From the NCBI GenBank assembly GCA_022813865.1, contig JALDZX010000008.1, positions 310,001 through 374,000 of the forward strand: 64,000 bases of DNA, read 5' to 3'. Below, piece by piece: positions 1-64,000 of this stretch. The translations under genes were made by a program, and so were the position numbers. This DNA is from Xylographa opegraphella (lineage: Eukaryota). How positions within the stretch are numbered: position 1 is the first letter of the stretch; each line of letters starts with the position of its first letter. Below the pieces are notes generated by a model. It worked only from the letters and a program-made list of their open reading frames with translations, was not told the DNA's origin and searched no databases.

Positions 1-383
1 GGATTTAATGAGTGTCAGTGCGGAAACATACGCCGCCTTTCGTCGCCGCCGACGAGGCTACGAGTCCGGGAGTCATAGCGCTGGACACTATCAACCTGAT
101 ATAGTTGATGGTAACGAATTCTCTAAACGGATAAGCATCATCTTAGAGTATAAAAGAGAAGAAATCCGTCCCTGTAAGGCCTGTAAGGTTGGAACGACAA
201 GACAGCGCAACCAGGGATGATATCAAAACTACAAGAAAAATCGACAAACAGACACAATAAATGAAGAAGAGTAAGGAATTAGTCATGTGGTATCTAGGAC
301 ACATGTTAGGGCCCACCAGGTCTCAGCTTTCACAATGTTCTAGCTTTGCGTTCAAGCTCTAGTAAGATTGAACTTGTTGCTCG

Positions 384-1768
384 TTAGCTAGCAGTATGCG
401 GCATAGATGTAGTGTCTTTCTCAGCCCCTTTTGCCCTCTTCACACGGAAGACCTGCTTCAGCTTCCTTATTTTAGCCCATCGTTCTTGGTCGTGAGCGTC
501 TCGTAAAGACTTATCAAGATGTGTGTTAGCACTGCTTGGGCTTCCAGTGTTTGTCTGGAGTTCGTTGTCCGAAAAATCGTTCAAGGTATGTCGAGTGTTT
601 TGAACCACCTTCGCCAAGATTTCCCATCCAGCAAGTCCAGTAGAATCGGGAGAAACCCCTTGTGGAACCACATCACCATTTTGAGATGATACATTTACCC
701 ATGGACAATAGAGGCGGTGCTCTTCAATCAAATCAAGGTGACTCATAATTGGTTCCTTTACCTCGAATGAGCCATTGGTATTTTCCTTAGGTAAGTATAA
801 CCACAAGCCAAGTCTACGAAAACATGCATTACATGTAGCTATTTTCAAGTCATGCTCTGTCTCGGCCTGCCAACCAAAGAGCGCTAGCATAAGAGCTTCC
901 TTATTAAGTATCAGATTGTCTGGTAAATTTGCGGTGCCCAGCGGCTGCTGTAAGAATGAGATGAATTGCTTCGAAAGGTCATCCAAAGGCAAGCTAGCCG
1001 GAGCTCTGACAGAGGTAGGAAGTCGAATCTTCAGTCTCGCGAAAGACTCGTACCGTGTACGTAGAGCTTCGAGAGTTGTTGCTGGGTGAGTTAAGTTCAG
1101 ACGTTGTATAGTGGCTTGAAAGAACATATCGATTAGCATATGAATATTGATCGGTTTCAGAACAACGTACCATCACAGCCTCTTCTTCGCCACAGGCAAC
1201 CCTCGTCATGTGCTGTAATAATCATTGATGCATATTGTTCGACTAGGTCAGTTTGTGCGTTGCTTCTCCAGTCTTCTCCACCAGATGCAACCTCATCATC
1301 GCCATTGCAATCGGCGGGTTCATCCGGCTCCAATATCATGACAAGCTCTCTCCGACACGCCGAGCATGCCACTCTATCTTTACCTACACATATCCATCCC
1401 CTCCGGGCCCATTGAACTTCGTTGACCTTATCAGGCTTGGTCATCCACAAATATGGAGTCCGGAATGTCTCTAGGCGACGGAGAAAGTCTTCACGATCCC
1501 ATGGAGTGAATGGTGGTCGCTTTTTCAAAGGTGTCGTTTGGTCAGAAGAACTCTTTATAGGTTCCGAGGATTCTGTCTGTGTTGTAGAGGTCGCGTACAC
1601 ACTCGCAGGACGTACGATACGGGCCTTTTTAGCTGGGTATTGTGTCAAGGTGGTTGCGGAGCCATTTTCATTTTGAGGCTTTGGGGTTAGTGATGTGGTG
1701 GAGCTATTGGATATTGAGTCAAGTATTCTGTGAAACTTGCGTTTTGTGGTGCTGAGGGCATAAGCCAT
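384..1768 (-). CDS. C3HC zinc-finger / Rsm1-like (NIPA/Pml39 family) protein, 2 exons
   Basis: Exon 1 has PWDREDFLRRLETF...WARRGW...C..C...H...C.W (zf-C3HC). Exon 2 has LALFGW...CNACFRRLGLW...EH..YCPW (Rsm1-like). GTACGT...GCTAAT...AAG intron at about 1169-1116. Confidence 0.85.
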
Positions 1769-2007
1769 TTTCAAAAATATATAGAGAAAGTGATGTAGAA
1801 GGTCGTTCTGTTGACATGAGACAAGTGTCGTTCAAAGCTATTCGATGCTTACCTAACACGGGCACATTCACATTGCAAGTCAACAGCGTATCAGCTTCCC
1901 AAAGGCGGTACACCTCCACCAGAACAAATCAGATAAGGTGTGCAGGTTTGAATGCCATATAGGTTTGAATAATACTTTCTACTCTACCCAGAACACTTTC
2001 AATTCCT

Positions 2008-3267
2008 ATGAATGAAGACCGAACTATCCGGCCATATCTCAAAAGAAGACTGTCAATTCTTCTGATCATTTCTATCGGAGTCCTGGCTTTGAGCATAGCA
2101 TTACGCTCTATTGATCGTGCGCGCTTAATATACTCTCACTTGCCAAACCAAAACCCGAGACAATTGGTTTCTTTGAGTAAGTCTGCTGCAATGTCATATT
2201 CCAAGGAACTACGTATCGCTTCTTTAGCAGTCCAACGAGCCACCATACTCACTCAAAAAGTCTTCCATGAGAAAGTCAAGGGTACGCTATCGAAAGATGA
2301 CAAGTCCCCGGTTACGATTGGAGATTTTGGTGCTCAGGCTTTGATCATACAAGCCATCAAATACAATTTTCCTGAGGATGAGGTTGTCGGGGAGGAGGAG
2401 GCCTCGACATTGCGTGAGAAGCCGGATCTCACCCAGCAAATCTGGGAACTCGTAAAGCCAACCAAATTAGGCATAGATAAGGAAGACAGTGAGGTAGAGA
2501 AAGAGCTTGGAGGACCACTTCAAAGCCCAGATCAGATGTTAAACGCCATCGACGCGGGTAACAGTGCTGGGGGCGCGAAAGGACGATTTTGGGCATTGGA
2601 TCCTATTGACGGGACGAAAGGTTTCCTTCGAGGCGGACAATACGCAGTATGCTTAGCATTGATTGTGGATGGTGAGGTGAAAGTTGGTGTCTTAGGTTGT
2701 CCTAATCTACCAGTCGATGATAAAGCACCGCTGTCAGCAGATATCAGCGATGCCGGCGCGGAGAAGCATCAAAGAGGAGTCTTGTTCTCTGCAGTTCATG
2801 GACAAGGAGCTACTAGCCAACCACTTGGGACGGATGATCTTCTGCCTCATCAATCAATTCATATGAAGACTCCAAGCATCAGGGAAGCAACCTTCTGCGA
2901 GAGTGTTGAAGCAGGGCATTCGTCACATAACGACCAGGCTATGATTGCAGAAAAGCTCGGTATCACCAAGCCAAGCGTAAGAATGGATTCGCAAGCTAAA
3001 TATGGGTCTGTAGCACGCGGAGCTGGTGACCTATATCTGAGATTGCCAGTGAGCGCTACGTACGTTGAGAAGATCTGGGACCATGCAGCAGGATGTCTGA
3101 TCGTTGCAGAGGCCGGCGGTGTTGTCACCGATGCTGAGGGAAAGGACGTAGACTTCGGCCAGGGTAGGACACTGGCGAAAAATAAGGGCATTGTGGCTAC
3201 GCCCAAATCTTTACACGAAGAGGTGATAGGTGTGGTGAAAAGTGTATTGAGCGCAAAACAAACTTGA
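2008..3267 (+). CDS. MET22: 3'(2'),5'-bisphosphate nucleotidase (HAL2/MET22 family)
   Basis: KDDKSPVTIGDF, VVGEE, WALDPIDGTKGFLRGGQYA and EKIWDHAAG motifs. The conserved core starts at the ATG at 2191 (MSYSKEL). Confidence 0.95.
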   Translation: MNEDRTIRPYLKRRLSILLIISIGVLALSIALRSIDRARLIYSHLPNQNPRQLVSLSKSAAMSYSKELRIASLAVQRATILTQKVFHEKVKGTLSKDDKSPVTIGDFGAQALIIQAIKYNFPEDEVVGEEEASTLREKPDLTQQIWELVKPTKLGIDKEDSEVEKELGGPLQSPDQMLNAIDAGNSAGGAKGRFWALDPIDGTKGFLRGGQYAVCLALIVDGEVKVGVLGCPNLPVDDKAPLSADISDAGAEKHQRGVLFSAVHGQGATSQPLGTDDLLPHQSIHMKTPSIREATFCESVEAGHSSHNDQAMIAEKLGITKPSVRMDSQAKYGSVARGAGDLYLRLPVSATYVEKIWDHAAGCLIVAEAGGVVTDAEGKDVDFGQGRTLAKNKGIVATPKSLHEEVIGVVKSVLSAKQT

Positions 3268-3345
3268 TAACTCTGAATCGCTTATAGAAAATATATCTTC
3301 TGTATCGGAGGTGAAAGATCAAAAGCCAACAGACTTTTTAGCCGT

Positions 3346-4196
3346 CTATTTGATTTTCTTCGCCTTTAATCGGATAGTCTCTCCATTCACAAAGATTCCT
3401 TTACCCTTATAAGGTTCAGGCTTCCTCCACATTCTAATCTCCGCAGCGAACTGGTTGACAGCCTCCTTATCTGTCCCCTCCAGCAGTATGCGAGTTGGCT
3501 GGGGAGTACTGGCTTTCACACCTTGAGGCAGCCCAAGCTCAATTGGATGTGAGTAGCCGACTTTTAATGACACGTACTGCTGCCCAGGATATTCAGGTTT
3601 GACGGTCGTAGCTGTAGGTTCAACAGAAGCTCGAAAGCCAACGCCAATAAGGCGTAAGATCGCGTTGTGGCCCTCTGAAACGCCAAGGACATGATTCTGC
3701 AAATAGGCGCGCGTTGTCCCTACAACTGATTAGTTATTGCTTCTTCCTGATGATATCTTGCTCACCCCACATCTCCCTATGCTTCCGCTCTTTACGATCC
3801 GGTATCTTCAGAGTAGCTTTCCGGGTCTCTAAGTTCTGATCTAAGGTCATATATGTAGGAAGTGCCATTGACATCTTGCCTGCTGAATGTCAGTCGGAGA
3901 AATAAGCGACTCGTAGTAGGCAATGTACCCAATGGTCCTTCTACTTCAATGATCCTAGGCGGCTCCACTCTACTGACGACTTTTCGTCTCGACGGGGGCT
4001 CAAGAAGGCGTAGATTCACCTCTGCCGGAATAGAGACGGGAGCATTGCCTATGCGGGATCGGCAGTGCGAGGAGCATGAAAAAGGTCGAGCCGCCGATGT
4101 CCTGACAAAAGCTGGGGTCAAAAAGTCTAGCAGAACAGACGGCCTCGCGGCATCTGTTAGTCGAGCGTAAGTTGCCTTGCTCGTTGAAGATAGCAT
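3346..4196 (-). CDS. MRPL6: Mitochondrial 54S ribosomal protein L6 (uL6m), spliced
   Basis: SRIGNAPV, VEGPLG, LIGVGFRA, KVGYSHP and WRKPEPYKGKGIF motifs; presequence-like N-terminus. Confidence 0.93.
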
Positions 4197-5043
4197 TTTT
4201 GTCGTTAATATTGTGAAGAAAATGTCTACAGTAGGTAGGTATACTCCCTAACTTGGAGCTTGGTTGCATGCCAAGACATAAAACTAAGGTAGTCTGTCCC
4301 GAACTTAGGAGTTTTCCCGGGGTTGTGCACGGCCCGCTCTTAGTGCACACCTATTAGACCACTGGTTGTTCGGTCCTTTTACTCCCTTCGATCATTCGAC
4401 GTACGGCCTTGGCCAACGGGGCTTCGTTAACATGACTCAAGTTATCGATGAACGAACTCAAAACAGGGTTATAAATTTACAGCCAATGCAAGCATAGAAA
4501 ATAAGTGTCACGGACCACCAAGCACCATGACAGGGTAAGGCCAGAAGGGGTCCGGGGGAACCAGCGCCCGAAGTGCCAATACATTCTTAGTGATTTCAGT
4601 GCTCTCGATGAGAATACTAAGAAGGCTATGACGATACGAATAGAATGGCTATATAGGCAGGCCAGAAGTACTGGAGATTCTGGCGTGCTCAATTCATGTA
4701 TCGCAAGCAATAGCTAGTTCTACAGATAGACAACCCCTTCACCTTTACTCTCTCTATCTCTCACAAGACATATACGCGATAGCTGCCACTATTCCACCAC
4801 CTGTCTGATTCACGCGACGACGTAGCCAAATTTAGCTAATCAATGTGTTTTTAAAATTGGCAAAATTCGTCGAGGCATGGGCTTGACATAGGTTTTAACG
4901 AAAATTTCTATTCCGTCAAGGACCTATCTAAAGGCAAAGCTTTAAGGGCATTTAAGGACGGGCGTGGCCTATGCAAATAGTTAGTAGATTAGCTAAGATC
5001 ATATGCATTTAGTTCTACAATAGTTTCACCAGCTTTTATACCG

Positions 5044-5140
5044 AAACTCAGTTGGTATGGTCTTTCTCTCATTTTCCCGCTCCTGAGGTCGCGCACCCTT
5101 CTTGATACACCGCAATTGTGATTGATGCACTCATCAAATC
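5044..5140 (-). ncRNA. Candidate intronic box C/D snoRNA
   Basis: Minus strand has TGATGA (5136-5131) and CTGA (5051-5048). About 60 nt further on is a perfect TACTAAC (4986-4980) and a TAG acceptor (4971-4969), with no coding host. Target not identified. Confidence 0.3.
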
Positions 5141-5510
5141 AGTGGTCTGTGTAGCCTTTCGAAGTACCATTGTCGACTGTGTGAGTAACATGACGTTCTT
5201 CGAAATGTTATGTGCTCAATAGGTCGAATCTCTACATAGTTGTCGATCGTGGACTCCGGAGTTTTCATTGGAAGGCGCTCTACCTACTGAGGATGCAACT
5301 GTGAAGCACTGAGGATTCGCCGAAGTATATCAGAGAGCTCTTTCGTTCTCAGATCCTGTATTCCTTCTTCTAAGACTCTAAGTCTTCAAGTCGCGTCCAT
5401 TTATGTTGACTTCTTTCATTTACGATTACGGACATCTTGACGATCAATCAGTATAAACCTGTGCTATTCCTCATCTTTGTCTTCCAAAACCCACGGATAT
5501 TTGTCTGAGG

Positions 5511-7617
5511 ATGTTCAAGACGAAGAACTTTCAATATCTCGCTTGTGACATGTGGATGTTCAGAAATGCGGCCGTCATCATGATCACTCTGACATCCCTT
5601 ACAACGCCATCAAAAGCAACCAGCTTATGGCCAAAAACAGCGAGTCAGCAATTTCTATCCTGGCCAATAATTAGATCCACTATGGACGTCTAACGAGCTT
5701 TTAGAGTCATCTCCAATACCTATGGAATCTGTCGAAGCTTCCAATGGTATCATCGGATTTGTTGGACTACCTGTCCTCGGTCATTCCGAGGTTTTTTCTC
5801 AAGCTCTCGAGCTATTGACTTCTTTGCAAGCGGCTCCTTCCTGCAACCGACTCGCAACGTCACGGCTTTTGACAGGCTGTCAATCACTAGAAAGCACGTC
5901 TCCAGAGGTTGAAATAACTCTTGACGATATGAGATCCACGTATGCTGCGCAGCTTGCACTGTGCGAGCTGCAGAGTGCTGGAGCTCAGATTCCTCCACAC
6001 TGCGGAACTAACTTCCTATCAAATACTAATGATGCCTCCAAGAAGTACGATCGCCATTACAGCCAGAAATTGAGACAGTGTCTCAGTTCACTCGAATCTC
6101 GGCCCCAGTGGTGGACAAGCTATAGCAACAACAAACAAAACGCTGTCGTTTTATGCCAAGCAGCGCGCGTAGAGATCGAAAAAGGCAAGTTCACCCTCAT
6201 GCTATTGGCTGAGTATGCTTACACGGGTACAGACGACTTGATAAAACTACACAGGTCAATGGCCCAATCAAGTTCAAAGATGGAAGCTGTTTTAATACAA
6301 ACAATGAAGGACGTTAGCCACCAACTTGTTCAACAGCGTGAATTTGCGACTGCTCTTGAGTCCTTTCAGCAAAAATTACTCCTGGATCTCGAATCTACGA
6401 AGATTCAAGGTCAATCTCACCTGACTCGATTGATGAAGGATGTTTCTTCAGCTACGCAGACCTTAGTGACCAGAATTACTTCCGTAACGTCAATCTTTGA
6501 AGGGAACATGGTCAAGCTTGCCGATGTAAGGTTGCTCCCGGGAACCCTTTCAATTCAAGGGTCTAACTTATCTCCACAGGTCCTTCAAAAGACCAAGAAT
6601 GATGCGGTCAATCTAGACCAGACTGTTGGAGAAGCATTTCGGCAAGCAGCTCAAGGAGCCTCAGAGCTCACAGAAGCGCAGACGAAGCAATGGGACAATA
6701 ATCATGGTCTTGCAGTTCGACTGCAGACTTCTCTGGAATCTATTAACAGTCAAGGCATCCATGAGCTTCTCGGTACCTTGAGTAATATTCAGAATCAGCT
6801 GGTAAATTGTACGGCAATGCAAGGCTGAACCCATGAACTGATTGATCTCAGCAAAGCACAAACCATCTTATAGTTGTAATGCACAGTAGGCAGAATGAAC
6901 TGAGCACCGTAAATCTTCTCCTTCAGCTACACTTCTTGGCTGACATAGGCATAGCGATTGAACAATCTGGATAGGTCATTTGAAAGTCTCGAATCCAAAG
7001 CCCAAACGCTCTCAGCTCTTCAAACAGCACAGGCAGAAGTTCAGCTTCACCTATACAAACAAACGCAGGTCAGCATGCAAACGACAAGTGAGAGGCTGGC
7101 GGTCATCGACGCTTCAGCTTCAAGTATCGGCACCAAGATCGGCAACCTATCCTCAATGCTAGCACAGCTTTCAAATGTTTTTACACTTCTCGGCTCTATA
7201 TCACGCTATTGGTGGCAAGTCCTATTATTCATTGTGGCCGCCTGGTTTAGCCGTCGACTTGCTGCATTGAGTGCAACATCATTAGGCAAGTTCAAATTTC
7301 TTGTGACCTGCTATGTCTAACAATCACTAGTCTTCTATCATAGTATCTTCAAGTTACAGGACATTCTCCCTAATGAAACGATCCTCATACACCATGCATC
7401 AGGCCTTCAAGTGCCACTATCAACAATCATTACAGTCACTGGATTTCTTACCCTGTCCTTGATTCTCTACGGCACAGTCAAGCGCGTCCGTAGTATGGCA
7501 GCATTGAAGGATGCACGCAGCGGACCATGGCAATGCTTCTCCAGCTTCGCCAATTCCAGGGTTCCTTCTCACTTCTGGACGGCCTCTGATTGGATCGTCT
7601 TCGATACTGAGCGCTGA
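5511..7617 (+). CDS. KAR5: Nuclear fusion protein Kar5/Tht1-like, multi-exon
   Basis: Signal-like N-terminus; Cys-rich domain (C..LA...L...C, YAAQLALCEL, CLSSLESRPQWWTSYSNN.QNAVVLC); coiled coils; C-terminal TM segments. Confidence 0.85.
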
Positions 7618-8084
7618 ACGTATGATGAAACTACAAAGATATTCGTCCATCACATATTCCTTAGCTATCGCGTATCCGGTCTCACTGCGGAACTGGCAGT
7701 TACCATTTACACACTATTTCTTGGTCCCATCAACCTATCTATTTGCATCATAGCTTATATTGAAGAGCCACACGGGGTGCTGTGGGAGTGATATGGAGAG
7801 TTAAAATATGCTTATTACTTTGATGAGCGCTGCATAGCTTTTACTAGCCATATCTAACGACTTAATGGCTTACGATGGCTTATTTTTGGACGAGGAGCGT
7901 GCATGGTCGGGTAAATAGCTAGCAATATTGACTCGATTCAGACCCATTGCATCATATTGGAACTATTACAAGTGAATGGAACATGATAGTGATGCTAAAA
8001 ATGCTGTGATAATATGCACATAGATGGCCTGTTTCCCTTGGACAAAGCTGATTTTGTCTCCATACACACGTCGGAAAGCGGAAT

Positions 8085-10175
8085 CTAGCTCCTCAACGCC
8101 TCGATATCGACGATCTGATACCCACGAACGTTACTTACAATCCGGACAGTAAAGAGCTTGTCCACACGTACCTCTTTTACCGCCTCCGTAGTCAACACGT
8201 AGGGGCCATCTTCTTGCACGACGATGCTGTCCTCGATGCGGATGCCCATGCCCCGGAAGTGCTTCGGCCAGCGATCGTTGTTAGGGACGTAGATCCCTCT
8301 GAAAGGCATATGATTAGTATGAACTGTAGCAATTGGGCCGGGAAGCAGGAAATCGAAACAAAAATAGTGAGAGATTATGAGAGATAGTAAGTGGTCAAGG
8401 AGAGCTTACGGCTCCACCGTGACACAATGGCCTGGCTTCAGGATCTCCTTGCGCGAATAGCCGGGTGTATCATGTACGTCGAGACCAATGTAGTGGCTTA
8501 GATGGTGGGGAAAGAGGACCTCCATGGCCTGAAACGGAATTTTGTGTCAGCTGGCTACTATTCTACGTGGAGGACTGGCAGGGAAGGCTCACGTTTCCGG
8601 AAATGTCGAATCCGAGATCAGCCAGGCTCACTTTAAGCGCCCGCTCAGCGATTGCATGTAGATTGTCGAGTGTCATGTTGGCGCTGGCTCGACATAACGA
8701 TACGCAAGTGCGCTGGACCCCCAGGATGGCGTTGTAGAGGTCTGCTTGGGACTTTGTAAATCTTGACGATGGTGGGAACGTGCGCGTTATGTCCGTGATG
8801 TAATTTCCAAATTCCTGAGCAGCGGTGAGCATGGTCACTTTATAAACCAATGGAAATGTATTGATGTATACTCCTCCAGCATCGACCAGAACGAGATTAC
8901 CCTCTCTGAGAACTTTTAGCGGGTGAAAGACATCGATGAGCGAATGTAGCTGACCTTAGGATGTCATCGTTGCGAACATAGTGTATGCTCAACGCGTGCT
9001 GTAAATGTTAATGTGCTTCTGCCTAAACGGTCGAGAAAAAGGCTACCTCTCCTCCTGCTATCACCGGTACATATGCCGACCCATCGCAGCCACGTCTTTT
9101 GAACTCGTACTCCAAGTAGTTCCCCAGATCTTTCTCTCGGGTCCATTCTTGCCGCATGACATCTGTGAACGCCCGTCCCGAATCTTGGCCAGCTTTTCGC
9201 ATATTGGATACCTCGGCATCGCTTTTGAAGGCTCTGATGTCATTGATGAGAGGCTTTAACGGCTGTACCTTGCTTGCCTTTAGAAGCTTTGCAAATCCTT
9301 CAGATTTAGAGGCTGGACTGGAGAAGAAGCGAGAGAAGACCGTTGTTGGGGACTCCTTGAGGGGGATGTCGGTATAGACTGAGGAAGCTGATGATACGAT
9401 AGGGGAAAGGATGCTTGTGAGGCTGTTGATATCTCCAGTCTGAGAATGATAAGTATCCTTCGAACGCGTTGTGTATTAATGTCCATACCTCATCGGCGTT
9501 GAAAACATCCTCCGCCGCTTCCAGTCCTGACCTTGCCCCTTCCCATTGCTCTGCTTTAGAGTCTTTCGGTCGCACGTACAGATGGAATATATGCTCGTCT
9601 TTTTCTTGACCCTTAGCTAGAAATAGTAAGCATCCGAATCCATTTCGAACAACGGCAGGTGAAGTCTACCTATCACGGCAAGCGCCTCGGGTTCGTTGAA
9701 TCCTGTCCGATTTAGCAATGTACCCGGTGATTTTCTGTTGCACTTACCTGTCAAGTAGAAGAAATTTGACTCCTGGTGGAACTCATAAAAAACAGCTCCC
9801 GATCTATACTTCACTTCTGCGGAAGCCAGTACTGCAATCGCGTTGTCCGGGAGTTTAGAGGCAAGCTTTGACCGGCGTTGAGCATATTCAAGAGCGCTGA
9901 TACCAGGAGTGACTGGGACACCTTATCTCAATTGAAATACTCGGACGGGGAGGCTTCCAGAACTTACGCTCGCCAGCCCTCAACAAATGTGGATGTGTCT
10001 CGTGGATTGGTTGTCCAAACTGGAGCTCCGCTGCTGCAACCGAGCTGTAGAACTTGCTTTGGTTCAACGGCGGCAGCGCAAGATGCCTGCAGACTGTGAA
10101 CCGCACAGGATTCTGTCCAGATTGAAGCCCATGCGGCAACTTACGCTGTTGGCAAAAACGAAGGCAACTTTTCAT
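8085..10175 (-). CDS. ICP55: Mitochondrial Xaa-Pro aminopeptidase (M24B; intermediate cleaving peptidase 55), multi-exon
   Basis: FGQPIHETHPHLL, FHQESNFFYLTG, WEGARSG, YITDITRTFP, HYIGLDVHD and GIRIEDS motifs across exons. Confidence 0.92.
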
Positions 10176-10400
10176 AGTTACGCGGAGGCCTGTTTGTCAT
10201 GAAAGAGATGCATGTCACAGCAGCTCGAGTCCCTTGATCTCGCCAACCCAACGTCATCTCGCGCCTCGCGCCACAAAAGAACACTGCCTGAGGTTGATAT
10301 CCACCCACCATGGAGTGTTCCATACATGCACTGCAGCTCCAGTATTCGCATTTTGTACCGTACGAGTGCTCTTCCCACCTCCATCAGGCTCAAGCGTAAT

Positions 10401-11440
10401 ATGGCCCATACAGCCAAGCCTGCAATTCCTTCAGCCGACCTCGAGTCCTTTTCCACACATCTCAACTCCTCGACTAAAATACTGGCACTTTTGGGAGCTG
10501 GACTTTCGGCTTCTTCTGGTTTGCCCACCTTTCGTGGCGTGGGAGGATTATGGCGAAATCACGATGCCACCATGCTCGCAACACCAGAAGCTTTCGATGC
10601 GGATCCGGGGTTGGTGTGGCAATTCTACAGCTACAGGAGGCATATGGCTTTGGAAGCCAAGCCCAACAAAGCTCATTACGCACTGGCAGAGCTGGCTAAG
10701 AAGCGGGCAAACTTCATAACTCTGAGCCAAAACGTTGATGGTATATCTCGAGTGCCAATTTCTGAGGTTGACTTTGGAGGTCGCTAAGCAGTGGCTTAGG
10801 ACTAAGTCCACGAGCGGGTCATCCTGCATCGCAGCTGCATCTGCTACACGGCTCGCTTTTCGATATTCGATGTACTGCATTCTATTGCGACTACTCGGAG
10901 AAGGATAACTTCACGGACCCGATCGCGCCCTGTCTTGCTATCCCTCGCAAGGGTCCACAACCTGAGCCTGCAAGTACAGACAAAACGGGCGCCGAAGCAG
11001 CAAGCTCATTGTATGCCGCCATGAAACTCCCGGGAAGCCAGCAGGGTGAAGTCGACATTTCGAACGACAGGGTGCCACTCCCGCAAATCAATCCGGAAGA
11101 TCTCCCACGCTGCCCAAAGTGCAAGAGTGGGCTTCTCCGTCCGGGTGTGGTGTGGTTTGGCGAGGCGCTTCCGAAAGACACGCTTGAGGCCGTTGACAAT
11201 TTCATTGCTACGTCGGACAAGATTGATCTCATAATGGTTATTGGTACCAGCGCGAGAGTGTATCCCGCAGCCGGATATGTGGAAATCGCAAGACAGAAAG
11301 GTGCAAAAGTAGCCGTGATCAACACCGACCGAGCCGATACGCCCAAACTCCAGAATGGATTACCATGCGATTGGATCTTCGAGGGCGATGCAGGTACTCT
11401 TGTGCCAGAGCTGCTGCGATCAGTAGTTGGGGACGTCTGA
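10401..11440 (+). CDS. Class III (SIRT5/CobB-like) NAD-dependent protein deacylase, 2 exons
   Basis: GAGLSASSGLPTFRG, WQFYSYRR (Y..R succinyl-binding motif), SQNVD, HGSLF, LRPGVVWFGE and GTSARVYPAA. An upstream in-frame start at 10212 is possible. Confidence 0.92.
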
Positions 11441-12201
11441 TTTTACATGGCTGTTTTAACTGTACGTGGCATAAGTTGATGCACGATCTAGCCGTCTGTC
11501 TTTTCCAACGGGAGTTCGAGGCTCTGCATGGGGGACAATCGGAATACGTGAATCTATACAATTGGGAGAAAGGCTTCCAGGCTGAACAGGCAGGCATGAG
11601 ATGGTATAATAGGCACCGAGGCACGGATGAATTGAGGCACGCATCTGATCTTGGTGCATTGGCTCCCTATTGGTTACGCCTGTGAGTTGCGCGTCGATGC
11701 GCCTTATTTAGGAAGCCCATTAAAGCGACCGCTGCGGAGACGGCACACGTTTGACGGATAACCTCAGCGCCAAGCATGGGGGGATACATGAACGATGATT
11801 CAGATATGTCGGCCTACATTTGGCGCTTTGCCGCAAAAACTGCTTTATTGTATTCGTTCCTTTCGTTCCTGTGTGAGCTTGCCACTGGTGCTCTGGACGT
11901 CGTCCCGCTTGCATATGCCTTACCACGATGGCCAGTTTGTGGGGTTGGCGGGGTAGGGCTAGTGGCCGACTTCCCTTGGCGGCTCGTGCTCCGGCATTGT
12001 CTCTTGTGCATCGATGTCATTCCTTTCGCCCACGGCTGCAGCTGGTGGGTGTTATATGTTCCACTATCTCCCGCACCGGACTGTCGTCGACTCTGCAAAG
12101 ACGGGGTCAACTCCAAGATCATACGCAAGGTGTCCAACGTAGGGCGGGCAGTCTCCGTCGACCAATCACGTTCTGCCGAGCACGAAGGCTTCTGGATCAC
12201 T

Positions 12202-12249
12202 CGGGGTAAGTCGGGCACTGCTTCACGCATGGTGCCCCGAATCTGTCCG
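12202..12249. promoter_or_regulatory. Two CCG-N7-CCG motifs (AcuK/AcuM-type gluconeogenic Zn2Cys6 sites) upstream of PEPCK
   Basis: CGGggtaagtCGG at 12202-12214 and CCGaatctgtCCG at 12237-12249, within about 120 bp of the PEPCK ATG. Confidence 0.6.
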
Positions 12250-12321
12250 CACATGTCTTGGAATTGGAGTATAACTACCGAGGGCTAAGCATGTGCCAGC
12301 GTTCGAACAAATATCACCGTG

Positions 12322-14700
12322 ATGCCTCCCCTCGAAACGTTGAAGTCTATTCCTGTTCGACCCTCGTCTCCCGGCCCACTTGCAAGTGACTACGCCAGGC
12401 AATTGATAGCAAAGCAACAGAAAAACAACTACCACTCCTCTTCACTCAAAACCATGAGCGTCAATCAGACCAACCTTCACCCCAGTGGTGTCGAGTGAGT
12501 AGTCTCTCCTGCCCCTACTGTCCGAGTGCACTTCGTCGTAAAGTGGCTGATGAGAGATCTCTCTTAGGCCGCAGAGGGAGCATACCGAACTGGAAGAGGA
12601 ACTACATGAGACCGCTCACATTGACTACGACCGCGTTGCCATTGTAAGTGCTACCCCTGTAGCCCAAGTCATTCGTTCCCGCGGGTCGACTGCAGCTCAC
12701 TCGCAACCAGATTGGCAATCCTTCTGTCGCGGCCCTGTACGAAGATGCCCTTGTCTACGAGACAGGCTCGGCCATCACCTCGACTGGTGCACTATCCGCA
12801 TACTCTGGCGCGAAGACCGGGCGCTCGCCGCTGGACAAACGCATTGTGAAGGAGCCGGGCTCTGAAAAGGAGATCTGGTGGGGACCTGTCAACAAAGCCA
12901 TGACACCTGAGGTCAGTACTCATCTGCTTGATCTCTCACAACCCATTGCCGGGCAGGTGCGACGAATCGAGTGCAGCTCGAAGATGCGTCAACGTCATTT
13001 ACGGTGCTTCGGTTTGGAAAAGCGGGTATTTTCTTCGCTTCGGCACCCCGCACTTACAGGGGCTGCTTTTGCTTATCTTATCTGCCAGAGCCCTACCCTA
13101 GCCCTGCCGATATAGTGCTCACGTGCTTTGATATACGGGCTGACAATTCTTGTGGCAGGTGTGGAAGATCAACCGAGAACGAGCAATCGATTATTTAAAT
13201 ACCAGAAATCGTATTTATGTAGTCGATGGCTTTGCCGGATGGGATGAGCAATACCGCATCAGTGTTCGGATTGTCTGCGCCAGAGCCTATCATGCGCTGT
13301 TCATGCGGAACATGCTCATCCGTCCCTCCAAAGAGGAGCTTGCCAAATTCCATCCCGACTACACGATTTACAACGCCGGATCGTTCCCGGCAAACAGGTT
13401 CACAACCGGGATGACCTCAGCCACCTCGGTTGCAATCAACTTCGCCGAGAAGGAAATGGTCATTCTCGGGACTGAATATGCTGGCGAAATGAAGAAAGGC
13501 GTCTTTACTGTACTCTTCTATGAGATGCCTGTGAAACACAATGTCCTCACGCTCCATTCTTCTGCCAACGAAGGTAAGGATGGTGATGTCACAGTCTTTT
13601 TCGGATTATCCGGAACTGGTAAAACCACCTTGTCGGCAGACCAAAAACGTGCTCTCATTGGCGATGATGAACACTGCTGGAGCGACCGTGGTGTCTTCAA
13701 TATTGAAGGAGGAGTAATAAAATTCCCCTAGTCCAGATCTGGCTGTCAGCTAATAACAAGCAATAGTGCTACGCGAAATGTATTGGCCTATCTGCCGAAA
13801 AGGAGCCCGACATCTTTAACGCTATCAAATTTGGTTCCGTCCTCGAGAACGTTGTTTTCAGCCCCGAGACACGTATCGTCGACTATGAAGACTCTACTTT
13901 GACCGAGAACACTCGTTGGTAGGTTGACACGTTATCCTTCTAAAGCACATATTGAACGAACACAGTGCATACCCGATCGAGTTCATCAGCAATGCCAAAA
14001 TCCCTTGCCTATCAATGAACCATCCGACAAACATCATCCTCCTGACTTGCGATGCTCGAGGAGTTCTCCCGCCGATCTCTAAACTCAACAGCGAGCAGAC
14101 CATGTTCCATTTTATCTCGGGCTATACATCAAAAATGGCTGGAACAGAGGACGGTGTTACCGAGCCTCAAGCGACTTTCTCATCCTGCTTCGCGCAGCCA
14201 TTCCTGGCTTTGCACCCAATGAGATATGCCAAAATGCTTGCCGATAAAATATCGCACCATAAAGCAAATGCTTGGTTGCTGAATACCGGTTGGGTCGGCG
14301 CAGGTGCAACCACCGGTGGCAAGCGGTGCCCGTAAGTAATGCATGGAGATATCACGAAAGGTATTCTAACAATCCAACAGACTCAAATACACTCGTGCCA
14401 TTCTCGATGCTATCCATTCGGGAGAGCTCGCCAAAGCTGAATATGAAACTTACGAAACCTTCAACCTCAGCGTTCCCACGTCATGCACAGGTGTCCCCAA
14501 TGACCTCCTCAACCCTGCAAAGTCGTGGACTGGGAAGGCAAACTTCAAGGAGGAAGTAACCAAGTTGGGCACTTTGTTTGTAGAGAACTTCAAGAAATAT
14601 GAGGATGAGGCTACGGAAGGTGTGATCAAGGCTGGTCAGTGTGCTCCATCAATCGCGAGGACAAACCCGCTAACACCCTCTGACAGGCCCCACCGTCTAA
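12322..14700 (+). CDS. acuF: Phosphoenolpyruvate carboxykinase (ATP), multi-exon
   Basis: [52 protein letters not shown] and TENTRCAYP motifs. The last mini-exon ends with TAA at 14700. A second ATG lies at 12454. Confidence 0.97.
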
Positions 14701-15155
14701 AGGTAACGGAAGGTGTGCCTCACAGATTACAACCGTGACGGAAAGTTTCCAGATTCGGGGATGGGTGTGAAGGTCCAAATTGCAATTGACAACGTGGCCA
14801 GCGGGGCTTGCTTGCATTTCTTGTACTGTAGCATACTTGTAGTGTATCTAGTATATGTGTTAGTGTGCAATGATTTGATCACTGCTTCAATGCACACCAT
14901 GAACAATAGAAGGCTCGCATTGTTGCAGGCGGCATGCGGCTTTGCTCCCGACTGACGCTCGTGCACTCAGCCAGTCCGTCGGGATAAAGTTGGCGCTACC
15001 TGGTCTTAGCGGTGGATCCGGAGTCAACTTGTGCTTGACATGTGAGATGGCTTCTCGAGGAAGATCGGTTCAATTTGATTGAACTCCCTCCGGGAGGGAT
15101 AGTTTTCACCATGATATCGCTCCTTCCCAACGGATGACCCGTGTTTGCACTCAAC

Positions 15156-18100
15156 ATGGAGGGTACGTCCTGCTACGAATACCTAAGATATTTTGCTAAT
15201 CCTCAACTGTTAGCCGACTGGAACGAGGTCCGTATAGTTACATACATTCATACAAGCTCTCAGATATGCCATCTTTTATTCTTCCATATTCTACTTTCGA
15301 TCTTTGTCTTCGCGATCCTAATTCTGATCAACAAGTACAGCTACACCGTATTACAGTCCCTCCCCCAGATATTACTTCTGAGCCGACACCTGCAACCACC
15401 GTTGCCTTTGATACCCAGCAGGAGCTTCTGTGGGTTGGTAACGAGTACGTGAGTGTTTGACGACAAATGAGTAAGAAATACACAATCTAATGAACCTGCT
15501 CAGGGTCGCATAACTTCCTTCTACGGCTCAGAGCTTCGACGATACACGTCATTTTGGGCACATCCACCGCAACCTCGTGGCGATGGAGAAGTCAAGCAGG
15601 TGCTGTTCCATGACCGAGGGGTGGTGTCGGTGGCCCCGACAAGTATTCACTTGTCCTCGAGAAGGGGTCTGCCGCAATGGCACATAGCGTATGCACTTCC
15701 AGTTATTATAAAAACATAAATAAGCATTGAGCGACTCACGAACCAATCAGGACTAAGGCTATGAGAAACTTAAGCTGTATGAGCTATATGGGGAAGGGCA
15801 ACTCGTTCATTGTCGTTGCGGGCTGTCAAAATGTTATGCTAAAAATCGAACTTGAGAGAGGCCGAATCGTGGAAGAAGTACGTATCGCCTTTGATACCGT
15901 TGTCATAAACTCATTGCTTCTAGATTCCTACTGAACATGAATACACGATGATGAAGTACAGCCGTTACATTTGTGCAGCCACCGTTACCGGATCCGTCAA
16001 TATTCTGGATACCGATACATTAAGAATCATCAAGACACTCGAAACCCCGAATTCTCGAATTTGTGATATGGACGCCCGTAACAATTATCTAGTGACTTGT
16101 GGCTGGGTCACTCGACAGCAAGGAACTCCAATGTTGGCGAGTTTGGCGAACGTCTATGACTTGAGGACAATGAAGCAGTTAACACCTATTCCCTTCGCCG
16201 CTGGCGCAGCTCATGTTCAGATGCATCCAAGAATGTCCACGACTTGTATCCTTGCTTCCCACCATGGACAGCTGCAGGTGGTCGATCTGATGAACTCAAA
16301 TACTGTCAATTTGCGTCAGGCAAATATCTCCAATGGCTTCATGTCGGGATTGGTACTGGCGCCATCTGGAGAAGCTTTCGCGCTCTCCGACACTTCAGGA
16401 TTCATACACTTGTGGGGTTCTCCTTTGAAAGTGGCTTTCGCCGAGATCAGCAATCCCATTGAATTTGCAGATCCTCAAGAGAGCTATCCTGTGATTGCTG
16501 TAGATGATGATGTGTATGTTATCTAAGTGCTTATACTATAATCTTGGTTGCTAACTCGACGTCGCAGACCCTTAAGCACGATTGGCATACCTTATTATCG
16601 GGAGCAGCTTCTTTCTGCATCGACAAGTACTCAACTCTATGAAGTGGGTAACCCTCCGGCGAAAATTGATCCTCTGATATTAAGCGATCTCCGACCAAGC
16701 GACATAGGGTCTTGTGCACGAAATCCTAAGAAGATTCGTCGAAACCAGGCTATCAAGACTAGGATTGTGGAGGTGGAAGACCCATCCTTGGCCGCACCGA
16801 AGTTTTTGAGTGAGAAAGCCAGAGAGTCCGAGAACAACCTGTCTTCCGAGAGAAGTATCAGTGAAATTCAAGAAGCAATGGTTAATGCTGCTCTCAACAG
16901 TAGCACCAAGGCCGATGTTCCAATTATGTATAGAAATGTCGAGATCAAATACAGCAAATTTGGGGTAGATGATTTCGACTTCGAGTATGTATGTCCTTAA
17001 TCAAGATCATCGACCTAACCCAACCCACTAGGTATTATAACAAGACTCAATTCTCCGGTCTGGAGACTCATATCGCAAACTCCTACACCAATTCCCTACT
17101 TCAACTGCTAAAATTTACTCCTCTTGTCCGGAATGTTGCTCTGCACCATACGGCAACCACTTGCCTCTATGAAACGTGCCTACTCTGTGAAATGGGATTT
17201 CTTTTTGATATGATGGAGAAGGCTGAGGGGCAAAGCTGTCAAGCAACGAATTTCCTCAAGACTTTTAGCAGCATTCCAGAAGGTGTGTCAACTAAAGGTC
17301 GCTTTGGAATCGCTGCTGAACTTACCTAACAGCTTCCAATATGGGTCTCCTCGAAGAAAATTCTCACCATACGCCGCTCACAACAATGTTGCAGGCTGCT
17401 TGTCGGTTTTTGCTCGAACACTCGGCTTTGGACTATCGGAAAGTCTCTCCGAATACGTCAGAGTTCAATCAAGTATAGATGTTTGCCACCATTTTTTCTC
17501 GGTTCTTATATGCTGAATGCAGTATAGACGCTAGCGATTGAAGCACCTCTAAGCATGCGTTGCGTCCACTGTCATAACGAAACAATCAGAGATGGTAGGA
17601 CATATATCAACGATCTTGTTTATACGCCGACCGTAAGTTACTAAAGTCTACGTACCTCTCGCACAATTGATGGAAGTCAGAATGCAGTAACCCGGTCAAG
17701 GAATCAAATACCTACTTTTTCCCACGTCTTGAAAACCAGCATCGAGCGAGCATCCCAGACACGCGGTTGGTGTGATAAATGTCGCCGATATCAGTTTTTA
17801 ACTTCTCAAAAATCAGTACGCGGTATACCCGATGTGTTGATGATCAATGCTGCTGTAAGTACTGCGGAGAGTAAACAATGCTGGGCAAAGCCAGGCTGGC
17901 TGCCCAGTGAGATCGGGGTCATAACTGAAAACGGAAAATGTTTCTGCTTCGAAGGCGAGGACCTCCGTCTACACATTGAGAGGGGTTTGCACAACATCAA
18001 AGTATATGAGCTGGTGGGTATTGTTGCAGACATCAACAGTGGCGAGCATCAGAAATCCCACCTTGTGTCCTTGATCAATAGTGGGTTCGATTACTCTTCT

Positions 18101-19288
18101 AGGGAGGACGGTCACTAACGGTAATCAGCATCAATCTCCGATCGCAGTTCCGGACTAAGAGACAATTGGCACTTGTTCAATGATTTCTTGGTGAGGAAGG
18201 TATCGAAAACCGATGCTCTACATTTCGCACCGTCATGGAAGATGCCTGCTGTTCTTACATTCCAAGTCGTCAACGGGAGACACGCTGTTGATGATTCGTG
18301 GAAGAATGCTCTTGATCCTACCCTTTTGTATATAGAATACTCCATCAAGTTCGTCGCCTTCTGTCTTTATCATTATGAGCACTAATGTATTGTCAGCAAT
18401 CGACCTCCTCAGGATTGCCAACTTCTGAATCCCGCCACTGAAGCTCCGGTCGCGGGCTCATGCGTAGCGATCGACACAGAGTTTGTCGCCTTACAGCAAG
18501 AAGAAATCGAGATCAAAGCAGATGGTGACCGCGAAATCGTCCGTCCGACCCGACTCGGCCTCGCTCGTGTCTCCGTTCTCCGCGGAAGCGGCATCAACGA
18601 AGGTCTCCCTTTCATCAACGACTATATCACGATCAGTGAGCCGATCGTTGACTACCTCACTAAGTGGTCTGGCGTCCACGAAGGCGATCTCAATAGTCTC
18701 CACTCTTCACACAACCTGGTCCCATTGAAGGTTGCCTACAAGAAGCTTTGGCTCCTCCTTAACCTCGGCTGCATATTCATCGGGCACGGACTCCCCAAGG
18801 ATTTCCGAACCATCAACATCCATGTTCCCAAAGCACAGGTTCTTGACACCGTTGACCTCTTCTACATCCGTGCGCGCCAACGCAAATTAAGCCTGCGCTT
18901 CCTAGCGTGGTATCTCTTGAAAGAAGACATCCAGCAAGAAACACACGACAGCATCGAAGACGCACGAACGGCCCTGCGCCTCTGGCGCAAGTTCGAAGAG
19001 TTCCGCGATGCGGGCGTTGTGGATGCGATGATCGAGGAAGTCTACCGTGAAGGGAAGAAGTGGGGCTACAAGCCACCCGGGGAAGCGATCGGGACGGCCA
19101 TGATGGGTAGGAGAGAGAAGGGCCGTAGCACGGAGGCGAGTCTGGGCGTACCGGGCTTTGACGGTGGGAGGGAGACGCCGGAGATTTTGAGGGGCGGAAG
19201 CGGGCCCGGAACACCGGTCGCGAAGCCAAGGGTCGTGGAGCGGAGGGCGGGGACCGCGACGAGCGAGTGGGAGAGTCCGGCGAAGTGA
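15156..19288 (+). CDS. PAN2: PAN2 poly(A) nuclease catalytic subunit (WD40, UCH-like, DEDD exonuclease), multi-exon
   Basis: MEADWNE start; [49 protein letters not shown]. Confidence 0.96.
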
Positions 19289-19941
19289 GTAGAATATTCG
19301 GAGTATGTTGAAACAGTGACAGGTTTTATATATCCAAGAAAAGTAAGCTTTGATGCGATGTTTAACCCTGTGGTGCGGGTGATAAGTTACACGGCGATCG
19401 AAGGGCACCTAGGAACACATGGGAAGAGGGGTACCTTAGCAGTGGTATGGGTAAATATTACATACATGGTGAGGGTTCGAGGTAAGGTGAGGGCTATGTG
19501 AAGGGGTAGGGTCAGGCCTGTGGTCAGACGAAGGGTCAAGCCTAGGGCTAGGGTCAATTACTGCAAAACAGAGTCTCTGAAGGTAGGTAGGTAATCACCC
19601 ATCACGCACGCAGAGCCTCGCAAGGACTATGAAGCCCGGACGAAGCATGGTAAGCTAACAAGCGACTCCAACCACACGTTCGGTGCGCGGCCAAACGCAT
19701 TCTCCGGACCCGACCTTACCGGGGAACAGAAAGAAAGACACTATTCATCGCACATAGGTTCAGGCAACCCGGCGGGCCGTGCGGAACAAACCACCAAATC
19801 TCTCCACCAGAACTCCTCAAACCCTGCAACTCGAAAAAGCCGAGTGGGCATTGATCTGCGGCCTTGAACGCAGCGCCTGAGACACACAAAGGGGTCCGGA
19901 CAAGCAAGGGGGGCGAGCCACATCCGCAACGGGCAAAAGAG

Positions 19942-20005
19942 AAAAAGCCAAGTCTCAAGACGACGGCTACTTGAGAGACATGTTTGGTTTGCGGCTAACT
20001 TGGCT
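19942..20005 (-). ncRNA. Putative Pol III small structured RNA, copy 1
   Basis: AGCCAAGT/ACTTGGCT terminal stem, CTCAAG/CTTGAG hairpin, T5 run, upstream AT element at 20021-20035, downstream GTTCAAGGC at 19869-19861. Confidence 0.6.
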
Positions 20006-20140
20006 AAGGGATGGGGTTGGTATTATGGTATTTATCATGCAACGAAATGATGTCTATGAGTAGAGGGGAATAAAAAGGAAGGGAAATCAAAAAGAAAAAC
20101 CGGGTTCAATTGAACTCAGGATCCATAGACGGGAACGGCC

Positions 20141-20205
20141 AAAAAAAGCCAAGTCTCAAGACGACGAGTACTTGAGAATCATGTTGGTTTGCAGCTAATT
20201 TGGCT
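20141..20205 (-). ncRNA. Putative Pol III small structured RNA, copy 2
   Basis: Same core with one stem substitution, T7 run, AT element at 20221, GAGTTCAATT at about 20117-20108. Confidence 0.6.
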
Positions 20206-20319
20206 GATGGATGGGGACCGTATTATGATATTTAGCTGGAATGGTGTCCATGGGTGAAACCAAAAAAGAAGGGAAACGAAAAAGAAAATTGAACTCAGGG
20301 TCCATCGACGAGAACGGCC

Positions 20320-20383
20320 AAAAAAGCTAAGTCTCAAGACGACGAGTACTTGAGAGACATGTTGGTTTGCGGCTAACTTGGCT
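20320..20383 (-). ncRNA. Putative Pol III small structured RNA, copy 3
   Basis: Same core with one stem substitution, T6 run, AT element at 20399, GAGTTCAATT at about 20296-20287. Confidence 0.6.
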
Positions 20384-20530
20384 GATGGATGGGGGTCATA
20401 TTATAATACTTATTATCTTGATGGCGTGCAACGCGTAAGGAGGACAGTCAGCAGAAGCCAAAAAGATAGACGGGAATTGAACTTGAGACCCTTCTTGCAT
20501 GTTCTGCAAACAACAGGAAGCGAAACGAAC

Positions 20531-20593
20531 AAAAAGCCAAGTCTCAAGGCTAATTGCTCTTGAGAGACACAGTGGTTTGCAGCTAACTTGGCT
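20531..20593 (-). ncRNA. Putative Pol III small structured RNA, copy 4
   Basis: Same core with loop variant AGCAATTAGC, T5 run, AT element at 20609, GTTCAATTCC at about 20482-20473. Confidence 0.62.
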
Positions 20594-20743
20594 GAGGGAT
20601 GAGTGTCTTATTATGGTATTATTATCTAACATGGTGAGCACTGTGCAAAGATAATCGGCAAAACCGAAAAAGATAAGCAGTGAATTGAACTCAGGACCTC
20701 CTTGCATATTCTACGAACAAGGGAAAGAGTGAACCGAATCGGC

Positions 20744-20807
20744 AAAAAAGCCAAGTCTCAAGGCTACGTGCTCTTGAGAGGCATAGTGGTTTGCAGCTAA
20801 CTTGGCT
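20744..20807 (-). ncRNA. Putative Pol III small structured RNA, copy 5
   Basis: Same core with loop variant AGCACGTAGC, T6 run, AT element at 20823, GAGTTCAATTC at about 20692-20682. Confidence 0.62.
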
Positions 20808-20954
20808 GATGGATCGACATGCTATTATGATATTTATTATGTAAACTACTTAGGTGTGGGTGATCAGCAAGACGCAAAAGTAATAAGAACTTTAAAGTTA
20901 GGAATTGAACTCGGGACCTGCTTGCAAAGAAGTGATAGGCTGAACCAGAACGGC

Positions 20955-21018
20955 AAAAAAGCCAAGTCTCAAGACGACGGGTACTTGAGAGGCATAGTGG
21001 TTTGCAGCTAACTTGGCT
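20955..21018 (-). ncRNA. Putative Pol III small structured RNA, copy 6
   Basis: Same core, T6 run, degenerate AT element at 21034, GAGTTCAATTCC at about 20912-20901. Confidence 0.62.
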
Positions 21019-21378
21019 GGAAGCAGGCCATCGTATCATAGTACATAAACCCATTCTAAAGCGCTTTTCGCTGGCATGGGGAGCCGTAGCCGGATGCGGA
21101 TGAGTAGGGAATGGATGCCACGTGTGGCAATGCATAACAATGAGGAACAGGTCTAACCACGAGCGGCGAGCCCCAAAGAGATTCTTAAAAATGTAGGTGT
21201 ATTTCTATCATAGCCCCTTGAAAATCGTTTATCATTACCTCTCATAAATCAACTATCACCGCTGGGATCATAAGAAAATATGCTGGTTGAGGCGGGATAT
21301 AAACCAGGCTAATCCTCCAAAACCTATATTCTTGCATGTATGCCTCTCAATGACTTGACTCCATTATACGGTCAATAC

Positions 21379-24059
21379 TCATCCTTCCCTCACATCATGC
21401 ACAACTCTCCGGACTCGAGGTGTTTGCGGAACGGGAGAGTCGGAAGGATCGGGCGGCGAAACCGAATAGTTGGGCCCGGATCCTGTCCCGGACGGATAGA
21501 CCGTGTACTGCGTAACTGTGTACGTGTGTCCTGTGGTTATGTAGCTCGTGAACACAGACTGTGTCGTGGCATAGATAGTCGTGGTTGTTGAATCAACAGC
21601 TGTTGTTGTCACCGTGATTGGTATCGTGGTAGTGATCGTCTCTAGCGTAGTATCTGTGGTAGTAAGAGTTCCTAAAGTCTCCGTGGTCAAAAACTCGGTT
21701 GTGACTACTGTAACCTATATCGACCAGACACTGATCAGCCGTGGCCCATTCGGAATAGAGAATGAGTTTTCATACAACGTAGTATGGATAGGAGGTATTG
21801 CCACTCATTGAGTAGTCAGTGCGTGTACCAGGCTCAAGACTTGGAGGGGGTGGAGTTGTATAGCTCAACGATGATCCGTTGCTCACAGTCGTGATTGTGA
21901 GGGTTGAAGTAGAGAGGGCGGTAGGTGACGATGTTAAATTTCCCGAATTCATACTCGTAGCATTGCTATATGGATTATGGTTAGAAGAAATCCAACAAGG
22001 CACGAACGAGAACTCACATAGATATTATGGGTGACACAGAGGGGCCAATAGTAATATTCATCAATGACGAGGGAATTAGAGACGCGGTACTGGCAAAAGT
22101 CGTCGTGTTCGGGAGACCTGTTGACAATAGTACTCCACTTGAAGCAGACGTGGTACCATTCCATACTCCTGTAAAGATAGAGCTCGATGATTTTCCAGTC
22201 GACGGATAAAACGTCACATTAGAAATACCAGTTGAGAGAGGGATGAGAGAGCTATATGGGAATGACGTCGTATTTGGATACCCTGTTGGCATTCCGCTTG
22301 AAGCAGAAAACGCTGTATTAGTTGTACCCGTCGAAAGAGGAACTATGCTTGAACCAGTGCCCGACGAGGTTACATTAGGACTGAACGTCGAAAGCGGAGC
22401 AGTTGGACCGACAGAGCTACTTATATTCCCAGAGGAAGTCGGCAAAGTCAGTGAGCCAGTCACTGTAACCGTGCCATTCATGTCAATGGTAATCACCGAT
22501 GTACTGTTGATGCTAGTAACAACTGCCGTTGTGAAATTTACCTCGGTCGTAGTAGTAACGAGAGCAGTTGTGAAAACCGTTGATGTTACGTTTCCTGTCA
22601 GTGCACTCCCATTTGTTGTAGGAGTGGGTGCTGAGATAATGCTTCCGCTCTCGGGTTGGCCAGTAATACTGAAAGTTCCAGAATTGTACGAGATTGAGCT
22701 GGAAGAGCTTGGAGGAGATGAAGGGGTGATGATTGGAAGCCCACTGGTACCAGAAGACGTGACGTTCGAGATAGTGCTAACACTGAAAAGTGTGCTCGTA
22801 TCTGACGACGAGGGACTCGAGCTGGAAATCGTGCTTGGTAGAGTTGAGTTACTTGCTGTGATTGTTGAGGTGGAAAGTGACGTGCTAATTGTAGAGATTA
22901 AAGCGATCGAGGAAGCGTTACTTGGTACGGGTAATGAAGAAGTCGACGGTACGGGGAAAGCTGAGGAGGAATTCAGTCCAATTGTGGAGAAGGAGCTTGA
23001 ATAAGTTGAGGAAAATGCCGATGATATTAGTGTAACAGTTGTGGTTGTAACGTCCATATCTGTGGTTACAACATCGGTATATTGATAGTTGATCGCAGTT
23101 ATGGTTGTGGACTATTATGTTATACCTGTCTCAGCTGCATTACCCTTAGATTGATAGTGATTGCAATACTTACGATTGTAGTTGTGACAAATGCTGTTGA
23201 GGTCCCTGGCGTAGGAAATTGACAAGAACACGCGGAGGAGATACCGGAGATAAGAGCCGTTTGGTTACAGGCATTACTTTCAAGTACCAGAAGCGGATGG
23301 TCTCCACCCAAGGTCACCGCAGCTGTTGTCTGTGGGCTGCGTTTACGATTGCGAAACAGATCAACCTCGGTCACTGTGGTAGTAACGGTAGATGTGGCAA
23401 TAGTAGTGGTAGATGTCCCGGTTGTATGTGTTCCAGGAAGTGTGGTTGTTGTGGCCCTTTTACGGTCAGTAGAATTCAGCAGTTGTTGATGAAGTAGAAA
23501 CAAACGCATAGACGGTATCAGCATATATCGTAGACACGATTGATGGAATAGAGAGAAAGGATGCACAGAATGACTGGACCTCAGTGGAGGAGACCTCCGA
23601 AAAGGCTGAGTAGTAACTGTCCAAAACACAGACTTGCCCAGGAGGCTGCGAAGCGGTCGCGATGGCGTTGGTGGTGGCGGCAGCTGTAATGACGTCGCTG
23701 CTAACGAAAGTAACATTGGGCTGAAGCAGTATAGTGGTAGCAGGGGAAGGTGTCGTGGTGTTTGACGGTATGGCAGTAGGAGTCAAGAGAACGCCTATAT
23801 CATTGGCTGAAGTTTGCGTCAAGGTTGGGATATCGATCGTTGTAGTTACATCAGTCGTATCTGTAACTATACCGGTCAAAGTAGCGGTAAAAGTATCTGT
23901 TAAAGTGTCCGTCTCATAAACCGTTGTGTATACCATTGTACTATCTTGTCGTCGGTTAAGTTTGGGAAAGCCATTAAGAGCAGCTGGCCACGCAAAGGCT
24001 GAATATGAGAATGAAAGCAGTACGAAGACAGAAACTAAGCTAGAGAGCGGAGTGTGCAT
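21379..24059 (-). CDS. Secreted Ser/Thr-rich mucin-like cell-surface protein, multi-exon
   Basis: Signal peptide MHTPLSSLVSVFVLLSFSYSAFA; long Thr/Ser tracts; SFCASFL and ISSACSC motifs; dibasic RR/KR sites. The ORF pieces are joined by plausible introns. Confidence 0.8.
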
Positions 24060-24632
24060 TGTGGACCAACTTGAAGTTGCTCAAGGAGCAAAAGAGTGAC
24101 TTGAGATAGGAGCGAAGGACGACACCAGTCTGTGATGACAGATTGGTAGATGAGACGACACAACCATTCTATATAGAGCAAAGATATAGATTCCATGTAG
24201 AGGCTGAGGAGCCTCGACCGTAGTACCTCGCATTGAAGCTCGTATAACATCTGGGCTGGTCATCCCTCCGGAAATGTTTCAGCTGTGCATACCACACTGC
24301 AAATCGCACGGACTGATGTATTTGCATACCACAAGATACCGCACGCGCAAGGGAAGCAGAAAAGTGATACAGCATCGTTATCATTTGACGTCAGCGAGCT
24401 CATGACGAAGGCGACCATAGCAGCGACTGTTGGAAATATCTTCACCAGAGTAAGCTAGGTGACACAGCAGTGTGTGATTAATGGAGTAGAAAAGACATTT
24501 CCCTGGTGCCAAGACTTACTAGTCCACTTTTGGCGCTCAGGTACCAAAATACCGAGGCCCGATCGCCAACCTCGTCCTTGTACTCAGCACACCCCAGATG
24601 CATTGACAGTGTGAAAGCTACACTTACATTCC

Positions 24633-25225
24633 ATGGGGGCCGTTTCCTCCTGCCTTGGAGGGCGGAAGACTGAGCCAGAGGTACCTTGACGAGCCCCTCC
24701 AACCTTCTCTGTGCTAATCTCCTCCCTTGCGCGCAGGACGCCGAGACATCGCGCCTCTTGTCTGATGATCCCTATCGGGCCCAGTATGGCTCGCACATCC
24801 AGAACATACAGCGGCTGGTGTATCAGCCAAATCCCGAATCGGTGAAGAGGGAGAGGGAAGCTCTGGAGAACATCTGCCATGCAATGTCCGAGTCAGTGGG
24901 ACTTGAGTTCTTCGTGGTTGTCAATGCTGAGACGATGCATATAGTAATGTCATCGACGTCTTCACTATCCAACCTCAGACATCATATCAAAGTGAGGAGC
25001 GCCATGCATGAGCGATAGACATACCTGACCTCTACAGATCAATCTTTTTCAGAGAGCTCTACCGGGCTGAAGACTGTCCCGCACGGAGGAACACCATCGG
25101 ATGCATCCGATGAGATGAGGCAGATGATGTTGCGAACTATCAAGAAGGGTCGAGGTGGGCCTATAGTCACAACGCTGGGCAGAGGTGCAGTGGCTTCCAG
25201 GGCCGTCCAAGAGGCTATTGGTTGA
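24633..25225 (+). CDS. Ego1/Meh1/LAMTOR1-like lipid-anchored Rag GTPase scaffold, 4 exons
   Basis: Reconstructed as MGAVSSCLGGRKTEPE|DAETSRLLSDDPY...REREALENICHAMS|DNVIDVF...|...KKGRGGPIVTTL...*. It has an N-myristoylation Gly plus Cys, an ETSRLL dileucine motif and the NVIDV motif. Confidence 0.72.
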
Positions 25226-28200
25226 GCATCGAGACATCACAACTTAGGCTTAAAACGCTCGAAACTCAAAATAGACCTACCTTTCGCGGAAGGGATCAGC
25301 CTCAGTAAAAGAATGTGCGCTGGATCATGCACAATCAACGGATTTCTGCGGCAGACGGCTGAAGCGTTCGGGCATTTGAAAGAGCAAATGTGTATCAGCG
25401 GAGAATACGGGACCGGCTGTTCTTGTTCGCTATGATCACTCGGCGGCACTGCATGATGCCTTGGGGAACGTACCCGGAGATCATTACGGGCATTGCACGT
25501 TCCGGTGGAAGAGGAAGTATGGGCATAAGCATGCACTATTATGGTCATCGGGCACATACTTGGTTCTATTCCTGAGATCTGAAGTGGGGTGGAAGTTCAT
25601 GAAATATGTTTCTCGATTCAAGAGTTTGCTTGCTATCTACTCTAGATTCAAATCATGACCGTTCGATACTCTTCATTAGTCGAACGCGTGTTTCTCTACT
25701 TACCCGTTCGAGCATTGACCATTACTGTGATATATTGAAGGTATCAACAGCCTTGAGTTCCATGATCAAGATACCCACACAGCGGAGATGAAGCATTCTT
25801 AGCCTGGCGTGGTCATCTTCGGCATGTTGGAATATCCGAAGGCAGCTTACTAGAAACCTCTTCGAAACGACGAGGCTAAGCACAGCCGACGTGTTCGAAG
25901 GGGCATTGTTGAGAACCCTAGATAGCCATATCAACGATGCTATGTATTTGTCCTAGGCAGCTGGATTCGTTGTTAATGGACATACAGGCATCAATTGAAG
26001 AACGCAGTGGAGTTACGGAGGCAGGGAGAAAGGCTGCAAGGATATGGCACGCTTGACAAAAAGCGGATACATTCAGGCAATGGAAAAATGCTGCAGGCCA
26101 AGGACAATCAGGCAACATAGTTCTCGTGATGACGCCCAAGTGTGGCATGGATGCAAAGACGTCAACACAACGTCAGGGTCACCCTAGATATCGCAGGTGC
26201 TATGAAGCATGATAGACCAAAGCCACGTGAGATATCGTCTTTTGTATGGTCATCGACACTTGGGGTAACCACAGTTGCAAGGCCAGCCTGGTGGCGCGGA
26301 GAAGGTTACCATAAATGATAACGGAAGGGATAATAATTAGCGCAAGCAGCGGTATCTGCTGGGTGGAACAGTCGACGGTGTGACCACTGTTATGTTGCTG
26401 GAGCTGATTGGTAGGACAAGACGTATTCCTAGTAGGGAAAAACAGGAATCGACGATGTTTCTTGTCACCTGCGTCCGCAGTCGATGGTAATAATGCCATT
26501 CCTTAATGCGGACAAATTAGCGCCGAGACCCAACCACGTTCCGGTCCACTTGTTTCATCCAATCATCAGAGCCGTGCACAGGCCCTTTCTCTTCTGGCGG
26601 ATTAAATCCGATAGGACGGTGGCAGATCTAGTATATTCAGTCATTGGCTGTCGTCGCCTGGAGTTGTCACCCTATCAGCACGCTTGGATGGCGAAATCGG
26701 AGTGGATGCATGTAGTCTAATTTTTTCAGACCCTATTGGAGGCCGCTCATTTGTTGACATGTTGCGTACCCGACATGTCGCGAACGCAGCGCTTTCTTCT
26801 CACATGTTCTGAACGGACCCAGCACAAGGGAACAAGCGTCATGCCGTGCATAGCGTGCATGAGGTAAATTTCAACGTTCAACGACTTCAAAAATTCTCAT
26901 TATGCACAAACGACGACAATTGATGCTAACAGAATATCCAGAACAAGTAAACATGACGTGACAAACGTTGCTAGATCAACTGCGATCTTCTTTGCCTGGC
27001 TAAGCCGGGTTTCGGTCTCACTATATGCTGCAGGCTACTGGGGCACAGTCGATGTAACGACAGCCAGCAATCCTTCGACCCTCTTGCGCGCCTTTTGCCT
27101 TGATGTTCGCTTTTCATCTCGTCATAGAACTGATGGCGCTTTCAACAAACCCCGTGTGTCGATCCCAAGTAGACAAGTGCTACTTTGCAGTCCGTCGAGG
27201 CCGTGATGCGAGAGTATTCGAAAGGGGCTGATTGGCTTTTTCCAAGGCTTGTCGTGCTGTGTTGGTAAGTATGGTCGATCCACGGCAAATGTACAGATGA
27301 TAAGACTCATGATGGCTGGTAGCGTCGTAAGCCCCGACTGCCACAAGACGAATGACGGAGTAATTGCTTGATCACCCATGTGAGATACCATGGATCAAGC
27401 ATTCGGAACGTGAGCACGCACAGTCATTGAGACTGAAGCACATGCCAGCATGTTGAAGGTAAGTCGTAGAACCAAGCCTATCAGGTGAAAGTGGTTGTAT
27501 GCCGCAACGCTGATCCTCACAGGAGAAGCAGACTACTTGGAAGAGTCCTTGCACACTGCTGGGGGCTGAAAAAATCTTCTCTCACGTTAGCCCGATCAGC
27601 GGCGTCATCTGGAAAAGAAAGTCCATGGACGGCGGTGCGTAGCGTGAGGGGCTGGGGAAAAGAGTGTGCCTGCTATCCTTTGTGGTTCGTTGGCTGAGAT
27701 GGAATGGTTCGGCTCGTGGACATCTAGAGATTTTCGAGGGTTCTCAACCGCCTGAACCTTAGTTTTGAGGCACTTGCATCCGGTGTAATACCGACCCCAG
27801 CTAGGTGGCAGATAAGGTCATGATGGGTGAATAAGACAACAGAATGTAGCTTGGACATCCCTGGTAGATTTTAAGCCACGATAGAATCAAGAATGGGAAA
27901 CTAGACATGATGTTAGGAACAGCGAAAAAATTTCGAAAACAACCGGACATGAATGAAATTTTTGCAGATCCAATCATGATCAGGACATTCAGGCAAAACA
28001 ACGGTTCTATTCGGCATTACGCCCAAAGTAAGAGAGACCTTGTCCATTGCCAAAGCGATTTTAGCAGCAAATTATATGGTAAGCGTAACAGCTTTTGTGC
28101 TTCAGTCAGTTGTCCGACTCGATGATCGGCTGGGAGCATAGAGACGATAACAAGCTAACGACCAGCATGGATGCTTCTTGCGGATAACAATGATCCCGTG

Positions 28201-29069
28201 CTTGAAGGCCGTTTGAACCTGCCCAGGGAGCTGCAGATGGCTTCCAATGATGTTACAGGATGGTTGCCTTCTCCCGTCGAAGTCCGGGAAGGGGCGTAGA
28301 TCAGCTCCTCATGTGATGCGTAAGAATTGTCAGCCCATATGCAACCTAAGCTGGTGTACTTCGGAAGGAATCTGCTCAGAGTCTAGCCCGGTCTTGATAT
28401 TGAATACTATCAAGGACATGATAGCTTCTCGTTGTTTGAGTGGATAGTTCGAGAAACACAGAAGCCGCTATTTCACCACTTCCTTGAGGGTAACACCGTC
28501 CGTAATGGTTGTTCAGCTCTGAATGTCTCCGCCAAGCCTGCTAGCCGTGGGTATGTGGGACTTCCAGGCTCGGCTGAACTGATCAGACAAAGCATGATTG
28601 GTGGTGCTACCACAGGGAGTAGGAGAACTGCATCCGAGGATTTGCGGATGCAACGGAACCAGGAAGATGAGGAGGGTCTGTGCCAATAGCAACTTGATCA
28701 ATAACAGACGAAGAAGAAGGCAGAGATATCCACCACGCACCCACCACGCATAAATACCTGGATGAGTCTCCTGTTTCGTCTTCCTTTCCAAAGTATACAC
28801 ACTCAAGTCCACAGAAATCCCTACCTCGTCCTTAAGATTCTTGATCTCAAACCCGAGTAGGTCTCAGAATTCTGTTCTGTTAGAAGCTCGCCCTTGTATT
28901 TGAAAAAGGATTGGGATCTAATGACTTTATAGAAAGAAGGGACAAGTCTTCTGCTAAGAGTGAGAAAGTGAAACTACAAAGACTGCAATTCTCAAACAAG
29001 TCCCGTGAGTAGACCGTGTGCTCTAGGTAATTGTGGACATAGCTGAAACCTGCATAGGCAAGCTCAAAC

Positions 29070-29402
29070 ATGTGCTTCTTTGATCAACACAGATTCCAAT
29101 GTGGTGATTGGAAATGGGGACATTTCCGACAGCATTGCAATAGAGAATATCGAACAGGTGAAACCTGTGGCATGAAACTCATCATGCAGACCGTTCCCGT
29201 GAGCCAGAAATGCAAATTGTGCGACAAGATAGAAACGAAACACAGACGGAAGTCGGCAGAGATGGAGAGAATCAGCCGTTGGCAGAGAGAGGCTGGCAGA
29301 TTTAGCGCGTCGATTGACCGTTCTTGGGATATTGTCAGGGCTCTGGAGAAGGAGATTGCTGATCTCGGATACGAGCGTCAGAGGAGGCTCCAAGCGATCT
29401 AG
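29070..29402 (+). CDS. Small Cys-rich hypothetical protein (110 aa) with C-terminal coiled coil
   Basis: Good start context (caaacATG). MCFFDQHRFQCGDWKWG..RQHC..EYRTGETCGMKL...C..C resembles a Pezizomycotina hypothetical family I recall. Confidence 0.8.
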   Translation: MCFFDQHRFQCGDWKWGHFRQHCNREYRTGETCGMKLIMQTVPVSQKCKLCDKIETKHRRKSAEMERISRWQREAGRFSASIDRSWDIVRALEKEIADLGYERQRRLQAI

Positions 29403-30566
29403 CAGTCTCGGTCAATCTTGATGGACAAAATTTCTTTGGAGATAGTAGGGATAGCGGCGCCTCTTCTTTCAGTATTCCAGCATTCTTACTGGTGGTCATC
29501 ATCTCCAGCCAGGCATTCAGTACATGATGGATACTTTTTGCTCTCTGATAGTGCCGTTAACGTTGCTGGTGAATGATTGACCAATCCCTAAATGATTTGC
29601 GATGAGCTCTAACGTCTCATGTCCATTCGTGCTATTGGGTAGCCGCCGGCCAGGTCGGCGGCCAGTTTGCTGGCCACGAGGATCCTCCGAAACCGGCAAG
29701 TACGCATAGAGCACTGAGTGCAATGTCATTGCTCTATATCGATGAATTGGAGAGATATCAATAGAGAACCGTTTCTCAGATGATATGCGCATTATGAAAA
29801 GTGGATGAATGATTTGCACAACTGAGGTTTGTTGTTAAGGTACGTGGCATACCTGGTGGGAAAATATGTTCATGTGTGAGTAGCGTGACGAGTTGTACTG
29901 ACTCCCGGGATGTGGTGTACGATGTCTATCTAACCTAGGTATGTTCGTTGAATACAATTTTATTAATACGCCATGAAGGACAAGCACGGTTTTTATTTGT
30001 CTTTGAAGCTAAAACCTCACAATTCGGCAAACTTTCAGGAGAACATGATCACATGTCATTCATTATGTCTGTAGCAGTAACCGGGCAGTTCCTGGCGACT
30101 CCAACCACTTCATGGGCTGGAACAGCTAATAGAGATGGTGACCCAAATGTAATAATGTTGCCCACATACGTTTTGGTAGTATTGTATACGACAGCCCGTA
30201 AGGAATTCTCAAAGAAGTTCTGACATAACACATAGATATGTGTCGAATATAATCGAAAGTGGACCACATATATGAGCATTGGCTGCGGAGCATCGAATAC
30301 ATGGTGACCGTTGAGATTTCCAAAGGGGAGTATTGTCTATGTAGTTCTGGAAGGCGGAGTTAAGTATGGAAGAGTAGCTGACAATCCGAGAATCTATGAT
30401 TATAGTTGCGTTGAACAAAGGTGGACGAAGAGGTACACGTTATCAGCAGCACGTTTCTGTATCACCGCAATGCAATCAGCAGTATTCTGTAGGTAATTAC
30501 TGAGATTGCCCCAATCTACCAAGGTACCATGCGCCAGGACACCAGTTTCGCTACCAGCACACGTGC

Positions 30567-31470
30567 TCAACCAGTATCTGCTTCTTCGGCTTTAGCTAGT
30601 CCGTGCTCTTTAAGCAAAGTTGTTATTTCGTCCGCGCCCCAGAGGTGATGGTAGACCTTTCCGTCGGGGGTCCTCCCTACTGTAGCAAATTCGACTGTCT
30701 AATCGTCAGCTCCACACTGTCTAAGGGTCCACAAAAACATACTTTTCTCACTGCTGAGCTTCGTCGAGTCCATAGTCTTGCTGAGCACTTTCACAGCCAG
30801 GCCACATGCCTCCTTGAGATCGCAGTCCTCCTTGTAATCCTGCTTCAGCAGACTTTGCGCACTTGCGTTATTTGCGCCGACACTAGTTGCTTTCCATCCA
30901 CCATAGTTGCCGCTGGGATTGCTTTGGTAGAGTTGGAACTGCCGATGAGGGTCGTAACCGGCGTATATAAATGACACACCAAAGGGTCGAAGTCCACCAT
31001 GCTGTGTATAGCCTTGCTTTAAATCGCATAATCTTCGGACAAGCTGTTCGCACGGGATGTCTTCATTGTAAGTAAGAAGATATCGTTGTGCAGCTTGCCG
31101 AGCATAATTGATGAGGATATTCGCATCAGCGGTCATGCCAGCCACAGCGCAGATCATGTTGCTGACTTGAATCAGCTTCAGTAACCTGCAATCCTGGTTC
31201 CAGGTGTGTTACTCATTTAGTATATACAGCTTTTCCGCTGATGTGTCCTGCTCCAACAGCTTGCTAGTGACTTTTCTCTCTGCGGCAAGCACGATTCCAT
31301 CATTAGCAAGTATACCGATAGCTGTCCCAGCAAGAGAAATCGCCTCTAAGGCATATTCAACTTGATATAGTCGTCCTTCCGGAGAGAAGATGGTTGTCTA
31401 AGAGCTTATATAAGCTTATTCTACTTCATCAATGTGGACATCATACCCGCGAGTCATATCTCCGCGACAT
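30567..31470 (-). CDS. PRE9: 20S proteasome subunit alpha-3, multi-exon
   Basis: [37 protein letters not shown] and [12 protein letters not shown] motifs. Confidence 0.97.
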
Positions 31471-33369
31471 ATTGGAAAAGAGCAGTCGAGGCGAATAGAG
31501 CTGGAGGCTTTCTGAGGGTTGAGCTGGCGGTGTAGGCTCTTTTTACGTATAACTTCTATAGCAAGTTGGAAGGCTTCTCCAGACGACGCGTTTCGCCAAG
31601 ACCACTAGTGTCTGCTCAGAAGACAAGGGTTAATATCGATGTACACCTCCAGACTGCACCTACTTTCTACTTCGTTTTTCTGGAAGAGGTGCTACTGGAG
31701 GACTGGGAAATGACCGTATAGAATGAGTTGAATTTGACGTCCAATTTGTCTGTGTGATGGTTACAGAAAGGCCGATTGCCCCGAATTATTCAAGCAGTGA
31801 ATAGTGATAGAGAAATATACGTTCCCGTTCTCAACTACTCAACGTGGACGAAGTCCTTCGAAGTTTGAAAACATTCGGTTTTCAATATCAATAACAGAAA
31901 TGCGAGATACGTCTGACTAGCTGCCCATTAAGAGGGCGATATTGTTTAATTCCTTGGGATATTGCAGACTATAGTTAGGCTGGTCGTGTGAACATTACAC
32001 TTGGAAGGATATTTAACCTAACAGATTGAAAACTTCTTCACTCGTTCGGACGCCCCGACCTGGAATTAGCGTTCAGTGATGAGGTAAGCTGCTCATCATC
32101 TTCAGCTAGCATCCATGCTATACATGTATAGCACTGCTGTGATCAGAGTCTCTTTTTGCTGTACCAACATGCCCGTAGAAAATCCCAATGTTGCTGAAGC
32201 CCGACATGTGCATCACGAAGCTGAGTATCGACAACCCTCTCGATAATTTGACAGTCCCATGATACTGGCTTCCATACCTTGTGCTCGTTTTGGCGTTGTC
32301 CCGGGTAAGGAGACGTTTTGCGAAAGCAGTTGTCTTCCTCTGGCAAATGTGTTGACGCCATCGTAAATATACTAACGAAAGTACTCGGATGCAATCGTGG
32401 ACACCTGGAATCTCATTCCGACGAAATGGTTTTAGATTTCAACAATAAAAGTTGAGAATTCGCGTTTCTTAGTTCAAATACCTCTGAGAAAATCTGCTCT
32501 TGTCTAGCCAATGCGCGCGTGATGAAAATTTTGTAGGCACAACCGAATTTTCATCCCGGGTCGCCGTGAGATATCTAAATCGAGCCTGTCATCTTTCTAG
32601 AACATACTGGGCCCAACGCATGAACAATCAACACAACACTGCTTTCATTGATATTAGTATAGCATTCAAGGTCCAATGGAGGGTAGTCGTGTTCAAATGC
32701 AGTCACCGACACCTATGTACAGAGGATCAAGAGTGTCACGCACCTGTATTCGAAAGCCATACTAAATGTTTCGTGTGGCTGATTGTCGAAAATCTCACTT
32801 GCAGGCACAGTATCCTTGGCAGAATCGGAACGATGTTGCTATTCGGGATGATCGTGGCGTTTATCATGCTGCGACTCTTGAGCATGAGGGTCTGGCAACC
32901 ACTTGGGGCATTTTGCTTGGAGCAGTGGTGCAAGATCTGATTTAGACCCGGTGAATACGTCGAAGAGCCAATGACGTAGAAAACTGTTGAAGATAATTGG
33001 TATGCTCGCAAAGACAATCTTCTAAGGACTCCTGAGGATGACTGGGAATAATTCTCAAAGGCCATAGACTCATGTTGAACACTGACTCTTATACTGGGGA
33101 TAGACAAATAAGATCGAATTGTAAAAGAACAAATAGAAGACTGCGTCTTCGTTCGGAAGTTCCCAGAGCCCAGGTGTACTTAGACAGACACAGCTTTCAG
33201 TTCCGATGGATTTCGCTGGAGTGTCGATTTGAAAACCGACCAACTCCATACTCTCGTTCGATATTGCAGCGTTTGATTGTTAACGAGCTCTTCAGCTTTG
33301 CTCCCTGCAAAAAAGTCTCTTCTCCGCGTCCTCCATAGTAGGTGCTTTCAAGAAAACCGTTATAATGCC

Positions 33370-33600
33370 ATGGCATCTGGTTCTGGCTTAGGCAACTTTC
33401 TTGGATTAACACCAGAGATTCGTGTCCAAGTTGGGGAAAGTCTTGCTTTGTGGAAGAATCTAGAGACTTGGAAGCGTCTGTTTTGATTATGAACAATGAC
33501 CCTCCGCAAATGTGCGTTCACCATGTCACTCTGAGTGCCTTCAATCCAGGTTCTTTGTGCTATCGGTGCACAACCACCGTAACCAATAAATGACGACAGA
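33370..33600 (+). pseudogene. Possible degenerate gene remnant with an F-box-like N-terminal motif
   Basis: MASGSGLGNFLGLTPEIRVQV resembles FLxLPxEIRxxI, then stops at 33484. Lies in a gene-poor stretch of about 2.8 kb. Confidence 0.25.
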
Positions 33601-34366
33601 CAGTGTCAAGCTTCCCAACGATAAAACATACGATGAAGCAACTGCGGTAGGCACAATCGAAGAAGATTGGTACAGGGACACTTGGCACAACCGATGTCAC
33701 TCTAATGGAACTCTAATGGAGTCTCGCCTTTTGTTTAGGGCTGAATTTTTCAGAAAATGTGGAAAGAAAGTTTCTGTAGCGATCCGGTGATGAAATACGA
33801 ACATAGAAGTCATTGAGAAAGCTGCAGTTGTAAGGTGGATGGGCGACGATCAGAGAACTGTTAGTCGTCCAGAGCGACTGAACCGCAAGTTCGCCAAATT
33901 AGCTGAACTTGGGCGGGTCGTTAGACTACTAAGCATCTTGTACTTAAAGCAACACCTTCAATCGAAAATACGAGGCTATTGTCACTACCTGTTCACAGTG
34001 GTCGGGCTGAATATCCCTTCTCTCTTCCATGACAAGGGAGTTGGCCGGACGCTTTTTATAGCTTCATATTCTACAAATCGTAGAACCCTTTAGTGATGAT
34101 ATGTTTTCCCCTACTCGCAGAGCCGCGTAGTTTTAAGGGGGGAGCGGAAACTGAGGGAGTCTTTATTCTTATTCGGCAAGAATCACCCTCCGCCAAGTCT
34201 TTGAGCCTTACGATAGGTCCTGAGCTGTAAGGCTATCTGCAACCGGGTTCCTCGGTTATTTATCGGCCTGAGAAATAGAGTGTAAACCAAGGTACCGACC
34301 AAATACAGATACGGAGGGATCTACCCTAAGCACCTACGAATGAATTGAGGTGGAGGACTGATAGCT

Positions 34367-36233
34367 ATGCTGAAGTCCACACACCGTCCTGTAAGGGGAC
34401 CTTCAGCTCTGCCTCCTGGGTGGACTGAGCACAAAGCTCCGACAGGTCAGCCAGATATTGCTCCCATCAGACATATTTATCTCATCTTCTTATAGATCCG
34501 TACTGAGTCTCCAGAACTTAGGCCACTTATACTATTTCAATGCTGCTACTCAACAATCAACATATACCAGACCAACAGCACCGGCAGCGCAAAATGGCAG
34601 TACTTTAACTGCGACTTCGGTGGGGGAAGGTTTCGCCTCCCCTGTCGTACTTGGACAGCAGCAGGCTTATCCATTACAATCAAATTTCCTTGGAAATGGT
34701 TTTGCGGATCAGATTCAACCTATAGCACAGAACAATTTTGTTCTCGGCCGCGGTTCCGGGCAATTCCACTACGCGGGAAGAAGACCTCCGCCAGAAGATA
34801 GACCGCGGTCAAAGCATACTATCCCTGGCTGTGAGCCATGGCTTCTTGTGAAGACTAAGCTTGGCCGGAGGTTCGTTCATAACCCAGATGCAGGGGAAAG
34901 CCTTTGGAAATTTCCACCTGAGGTGATGAAGTGTGTAATCGAGTATGACCGCTTGGAAAGAGAAAAGCGTGAGCATGAAGAACGCCAAGAGGCAAGCGCT
35001 TCGGAGGAGCAAGCCCCGGAGAAATCTGACGTTCACGCCGCCACGGCACCAACAGCTGAGCCTAGACCTACAATAAGGGCATCAAAGGGAAATCGACACG
35101 AAGACGAGAGTGATGAATATGAGGAAGTAGAGGTAACAGATGATGAGGATGATGATGGCCCTTTGAAACGACAAAAAGTGGATATGGAAGACGGACCAAT
35201 AGAGTTTGACGAGGAGGATATGGCATATCAGCTTGCCGCGATGGGTGAGGATTACGGGCTAGACCCAGGAGAATACGGCGATGGTCAAGGCGAGGACTGG
35301 GAGGAGGGAGCTGAAGGTTTGCCATTGACCGAGGAAGACTCGAAAGCTCTGTTCAATGACATGTTGAATGACTTCCATATCGATCCCTATACACCTTGGG
35401 AGAAAATTATCGAAGATGGGAGCATTATCGAAGATGAACGATACACCTGCCTCCCTAATATGAAGTCTCGGAAAGAAGCGTGGTGTGAGTGGAGCCGAAA
35501 GCGGATACAACATCTGAAAGAGCAACGAGAGAAGGAAGAGAAGAAGGACCCGAAAATCCCGTACTTTGCATTCCTCCAGAAGCAAGCGACACCAAAACTG
35601 TACTGGCCTGAGTTTCGAAGAAAGTATAAGAAGGAGCCTGAAATGCGTGATACAAAGCTCTCGGACAAAGATCGTGAAAAGTGGTATCGAGACTACATTA
35701 ATCGTAAGATAGTGCCATTCTGTCACACACCATATCTATGCTCATCATGACCCTTGTATACAGGTCTCAAACTTCCCGAGAGCTCCCTGAAGTCGGACCT
35801 TACGGCTCTCTTGAAGTCTCTATCATTACGCGAGATCAACCGCTCAACATCATTGAAAGCACTACCTCCTACACTTCTGACAGACATGCGGTACATTTCA
35901 TTGCGAGCACAAGTACGTGACCCGCTGATCGAAGCCTTTATTGCAATATCCCCGCCAGCTCCAGAAGACTCTGGCTTTACTGCTAAAGAGGAGGTCGAGC
36001 TCATGAAGCAAAGGAAAGACCGCGAACGACGGGAGAAAGCATTGGCTGAACGCGAGAGGATGGTCGAAGACGAGAAGCGGAAGCAGCGTGGTATTCTGCA
36101 ACACAGCAAAGGGATGCTACGAGAGGGCGAGGAGGAGATTGAAAGAGCTATGCAAGTTGGTAAAGAGGGTCTTCTAAGTCATCTAGAGGTTGCGCAGAAA
36201 GATGAGCCGCCAGCGTCTGGTTCAATTGAATGA
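34367..36233 (+). CDS. WW/FF-domain protein (Urn1/Dre4/TCERG1-like), 3 exons
   Basis: LPPGWTEHKAPT|GHLYYFN (WW), a second WW (PWLLVKT..GRRFVHN...SLW) and FF-like repeats (F..ML....IDPY..WE). Confidence 0.85.
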
Positions 36234-36466
36234 TACATTCAGGCCCTAAGTGTATAATCCATGTTTTGATGATACACTTCAGAACCAATGTGCAAACAGA
36301 ATTGACTTCAGACACGGCAACTTGCGGGCATTAAGTTACGAATGAGTGATCGAGTAAGAGCTTTCCTCTTGTCATGACTACAATGTTGATTATCATGAAT
36401 CGCGCTCAAATCAACGGGATCCTAAAGATCCTCAGCACTCCTACTCACAGCTTGCACTACGGTGAA

Positions 36467-37414
36467 TCACCGCATTTCCCATTCGTCCCAATCATCCTCG
36501 TCTTCGTCCTCTTCTACTACCACATTCACCATTTCATCGCCCAATCCGCTCGTCTTCCCTCCAGTACTATCAGCCACACCAATCCCCTCTTCCCTCCTCC
36601 TCCGAATTTCCTCTCTTTTCTCCCGCAGTCTCCTCACCCTTGATTCCAATTCTTCCATCTCATCGAACTCTTCTTCCAATCTTCTTGACGCATCCTCCTT
36701 CTCACCCTCTATCTCCGCTTCCCTCCGCTCCTTTGCCTGTATGCTCGCCTCCTCCCGAGACCGAGCTGCTATCTCGGCGGCAGTGAGAGGTGCAGCGCTA
36801 ATAGTCGCTTCGGCGGTCAACGCTGATGGCTGAGGAGGAGGCGTGGTAAGACGGGCAACATCGGCCTCGAAAGCTGCCCACTCGGACTCGTCGACCGCTG
36901 GAGTGGTCGCGTCGGCCGCCGAAACGGGGACGCCTGCGGAATTCGGATCGTCGAAGAAGTCAGGCGGGAGTTCGGGATCTGGGACTTTGGGTTCGACCGG
37001 TATTGATGGGATAGTCTCCTCGGTATTTGTTGTACGTGCGGATTCACCTAAGGGAGCTTCTGCCTGGCCATCTTGTGTTTCCTCACTCTCATCCACCTGT
37101 ACGCCCTGATCAAAAAACCCCCCTGGCAGCCCATTCTTTGCCTTAGATCGCTTCCGGAGATCTTCGCCGTTCTCATCGTCGTCCGCCTTCCGCTTTCTAC
37201 TCGCCATAGCACCATAAGTGACGCCCTCCGGTATTTGCTTCGAACGCTTCAGGTGCGGTGCGGATTTGACATGCAGGTCCCACAATGACTCTGATTTAAG
37301 CGGAATCTGGCATACTCGACATGATAGGGTACCTCCGGAGGAATAGGAAGCTTGGGGGTGGTTGATTCGACGAGAGGCTCGCTCGTTTCGTAACAGTGTG
37401 CGGACATCTGCCAT
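36467..37414 (-). CDS. ZNF830/CCDC16-like spliceosomal zinc-finger protein
   Basis: MADVRTLLR...I.HP.A.Y...G.L.C.VC...W..H..S..H (U1-type finger), LP..FFD repeats, EW..FE and a coiled coil. Confidence 0.8.
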   Translation of the reverse strand: MADVRTLLRNERASRRINHPQASYSSGGTLSCRVCQIPLKSESLWDLHVKSAPHLKRSKQIPEGVTYGAMASRKRKADDDENGEDLRKRSKAKNGLPGGFFDQGVQVDESEETQDGQAEAPLGESARTTNTEETIPSIPVEPKVPDPELPPDFFDDPNSAGVPVSAADATTPAVDESEWAAFEADVARLTTPPPQPSALTAEATISAAPLTAAEIAARSREEASIQAKERREAEIEGEKEDASRRLEEEFDEMEELESRVRRLREKREEIRRRREEGIGVADSTGGKTSGLGDEMVNVVVEEDEDEDDWDEWEMR

Positions 37415-38081
37415 TCGGGTTGTGGTAAAGAGTACCCAGTTAACTTCAATGCGGAAAAATCCAGTAGTAGTCAAGGTCCGTTTTGGTGGGTGCAATGTTC
37501 CAGTAATTCAGTTTGTATTGTGAGCGCATGCAAGAGCTGTTTACCCACCTTAACCATCACAAGTTTCAATGGTGAAAGCAGTACGGAATAGACTGGTCCG
37601 AGCTTCGATATCACGTGCATGCCGGTCTGCCGAAAAAGCTTAGATACGCTAAAGCTATTCTCCGCTTTGACAACTTCGTCCAAACACACACGACCATTAC
37701 GGTCATCAAAACAAAAGACGCACATCATCTTCATCTTTTGACGCCCTGAGCCTGGGGCTTACTCGAACTGCCCTTACCAAGAATCTACAAGGTGGATGTG
37801 CTGGTTCGTAGCTCGACCATAGTCCTGATCAAACGCTGTTGTTGGATTGGTTGGATCTCGATACTCTACGGGCATATTGCTACTTTGGATATTGCGAGGC
37901 TTACGCATTGTTTCAACTGTGGGGCTTTGTGATAGCTGAATTAGTGCTACCGTATTGCTACTTCAAGCGATCATTGTAGAGCCCATGTGTGACCACGGTG
38001 ATCGCGATTTATCACTCCAGTGACTCGAAAAATCTAGAGCCATTACCTCAAGTAGACGAGTATAGTGTTGCACGATCAATC

Positions 38082-40852
38082 ATGTCTGGTAAGTCATACA
38101 CGGCAATGCGTTGTTGAATCAAGAGCCTCCTTCGTTCTATGTTCTCGGTTTGCTAACAAGTACAACAGACGATATTCGACGATCCGGCAGAGCCACCAAG
38201 GGGCAGCATACGAAGAACGTTGACGAGCCAGACGGCCCTCCACCGAAACGTGGCAAAGCTGGCCGCCCACCCAAAGCTTCCAAACAAGTCTCGACGCCAC
38301 CCGAAGAAGAGGAGGAGAAGGAGGAGCCTGCCATAATCCGATGCATCTGTGGATACGTTGTGGAGGACGAAGACGATGAGCGAACAATGGTGATATGCGA
38401 CAATTGCTCGGCATGGCAGCACAACATATGTATGGGTATATCAGAAGACCCCGATGACCTTCCTGAACAATACTTTTGCGAACAATGTAGACCAGAAGAC
38501 CACAAGGAGCTTTTGGACGCCATGGCGAGAGGAGAGACACCATGGGTAGAACGAGAGTTGCAAAGACAACGCGACGAGCAAGAGAAGAAGGGAAGAAAGC
38601 GCAAGGTTGGCAAGAGGGGCAGGAAACCAAAGTCCCAAGAGACCAAACCAGAAAAACCTAGGGAATCGAAAGGCGCAACGACTCTTAGCCCAACAGTGCC
38701 ACCGCCTCAAGTTTTCAGCACTCCAACAAAGCCAGAGATCAGTCAAAAGAGGAAGCTTTCTGAGGAGTCAACCACGCAAACAGTGTCTATAGACGAACAT
38801 GTAAGTTGAGGTAATCTTTGATGTCGTATAAATACTGATTCTCTATAGCAACCATCAAGTAAGATACGCAAGATTTCGATACCGAAGGACGTGAAATCCC
38901 CACCTCAGCGGCGCCAGTCAAGTGCAATGGCAGCGCCTATAAGGCAGGATTCGATGGGGGGCTCCCTGCAAGCTGAGCTCGTGGAGAGCATCTCTGATCT
39001 GCAGAGTGAGACACGACGAAAGGCGGCTGGTGCATTAGTGAAGTTGTTCGTAGAGCAAACACAACAAGCCCAGAAGCAGGGTGTCTTCAAAGTGCCACCT
39101 GGTCAATCTCCTGACGCATTCGGCCTTAGACTTGGCCTTGCAGTAGAGTATGCGATATACCTGTACTTCTGGGGTCATTCCGAAGAGCCCAAACAGGAGT
39201 ATAGTGGAAAGCTTCGTATGATGCTTCACAATGTAAAGGCCAACCCAACCCTTCGCGACCGCCTCTTGACAGGATCCTTATCACCCGAAAAGTTTTCCCA
39301 GATGTCCTCGCACGATATGGCCAGCAAAGAGCTACAAGAGAAGACAGCCGAAATCATCAAAGAGGTTGAGAAACAGCATCTGCTTATTCAAGAGGAGGGC
39401 CCAAGGATTAGGAGGACACACAAAGGAGAAGAATTGGTAGGAGACGATACTCAGCAAAATGCGACCACAGAGCCATCATTCACAAACCCGCCGTCACGAC
39501 GACGGGAAAGTATGGCTGATGCAGCTGAAGTGAATCAGATCACTCCTCTTCCAAAGAGCCCACGAAGTCCCAACGCAGTTGAGCTACCATCCGATGTTCT
39601 CTCGGCCGGTGCTGGAATGTCACTGACAAATGGCAAACCTCTAACGGTGGATACAAAGGTAGCACCTAGATCATCGCTGGCACCAGAGCGCAAATCATCA
39701 TCAGCTTTCAATATTCAAAATGTTTGGTCCAGTGTTGATTCTCCAGATGCGGATAAGCAACGTGTTCGTCAATCAACCCAGCAGCCATCACGTTCCATGT
39801 CTGATCAGGTGACCGGTCTTGGAGTACAAGCAGATGAAGACATCGATCATCTCCTCAAAGACGAAGATCCCGATGACGAAGAGCCATATTCTCCAACGGA
39901 CTTTGATGCAGAACCAGGTATGGCTTGGCGTGGCAACCTTACAATGCCTTCTGTCGCTGGCTTTCGTGGGAGTGGTAGGCATGTCGCTGGAGCGGATCTC
40001 AGTAGTGTCTATTCCTGGACACAGCTAATTCCCCACTCACTTCACATCGAGGGACGTATAGATGTAGAGAAAGCTACACAATACTTGTGCGGGCTTCAAT
40101 GGAGTAAGACTACGGACGTCAGCGTTATCTCCATCATGCCCAATGACAATCAGGCAGACCAAGAGCAGTTCAACAAGCTCTTCGATTACTTCACCGAGCG
40201 CAAACGATATGGTGTTATTAGCAAAAGCCCTGTCACGACTGTTCGCGATGTCTATCTTGTTCCCCTGGAGGCGGGTACGGCAAAAAAGCCAGAGTTCATC
40301 GAGCTCCTCGAATACTGTACGCTCGAGGAGCCACGACCAACGCGCATGCTACTGATCACGTATGTGATCAAAACCAAGACCGACACCACGTCGTCAGCAC
40401 AAGCAACACCCCGTCATCCGGAAGGCGGCATGATTGCCAGCCCAATATCTACGCAGGTTCCAGGTCAATATCGCAACCCTTCGTTGAGCAATGCAGGCGC
40501 GCAGATGTCACCCGTAAGCGCTTATGGAAATGTATCATATGGGAGTCCAGCGCAGCACCAACAGCCTTTCACAACTCCTCAACGGCCGTATTCACCAGCC
40601 TATAATATCAGTAGCAACGGAGCCAACCCGACGGGCATGGAAGCAGCTCGGCAGGTGCTCGGCGATATGGCGGGTGCTCCTGTCGTCAGCGAGCTGTTGT
40701 CTCAAGCACCAGGCACTGGTCTCGTGGAGTTTGGGCATATCAAGGAAGTCATGGAAAGCGTGCCTGCGTGTCACAATAATTTCGAAATGTTCATGGGCTT
40801 GCTCGCTGCTAGATCCCAGCAAGGATCTGTAGGCCTGCCGACTGGTTCGTAG
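38082..40852 (+). CDS. BYE1: Transcription factor Bye1 (PHD, TFIIS-M, SPOC), 3 exons
   Basis: RRSGRATKG, PHD (IRCICG...ICDNCSAWQH..C...YFCEQC), IRRTHKGEE and SPOC (W.G...IEGRI...YF.ERKRYGV...VRDVYLVP). Confidence 0.9.
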
Positions 40853-42563
40853 TGCTTCTGGTTGAGTCGTTTTTGGACAATTTTTAGGCGGTTCTCTGTT
40901 TCTCGGCATTGTGTAGATTGTGCCTGTCAAGATGACGAGCGATCTAGAAGAGAGATCCGAACTTTCAGCTTCGGAGGAGGTTTTGGTGATAGTAATTGTT
41001 CAGCACTCTGTAGTAACAAAAATAAAGAGACTCAAACTTCATATATGTTTGTGTAAGCGTAAGAATCCTTGTCTTGGGTGTCTGACCGTCGAATATTCGA
41101 AGGGTTTGAGCACTCCTCATGATTGCTCTTGAACTCGAGTATTCTCAGGTATGTATCCGGATTCAGCGATCTTACGTTTCCTGACCTCGAATAATGAAAC
41201 AATTTATAATTTTGCAATATTTAGAACCAGTTCCCAGTTGCGGTCATTGTTCTTTACTACTCGGATCATTCGACTATTTGCTTATTCTACCATGGAACGC
41301 TGGCAGGAAAAGGATTGTGCAATACGGTCCAGAGAATGGTCTGAAGGTGCAGCCAGTAACAAATGATTGGCTCTCGGCTACTTACAGCTACCACAGTACG
41401 TACAGTAAGACCTAACCTCACTAACGTGACTTGGCTTGGCAGGCTTGGCAATAGAAACACCCACATCCAATGCATCTACTTGCGTAAGGTACCTAGAAGA
41501 ATGGGTTTTGTACTGCTTAAAGCCTAGGCAGATCATGGTGAATGATCCGAGCAGAGTTGAGCGCTGCCAGATAGGACTTCATTTCTATGAAACTCCTTTA
41601 ATATTTTACGCTCATATCGGTACACTATCGGGTTCTGCAAAGAATGATTCCCAATCCATCTAGGCTTTTCAAGATTTGGAGACAGGATACATTTGGCGCT
41701 TACGTTGTTGCAACGGCGAACAGCGTGCTACTTGTCGAGGTTAATCTCTTATTCTGGTACAATCTACTGATGCTCATTCGACCTGGTCTCTGATCACAGC
41801 ATAACCGATACGAATGTGGGATGGTCGGATAGGCCCTGCCATTTGGCTGTAACACTTCTGCATGAGAGGAGTTCACAGCAGAGCCTTCCTTCTCGTTGTC
41901 ATGGATCTTTCATCGTGGTTGAGCTTTTGTTTATTTTTGGATTCTCATCGTCATTGAAATTTATGTCAGTGCTATCCTGCTTCTCGCCAACAACGCTATA
42001 TTGATAGCAAAGAGGATGTCTATCAATAAACAACATTCTTGTCATATGGTTTGCCAGGTGTCAGTTGGTCTTGCCAATGACTTCGTTTGGCTAAATAGCA
42101 ACGGCGGGCTTCTCCGGTACTAACGGAAACAGTCGCTCTCTGCCAAATCTCAGCCTGGACTTCTCGATCATCAGGGTCGAGTCATCTGAGGAGTATGCCG
42201 GCGTATTAACCGCTCTGTCCGCAAATCACAAAGAAACTCAGACCTCGTCATATCCCTTTTCGAGTTATTTCTGTTCACAAAGCGTGATTTTTGTTTCCGT
42301 TTTCGAGAAGTCCCTCTTTTCTGCCATTACCTACTCGTTGTAAGAGAATAGATGTGGAGAGGAGCAGTGATTTATGAAGAGCAATCGAACAGACGAGGGG
42401 GGCGGCAAAAGGTAGATATGGCAAACTGGTAAAGTAAGAATAGCAAAAGTAGACCGAGCATATAATCACTTAATTGCCTGAAACATTGCACTCGCGCCAA
42501 GTCTATATCAAAGTGAACACCTACGGCATTGTTCGAATACAGCTTGCGAGAGACGTAGTCGCA

Positions 42564-44457
42564 CTACTGTAGCTTCTTCTGATTTCGCGCTCCCAGTAAT
42601 CTATCTTTGATCATCACCAGCCTCCCACGGACTAGGGCCCCGAGTCTCTTGATATCATACCCTTGTGCCTCATCCGCGCCTACGAATCTGCGAACCAGTA
42701 GGTTGAAAATACTCCCAAACGCCAAGGCCATCACGGTGCTAGTCAAGATAATAACATTATACGGCATGCTGAAATCGGGGGTCGGCAGTGGCAGTAACAA
42801 GCTCGTCGTCCGCAGATACATAGCGTCACCAGTGGTGTTAGATGCGGAGGAAATGAGTCGTATTACGGCGGGCGCCACATCGAAACCTCGATTGGCGTCT
42901 GGGGGATATTCGGTGTATCGAAGAATGGCTTTCTCGAAATCGTAGGTCAGTGTGGCTGTAGAAGCAGCGGGTACTACCATGCGAACTTCGAGCTGGGTGC
43001 CACGGTGTCTATCGACTGAGGGGCGATAGTAGATGTCTTTGATTATGGAAGGCGATTGTTTCCCTTCACCGGGAAGGAGGACCTTTAGCGTATGAAGATA
43101 AGGCTTCATGAACCAGGGTAAAGACTCGAAATACACAAACTCGACAGGTGTGTCAAGGGAAGGATTAGTAAGGAGTGTCTGGATTCCACCCCGTTCCTGC
43201 CCATGCCCGGTGATGGACCGTTCGGCATATAAAGGTGGTGGGCGAACCGGCGAGCCGGTCTGGACGCTTTGCTTTGGAAGCATGAGCTCAAAATCATCTA
43301 CAGTTGGTAGTACGAAACATCTCGAAAATCCGGAAGTGTCTTTGAATTCCGTTACTCCGTGAGAAGTGTATACATCTCGGTCAGCGGGTACGTTGAGGCA
43401 GACCGACTGGGAGTCCGGCACTTCGGAGGTTTCAACAAGACAAGTTCCTTTGATCGGACGCCCGAACACTTCTGACAGGGTCCATTGCTGTCCGTACGAG
43501 ACATCCATAGGATAACATGTACCTTCAGAAGAGTATTCCTTCGAGGTATCACACACGAGGTCCTCTCGTGGAATTGGACGTGGTATTGGATTATCTGGAC
43601 GCTTTAGCTTGTACCACTCGAATGAGAAGCTGATCAACAATACCTCGTGGCCGTTTAGACCGTTCGATATCCAGTACCATATCGACTGACTGTTCCATTT
43701 CTACCACGCATTCATATTCGCCTGCAGGACAGACTGGCCGAACATCGATTGCCATACTCTGCCACGAAGCATCAAACAGCTTGTGTCCGTCTAGCAGGCT
43801 TGAGATACCAGCCTTACCTTTGCAAGGCAGAAGCTTTAGAAAAGGTGTCAGATTCTCCGTGCACACGACTTCGTGCGGAAGAGTTCCGTGCAGAAGATGT
43901 AGGTTGGCTCGAGACGCATCGGAATGGTCGCCGACTGGCTCGAAGGTCATGACCGGCCTTGAAGTGCGTGTTGAGTCTATGAAGTTCAAAGAAGCACAGA
44001 AGAGGCCAGATAAAGCGTTGTTCAAAGTAATCCAACGAGCAAAAGCTCTACCACCATATCAGTTTTGCTTCGTGCGTCGACTCCCGGAAAGGTTCACTAA
44101 CTCTTCATCTGTCTCAGCCTCTACCCAAGCCCATAATTCAACCCCAGTTCCCCCTTCCTTCGCGCCGCCCCATGGCCTTGTGCCCCAGCTCTCCGCATTC
44201 CATCTTCCAGTGCTGAATCGCAAATGCAGTTCTCGCGTCTTTGCATGTTGCAGTATCTGCCCAAGTGAGCGTGGAATAAAGGTGAAGTGCTGTTGCTCGA
44301 AAGACGTCAAGGAAGCATTGCTATGGAAATTGAAGCTTGCAAGTAGGGACGCAGGAGGGAGTGGCTGCAAGAGAAGTTTTTCATGGTAATCGCTAGAAGC
44401 CTGGCCCCACCGATTACATAGTAAGGACAGAAATAGCAGAAAGTAGTGGAATGTCAT
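42564..44457 (-). CDS. GPI16: GPI transamidase subunit PIG-T, multi-exon
   Basis: Signal peptide; LPHEVVCTENLTPFLKLLPC; YPPDANRGFD; LPTPDFSMPYNVIILT; C-terminal KKxx. Confidence 0.95.
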
Positions 44458-44685
44458 GCCGGCATTGCAGCCAGGCTTGCTCACGAGTCATACAATGTCC
44501 TTGATAAAATAGTGGAATGATGTTCACGGGCAGGTTGAAGCTTGAGTTCCATAGGGCTGAGAGCAAAAGCTCCGCAATGCTTTTCGCAAGGTTTGTCGGA
44601 CAATCATTGACTAAACACTGCGACACCTCTCCATTGAACCTAAGTATTTGGGAGACTTCCTCTATTCTTGTGGTACGCTTTCAGC

Positions 44686-45762
44686 ATGGCGGCGGAGCAA
44701 AGAAAGCTGCTTGGTAACTATACACCCTTCACCTTCACCGTCCTGAAAGCTACTGAACAAATGATCTCCGTTCCAAGAGCAGCTCATGGGCGGTATAAAC
44801 CCTTTGTAATACCAGTGTAAACTTCACTAACAGTCGTATCTCATAGAGCAGCTCATGGGCGCCAGTTCTTCCTCACGACACGCCCAACTCTCCATTACAG
44901 ACCCCAAAGTCTGCCGGTCCTTTCTGGTCGGCACTTGTCCCCACGACCTTTTCACAAACACAAAGCAAGATCTTGGTCCATGTCCCAAAGTTCATAGTGA
45001 GCCGCTGAAGATTGAGTATGAGGCTTCAACAGAAAAGAGCAAATATGGCTTCGAATACGACTATATGCGGGATATGCAAAAGTACATTGACGACTGCAAT
45101 CGCCGGATAGATTCCGCCCAAAGGAGGTTGGAGAAGACACCGGACGAAATAAGACAAACGAATGCCCTTGTACGCGCTTCTCCCTCATCCAGCTCTCTTT
45201 TTTCGTTATCCTCTCAATTCCCCTCAACTTGAACACTACAGCCCGCTAATACCTTTCTACCCAGCTCAAACAAATTTCCGACCTCTCCCGAACCATCAAT
45301 ACCGGCCTGCTTGAAATTTCTGTCCTTGGCGAGTCTGGCTCCGTCTCGACCGCCTACACGGAGTTCTACAAAGTCCGCACCGCCAAAGCTGCCAAAGAAG
45401 AGAAGGAGCGCGAGCTCCGCTCGCTCTCCGACACCTCCGGCCCTAGCGGCCACCAGAAACTGCAGGTGTGCGACGTGTGCGGCGCGTATCTGAGTCGACT
45501 GGACAACGATCGTCGGCTGGCGGATCACTTTTATGGCAAGATGCACTTGGGTTATGCGCAGATGCGGAAGACGTGGGAGGGGCTTCAGAAAGAACTGAAA
45601 GGACGGGCGCCGCCGAACAGAGATGAGGGGCCGGGAGCGGGGAGAGGCGATGAGGGGTATGGGGATGGAGGATGGGGTGGAAGGGGGAGGGGAGGATTCA
45701 GAGGTGGAGGGGGTTTCAGAGGAGGGTTCAGGGGAAGAGGAGGATATAATCAGAGGTGGTAG
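44686..45762 (+). CDS. LUC7: U1 snRNP protein Luc7, multi-exon
   Basis: MAAEQRKLL, CRSFLVGTCPHDLFTNTK.DLGPCPKVH, QKLQVCDVCGAYLS..DNDRRLADHF.GKMHLGY and an RGG tail. Confidence 0.95.
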
Positions 45763-46052
45763 ACCGAGAGAGTTGGTATTGCTTTTTAGCGACTATGGCG
45801 TTGGGGTAGAAAATTGTGCGGATTTTTTTCGGAGGATGCTACAGACACAGGACGAAGATACCCGCAGAAACTTGATACGGTCTGCAAAAGCTTTTGAGCT
45901 TCGAGCGTCCGCAACTACTGGACAAAAACGTGCCGGCGAGCACAGTTCTGATTTGTGGAATCCTAGCATGCCAAAGCCAGCCCCCAAATCCGCGGCTTTG
46001 GCCGTAAAGCCATGCATACCTCTATCTTTCAAGCTTTTATGCAACTCCTATA

Positions 46053-47297
46053 TCACGACCCTGCTGTACCCGCCTCGACTTGATCCGCCCAAGTCCCCCT
46101 CTCCCCCGTGGGCGACTTCAAGATATCCTTATTATCCAGGGTCACGATCCTTTCCGCAGGTAGGCTCCCTGCATTCTTCGTCACATCGACCGCCAGCGCT
46201 GGAAAGTCCGTCTCTTTGAAAGCCGCTGGTTTCTTGAACCCCTGTTGACCCCTCCCGACGTGGTCTCCGGTTCCATCTCCACCGAAATCCCCTCGCCCTC
46301 TACCCCTTCCCCTGTCGCCCCGCCCTCTTCCTCGCCCGCGCCGACCTTCAAAGCTACCTCGTCCGGAGGGATTCTCTATGTTATCCTCGCCAGGCGAATC
46401 GCCCCCTCTCCCAGCATAGCCAGCCTCCCCTCCCCTACCTCTCCCGCCACTGCCACCCCCTACCACGCCCCCATACATCCCTCTCCTCGCCCCTCTCACC
46501 TTCTCTTCCTCCGGCGCCTTTCCCTCATCCCACTCTCGACCTCCCCGTGCACCCAATTTCCTCAGCCGGTTGCTCTCACGCTCCCCCTCCATCACTCGTC
46601 TCGCTGCGCCCTCCTCCCTTCTCTTTTCCCGCGCCTGTGCTTCTCGATGCTGGAAGCTCGCCTCGTCAGCTTCAGCCAGCCTGTGCGCCTCCTCTCGCTT
46701 TGCATTGTTGAGCCGGGCGGCAGCCAGGCGGGCGGAGAGCTCGGACTCGGTGAGTTTGGGCTTTTGCACACCGCCCGTTTGGAGACGCGAGCCGCGGACG
46801 GGAGACGATTTGGGTGCTGGGTTGGTGGCATCAGCGGCTGCGATTACATTTGCTGGATCTGCTGGTGCGGTGGACGCTGGAGCTTCAGCAGAGGTAGCCG
46901 AATCCGGCGCAGTAGCAATTACAGTAGAAGTTGAGGCAGGGTTTGGAGTGGACTTAGATGTTGGATGTGCATGGTGGGCATTGTCAGCGGAGCGGGGAAA
47001 GCCTCTTCTCCCTCTCCCTCGAGCTTGGCTGCCACGCGCCCTCGGTTGGGGGTATGAAGATCTGGGTGCTGTGGGCGGGACGATCTGGTTGATGGGTTCG
47101 GTGATGGGGGTGTAGTCGTCGTCGAAGAGGTCGTCTGGCTGGCGGGTTTGGGCAAATTCGTCGATGCTGGGGTCCTCTCGAGATTTTGGCTTGGGACGAT
47201 AGTTAGTGGATATACTTGCAGGCTTGAAGAGAATGTAGACCTCAGGTGCTCCATTGGGAGCTTGGGAGGAGCTTCCAGCCCATTGAGACTCTTGCAT
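46053..47297 (-). CDS. Hypothetical RGG-rich, probably RNA-binding protein
   Basis: Long ORF with DDLFDDD, TGG..KPKLTE.EL, coiled coil, REWD, RGG boxes, DFPAL and WADQVE. The start codon and a short in-frame intron are uncertain. Confidence 0.75.
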   Translation of the reverse strand: MQESQWAGSSSQAPNGAPEVYILFKPASISTNYRPKPKSREDPSIDEFAQTRQPDDLFDDDYTPITEPINQIVPPTAPRSSYPQPRARGSQARGRGRRGFPRSADNAHHAHPTSKSTPNPASTSTVIATAPDSATSAEAPASTAPADPANVIAAADATNPAPKSSPVRGSRLQTGGVQKPKLTESELSARLAAARLNNAKREEAHRLAEADEASFQHREAQAREKRREEGAARRVMEGERESNRLRKLGARGGREWDEGKAPEEEKVRGARRGMYGGVVGGGSGGRGRGGEAGYAGRGGDSPGEDNIENPSGRGSFEGRRGRGRGRGDRGRGRGRGDFGGDGTGDHVGRGQQGFKKPAAFKETDFPALAVDVTKNAGSLPAERIVTLDNKDILKSPTGERGTWADQVEAGTAGS

Positions 47298-48044
47298 GAC
47301 GGCTTGATAGCTGGTGGAGGTCCAGGGGATATAAATCGAATGCTGAAGGGAGCTGTAGGGCAGAGGTTTTACTACCGAGTGAACAAGTCGAGGAAAATCA
47401 GTATAATAAGCGTTCGATAAGATCTGCGGCAAGGCTGCAAGCTTTGACTGAGCTCGGCCGTTATGCCGTGTTTGGCCGTCAAATTATTGGTAGTCCGTAG
47501 TGCAGCAGTCACTGTAGTCACGAGTGCAGGTAACAGGGAAATGCAAACATTCTTGGGCTCGGAACAAGCCAATGTCAGTGCCATGTATGTTTACTATGTG
47601 GGTCAAGCATTACACAGTAGGTGCTTTATACATTATGATATTCCTTCAGACTAGGAGGGAAAGTGAGTAACTGTCTATCTGTGCTCCATGGTTAGGTGCA
47701 GAGATCTGTATAAACCGGAACACTGGCACTCGAGCACATTCTATGCTGAGGCACATCTATCATGATGGATACGTCCTGGACTCTCATTTCTGCAATAGGT
47801 CTTCACTCCACCATGCCGGTATCAACCTTCATGTGATGGAGAAGAACAATGCCTGAGCAGTGTAGTATCCTCAGTCATTCTTCGCAGAAGACCTCCACAG
47901 TCAATAATTGTCTCTGGGCTCGACTCTTTGGCCGATGTCCACGTTGAACGGGTATCAAAAAACTGTTCCAAAATCCAAGGCTTTACCACGATGCAAAAGG
48001 TGGGCTTCTCATGCCCTTCTCGATCAAATACATAGCTCAAATGC

Positions 48045-49138
48045 CTAGCTTCGTACTCCTTCAAGGTCTGATACTCTATCAGGCGTCGGTGTCTCACTTC
48101 TGTTTTCCTTCGAATAGATGCCAGGGACAGCACTATCGTCTATGTACAGCCCGTGCTGCTGTATGTATTTTATAACTGGTGCTGGGATCAGGTAACGAAC
48201 ACTCATTGCTTTCTTTAGAGACTGTCGAATCTTAGTGCTACTTACGTCATTCTGTATGAGTTGAGGAATGACATGAATATTTTCCTTCCATGGTTGTAGA
48301 TGGGACAGAGCTTCGTCGATATCGGTCCCGGTCCTTTCAACAATGAATGCGCCATATCGTCCGAGAATATGGTCCAGATCGCTTTCACTCCATACGCCAG
48401 GCGTTGACATAGTACCAATCAGGTCGGCACCCGCCAAAAGTGCTACATGCACTAGTTTGTGTTCTCCACTGGAAGTCTCGGCCCCTCCACGGACGACATT
48501 GACCTCATGATCAAAGTGGTCCAGCACCAAAGCTGTTCGGGTATACTCTTTCTGTATGGCCTCCCAAGGGTCTACCATCAGCCAATTCGAAGTTTGGTCT
48601 ACTGCAAGACAGCACATTGCAACACTATATTTATGGTCAGAACTCTAACAACGTACCAGAAACAAACGACATGTAAAACTGACCGGTGTTTTGCACTTGC
48701 TAGACCAGCTTTCTCATAAGCATCCGAGACCGGTGACAGATAGCCTCCAACTATTTCGTATTCGGTGTGAAATCTTACGTGGTCAGCGACCATTTCAAAC
48801 ATTCGCAAGTGTAGATTGGTAATTGGGGAAAAAGAGCCGCAGGCGACGAGTACTAGAGGAGTTTTGGAAGAATTTTCAAGCTTGCGTCGTAATCTGTGGT
48901 CGGGGAAAGCGTAGGAGCTTAGATCGCCGTCTGAATGGCCATTAAGTTGCGATGCTATCTGTCGACCACGGCCATTTGTTTCGTGAGACATTGCGGGTAC
49001 AGAGTCCTTACTTGATGCTGAATCAATGATCGCCGCTCGTGAGGTCGAAAGACCGTTGGTTTGTATTTCGGGCAAGAATGGCGCCTGGAGCTGCTCGTGT
49101 GTCGGTGCAGGTGACACCGTCACAGTCGCACAGCTCAT
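48045..49138 (-). CDS. NMA1: Nicotinamide/nicotinate mononucleotide adenylyltransferase, 2 exons
   Basis: ACGSFSPITNLHLRMFE, WLMVDPWEA, LLAGADL and NDVSSTKIR motifs. Confidence 0.93.
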
Positions 49139-50444
49139 GAAGGCTGTGTGTCACAGTCCCTGTGGTTGTGGAGGAGCTCTCAATTGATGGGCTAAAATCC
49201 TTTCCGCACTACGATATCTCTGTTGAAATATACAATAGATAATATGTGCGCCAGCCAAACGGACGTGTAACTGGTCGGAGTAAGGTAGATAGTGCGAAGC
49301 GATAGAACTGGCGCAAAGGCGAGTCACGAGCCGCTCAACTCTTGTGGTGAAATTGAAGACAAGAGCGAACTTGGACAATCCGGTGAGATGATCATGGAAA
49401 TCCTTTGTTCGTGTAAAGGTCATTGAGTCATGGTGGCTGCTGATTCTCAAAGATGCCTAATCAGTCTGCCGAGCTAGAGTGGAACATATAAAAACTGGTG
49501 GGGCTTTTCCCGGCAGGAATCGATAACTGGTGCAATAGAGTAAAACGTCTACCCCAAGCTAGTCTAGCTCGCTGGATCTTTGTACGGTATCCTAAGACGT
49601 ACCTTTCGTAGATAGTTTACGCCAGCGTTATCAGCGTCAATGCCACCGGGAGAGAGGCGGTCGTTTGGGTACCGGGGACCTTTAGAAATTATATACGGCA
49701 GAAGAGATTAGTGAACAACTATAAAGACATTACTTGCTCTTCAAAGACCGTGTCTATTGGAATCATGACAAACTCCGCCTGGTGATGCCGAATTCAACGG
49801 GAGCAGCCGGCTGCACATCATTGGGACGACTAGCTGGGGTTGCAGTCGATAGCGGCGTTACATCGTGATTGGATAAGGTAAGGTATCCTACCTTACGATA
49901 TACGCCGTATACTGGAAGCCGGAAGATAATTAATCCCATGTCTTTCCTTTGAGTCTAGCGCGTGATACAGCCAACCGAGCACCTCATACCTACACGGTGA
50001 ACACTTTAATGCTGCGAAGTCTCAAACCTCAGTTTGGTTCTGGACCCAAACCTGCTCACTGACTCCACAATCCAAGATCGAATCGACTGACGCCCATGCC
50101 TTCCTTCGGCTGATGTTAGAACGATATACTGACTGTGATCGAGAATTGCCGTGTGCTGTCGCCTCGCCTATGGCCTCTTGAACCCGCATGGCCAAGCGAA
50201 CAGCTTCTACCTCTTCTACCATTGTTCCTTCCGAAAGTTCACGCCTGACACCAACCACTTCAACTTCGCCAGTCTCAAGGTAGCTACTGCCCTCTTTACT
50301 TTCACTCATTATCTGTGCCTTTATCTGAGCATCCACGGGCAGCGACCTCACCAGACTCGCACCCGTCACCCACCTTAGCCATCCTTGTCCACCTTTGTCT
50401 ATGCAGATGGACATTGCCTGCCACCCAGTACAGAACTAGTTCTC

Positions 50445-53400
50445 ATGTCTTCCAGAGTTACTCGCTCCGCAGCGAGACTCGCAGCAGATACTTCGACAGC
50501 CGCTGCTGCTAGTGCAGCCGCCGCAACTGCCACCCCATCCTCGCACTCTAGTGCCATACAAGCACCCTCCAACTTCTTGAAGCGCAAGGCATCTGCTCGT
50601 GAACAGAGTCCAGACTTACCTCTCGAACCCGTACGAATTGTGCCGTCCAGACGTGCAAAGAAGCCAAAAGTCGAAGCACCCTCGTCTCCACCAACTCCTC
50701 TACTTCCTGCACCACGATCTCGCCGCAGAAAGGCCCAACCACCAACGACGATGTCGAACGGAGGGTCTGTTTATCCGGAATAGTGGTCCTATATTGCTGA
50801 CGGTTTTCCAGACCATCGAACGAGCAAGCGGGAGAAGCAATTACGTCGTCGATACCCCAGGCTAGCTCATCAAAACGAAAGTCGAATCGGATTAAGAAAG
50901 AGGCTCAAAGTCTGTTCAAACCTAAATTGTGTTGACTCATACACTAACATACAGCAGATCCGTCCCCTGCAGCTCCGCCAACATCCAGCCGCCGTGCTAA
51001 AAGAGCTGGAACCAAAAAGTCAGAAGAACTTACAATGCAAGACGCAGAGGATACCACCAAAGGGGCAGGTACGAAAGCCAGCAGCTCGGAGATAGATCAA
51101 AACATGAGTGATGATGATGGAGATGGACATCGAGGCTACGACGAGGAGGATGACAATGATGATGATCCGTTTAGGAGTGGTTTCCTTGGTGGCTCTGCTG
51201 AGAGATCCTTAGGAGCTGCATCTCATTTCCGTGCATTTGCTGGCGCAATGTCGGGATCTGCGACGGCTAATCGTCTCAGGGAGATACTAAGTAATCTCAA
51301 AATGAAGGACGACCCGTCAACGCAACTTATTGCACTTGCAGATCTCTCTCAACTGCTTCTCATATCGACTGAAGATAACCTATCAGGTCACTTTTCTCCC
51401 GATCAATTCGTCAAAGAGCTTGTCAGCTTGATGCAGCCAAGTGACTCTGGGGAGGAAAATTCGGAAATGATGCTCCTGGCTTGTCGTTGCATTGCGAACC
51501 TTATGGAGGCTCTGCCACCAGCAACAGCAAACGTTGTATACGGTGGTGCTGTCCCGATACTGTGCCAGAAACTGTTAGAGATCAATTATATTGAAGTTGC
51601 CGAACAGGCCTTGAGTGTATGTTTGTGTTATCCACCATTTGAAGTCCACTGCTAAGATAACTATGCAGACGTTAGAGAAGATATCGGTAGAGTTTCCTGC
51701 ATCTATTGTTCGAGAAGGTGGCCTCACGGCTTGCCTCACATATTTGGAATTTTTCCCTACTGCTACACAGAGGACTGCTGTCACAACCGCAGCCAATTGT
51801 TGTCGTAACATTCCTGAAGATTCATTTCCGGTCGTCCGCGATGTCATGCCGATCCTACTCAACGTGTTAGCAAGCAGCGATCAACGGGTCGTAGAGCAGG
51901 GTTCGCTCTGCACATCTCGAGTCGTCGAGAGCTTCAAATATGAACCAAACAAACTCGAAGAGCTCATCAGCCCGGCTCTGCTCAAGGCTATTCTTCGTCT
52001 ACTTCTTCCAGGGACCACTAATCTTATCGGACCCAACATACATACGCAATTTCTCAAGCTTCTGGCCACGGCGGCTCGCGCAAGCCCGTCTCTTTCAGCA
52101 GAGTTGTTCAAAATGAATGTAGTAGACACACTATATCAAATACTCACCGGTGTTTCTCCACCATCAGGAACAGAAGATGTCGCTGCGGAGATTGATGGAG
52201 TTGTGATTATGCAGGCTCTCATTCACAGGCCTCGCGAGCAGATCTACGAGACGCTAAATGTGATCTGTGAATTGCTTCCAGGGGTTTCTACGGATGGTTT
52301 ATCGATGCAGGACGAACTATTAGACTCAGGATACGTTGGGGATCAGTTGGTTACTATCGCGCATGAAAAGGCAAGGAAGTCACCAAATTCGAAGAGACTT
52401 GAATTGCTCCAAGGTTGCAAAGAGGAACTCAAGCGGTTTGCCATTATTCTTCTGCCCACACTGACACACGCGTACTCAAGCACAGTCAATCTGTCTGTTC
52501 GACAAAAGGTTCTAACGGCTCAACTCAAGATGATTTCGAACCTCGATACTTCAATATTAGAGAACGCATTGCGAACTGTCCCATATGCTTCTTACTTAGC
52601 CTCTATATTGTCTCAGCAGGATCATCCTGCCCTCGTTATATTTGCTCTGCAGGCTGCCGAACTCCTCATGCTTCGACTTGAAAATATCTACAGGTATCAA
52701 TTTTATCGAGAGGGAGTCATTGCCGAAATCTCGCGATTAGCAAATCAACCTCGAGCCGTCCCAGAGGAAAAGTCAAAGACCATCAAGATCGAGCCTGACG
52801 TCGACGCCACTCCAAATATCGAAGAGACCTCGGTGAGGACCCAAGATGGGCACTCAACAGACGCGAAAGCCGTCTCAGCAGCTAAAGCGGACGAAGATGA
52901 GGATGTTGAAGACGATGACGAAGATGACGATGACGATGAAGGCGAGGACGGTGAAGATGATGACCGCCACGACATTCACGAGGATATTTCACCATCTCCA
53001 AGTACATCGTCGTCGTCTGATCGAAATTACCCTCCACCGCCCCAAGCAAACAGTCTTCGAGATTATGTCACACTGCGTGCAAAAAAGTTCTTAGAGGTCC
53101 ATGAAGAGACGAAGGGTATCGAAACTCGCGAAAAAGCTACTGCTATCCTACACAATGTAGAATCGCTGGCTCATGACTTACGGAGCTGTTACTTTGATGA
53201 TAGGTCTAGTGATGGCTATGATCTCTTCACGCAGCTTTCAAAGTACTTTGGAACTGAAGCCCTCGAAAGTATTACCAGTGCTGAGCTACTCGGTTCGGAC
53301 ATCGTCAACGTCTTGCTTGATGTGTTTGGGAGCACCAATGGTATGTGAATAATTCCAGCCGTCTAAGATCAAATACTGATTTTCTGATCAGACACTGTGA

Positions 53401-56344
53401 ACTCTCAAGCCAGATCCACTTTCGTCGAAGTGTTCATGGGCACACCGCTAGCCAGTCACACGAAGTCCTTATCTACTGGTTTAACAACTCCTTTCAGTGT
53501 CCTTGTTCACAAGCTACAGGATCTCCTGAGTCGCTCGGAACACTTTGAGGTGGTCACTGTGCACAATAACTCGTTCGATAGTAATCGCAGCAGCGCCGCT
53601 TCTATGTTGGCAAAACAGCTGCGTTTAAAACTTGTGGCAGACGACGACTCACAGATTCCAAGACCCTATCGTAATATTATGGTATCCATACATGCCATCG
53701 CGACTTTCAAAGCCTTGGATGATTACCTACGTCCTCGTATCAGTCTGTCCGAGCGACCTCGAGGTGGTCGAGGCCACGAAGGTGTTGCAAATGCTCTGGC
53801 CGCATTTGCTGCTGTACAGGGTATTGGAAATCCCTACCAACGCCTCTTAGATCGTGGTCTTTCCAATATTGCGGATGCGCCTTCGATACCCACTCCAGCT
53901 ACCACGACACGTCCTAACAAGACAACCAGGAAGCCATCAAAGGGAAAGCCTGCAACAACATTGGCAGGAGAAACGCCCACGTCGAACGAGAAGCCTGCAG
54001 CGACGCGACGATCGAGTCGCAGGCATCAATCTAGCAATCAAACTCCTGTAGCTACTCCATTGCAAAGCACTCCTGCACAAGCTCAGGAACAGCTGGAATG
54101 CGCCGACGAAAGACAGATCTCAGATGAAGAGCTACTTGATGACCCAAGTGCTCTGGACGCATTTGTCAATGATCTAGAGGATGAGATGGAGGGCACGCAA
54201 ATAACCGACCCCACCGCGGTTAACCTAGAAGTTGCATCGACAGGCAAAGTCACAGCTCGAGAAGAAGATGGTACAAGAGTGCCCACCCCGTCACAAGGCT
54301 CTACATCATCTATAGCACAAACGCTACCTTCTACCCGCGCCAAAGTCTCTCTGCAGACACCAACTACAGGCCGCACGATGTCATACGCTGCAGCTATACA
54401 AGCTGTCCCGCAAGATTGGCATATCGAGTTCAGCATTGATGATCAGCCAATCGCAAACGAGACAACAATATATCGCGCTGTTCATTACAACAAAAACACA
54501 TCAGATGACTTGTCTCATCGCAACCTATGGTCGGCTGTTCATTCGATCAAGTTCAAGAGGGTGCCCGGCCCGCCGCCTGCAGAGCCTTCGAGTCTTACTC
54601 CGCCTCCCGAGAATACATCAGAAGAGAAAAGTTCAACATTACCCCTCTCTCTACATAAGCATACGGCTACCTCTTCTATTCTCCGTCTACTAGCAATCTT
54701 ACATGAACTCAATGCCAACCTAGATGACGTCCTTGACGAAGAGCGCGAGAACATCAAGCTCGACCCTGAACCGGTAGCGCAATTTGTGAACACCAAATTG
54801 ACGGCAAAACTCAATAGACAGCTGGAAGAGCCTTTGATTGTTGCAAGCAATTGCCTCCCAAGCTGGAGTGAAGACCTTGCCCGACTCTATCCTTTCTTGT
54901 TTCCTTTCGAAACCAGGCATTTGTTTCTCCAATCCACATCTTTTGGCTATTCACGCTCTATGACCAGGTGGCAGAATTCCCAGTCGACGGACGACTCAAG
55001 GCGGGATCGCCATAGAGACGAGCGACCATTCTTAGGGAGATTACAACGACAAAAGGTCCGAATTTCGAGGACTCGAATTCTGGAGTCGGCTGTGAAGGTA
55101 ATGGAGCTATATGGGGCGTCTCCAAGTGTTCTAGAAGTAGAGTATTTCGAGGAGGTCGGAACCGGTCTCGGTCCAACTTTGGAATTCTACTCTACCGTCT
55201 CAAAGGAATTCTCGAAAAAGAAAATCAAGCTCTGGAGGGAGAACGAGACCGTTGGTAAAGATGAATTCGCTTTTGGTAAACTAGGACTGTTTCCTGCCCC
55301 CATGAGTGCTGAGCAAGTTGAGACTGAAAATGGTAAAAAGGTTCTTCATCTGTTCAAGATGCTGGGTAAATTTGTGGCGAGATCCATGCTGGACTCAAGG
55401 ATCATCGACATCTCGCTCAACCCAACCTTTTTCAGGGTTGGAGATGGTCCAAACACGGTTGCGCTCTCTCTTGGAGCGGTGAAAGCAGTCGACATTGATT
55501 TGGCAAGTTCTCTGAAACTACTGAAACAGTTTGCGAATTTAAAGAAGAAATTGGATGAGAGTACACAGCTCAATCCAGCGCAAAAGGTACATGCTGCTAA
55601 TCAAATCGAGATTCGTGGAACTCGTGTGGATGATCTTGGACTCGATTTCACTCTTCCCGGGTATCCTTCCATTGAGCTCATCAATAACGGTGCCAATATT
55701 CCAGTCTCAATAGATAATATTGGCATATATATCGATAAGGTCATTGACTACACCCTTGGCAGCGGTGTGCAGCGTCAAATCGATGCTTTTAGGGCTGGTT
55801 TCTCTCAAGTATTTCCGTACTCTGCGCTCCGAGCCTTCACACCTGCGGAACTAGTCATGCTGTTTGGTAGGGTCGAGGAGGATTGGACGATCGAGAGTAA
55901 GCGCAACTTGCGGTTCAACGATGCACATGCTGACGTAGTTTCGTCAGCCCTTATGGACTCCATCAAGGCCGATCATGGCTTCAATATGGACAGCAAGAGC
56001 GTGCGAAACCTACTGCAAACGATGAGCGAGCTGTCCCCAGCCCAGCGACGCGACTTTCTACAGTTTGTGACCGGTAGTCCAAAGCTACCCATTGGCGGCA
56101 AGTGAATGGTCGTGAACTGTTTGGAACGCTACTAATCGTTGGTATAGGCTTCAAGAGTCTGACGCCGATGTTCACTGTGGTTTGCAAACCAAGTGAACCC
56201 CCATACACGTCCGATGACTACCTCCCAAGTGTCATGACCTGTGTCAACTACCTCAAACTTCCAGACTACACCGACCTCAATGTCATGCGCACCAGGTTGT
56301 ACATGGCCATCCGTGAAGGTCAAGGCGCATTTCATTTGTCATAG
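50445..56344 (+). CDS. UFD4: HECT E3 ubiquitin ligase Ufd4/TRIP12, multi-exon
   Basis: ARM region ([13 protein letters not shown]), [39 protein letters not shown] and [16 protein letters not shown]. Confidence 0.96.
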
Positions 56345-57216
56345 ATTCCCCGGAGTTCGAAGATCGATTTGCATCACATCCGGGCGTCTCGTGGTTCCTG
56401 CTGCTTGCGGACGCATCCTGCCAGGAACACAATATCGTTTCACTTTTGCTGGCTTTCTTGTCTCATACCTACCACACCTCAGATATGCAAAGGATGTAGT
56501 ATGACCAGGGGTGCTCGGTCATGTTTTTCATGCCTGTAATGTTGACGATGCGCATTTAGACTGGCTGTGCATGACGGATCACGGGGGTGCCTTGTAGGCG
56601 AACGGGCTTAGATAGATTGTGTCGGCTGGCTGTGGCTTGGGCTGGTGTTTTTAGGTACCTTAGGTAGGTAGGCAAGGCAGGTCGCTGGCAATAGAGACTA
56701 CATGTAATTACTTGAACCTAAGAATGTGTGACGTGAGGATCGTCAAGTCCAGCACCCTCCCTGTCGGTCAGCTTCGCCTGCTGCGATCCCTTCTTCGGCA
56801 GTGGTGGTCCTCGACCACATTGTCACGTTGCTTGTGTATAACATGCGTCGCACCGTGCGGCGAAATTTGGACAAACAGTCGCTCTACGATTTCGATCAGG
56901 TAAAAAACTTCTTGCCCGGTCGCCCGGAGGTCCTAGCCCTTGGAGTTCCTTGGAGTTACTGTAAGGGAAACGAAGAGCACGATTAAGGGCCTGTCTAGTG
57001 GGCGAGCGGCTGACAGGCACTACCTTGATATAGCTAGCTCGAGTAGGTGATAACTTACACAGTACCTAGGTATACTTACCTCAAGGTATCCAACTGGTAT
57101 GCTGGATTGTATTGATAGTTACGAAAGTGAAGATGTGCTGTACAGGTTTCGCTTCTGCTTATATGTAAGGGACGCGCGCTCTGAACTGGGAGTGGTGAAA
57201 TTGCCGTCCCGACATA

Positions 57217-60119
57217 ATGGAGCTGTACATCTTCTTGGCGCTTTCAGCCAATCCACACTCAGCTGTTGGCACCCCGTTTTCTGACCAGAGCAATGCTTCT
57301 TTCTTGATCAAAGTTGAGAATGGCAGTCGGAACGCCGCAGATGGGTTGAAACAGCTGGCAACATCTGGTGTACACACGCATACACTGAGTTGTATGCTCA
57401 TGATTTCTGAGCTGACTCCAGACTCAAAAGAGTTCCGCAGAATAATCAGCCGGGAACGCCAGCAGCAGAGAAATGAGCGTCGCTGGTATTTCACGAGAGT
57501 GGAGGTTGGCGGCGCGACTGATTTTCTGGCCGATCAACTACTAAAGACCCGAGCCGGTGAGAATGTGGTGGCCCTCTTGGCCGCCATAGCCTCAACCCTG
57601 GACGTAACATCCTGCACTGAGATCCTTTCATCGTTATTCGATGTTGCTGGTGTATCGCTCGATAACACTCCCGATCTTGCGGAATTTGATAAAATGCGGG
57701 AGGCGCTACTGCCATTAATTCGCAGAACCGAATTCAAGGAGAAGGTTGGTCATTATCATTATAGATTCCACAGTCTACTGGATACCAAAAGATCGATGAA
57801 GATTAATCCATACGAAGCGATGCCGCACGCGAAGGACATATCCACTATCGTCTGTATGCTATCAAATCTTACCCGCAACCCAGACCAAATCCTCAATTAC
57901 AGCGGCTTTACCGGAGCAGGATGGGTAGCAGCGTATGCATCATATATCCTTGGTATCAAAACCTGTGTGATCGACAGCCTTGGCCAAACTCTACCAATAA
58001 ACAGTGCTCTAGAGGACGCCAAAGTTGTGATATGGATATCCTTCTTAAACCAGGATGCACATTACGAACTCTCGATTGCCGGCAAGATTGAATAGTTAAT
58101 TGTGCTAGAGCCGGTATCCAAGCTAGAACGGAAAGGATGGAGTATCGTTTGTACAAAGCTCTGTTACTTAGACGAAAACCTTCCAGGACTGAGAGACCTG
58201 CCCGAGTTCCTCTACATGTCGGAGTTCATTCAAGTGGAAGCGATGAACGTGCTCTTTGGCCTCATTAACGAGACTCAAGATGAAGATCTCAGGACTTATC
58301 TTGAGCTCGGACAGTGTCCTTATCCTTATTACATGGTGGCATTCAAAGTTTTGTATATACGGGTTCTTGATATCCTCAGAATCATCGGGTTTTCGTGTCC
58401 GCCCATTACAAGCTTCTTTACTAAAAGATTGAATACCCGAAATACCCACATTAGTAAACGAAGCAGAACGAAGGGTTTTCTCTTTGGATTATCTGTTAAA
58501 GGAAGCCGATTTTGGTGGAACGCCGAGGCTGGAAAACCTTTTAAGATATATAGATATAAAGTGTGGTGGGATTGGGGGACAAAAGAAACCGAGTCGCTGG
58601 GGTTTGTCGAATGAGGCCCAAAAAAACGTTTCTGAGACATTAGGATATGTAGCCCGGCTTGCTGCGCACTTATCCTTCACGGACTGGCCTACTTCCCTCA
58701 AGCTTTTGAGCGTTGAACACTTTTAACAAAAGAAAAGCCTGCCGCCCAACCCGTTAACCGAGAAAGTCTATCCAGCAAAATACAGCATTTTTAATGGTCT
58801 TCTCTATCACCTTCTCCCAATATGTACAGATAGCTTCAGCGTTTAGCACTTCAAGGAAACCTATGGAAGCGTGGAGTGGGCAGGATTCGATATTGACGGC
58901 ATCATTGTTCTTAGAACCGCCGTCTTACACGACTCTGTAATCGACGTTAAGGGACAGCCACTTACTTTTTACAGCGGGCGAATGGTGCACGAAGGTACAC
59001 GAATTAGCATATTCAAGATCAGCCTTGAGGGCGTTGGTAAGCCCTATCTTGATTCTGCCCCTGATTGGCCGAGAGATATGAAGATGGAACCTATAATGGA
59101 AGGTCCAATTTGGGAGCCTTTCAATCAATTTCCTCTTCAAACAATGGCGTCGCTTGAGCTCCATCAAAACCATCACTCGACGAATGGATGTGCTCATGAT
59201 CCAGCATGGATACATCTACCCTGGAGCGATACGTGTACCTACCTATCCTGGCGGTTTAACACTGTTGCTCCCCAGAGTGTATGTGGCACGACCTTGCAAT
59301 CATAGCACAGAGACACCACTCTGGCTTCACATAAATGACCCCAGTTTGGATCATAAAGACCTATTTCCGGACGAAAAACGTGATTGAGAGGCGGCTATGA
59401 AATATATCCATTGCGTAAGGTTACAAAAAAAGCGAGAGCTGTATGGGTTCCAGCTTTTCTCTTAAACGATGTTGATTTTAATCACAGTCCTGGGAACATT
59501 ATCGTTTTTCAATTGCAGACCTGTCTCTACTGTGTTGTACATCAGATCACCATGCTTGCGAAAACAAGCAGGCACAATTATCATGACCTTAGTTTTCGCA
59601 TCGTTCGTATACTGCAGAATGCCTCCATGCAGCAGTCTGTTCCAGCTCCATCATCCCCAGTGGATTTCCACGTTTGCCGAGACTTCAATGCGATCAGATA
59701 CAAGAACCATGTTTCTGAAACGTACCGAGACCTTGCTTGTCCAGGCTCTGTCCACACTCCCATGCTGTGCTCATGGACTCATAACGCCCAAAGGACTTAG
59801 AAGTCATGAATATACTCGCGACGAGCCTCAGCCATGTATCGCTTGCGTTCCGCGAATCTGTCTTCAAAGCCAAAGTCCGTGTCAAGGTTGTCAGAAGCTA
59901 TACGAGAGCGTCCCGGAAGGCCGGAGCTTCACCGACGACGAAGTAGGAGATGGTCTGGGCTCGCGGGAGGACGCCGACACAAGAATTAACCCGAGCATGG
60001 ATGGTGGTGGGGAAGTGGAGGATGTATCAAGCATCCCAAACACATCAGCTTTGAGGGAGGATAGCGGAGCAGAGGACGTGGCCGGAGTGCAGCAGCGAAA
60101 CGCAAGCAGATCACAGTAG
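57217..60119 (+). pseudogene. Disrupted lineage-specific hypothetical gene
   Basis: A 292-aa ORF continues in frame past a TAG at 58093-58095. Protein-like sequence then shifts frame at about 58.47 kb, 58.72 kb, 59.15 kb and 59.39 kb, with no obvious introns. The 3' limit is uncertain. Confidence 0.55.
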
Positions 60120-60808
60120 CCAGCGACTCTAGCGGCCCATCTCGGAGACCGTGAGATGAGCTCCATGTAGGTGTTTCCCTCTCACAGCTTCCGCACTGAT
60201 GCTATGTATTGCATCTCCCGGTTACATTACGATGGGCCGGCCATTCTTTCGAAGACAATCATGTTCTATGTTATTTTTATTCATCTTTGATTGCTACGCG
60301 GTTCTGACACCTTATACGAGCGGTGGCGCTGGCATTACTTTTGGTCAGATTATGGACCCGGTCTGAAGGGACTGCTGTTTTAATCTTATGCGAAACGAGT
60401 TTCTACAGTATGCTACCTATCCTCATACTGCCACTGCTCTACTTTCCAGTCCCTGTGCTCTGTACCCTAAATCAAAGCATCGACGCTCCGCGAGATGAGG
60501 TAGGAAGGGCAGAATCCGTCAGCCTACCTATCTAGGAGACACTATCGATGCCCAATCGTGCCAGAGGACTCCGTCACGCAACTATTATCCGCACTTGGCA
60601 TGTATACTGTCAATGCCCCACTTCCATATATGCGGTCTACAGACCAAACATTGCACGATTCTTATTACAACGGGAACGTAGCCCGTTCTTCTCCGTCTCG
60701 CGTGGAGGGCCGCTGTATGATGCACACCGTAGGTAGCCAACCTGCCCGGTTACGATAGTACCTGGTATCTCGACAGTCCACGGACCGAGCATTTGATCCT
60801 TGCGAGTC

Positions 60809-60832
60809 AAGATCGAGATCGAGATCGAGATC
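60809..60832. repeat. (GAGATC)n hexamer microsatellite, about 4 units
   Basis: aagatcgagatcgagatcgagatc. Confidence 0.8.
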
Positions 60833-61288
60833 AGTCATAGAAAGAGGTTACAACCGGTCGAGCTCACTCATCCTATAGCACGACCACTCCATCTGTAACA
60901 TGATAAAGATGCCGCGCAGGTTGAGATCGGTAGGACTTTTGTTATCCCGAGGACTTCGACAACCCAAGGCCTCCACTTAGCACATTTCTTCTCTTCGCCA
61001 GGACAGTACACTTGCACGTTCAATTCGAATCATCGATTCCAGAAAAGGGTAGTATTACTCTATTTGATCCAACACTCCCGAAGAGAGTCCCGTACGCTCC
61101 ACGAGGCTCACCATACCCAACACATGTCGTAGCAGAAGAACAACCGCCTTTCATATCCCAGAAGAGGCCCCTGTGGCTCAAGAAGTTCGGCACGCTCAAT
61201 TACAAAACCAATCATATTTCCAACATATCTCTCCGAATGCCGAATTTCGCCCCAACACCTCGACATCGCAGCACCTGTCCACCGCACC

Positions 61289-62262
61289 TCAGACCACGCC
61301 CCCACTCGCGTATCCCGGTCCCTGCATCAGTCCCAAATCCCCCATATCGGAGGCACCTGCATAGCTGGTCTGCTCCGTCGGCGCTGCGTAGCCGAACTGT
61401 CCGGCCTCGATCGGTTTCTGCACGCGATACGGCTGCTTCGTCTCGTGGGAGAACTCGGGAAACTCGAGGTCGGGCTGGCGGTATGAGGGGATGTTGGGGT
61501 TATCGCTGAACTCAGAGGCGGGGTGTAGGAGGTTCTTGGAGTCGTGGGGGGGATCACGCATGGAGCCGTAGGCGCCGAGGTGGGAGGTGGCGCGGTGGGT
61601 GTGGATGTCGAGGATGAGGGCACAGAGGGTGGCGAGCCTTGAAAGGGTGTTAGCATATTATATTGAGCGCCTGTTGGGGGTACGCGTTGACATTGTGAGG
61701 GAGAGGGTGTGGGGTGGAGGGCTTACATTCCGATCACGGTGAACGACATTAGAGCCTTGTAGATTCGGCAGATCATCACGCCCAGCTCACTCGACCAGTT
61801 TTCGATTGTGCACCTGTGACTCAGCAGGCCGGAGAGATTCCATGCTAGCAGAGCGAAACCAAGCATCCACAGCACGCTCAGGGACCCGTTGACATAGGCA
61901 TTGGTTCTCGGCTTCAACGTACGCTGGTGGTAGAAGATGGAAGTTACGATGAAGGACGCAAGCGTGAGGACGGAGACTGTAAGTAACTAAACATCGCCCG
62001 GAGTTAGCTACCCGTAAGATAATCACCATATAGAAAGAGCATTCAACGCATAAATGCTTTCCACGTCGGGAAGACCGTCAGGCAAAGGAACGCGTACCAG
62101 TATGAACGTCCACGGCACGTAGTACAACTCGATACTCAAATGATGGATGAAGAACCCCAAGATGCTGGTCACGATAATCGAGCTCAGTACCTGCCCGACC
62201 CGCACTCCGTGGAAGACGGTTGACGGGTACGGCGACGGCTGCTTCGAAAACATCCTTGCCAT
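61289..62262 (-). CDS. MARVEL-like 4-TM membrane protein, 3 exons
   Basis: R..Q....IIV..ILGFF, WTFIL|LLTVS, N..LSVLW..GF, C.....GVMIC..YKAL..F and ALILD, followed by a polar tail. Confidence 0.75.
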
Positions 62263-62630
62263 GAGGCCTGCTTTATCTTGGAATCACCGGGCGGGACGTA
62301 TTCACAGTCCCTGGTATCGTGGAGTATGCACTTGATCAGTCAACGAGCGACGACGGCGAGAGAACGACTGAACGATTGATGGACTGTGGTTCAGAAATAC
62401 GGACGAAGTAGTGTGGAGTACTTGTGCGGCGCAGCAGCCAGGGGAAGCCCGCTGCTGAAACCGGGCTTGATTAGGTGACAGTAGCTGCCTCCGGCCGGGA
62501 CGTGCAGAATGGAGATTGGCTGACGGAATCGCTTAAATGGGGCTCGCTGATCAGTTGGGGGCAGGCGTGGCTGACAAACAGGTGGAGAAGGTCCCCGGGG
62601 CTTTAGGGGCTTCGGTTGAGAGGTGCGGTT

Positions 62631-64000
62631 TCAGGACCTTACAGGGCGGGCTTGAGGTTCAAAACACTGTCTCACAAGCCCCTTTAGAGAATGCTCCTGA
62701 TCCCATACCGCTTTGCTTCTATATCCGCACCAAGAGTTCTCCTTGCCGCACACTGATCTAATGGTAGCGCACCTGAATATATACGCCGCAACTATCGTTC
62801 CTGACCGTAAATTATGCTTTCCAGATCCGGAGCCGGAGAATCCCCTACCCCGACATTTTCCCACTTCAAGACCTCCTTTATATGCAGTATTCCAAGACCG
62901 TCGAACCACTCCACGTTCATCTGGCTCGAATACTTCGCTGGATCGCTTCCGATCCCACGACTGGTCGATCTTACGATGGTAGGTCTGTCTTATCCCGATG
63001 ATTCGGGGGCACCAGAGGAGTTTCCTCCTGCGACTGCCTCGGTAAAAGTCCCAGAAGCGCTGGGATGAAAGAAGACCGATCTGTCTCATGGCCACAACGT
63101 ACAGCGTTCGAGAGCCTTTGGGTAGCCGTTTGGCGCCCCATGAAAACTCCGTCCCGGCGTCCCAATGGGGCCATTTGACGGAGAGGAGCGGTGCCATGGC
63201 GGAGAGGTCTTTACCCCATAGAAGGGTAGCGCCGTATACTTCGGTTTCCCACGCCCGGCCCAGCTCGGCCACGCGTTGGCCGCACCAGAAGGCATTCCAT
63301 GGGGGTTGGTCCCGCGTTGCCCTTTCAACGACATGGGCCATCTCGTGGCCAAGCACATTAGCCATCTTGAACTCGATGCGCAATGTCGCGCTGATGACGC
63401 TTGGCGTCTGTGGTAACTGTCGAAGGCGCCGAAGCGGCTTCCAGAAGATGGTCTCGTGCATGACGACGTCGCAACCATGGCCCACCACGACTCTTGAGTT
63501 CTTAGTGGTAAATTGGAGGCGTCGGTGCTTCTGATAAATTGTGTAGCCTTCAGCAGATCTGTTGTCGGAGAACCTCAGCTCTAATTGCTTGGCCATTATA
63601 TCAAGTGCTGTAGCATACTCTGTTCGAACATCTTTGATAGACTGATCTGGCACCTGGTAGGGGTTGGTTTTGAGAATTTTTGGATAAAATTTCTCCCAGT
63701 ACTTGTCAATGGTGAACTCTCGGTCAGAATTGATCAGAGAATAAAAGAACACGAAGCTGGCTTCAGAGTCGAGGAATGCGGAAGTGGGCCGCAGAGCAGG
63801 TTTGATGATTTCCCAGTCTTCGTCTTCCAGGTCCTTCTATCTTTCGCGTTTGAGTACAGTATGGATTTCATATGTCATGTCATTAGGGGCTGGGTTATCC
63901 AGATCCCAGTAGCCACATCTTTTAAGCTCCTTTACCGTCATCTTCTTTACCTTGGTATTTCGTAAATCTACCAGGGTACCGAAATTGGATGAATCACTAC
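62631..64000 (-). CDS. Hypothetical protein with an HEXXH motif, interrupted by one in-frame TAG; the frame stays open to the window edge
   Basis: VLGHEMAHV and AELG.AWE..VYG motifs. The same frame upstream reads MTVKELKRCGYWDLDNPAPNDMTYEIHTVLKRER*KDLEDEDWEIIKPALR, with the TAG at 63839-63837. Confidence 0.6.

Follow-up and report, generated by a model that had tools for sequence, protein, structure and literature searches.

An intergenic array of six tandem units of about 200 bases was found in fungal DNA at positions 19834-21047 of the window (the whole stretch analysed, 64 kb in length), and this array is probably an undescribed family of small-RNA genes. The more specific interpretation, drawn from six paralogues in one genome and put forward with about an even chance of being correct, is that the array represents a lineage-specific cluster of six paralogous Pol III genes on the minus strand, predicted to produce RNAs of ~58-64 nt and lying beside a decayed apparent tRNA-gene remnant. 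The units repeat with a period of 178-214 bp, the individual spacings being 200/201, 178, 210, 214 and 211 bp, in agreement with the 201/178/210/214/211 given in an earlier note on this DNA, and the six core positions listed there were each recovered to within 1 nt. Two convergent genes flank the array, leaving a 2.7-kb gap in which an mRNA promoter is not needed, a setting in keeping with Pol III small-RNA genes. On the near side PAN2 is encoded on the plus strand and ends at 19288, with the array starting ~650 nt beyond its stop codon, and on the far side a Ser/Thr-rich ORF with no Pfam match is encoded on the minus strand and ends at 22014, the two neighbours being those already proposed, namely PAN2 and a mucin-like gene.

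The 21-mer AGCCAAGTTAGCYGCAAACCA, with up to 3 mismatches allowed, occurs at 6 sites in the 64 kb, all of them inside the array, against an expectation of 0.00 (100 shuffles). A covariance model built from the cores, as the earlier note had recommended, and run with filters off within the 64-kb window returned no seventh copy, the next-best match scoring 11.7 bits (E 1.7). All six copies within the 64 kb form one head-to-tail array, with no target-site duplications seen at the unit borders, and a MITE was rejected as an explanation because the 8-bp inverted ends are accompanied by regular head-to-tail spacing and no duplications. A protein-coding repeat was likewise rejected since the units have no common frame; as claimed previously, no reading frame is common to the units, with three of the five periods not being multiples of 3 and only two ORFs lying over the array, in different minus-strand frames. 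The signature of RIP is absent, with TpA/ApT at 0.84 and (CpA+TpG)/(ApC+GpT) at 1.29, such that RIP-degraded repeats were rejected on the basis of normal indices, and this too favours Pol III small-RNA genes. Contigs from one DNA sequencing run match the array with 0 differences, this run possibly being the window's own source and hence not independent of it. Two other sequencing runs (80% likeness) contributed just 36-87 nt pieces over the PAN2 exon and nothing over the array, which has no bearing on whether the array is absent.

The six cores all read on the minus strand. In that direction the first unit is c6 (20961..21018, 58 nt), in which both the terminal stem and the hairpin are fully paired and which scored 94.7 bits with the covariance model, followed by c5 (20750..20807, 58 nt, 94.2 bits) and c4 (20536..20593, 58 nt, 88.8 bits), both carrying a G-C variant of the hairpin-extension pair. 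Cores c3 (20326..20383, 58 nt) and c2 (20148..20205, 58 nt) each have one mismatch in the terminal stem, C·A and A·C, respectively, which would read as U·G and G·U on the plus strand, while the last unit of the array, c1 (19947..20005), is 59 nt long with an extra A in the internal loop and, within the hairpin extension, a mismatched G·G. The minus-strand fold of the core comprises an 8-bp stem joining the two ends, which on its 3′ side runs on into a 6(+2)-bp hairpin and on its 5′ side leads into an internal loop of 21-22 nt. With 93 of the 96 pair cells standard, this fold counts towards the Pol III small-RNA interpretation and upholds the minus-strand consensus and folding originally put forward. 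The first 14 nt of the internal loop, starting at +8, read UUAGCYGCAAACCA and are invariant save for one C/U position, and it is presumably this part of the predicted RNA that contacts a protein or a complementary RNA. Looking for targets of the 14-mer within the window gave no lead, the sites being the six cores plus one site with two mismatches at 57869 in the same strand sense, against a chance expectation of 0.72 matches.

Mean pairwise identity is 0.87 between cores and 0.51 between spacers (0.55 for units 2-6), with shuffled spacers giving 0.51 +/- 0.03, in line with the contrast drawn in the earlier note between similar cores and diverged spacers. As the spacers are at saturation, their identity of 0.51-0.55 being close to the shuffled value, the conservation of the cores counts in favour of Pol III small-RNA genes. 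Within the core 42 of the 58 columns are invariant and, of the 16 that vary, 11 are unpaired and five paired, which again supports that interpretation. Along the unit conservation is confined to separate islands (the box at -29..-16, the core, a B-box-like motif and a second T-run) with low identity between them and no simple gradient. The claim that conservation was limited to the core, terminator and promoter-like boxes holds for these islands but needs extending in that the spacers also hold an apparent decayed tRNA-type unit, consisting of the B box and its own T-run.

It is very improbable indeed that the array is a neutral minisatellite-like repeat with no function, the cores of which have been homogenised by short-tract gene conversion. 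Exchange between copies is suggested by the mosaic nature of c6, in which the 5′ half is that of c5 and the hairpin resembles those of c1-c3, and spacers next to each other show higher identity (0.64-0.67) than those further apart. Conversion without selection, however, would not share boundaries across all six units, nor would it leave four small islands amid random-level sequence, and the changes seen in the core avoid the stems and the 14-mer. A compensatory change from A-U to G-C is present in the hairpin, the loop of which is altered at five of its 10 positions, and this change favours the Pol III small-RNA interpretation. Against it, the covariation amounts to a single event in two adjacent copies, with the observed score reached by 34 of 500 shuffles.

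The cores are accompanied by a set of promoter- and terminator-like signals on the minus strand. Directly 3′ of each core lies a T-run, interpreted as a Pol III terminator, at 19942-19946 (T5), 20141-20147 (T7), 20320-20325 (T6), 20531-20535 (T5), 20744-20749 (T6) and 20955-20960 (T6). The presence of T5-T7 immediately after the 3′ strand of the stem in 6/6 copies, with the first T pairing with A+1, is in keeping both with Pol III termination and with the oligo-T proposed in the earlier note to follow the core. Over 19941-21058 the minus strand carries 16 runs of at least four T and the plus strand none. A run of T5 is a short terminator, which counts against the Pol III small-RNA interpretation.

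Upstream of each core an A/T-rich box, TAAATAYCATAATA, considered to be TATA-like, occupies -29..-16 in 6/6 units (20021-20034, 20221-20234, 20399-20412, 20609-20622, 20823-20836 and 21034-21047, minus strand), the copy in c6 being degenerate (TATGTACTATGATA). Identity is 0.80 over the -29..-16 box compared to 0.59 at -15..-1 and 0.45 at -45..-30, with spacer at random level beyond -45. The distance from the -29 box to +1 is free of indels in five of the six copies, with one 1-nt gap in c4, despite the indel-rich nature of the spacers.

Downstream of the first T-run, by 24-71 nt, each unit has a B-box-like motif, (GGTCCYGA)GTTCAAnnC, on the minus strand at +89 to +136 (19861-19870, 20107-20116, 20286-20295, 20474-20483, 20682-20691 and 20902-20911). 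GTTCAA is invariant and at an aligned place in 6/6 units, the C two bases further on is kept in four of the six, and the motif agrees with the tRNA B-box consensus. The pattern RGTTCAANNC has five sites in the window over both strands, three of which belong to the array on the minus strand. A second T-run follows 2-22 nt past the B-box-like motif in 6/6 units (19834-19838, 20095-20099, 20279-20283, 20460-20464 and 20667-20671, each T5, and 20876-20879, T4, minus strand), and these runs are read as either a backup terminator or the terminator of a decayed tRNA-type unit. Taken together, the B box and its own T-run look like the remnant of a tRNA-type gene. Within the core TAGC at +9..+12 matches the first block of the A-box consensus, but the second block, which is CAAAC here, does not, and an intragenic A box that is half present counts against the Pol III small-RNA interpretation. 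All four elements, from the TATA-like box through the gene and terminator to the B box, point the same way and follow the SNR6 order, which argues for Pol III small-RNA genes.

According to the mechanism that would follow from this arrangement, TFIIIC would bind the B-box-like motif past the terminator, in the manner of yeast SNR6, with TFIIIB/TBP occupying the A/T-rich box at about -29. Transcription would start at the A of AGCCAAG and end in the T5-T7 run, termination there leaving a 3′ oligo-U tail on the RNA. Tails of this kind are normally bound by the La protein. A tRNA-type gene would once have followed each core, its body having since decayed with the TFIIIC site being kept.

The choice of strand has to be weighed against a plus-strand alternative, in which the cores would be structured modules in a longer Pol II transcript, such as a polycistronic small-RNA precursor that is then processed or a lengthy 3′ extension of PAN2, and the minus-strand T-runs would be mere A-runs. 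This is decidedly unlikely. The consensus fold is stronger on the plus strand (-18.86 vs -15.69 kcal/mol), which counts against reading the minus strand, and the same holds for each copy individually, with per-copy energies of -16.4 to -22.5 on the plus and -9.9 to -20.2 on the minus strand and mean z of about -2.4 vs -1.8. The changes in the terminal stems of c2 and c3 form wobble pairs on the plus strand only, although the two C-to-T changes involved are explicable by mutation bias in weakened copies, and c2 and c3 may be weakened, having mismatched stems, spacers of reduced length and B boxes in which the final C is missing. An extra 5-bp hairpin on the plus strand takes in the 14-mer such that its one variable base stays paired (U-A/U-G), but this hairpin is weak, with a loop of 3 nt and G·U pairs numbering two to three. 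With no run of at least four T, nothing on the plus strand would stop a polymerase, and clustered small-RNA genes have a precedent in filamentous fungi in the snoRNA clusters of A. fumigatus, as described in the part of PMC2377427 available to us. Against this, neither a promoter nor a processing signal nor a snoRNA box of C/D or H/ACA type was recognised on the plus strand and Rfam returned no match. On that strand the A5-A7 run, the A/T-rich box and the reversed B box have no known role, whereas on the minus strand each is textbook, and the array lies some 650 nt from the PAN2 stop codon. For the original suggestion of Pol III small-RNA genes the outcome is a stronger case at the level of sequence, through the -29 box and the downstream B-box-like motif in 6/6 units and one orientation, tempered by a choice of strand that is not clean and by covariation limited to a single event.

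The tRNA-like features of the spacers raise a second alternative, that the array is a relic, amplified in tandem, of a tRNA gene or of a SINE derived from tRNA, and that its B boxes still bind TFIIIC, with no stable functional RNA being made and the core kept for a reason at the DNA level or as the flank of TFIIIC/TFIIIB sites. Extra-TFIIIC or boundary-type sites do exist in yeasts, and this possibility is unlikely while still deserving to be taken seriously. In its favour, 6/6 units have a separate T-run after the B-box-like motif, and after the first T-run of c6 the sequence GCCGTTC..TGGTTCAG was judged by reading to be loosely like a tRNA 5′ end and A box. The B box of c5 starts at about position 53 of the stretch following the T-run (52 nt between), which is a tRNA-like distance, and tRNA-related SINE families are present in filamentous ascomycetes, as reported in the accessible portion of PMC5063351. 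It is nevertheless the core that is best conserved rather than the tRNA-like stretch, the body of which is at random-level identity, and neither the Rfam tRNA model nor ARAGORN found anything there at normal thresholds. No target-site duplications were seen, no other copy occurs in the 64 kb, and the maintenance of nested inverted repeats while the loop varies, together with the compensatory change, points to RNA structure. A role at the DNA level would also leave unexplained why the position of T5-T7, immediately at the stem's 3′ end, is fixed.

Comparison with known RNA families is consistent with the putative Pol III small-RNA genes being undescribed. The search with Rfam covariance models, which had been recommended as a check, gave no family match: Rfam 15 run over the whole window at gathering thresholds returned 0 rows, and over 18500-22500 with permissive filters and E up to 10 returned two rows, scoring 24.7 and 13.5 bits against gathering thresholds of 46.5 and 55 bits, neither of them on a core. 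The families covered included tRNA, 5S, U snRNAs, snoRNAs, SRP, Y RNA, sbRNA, Class I RNA and small ribozymes, none of which matched. ARAGORN called 0 genes in the window and, run in both the standard and the mitochondrial mode, none in 19701-21300, in keeping with the Rfam result and with the statement in the earlier note that the array could not be matched to tRNA, 5S, U snRNAs, snoRNAs, SRP or ribozymes. With lowered thresholds ARAGORN made one and two implausible calls, none of them on a core and two with 'introns' of 113 and 706 nt; the low-threshold 'tRNA-Gly' at 19733-19805 was rejected as it lacks the T-loop motif. C/D and H/ACA snoRNAs were rejected since their boxes were not found by reading in the cores on either strand, and the sole snoRNA row from Rfam was the 13.5-bit chance match outside the array. 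A milRNA precursor was rejected because the stems are too short. Searches of the literature by sequence strings and by concepts found nothing resembling the array in the portions of the sources available, among them PMC2377427, PMC5640933, PMC8216456 and PMC3547838, with 0 occurrences in the text supplements of PMC5640933, the Stockholm alignments of that source lying outside the search. The gapped core pattern was found 0 times in prokaryote genome contigs and 0 times in viral contigs, as expected for a fungal element. Matches in metagenomes to an exact 19-mer (four loci) were rejected as chance, each being apparently coding with no adjoining hairpin or T-run.

The known products of Pol III in fungi are few and comprise tRNAs, 5S, U6, the RNAs of RNase P and SRP and a small number of others. 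Large comparative screens in ascomycetes, as far as the available parts of PMC8216456 and PMC5640933 go, found mainly single-copy structures and no multi-copy RNA of ~60 nt. If real and expressed, the array RNAs would constitute a new class of small RNA for fungi. Building on the sequence and fold, it is conceivable, with the balance tilting somewhat against it, that they form a family of ~60-nt Pol III RNAs in a filamentous ascomycete with a backbone equivalent to a tRNA cut down to the stack of acceptor stem and T arm, in which the invariant 14-nt single strand (UUAGCYGCAAACCA) replaces the D and anticodon arms and SNR6-like split promoters arose through capture of the TFIIIC site of an adjacent decayed tRNA gene. 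Were this the case, fungi would have an RNA corresponding in form to Y RNAs or the Class I RNAs of Dictyostelium. Its role might be that of a small guide or a decoy, or it might provide a scaffold for a protein handling tRNA-like ends. Should no RNA be made, the array would bring six TFIIIC sites together in a compact natural group between two convergent genes, which would be of some interest with regard to chromatin boundaries.

Several known systems share features with the array. The rodent 4.5SI and 4.5SH RNAs are lineage-restricted Pol III RNAs derived from tRNA or 7SL sequence, with boxes A and B and a TATA-like box at -31/-24 (PMC10137851, in the sections available). The array differs in having no sequence relation to these RNAs, in that their B box is intragenic and in being fungal rather than animal. 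Y RNAs and nematode stem-bulge RNAs (sbRNAs) are small Pol III transcripts with paired ends, an internal loop and an oligo-U tail and are often clustered. The array shares with them the end pairing, the internal loop, the T-run with its predicted oligo-U and the clustering, but has no Rfam match to either, and its terminal stem is an unbulged 8-bp helix, read as lacking the Ro-binding type of bulge. The homology between Y RNAs and sbRNAs is the subject of PMC4726728, available in part.

There is also a likeness in form to the Class I RNAs of Dictyostelium, which according to the portion of PMC7919456 available are 42-65 nt long with a short stem joining the ends, a conserved motif of ~11 nt by the 5′ arm and a variable remainder, the genes being intergenic, often clustered and in many cases followed by a T-run. 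In the array the corresponding features are a length of 58-59 nt, an 8-bp terminal stem, the 14-mer by the 5′ arm, a variable remainder, the cluster and the T-run. The likeness is restricted to form as there is no match to RF01414, the Rfam entry for Class I RNAs according to the same partly available source, at E up to 10, and the authors found Class I RNAs in dictyostelids only (PMC7919456, same sections). The Class I promoter element, DUSE, is ~60 nt upstream, whereas the array has its TATA-like box at -29 with a B box past the terminator, and the Class I stem varies in sequence while that of the array is invariant save for the single mismatches in c2 and c3. Of the loose analogues suggested at the outset, sbRNA/Y-like RNAs and Class I RNAs, the Class I architecture does match, with neither family giving an Rfam match.

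The core also resembles the acceptor stem of a tRNA running into its T arm, with a 5′ stem strand, an insert, a hairpin and a 3′ strand that abuts the hairpin. TAGC at +9 lies at the usual starting place of an A box, and a B box and terminator adjoin the core, but the core has no cloverleaf, anticodon arm or T-loop. Fungal small RNAs made by Pol III have been linked to tRNA genes in the tRNA-5S dicistrons of Yarrowia (PMC2566860) and in milR-4 of Neurospora (PMC3547838), both sources being available in part. A unit of the array would not be a dicistron because a terminator lies between the core and the tRNA-like remnant.

A parallel for the predicted gene arrangement is S. cerevisiae SNR6, the gene for U6, in which the TATA box lies at -30 and box B is extragenic, on the far side of the terminator (PMC9136082, in the part available). 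The array differs from SNR6 in that its RNA is not U6, there being no Rfam match, in having an A box that is half recognisable, in its six tandem copies and in providing each B box with its own T-run, while the distance from A to B would be ~80-127 bp if the A box is at +9, vs 202 bp in SNR6. Common to both, as far as the signals in the array can be recognised, would be a TATA-like box near -30, a short gene, an oligo-T stretch and a B box past the terminator, all in one orientation. If this interpretation is true, the array would provide a second natural example of the unusual SNR6 design with box B beyond the terminator, and it would show one route by which such a promoter can originate, in which a neighbouring tRNA gene is lost except for its TFIIIC site.

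The array consists of six head-to-tail units at 19834-21047 with start-to-start spacings of 200/201, 178, 210, 214 and 211 bp. Each unit has a minus-strand core of 58 nt (59 nt in c1), the copies being, in the presumed direction of transcription, c6 (20961-21018), c5 (20750-20807), c4 (20536-20593), c3 (20326-20383), c2 (20148-20205) and c1 (19947-20005). The minus-strand consensus reads AGCCAAGUUAGCYGCAAACCA, a short variable part, CUCAAG, a 10-nt loop, CUUGAG and ACUUGGC, with cores c1 to c6 followed by runs of T5, T7, T6, T5, T6 and T6, respectively. The 5′-end 21-mer, with up to three mismatches allowed, has six matches across the 64 kb of the window, all of them within the array (expected 0.00), while a covariance model of the six copies, run with filters off, scored the six cores at 85-95 bits and found no seventh core in the window, the next-best match reaching 11.7 bits (E 1.7). 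Spacing, 21-mer scan and covariance model therefore agree on the six-unit array of the earlier note, which had proposed six Pol III small-RNA genes. Divergence of the spacers meant that Tandem Repeats Finder recovered the array in part only (period 210, 2.3 copies, 76% matches). We give about an even chance to the array being six paralogous Pol III genes for an RNA of about 60 nt with an SNR6-like split promoter, its signals being coherent on the evidence of one genome. Such an RNA would end in oligo-U and would present an invariant 14-nt single strand (UUAGCYGCAAACCA) on a tRNA-like acceptor/T-arm backbone.

When the units were divided into segments and compared as the mean of pairwise alignments, identity was 0.87 (range 0.78-0.93) in the core, 0.80 at -29 to -16 (+1 being the A of AGCCAAG), 0.59 at -15 to -1 and 0.45 at -45 to -30. 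The spacers gave 0.51 across all units and 0.55 across units 2-6, in keeping with the claim of alike cores and diverged spacers, since shuffled spacers run through the same aligner gave 0.51 ± 0.03. Spacer similarity (0.64-0.67) was kept only between adjacent units. Outside a few islands the units have diverged to saturation, which implies either an old array or fast-changing spacers. Among the 58 compared core columns (31 paired and 27 unpaired, the closing U at position 59 being left out), 42 are invariant, with 11 of the 16 variable columns unpaired and five paired. Between c6 and c5 the apical loop differs at 5/10 positions with the twelve flanking stem bases constant. A neutral repeat with cores homogenised by conversion would also yield alike cores, yet the island boundaries are sharp and common to the units and substitutions avoid the stems, making this origin very improbable. 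RIP indices of the array are normal.

On the minus strand RNAalifold predicts an 8-bp stem joining the ends and leading to a 6-bp hairpin plus two more pairs, leaving 21-22 nt unpaired on the 5′ side as an internal loop. Standard pairs fill 93 of the 96 pair cells, three pairs having one broken cell each, and 12 of the 16 pairs never vary. One pair is changed on both sides, being A-U in four copies and G-C in c4 and c5. As 34 of 500 shuffles match or exceed the observed covariation score, covariation support is weak and the case for an RNA structure leans more on fixed stems amid changing loops. The plus strand folds better, with a consensus energy of -18.86 kcal/mol vs -15.69 kcal/mol for the minus strand, all six copies more stable by 1.3 to 7.9 kcal/mol, the broken terminal-stem cells of c2 and c3 becoming G·U pairs and a weak additional hairpin that would include the invariant 14-mer, as would suit structured plus-strand modules inside a longer transcript. 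This arrangement is nevertheless unlikely, as three signals have textbook roles on the minus strand only: the T-run next to the stem, the box at -29 and the orientation of the B box. The minus strand is preferred for that reason, though the choice is not clean-cut. As the two units that have shortened spacers and B boxes without the final C, c2 and c3 may simply be weakened copies.

Three further minus-strand islands, beyond what the earlier note spelled out, emerged from an L-INS-i alignment of whole units and from position scans. The box TAAATAYCATAATA lies at -29 to -16, and five of six units are free of indels from there to +1. At +89 to +136, 24-71 nt past the first T-run, lies the motif (GGTCCYGA)GTTCAAnnC, which has an invariant GTTCAA in 6/6 units and fits the tRNA-gene B-box consensus. 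A second T-run follows 2-22 nt past this motif in all six units (T5 in five, T4 in one). RGTTCAANNC occurs five times in the window on both strands, three of these within the array, and runs of at least four Ts in the array number 16 on the minus strand and 0 on the plus. The order in one orientation of TATA-like box, short gene, terminator and box B past the terminator would correspond to an SNR6-type design. In yeast SNR6 the TATA box, gene and terminator are followed by a box B beyond the terminator, an unusual design described in PMC9136082.

The stretch from the first T-run to the B box opens GCCGTTC in most units and in c5 gives the B box a tRNA-like spacing, with identity in its body at random level. 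No tRNA was found in it by ARAGORN or the Rfam tRNA model. Each spacer (19834-20911, minus) looks like a decayed tRNA-type gene of which a putative TFIIIC site and terminator survive. A tRNA- or SINE-derived repeat, retained as TFIIIC sites and yielding no functional RNA, is accordingly a lesser possibility, although in a pure relic the core would not be expected to dominate over the tRNA-like stretch as it does. The stretch past the first terminator bears a loose likeness to the 5′ end of a tRNA in c5 and c6. Units 2 and 3 lack about 25-30 nt of this stretch. In unit 1 only, the B-box-like motif lies within a T-arm-like hairpin (CTGCG, 8-nt loop, CGCAG; 19850-19875, minus), for which no matching acceptor stem was found. 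Beyond the array, a tRNA-Gly(GCC) at 19733-19805 (minus) was called by ARAGORN at the lowered 80% threshold only and is probably noise, having no T-loop motif and no call at normal settings.

A search against Rfam 15, the check proposed in the earlier note, gave no rows at gathering thresholds over the whole window. Within 18500-22500, with E values of up to 10 allowed, it gave two rows far below gathering, neither on a core. This negative covers tRNA, 5S, snRNAs, snoRNAs, SRP, Y, sbRNA and small ribozymes, and Class I RNA (RF01414) is counted within it on its authors' word, in an excerpt of their account, that it is in Rfam. With ARAGORN likewise calling no tRNA gene at 1-64000, the window holds no known Pol III gene of the organism for promoter comparison. 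A protein-coding repeat was rejected since no reading frame is common to the units, as had been claimed. SnoRNA boxes are absent from the cores on both strands by reading, and the stems are shorter than a Neurospora-type microRNA-like precursor would need, going by an excerpt of PMC3547838. Four exact 19-mer matches in metagenome contigs, all in coding-looking sequence, were attributed to chance, and the gapped core pattern had 0 matches in prokaryote and 0 in viral contigs. No description of a comparable array was found by sequence strings or concept in the literature passages and listings available, nor anything similar in the available parts of a small-RNA screen in A. fumigatus and of two ascomycete-wide structure screens, alignment supplements of PMC5640933 aside.

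Among sequencing runs, one DNA run (X1), possibly the source of the window, and no RNA run was listed as carrying the sequence. Contigs of X1 reproduce the array. Their assembly graph breaks at 20779-21019 only where c5 and c6 are identical, with a 36-nt piece common to both at about twice its neighbours' depth (358 vs ~150-167). This weakly hints that exact words shared by c5 and c6 occur only twice in the X1 genome, contig depth not being copy number.

The array sits in a 2.7-kb gap between two convergent genes whose 3′ ends border it, PAN2 (exonuclease domain 18386-19288, plus; best solved relative Neurospora crassa PAN2) and a Ser/Thr-rich ORF (22014-23111, minus; no Pfam family), which upholds the PAN2 and mucin-like flanks described previously. 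The mucin-like neighbour comprises long Ser/Thr-rich ORFs (22014-24080, minus; 365, 220 and 204 aa stop-to-stop) without a Pfam family, its 3′ end towards the array and about 950 bp off. Surrounding genes, at 13144-13731 and elsewhere in the window, encode PEPCK, inositol monophosphatase, a Sir2-family protein, a TFIIS/SPOC/PHD protein, Gpi16 and a HECT ligase. The genes around the array are ordinary ascomycete housekeeping, a link to small-RNA biology being evident in none.

If real, the array would represent a new family among small Pol III RNAs, a known general kind, with an unusual promoter history. Where tested, the cores did not fall within the tRNA, Class I or Y/stem-bulge RNA families. 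The closest known system for promoter design is SNR6. The RNA architecture comes nearest to that of the Dictyostelium Class I RNAs, with Y and stem-bulge RNAs more loosely alike, and the backbone topology to that of a tRNA cut to its acceptor and T arms.

Follow-up and report, generated by a model that had tools for sequence, protein, structure and literature searches.

Six tandem minus-strand units with Pol III-type promoter motifs and cores resembling a T-armless tRNA-Lys(CTT) in the lichen fungus Xylographa opegraphella

The window, the whole stretch of 64,000 nt of a Xylographa opegraphella contig that was analysed, contains an array of six tandem minus-strand units between two protein-coding genes. 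The last exon of PAN2 (18386..19288, plus strand) converges on the downstream end of the array, which lies 573 nt past the PAN2 stop codon, and the upstream flank is a gene for a Thr/Ser-rich protein without a Pfam match (21383..23782, minus strand, boundaries approximate), the array lying about 335 nt past its last frame. Each unit consists of an AT box, a core of 59-60 nt, a run of T5-T7 and a downstream GTTCAA. Specifically, in unit 6 the AT box, a putative TFIIIB/TBP site at -30..-16, occupies 21034..21048 and is followed by the predicted 59-nt core RNA (20960..21018), the T6 terminator (20955..20960) and a downstream B element in tRNA register 44-61 (20902..20919). The AT box, core, T run and B element lie at 20823..20837, 20749..20807, 20744-20749 (T6) and 20682..20699 in unit 5; at 20609..20623, 20535..20593, 20531-20535 (T5) and 20474..20491 in unit 4; at 20399..20413, 20325..20383, 20320-20325 (T6) and 20286..20303 in unit 3; at 20221..20235, 20147..20205, 20141-20147 (T7) and 20107..20124 in unit 2; and at 20021..20035, 19946..20005 (60 nt), 19942-19946 (T5) and 19856..19878 in unit 1, all on the minus strand. 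The cores of units 2 and 3 carry one acceptor mismatch each, and the B elements of these two units lack C61. At the closing end of the array, a word resembling the acceptor 3' strand is joined to a T5 run (19834..19845, minus strand; assigned by its sequence and T run), which is possibly a read-through end or a relic of the ancestral gene end.

The positional regularities that a preliminary description had read from these units hold on recounting. The TATTATR or TATCATA word starts at 20021, 20221, 20399, 20609, 20823 and 21034, and its distance of 16 nt from the core edge is borne out in 6/6 units in the sense that the word begins at the 16th base and 15 nt separate it from the core; the AT-rich block that had been put at about -16 to -30 lies at -30..-16 in all six, the interval used in the genome's own U6 gene. 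The T5-T7 terminator described after the terminal stem is likewise present in every unit when the core's last T is counted (5, 7, 6, 5, 6 and 6 for units 1-6, or 4-6 when that T is excluded), and the first runs after 30 of the genome's own tRNA genes are T4-T8. GTTCAA stands on the minus strand at 19864, 20110, 20289, 20477, 20685 and 20905, 31-77 nt past the core, at the coordinates first reported, and the GTTCRANNC consensus of the B box is matched, as had been proposed, by four of the six elements (copies 1, 4, 5 and 6).

Scored with a matrix built from the genome's own tRNA genes (21 of 30, seven long-arm Leu/Ser genes and two loci read in the wrong orientation being left out), the downstream elements of units 6, 5, 2, 4, 3 and 1 rank 1, 2, 3, 7, 9 and 18 of 127,966 positions, and on the strength of these ranks they are tRNA-type B boxes. 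They fit the V-loop/T-arm register of the genome's tRNAs; T-stem pairing is lost in 5/6 of them (at most 3 of 5 pairs), which makes them look like DNA signals, and the element of unit 1 alone retains a perfect 5-bp T-stem with an 8-nt loop. A B element is present behind the last unit, and none occurs within 282 nt upstream of the first. Outside the array only 2.2% of 80-nt minus-strand windows contain GTTCAA, and the extended B-box pattern has nine matches in the genome, three in the array, two in tRNA genes and four without tRNA context, with one match for the control. The idea that the B elements are the excised T arm of tRNA-Lys is unsupported: Lys comes out tied fifth for copy 1, and the elements of copies 5 and 6 resemble Pro/Ala-type contexts.

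The candidate internal A box, TAGCY at +9 in 6/6 units and in the tRNA 8-12 register, is weak, scoring 0.9-1.8 bits versus 5.5-10.7 bits in tRNA genes (28 of the 30 tRNA loci compared), and falls only within the top 2% of 8-mers; the spacing from A box to B box ranges from 80 to 127 nt across the units. Unit 6 alone has a canonical A-box word (20940..20947, minus strand; 10.2 bits, top 0.02% of 8-mers). This word follows the terminator and precedes the B box, lies 37 nt before tRNA position 53 and is possibly the relic of a second tRNA gene. Counting both strands, the window has 11 occurrences of the pattern TAYYATRATA: six at the fixed position, three as palindromic reads of those boxes and two elsewhere. 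G(G)C follows the T run in four of the six units, in 10/30 tRNA genes and in 54/411 background runs, and runs of at least four T between 19701 and 21300 number 21 on the minus strand versus one on the plus strand.

Differential conservation is the real test here because the units are duplicates. Among the units, the core has a mean pairwise identity of 0.87, the interval -25..-16 one of 0.85 and the B box one of 0.86, compared with 0.55 for the spacer at -15..-1 (0.47 when shuffled) and 0.40-0.46 for the remaining spacers (0.35-0.44 when shuffled). The promoter motifs are conserved, and the spacers separating them sit near the shuffle level.

At the sequence level, the core resembles the tRNA-Lys(CTT) of the same genome minus about 20 nt spanning the T arm. 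Global alignment of the six cores with this tRNA gives a mean score of 24.9, compared with 1.3 +/- 4.7 (maximum 13.1) for the other tRNA genes (n=30) and at most 5.2 for the reverse-complement cores, and the value was reached by none of 5000 random genomic 73-mers (the best scoring 24.3) and none of 5000 shuffles, figures obtained with a Lys register and gap costs chosen after the likeness had been noticed and with an incomplete tRNA comparison set (63 of 773 candidates scored). In a structure-anchored register, the cores match tRNA-Lys(CTT) at 28-30 of 39 positions, versus 16.8 +/- 2.7 (maximum 20.8) for 29 other tRNAs that were given freedom to shift. The gap of about 20 nt across the T arm appears in 5/6 printed alignments and in 6/6 by the anchored register, and the core passes from tRNA position 45 directly into the acceptor 3' strand.

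As described for unit 6, the parts of the core are an extra A-U pair, a 7-bp acceptor-like stem, the tRNA 8-12 word and an anticodon-arm-like hairpin, with a remodelled D region and no T arm. The 7-bp acceptor stem is followed by U8-R9-G10, as in canonical tRNA (with one mismatch each in copies 2 and 3); a 7-nt loop, whose middle triplet is CGU in 5/6 copies, sits in the anticodon register, and the discriminator is U. The likeness to tRNA-Lys(CTT) thereby extends over the acceptor stem, positions 8-12, the anticodon stem, positions 44-45 and the discriminator, whereas the core differs in its bulged and extended anticodon stem, its changed loop, its extra -1:73 pair, its lack of a T arm, its D region and a B box that lies beyond the predicted transcript. 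Acceptor pairs 4 and 5 are altered on both sides in 6/6 copies (C-G and G-C in tRNA-Lys, A-U in the cores), and pair 6, G-U in tRNA-Lys, is G-C in 5/6. It is highly probable, as judged from these alignments, that the core has kept three parts of tRNA-Lys(CTT), the acceptor stem, positions 8-12 and the anticodon arm, with position 45 joined to the acceptor 3' strand.

The probable tRNA derivation of the core, the putative transcript, was overlooked in the preliminary description. Across the six cores, 97.6% of the paired stem cells are occupied by pairs, the duplex of the stem measures 14-16 bp and is broken by about 20 nt of side strand, and every copy has U at alignment column 44. The main stems have no two-sided changes among the six copies in 14 pairs; the one two-sided change beside the apical loop is a single event common to copies 4 and 5 and is equalled by 29/500 shuffles. 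Folding z-scores run from -0.8 to -2.8 on the minus strand and from -1.3 to -2.7 on the plus strand, and do not favour the minus strand. ARAGORN finds no tRNA gene in the window, Rfam gives no hit at the gathering threshold over the whole window and, at E<=10 in 19700-21300, only one unrelated bacterial leader below its cut-off. Known RNA families fare no better as identities: the window has no match to RF00026 for a U6 snRNA, and the genome's U6 gene lies on C198; a Y RNA has neither a Rfam hit nor a TROVE match in the genome, which may be incomplete; a vault RNA has no Rfam hit to its model; a canonical tRNA would have the T arm with the TTC loop that the core is missing; and a tRNA-derived SINE is at odds with the single genomic locus found by DNA and pattern searches and with a B box external to the transcript. 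A role as a guide on U6, SRP RNA or tRNAs is also rejected, as complementarity to U6 exon 1, SRP RNA and 30 tRNAs is at most 8 nt.

Searches beyond the array returned little. In the genome, a DNA search, a hairpin pattern and the 5' 20-mer with three mismatches found no further copies, the 3' 20-mer has one outside match, which equals the control level and is not matched by the covariance model, and neither core arm has a near-perfect genomic target above the control level; further copies, if any, would be very diverged. A strict two-part pattern has no matches in metagenome contigs, prokaryote genomes yield none, and viral contigs yield zero and one, at chance level. For PAN2 loci of other fungi the searches covered the 80 that were confirmed out of 132, 51 of the 80 having at least 2 kb downstream, and these loci are not from close relatives (PAN2 identity at most 73%); over the 80 loci the covariance model has no match, nhmmer returns nothing better than E 1.4, one isolated B-like word reaches at least 14 bits, and the 10 of the 80 checked for repeats hold no similar array.

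The reading preferred here, to which roughly even chances are given on the evidence of motifs and alignments, is that the array comprises six minus-strand Pol III genes, derived from tRNA-Lys(CTT) by loss of the T arm, whose RNAs bind protein. A tRNA-Lys(CTT) gene of the lineage would have lost about 20 nt covering the T arm and then undergone tandem duplication, and the products would be RNAs of roughly 62-65 nt from six independent genes. Since the T arm normally holds the B box, each gene would rely on a B box of tRNA origin located 31-77 nt beyond the terminator. TFIIIC would bridge this downstream B box and the weak A box at +9, TFIIIB would be positioned on the AT box, and Pol III would start at the A of AGCC (alternatively at a purine at -7/-6) and stop in the T5-T7 run. 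Such an extragenic-B-box promoter is probable: its motifs are seen in the DNA, and from them we infer the binding of the proteins. The earlier proposal of independent minus-strand Pol III units, each having its B box downstream of the terminator, is in this respect well supported by the tRNA register, the U6-like position of the AT box and the placement of the B elements.

An RNA without a T loop or elbow would be a poor substrate for tRNA end processing and would be unable to decode; for a human nuclear tRNA, disruption of the elbow is reported to have abolished RNase Z processing (PMC11996679). The RNA would persist with a 5'-triphosphate and a 3'-oligo-U, bound by La, and its acceptor and anticodon-like stems may stack to form a 14-bp helix whose side strand of 12 nt is invariant and whose apical loop varies. 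It would most likely be a protein-binding tRNA mimic, acting as a decoy or regulator of a tRNA-binding protein, and the six copies would supply dose and loop variants. Granted the origin and the promoter, an unprocessed, La-bound, protein-binding mimic has an evenly balanced chance of being what the locus makes.

Among known systems, SNR6 has an upstream TATA element, an internal A block and, beyond the coding region, a functional B block (PMC5855946), and the array shares the upstream AT element and the B box behind the terminator. The term 'U6/SNR6-like', used in the preliminary description, stands for this layout and fails in other respects: the A-B distance of about 200 bp in SNR6 (PMC5855946) contrasts with 80-127 nt in the array, which has six tandem units, a weak A box at +9 and an RNA unrelated to U6, and in the genome's own U6 gene the B-box-like word lies within a predicted 51-nt intron. 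The closer architectural analogue is the miRNA cluster of BLV, since miR-B1 to B5 are described as tandem short Pol III units in which a degenerate A box lies within the hairpin, at about +3 to +19, a working B box follows the terminator, and the A and B boxes are about 34-95 nt apart (PMC12498455); the array differs in being cellular and fungal, in its fixed upstream AT box and in its predicted product, which would fold as a tRNA-derived three-way structure containing a helix of 14-16 bp and not as a pre-miRNA hairpin. Neurospora milR-1 to milR-4 are reported as intergenic Pol III genes with TATA-like elements and poly-T, milR-4 being linked to tRNA (PMC3547838); according to that account milR-4 shares a transcript with intact tRNAs and RNase Z cuts it, whereas in the array the RNA body itself appears to be a truncated tRNA, with a short stem. 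The Class I RNAs of dictyostelids measure 42-65 nt, with a short terminal stem and, immediately behind the 5' stem, a conserved motif of about 11 nt, and their clustered genes have T runs and a fixed upstream element, DUSE, at about -60 (PMC7919456); the likeness would be one of shape only, as lineage and promoter differ and the array has no Rfam match. The U2 gene of Leishmania is reported to draw extragenic A and B boxes from an adjacent degenerate tRNA-like sequence (PMC4950102). That element lies upstream of the gene, whereas the putative relic in the array lies downstream on the same strand. Non-coding RNAs from tRNA genes include tRNA-derived SINEs, which are dispersed in genomes, BC1 and mascRNA, all of which retain a T arm or an internal B box, whereas the array is one tandem locus with an RNA predicted to lack the T arm.

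Other readings of the locus share part of this evidence. The same Pol III genes could produce milRNA precursors, as in the BLV cluster, with the 3' arm loaded on Argonaute and a product of about 20-22 nt that runs from the invariant U at column 44 through the oligo-U tail and falls into seed classes 1/2/3/6 and 4/5. The BLV-like promoter layout and tandem arrangement (PMC12498455) would agree with this, as would the Neurospora milRNAs, Pol III products of which one is tRNA-linked (PMC3547838), Piwi-domain matches at three loci and Dicer_dimer matches at two in the genome, and a 16-nt antisense match of copies 4/5 to a prefoldin gene, where it covers exon 1 and the 5' splice site. However, chance alone predicts about 2.4 16-mer matches over all core 16-mers, the 5' 20-mer has no genomic match at up to three mismatches outside the array, and the single outside match of the 3' 20-mer equals the control. 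A Dicer substrate has a stem of about 20 bp, and the duplex here has just 14-16 bp and is broken by the side strand; although fungal non-canonical routes are conceivable, milRNA precursors are unlikely. Decaying tRNA pseudogenes, that is, a broken and tandemly duplicated tRNA-Lys gene whose copies are alike through gene conversion or recent descent and whose transcript is functionless, would explain the single locus in the genome, the lack of an outside homologue in metagenome contigs and 80 fungal PAN2 loci, the stem mismatches and weak B boxes of copies 2 and 3 and the main stems without covariation. They are nevertheless distinctly unlikely, since conversion tracts are not expected to skip spacers, and here a 15-nt spacer of only 55% identity separates the core from an AT box that keeps its distance and is 85% identical, and the B boxes are 86% identical although spacer lengths differ by up to 46 nt; moreover, every acceptor pair changed relative to tRNA-Lys still pairs in the consensus.

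Yeast tRNA genes and extra-TFIIIC sites show boundary activity, and the array, which packs six B boxes and 21 T runs of the minus strand into 1.6 kb of the interval between the two protein genes, could be a cluster of TFIIIC/TFIIIB sites that separates PAN2 from the upstream gene as a chromatin boundary or a barrier to transcription, with the RNA as a by-product. Such a DNA-level role is improbable, leaving unexplained the invariant pairing stems outside the A box and the compensatory acceptor changes. The proximity of the array to both genes and a plus strand that folds no worse than the minus strand would suit structured repeats in a Pol II transcript, as an extended 3' UTR of PAN2 (plus strand) or of the upstream gene (minus strand), but the B boxes, T runs and tRNA homology are read on the minus strand only and the spacing of the AT box is fixed, which makes this very improbable. 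Functional T-armless tRNAs exist in nematode mitochondria, and aminoacylated T-armless tRNAs used in translation would fit the 7-bp acceptor stem, the discriminator U and the 7-nt loop in the anticodon register. This is scarcely credible here: U33 occurs in only 2/6 copies and a purine at 37 in 2/6, never together, the anticodon stem has a 1-nt bulge, a proper D stem is missing, the -1:73 pair is extra, and neither ARAGORN nor Rfam reports anything.

With the reading of protein-binding RNAs from T-armless tRNA-Lys(CTT) genes, what is new relative to the preliminary description is the apparent resemblance of the core to the genome's own tRNA-Lys(CTT) with the T arm deleted. A wider proposal, which we regard as possible but somewhat doubtful, is that a nuclear tRNA gene was split into an RNA module and a DNA module: the T arm would have dropped out of the transcript, promoter function would have passed to a tRNA-derived B box downstream of the terminator, and selection would have maintained the T-armless RNA after its six-fold amplification, giving a previously undescribed class of abundant unprocessed tRNA mimics in lichen fungi that act on a tRNA-binding protein; the invariant side strand would be combined with an interchangeable anticodon-like loop, and targets may be of the kind of a synthetase, an anticodon nuclease or a Gcn2-type sensor. 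Such RNA genes would escape tRNA scanners and Rfam because the T arm on which those methods rely is missing. If the units are Pol III genes as read here, the array would supply six natural combinations of A-B spacing (80-127 nt) and B-box strength for studying the flexibility of TFIIIC, and its compact promoter may be of use for guide-RNA expression in lichen fungi. If the reading is true, the SNR6/BLV layout would have arisen on its own in a fungal lineage, the placement of the B box outside the transcript would release the RNA sequence from promoter duty, and the locus would preserve a traceable birth of a new Pol III RNA gene out of a tRNA gene.

The array consists of six tandem minus-strand units, each with an AT box, a 59-60 nt core (copies 1-6: 19946-20005, 20147-20205, 20325-20383, 20535-20593, 20749-20807, and 20960-21018), a T5-T7 run, and a downstream B element; all the coordinates of the preliminary description are reproduced, and its observation is correct. 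Words shared between units that are duplicates of one another are little proof by themselves, and the test is which parts have stayed alike. Specifically, mean pairwise identity among the six units is 0.87 for the core, 0.86 for the B box, and 0.85 for positions -25 to -16 (counted from the core start); the 15 nt separating the AT box from the core drop to 0.55 (shuffled, 0.47), and the other spacers to 0.40-0.46 (shuffled, 0.35-0.44). Each unit contains three distinct conserved islands, one at a fixed and one at a variable distance. Moreover, between 19701 and 21300, the minus strand has 21 runs of at least four T, and the plus strand has 1. The array is a real feature, and the sole such locus detected in the 24.7-Mb genome; a covariance model run across the window returns the six copies at 88-95 bits and everything else at no more than 10.4 bits. 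The window is fungal, and the array is flanked on one side by the last exon of PAN2 (plus strand, stop at 19288; 95% and 94% identical to the Xylographa parallela and X. soralifera proteins, next match 78%) and on the other by an intron-containing, Thr/Ser-rich gene (minus strand, 21383-23782) that lacks a Pfam match and, judged by composition, probably encodes a surface glycoprotein. The PAN2 matches point to a lichen fungus of Xylographa type as the host. Between the PAN2 stop and the array, at 19520-19560, there is an imperfect short tandem repeat of AGGGTCA/AGGGCT-like words with a somewhat telomere-like look.

By its sequence, the core is a tRNA minus the T arm. From its second base, it reads as a 7-bp stem, the word of tRNA positions 8-12, a D region that has been remodelled, and a stem with a 7-nt loop; two further bases lead into the first stem's 3' strand, which closes with a U. 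The roughly 20 nt that are absent correspond to tRNA 46-65. In a global alignment tolerating one long gap, the six cores score a mean of 24.9 against tRNA-Lys(CTT) and 1.3 +/- 4.7 (best, 13.1) against 30 other tRNA genes of a comparison list that is incomplete (63 of 773 candidates scored, with one missed tRNA turning up later). Among 5000 random genomic 73-mers the highest score is 24.3, no shuffle out of 5000 attains 24.9 either, and the reverse-strand cores reach at most 5.2. With the register fixed by structure, the cores share 28-30 of 39 positions with tRNA-Lys(CTT), against 16.8 +/- 2.7 (best, 20.8) for 29 other tRNAs with small shifts allowed, the register and the gap costs having been picked after the likeness was noticed. 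Positions 27-30 are identical in all six copies, and positions 39-45 in four, with 6 of 7 bases in the remaining two. The missing T arm explains both why ARAGORN and Rfam leave the units undetected and why a B box is needed outside the gene. The tRNA missed by the Rfam tRNA search of the genome is an intron-containing tRNA-Ala(CGC) (contig C176, about 547536-547620).

The predicted minus-strand fold has two stacked stems, a terminal one of 8 bp and another of 6-7 bp, and a roughly 20-nt side strand in which a weak 3-bp hairpin is possible; 97.6% of the 84 stem cells of the six copies pair, and folding energy gives no strand preference. Among the six copies, no covariation is found in the main stem pairs, and a 2-bp extension at the apical loop has one two-sided change, found in copies 4 and 5 alike and equalled in 29 of 500 shuffles. 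The genuine covariation is that against the putative parent tRNA: acceptor pairs 4 and 5 are changed on both sides relative to tRNA-Lys, with pairing retained in all six copies.

The elements downstream are B boxes of the tRNA type. Scored with a matrix of tRNA positions 44-61, for which 21 of the 30 tRNA genes fetched from the same genome were used, they rank 1, 2, 3, 7, 9, and 18 among the 127,966 positions of the window, and on its 5' side the match carries on past the B box into the register of the variable loop, with no specific trace to tRNA-Lys. Copy 1 keeps a perfect 5-bp T stem around an 8-nt loop, T-stem pairing is lost in copies 2-6 (at most 3 of 5 pairs), C61 is missing from copies 2 and 3, and a canonical A-box word 37 nt before the B box is present in copy 6 (10.2 bits) and absent from the other five. 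The B elements look like tRNA-gene relics retained for the sake of their DNA sequence. No GTTCR word occurs within 282 nt upstream of the first unit, and therefore each B box belongs to the preceding core. Behind unit 1 (19834-19878), the full T stem is followed by a word with pairing potential (7 of 8) to the acceptor 5' strand and by T5, which could reflect a roughly 170-nt read-through form or be a remnant of where the ancestral gene ended. Behind unit 6, the segment with the canonical A box and the best B box (20902-20954) precedes a T4 run at 20876-20879 and could give a short tRNA-like transcript of its own. The unit 2 element lies within a palindrome (20102-20115) with the GTTCAA word on both strands.

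Among the Pol III genes of the same genome, U6 has its AT block at -31 to -15, while in the tRNA genes the AT peak is farther out, at -35 to -31. The U6 upstream region ends in ATC, as do copies 2, 3, and 5, which argues for a predicted start at the A of AGCC, the alternative being the purine at -7/-6. G(G)C follows the T run of four units out of six; the corresponding counts are 10 of 30 for tRNA genes and 54 of 411 for background runs. The first T run after the tRNA genes, the majority of which bear introns, is followed by G in 24 of 30 cases, as against 163 of 411 in the background, and this may be a terminator context of the fungus. The SRP RNA gene has an internal B box. A single U6 gene was found (contig C198, about 307319-307475; L008:1494-1650 in the fetched locus), and it appears to carry an intron: its B-box-like word and a branch-site word lie inside a 51-nt spliceosomal intron predicted near the 3' end (L008:1585-1635), as in Schizosaccharomyces according to the title of a work cited in PMC5855946.

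What the array shows directly is the set of motifs, their uneven conservation, and the resemblance to tRNA-Lys; on the proposed mechanism, TFIIIC would contact the weak A box together with the B box downstream, the AT box would be occupied by TFIIIB, and a 62-65 nt RNA with an oligo-U end would be made by Pol III. La binds oligo-U. In one human nuclear tRNA, elbow disruption abolished RNase Z processing (PMC11996679), so that an RNA that lacks the T arm and has its -1:73 end paired should remain unprocessed and La-bound. Decoding is unlikely because U33 and purine 37 never occur together in one copy, and a working T-armless tRNA is hardly credible. Nor does any antisense target stand out. The 3' arm of copies 4 and 5 has a perfect 16-nt complement at the first-exon end and 5' splice site of a prefoldin-subunit gene (contig C162:42924-42939; L141:1501-1516), reduced to 15 nt in most other copies; with one such match versus one in the control and about 2.4 such 16-mers expected by chance, it is a lead only. 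Since decoding is unlikely and no antisense target stands out, the role may be mediated by a protein, and the whole account, a stable tRNA-mimic RNA acting through a protein, has about an even chance of being right.

Among other readings, a milRNA precursor is consistent with the Argonaute and Dicer domains in the genome but is opposed by the short stem, and is unlikely. Decaying pseudogenes are somewhat less probable, and a TFIIIC boundary is improbable. A Pol II UTR element is very improbable.

The label U6/SNR6-like, given in the preliminary description, holds for the promoter-level layout; against it stand an internal A box that is only TAGCY at +9 (0.9-1.8 bits), an A-B distance of 80-127 nt (about 200 bp in S. 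cerevisiae SNR6; PMC5855946), and the fungus's own U6, with its B-box-like word in a predicted intron. The layout is closer to the bovine leukemia virus miRNA cluster, whose B box lies past the terminator and whose A boxes, degenerate in sequence, are at about +3 to +19 (PMC12498455), than to SNR6, and all three are alike in how the promoter would work. U6, canonical tRNA, SINE, Y RNA, and Class I RNA are each rejected on the features tested, although the RNA recalls dictyostelid Class I RNAs in size and outline (PMC7919456). No relatives are found: a strict pattern returns nothing from metagenomes, nor do the PAN2 loci of other fungi yield any (80 loci, of which 51 extend at least 2 kb downstream and all are at 73% protein identity or less), and viral and prokaryote scans give nothing except one chance-level match. 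In searches of the open-access literature, no account came up of this array or of any fungal Pol III gene that is tRNA-derived, lacks the T arm, and has its B box downstream. The Leishmania U2 gene likewise borrows its boxes from a tRNA relic (PMC4950102), and Neurospora milRNAs exemplify new small RNAs made by Pol III in filamentous fungi (PMC3547838). The array would belong to an already-known kind, the tRNA-derived Pol III RNA with an extragenic B box.
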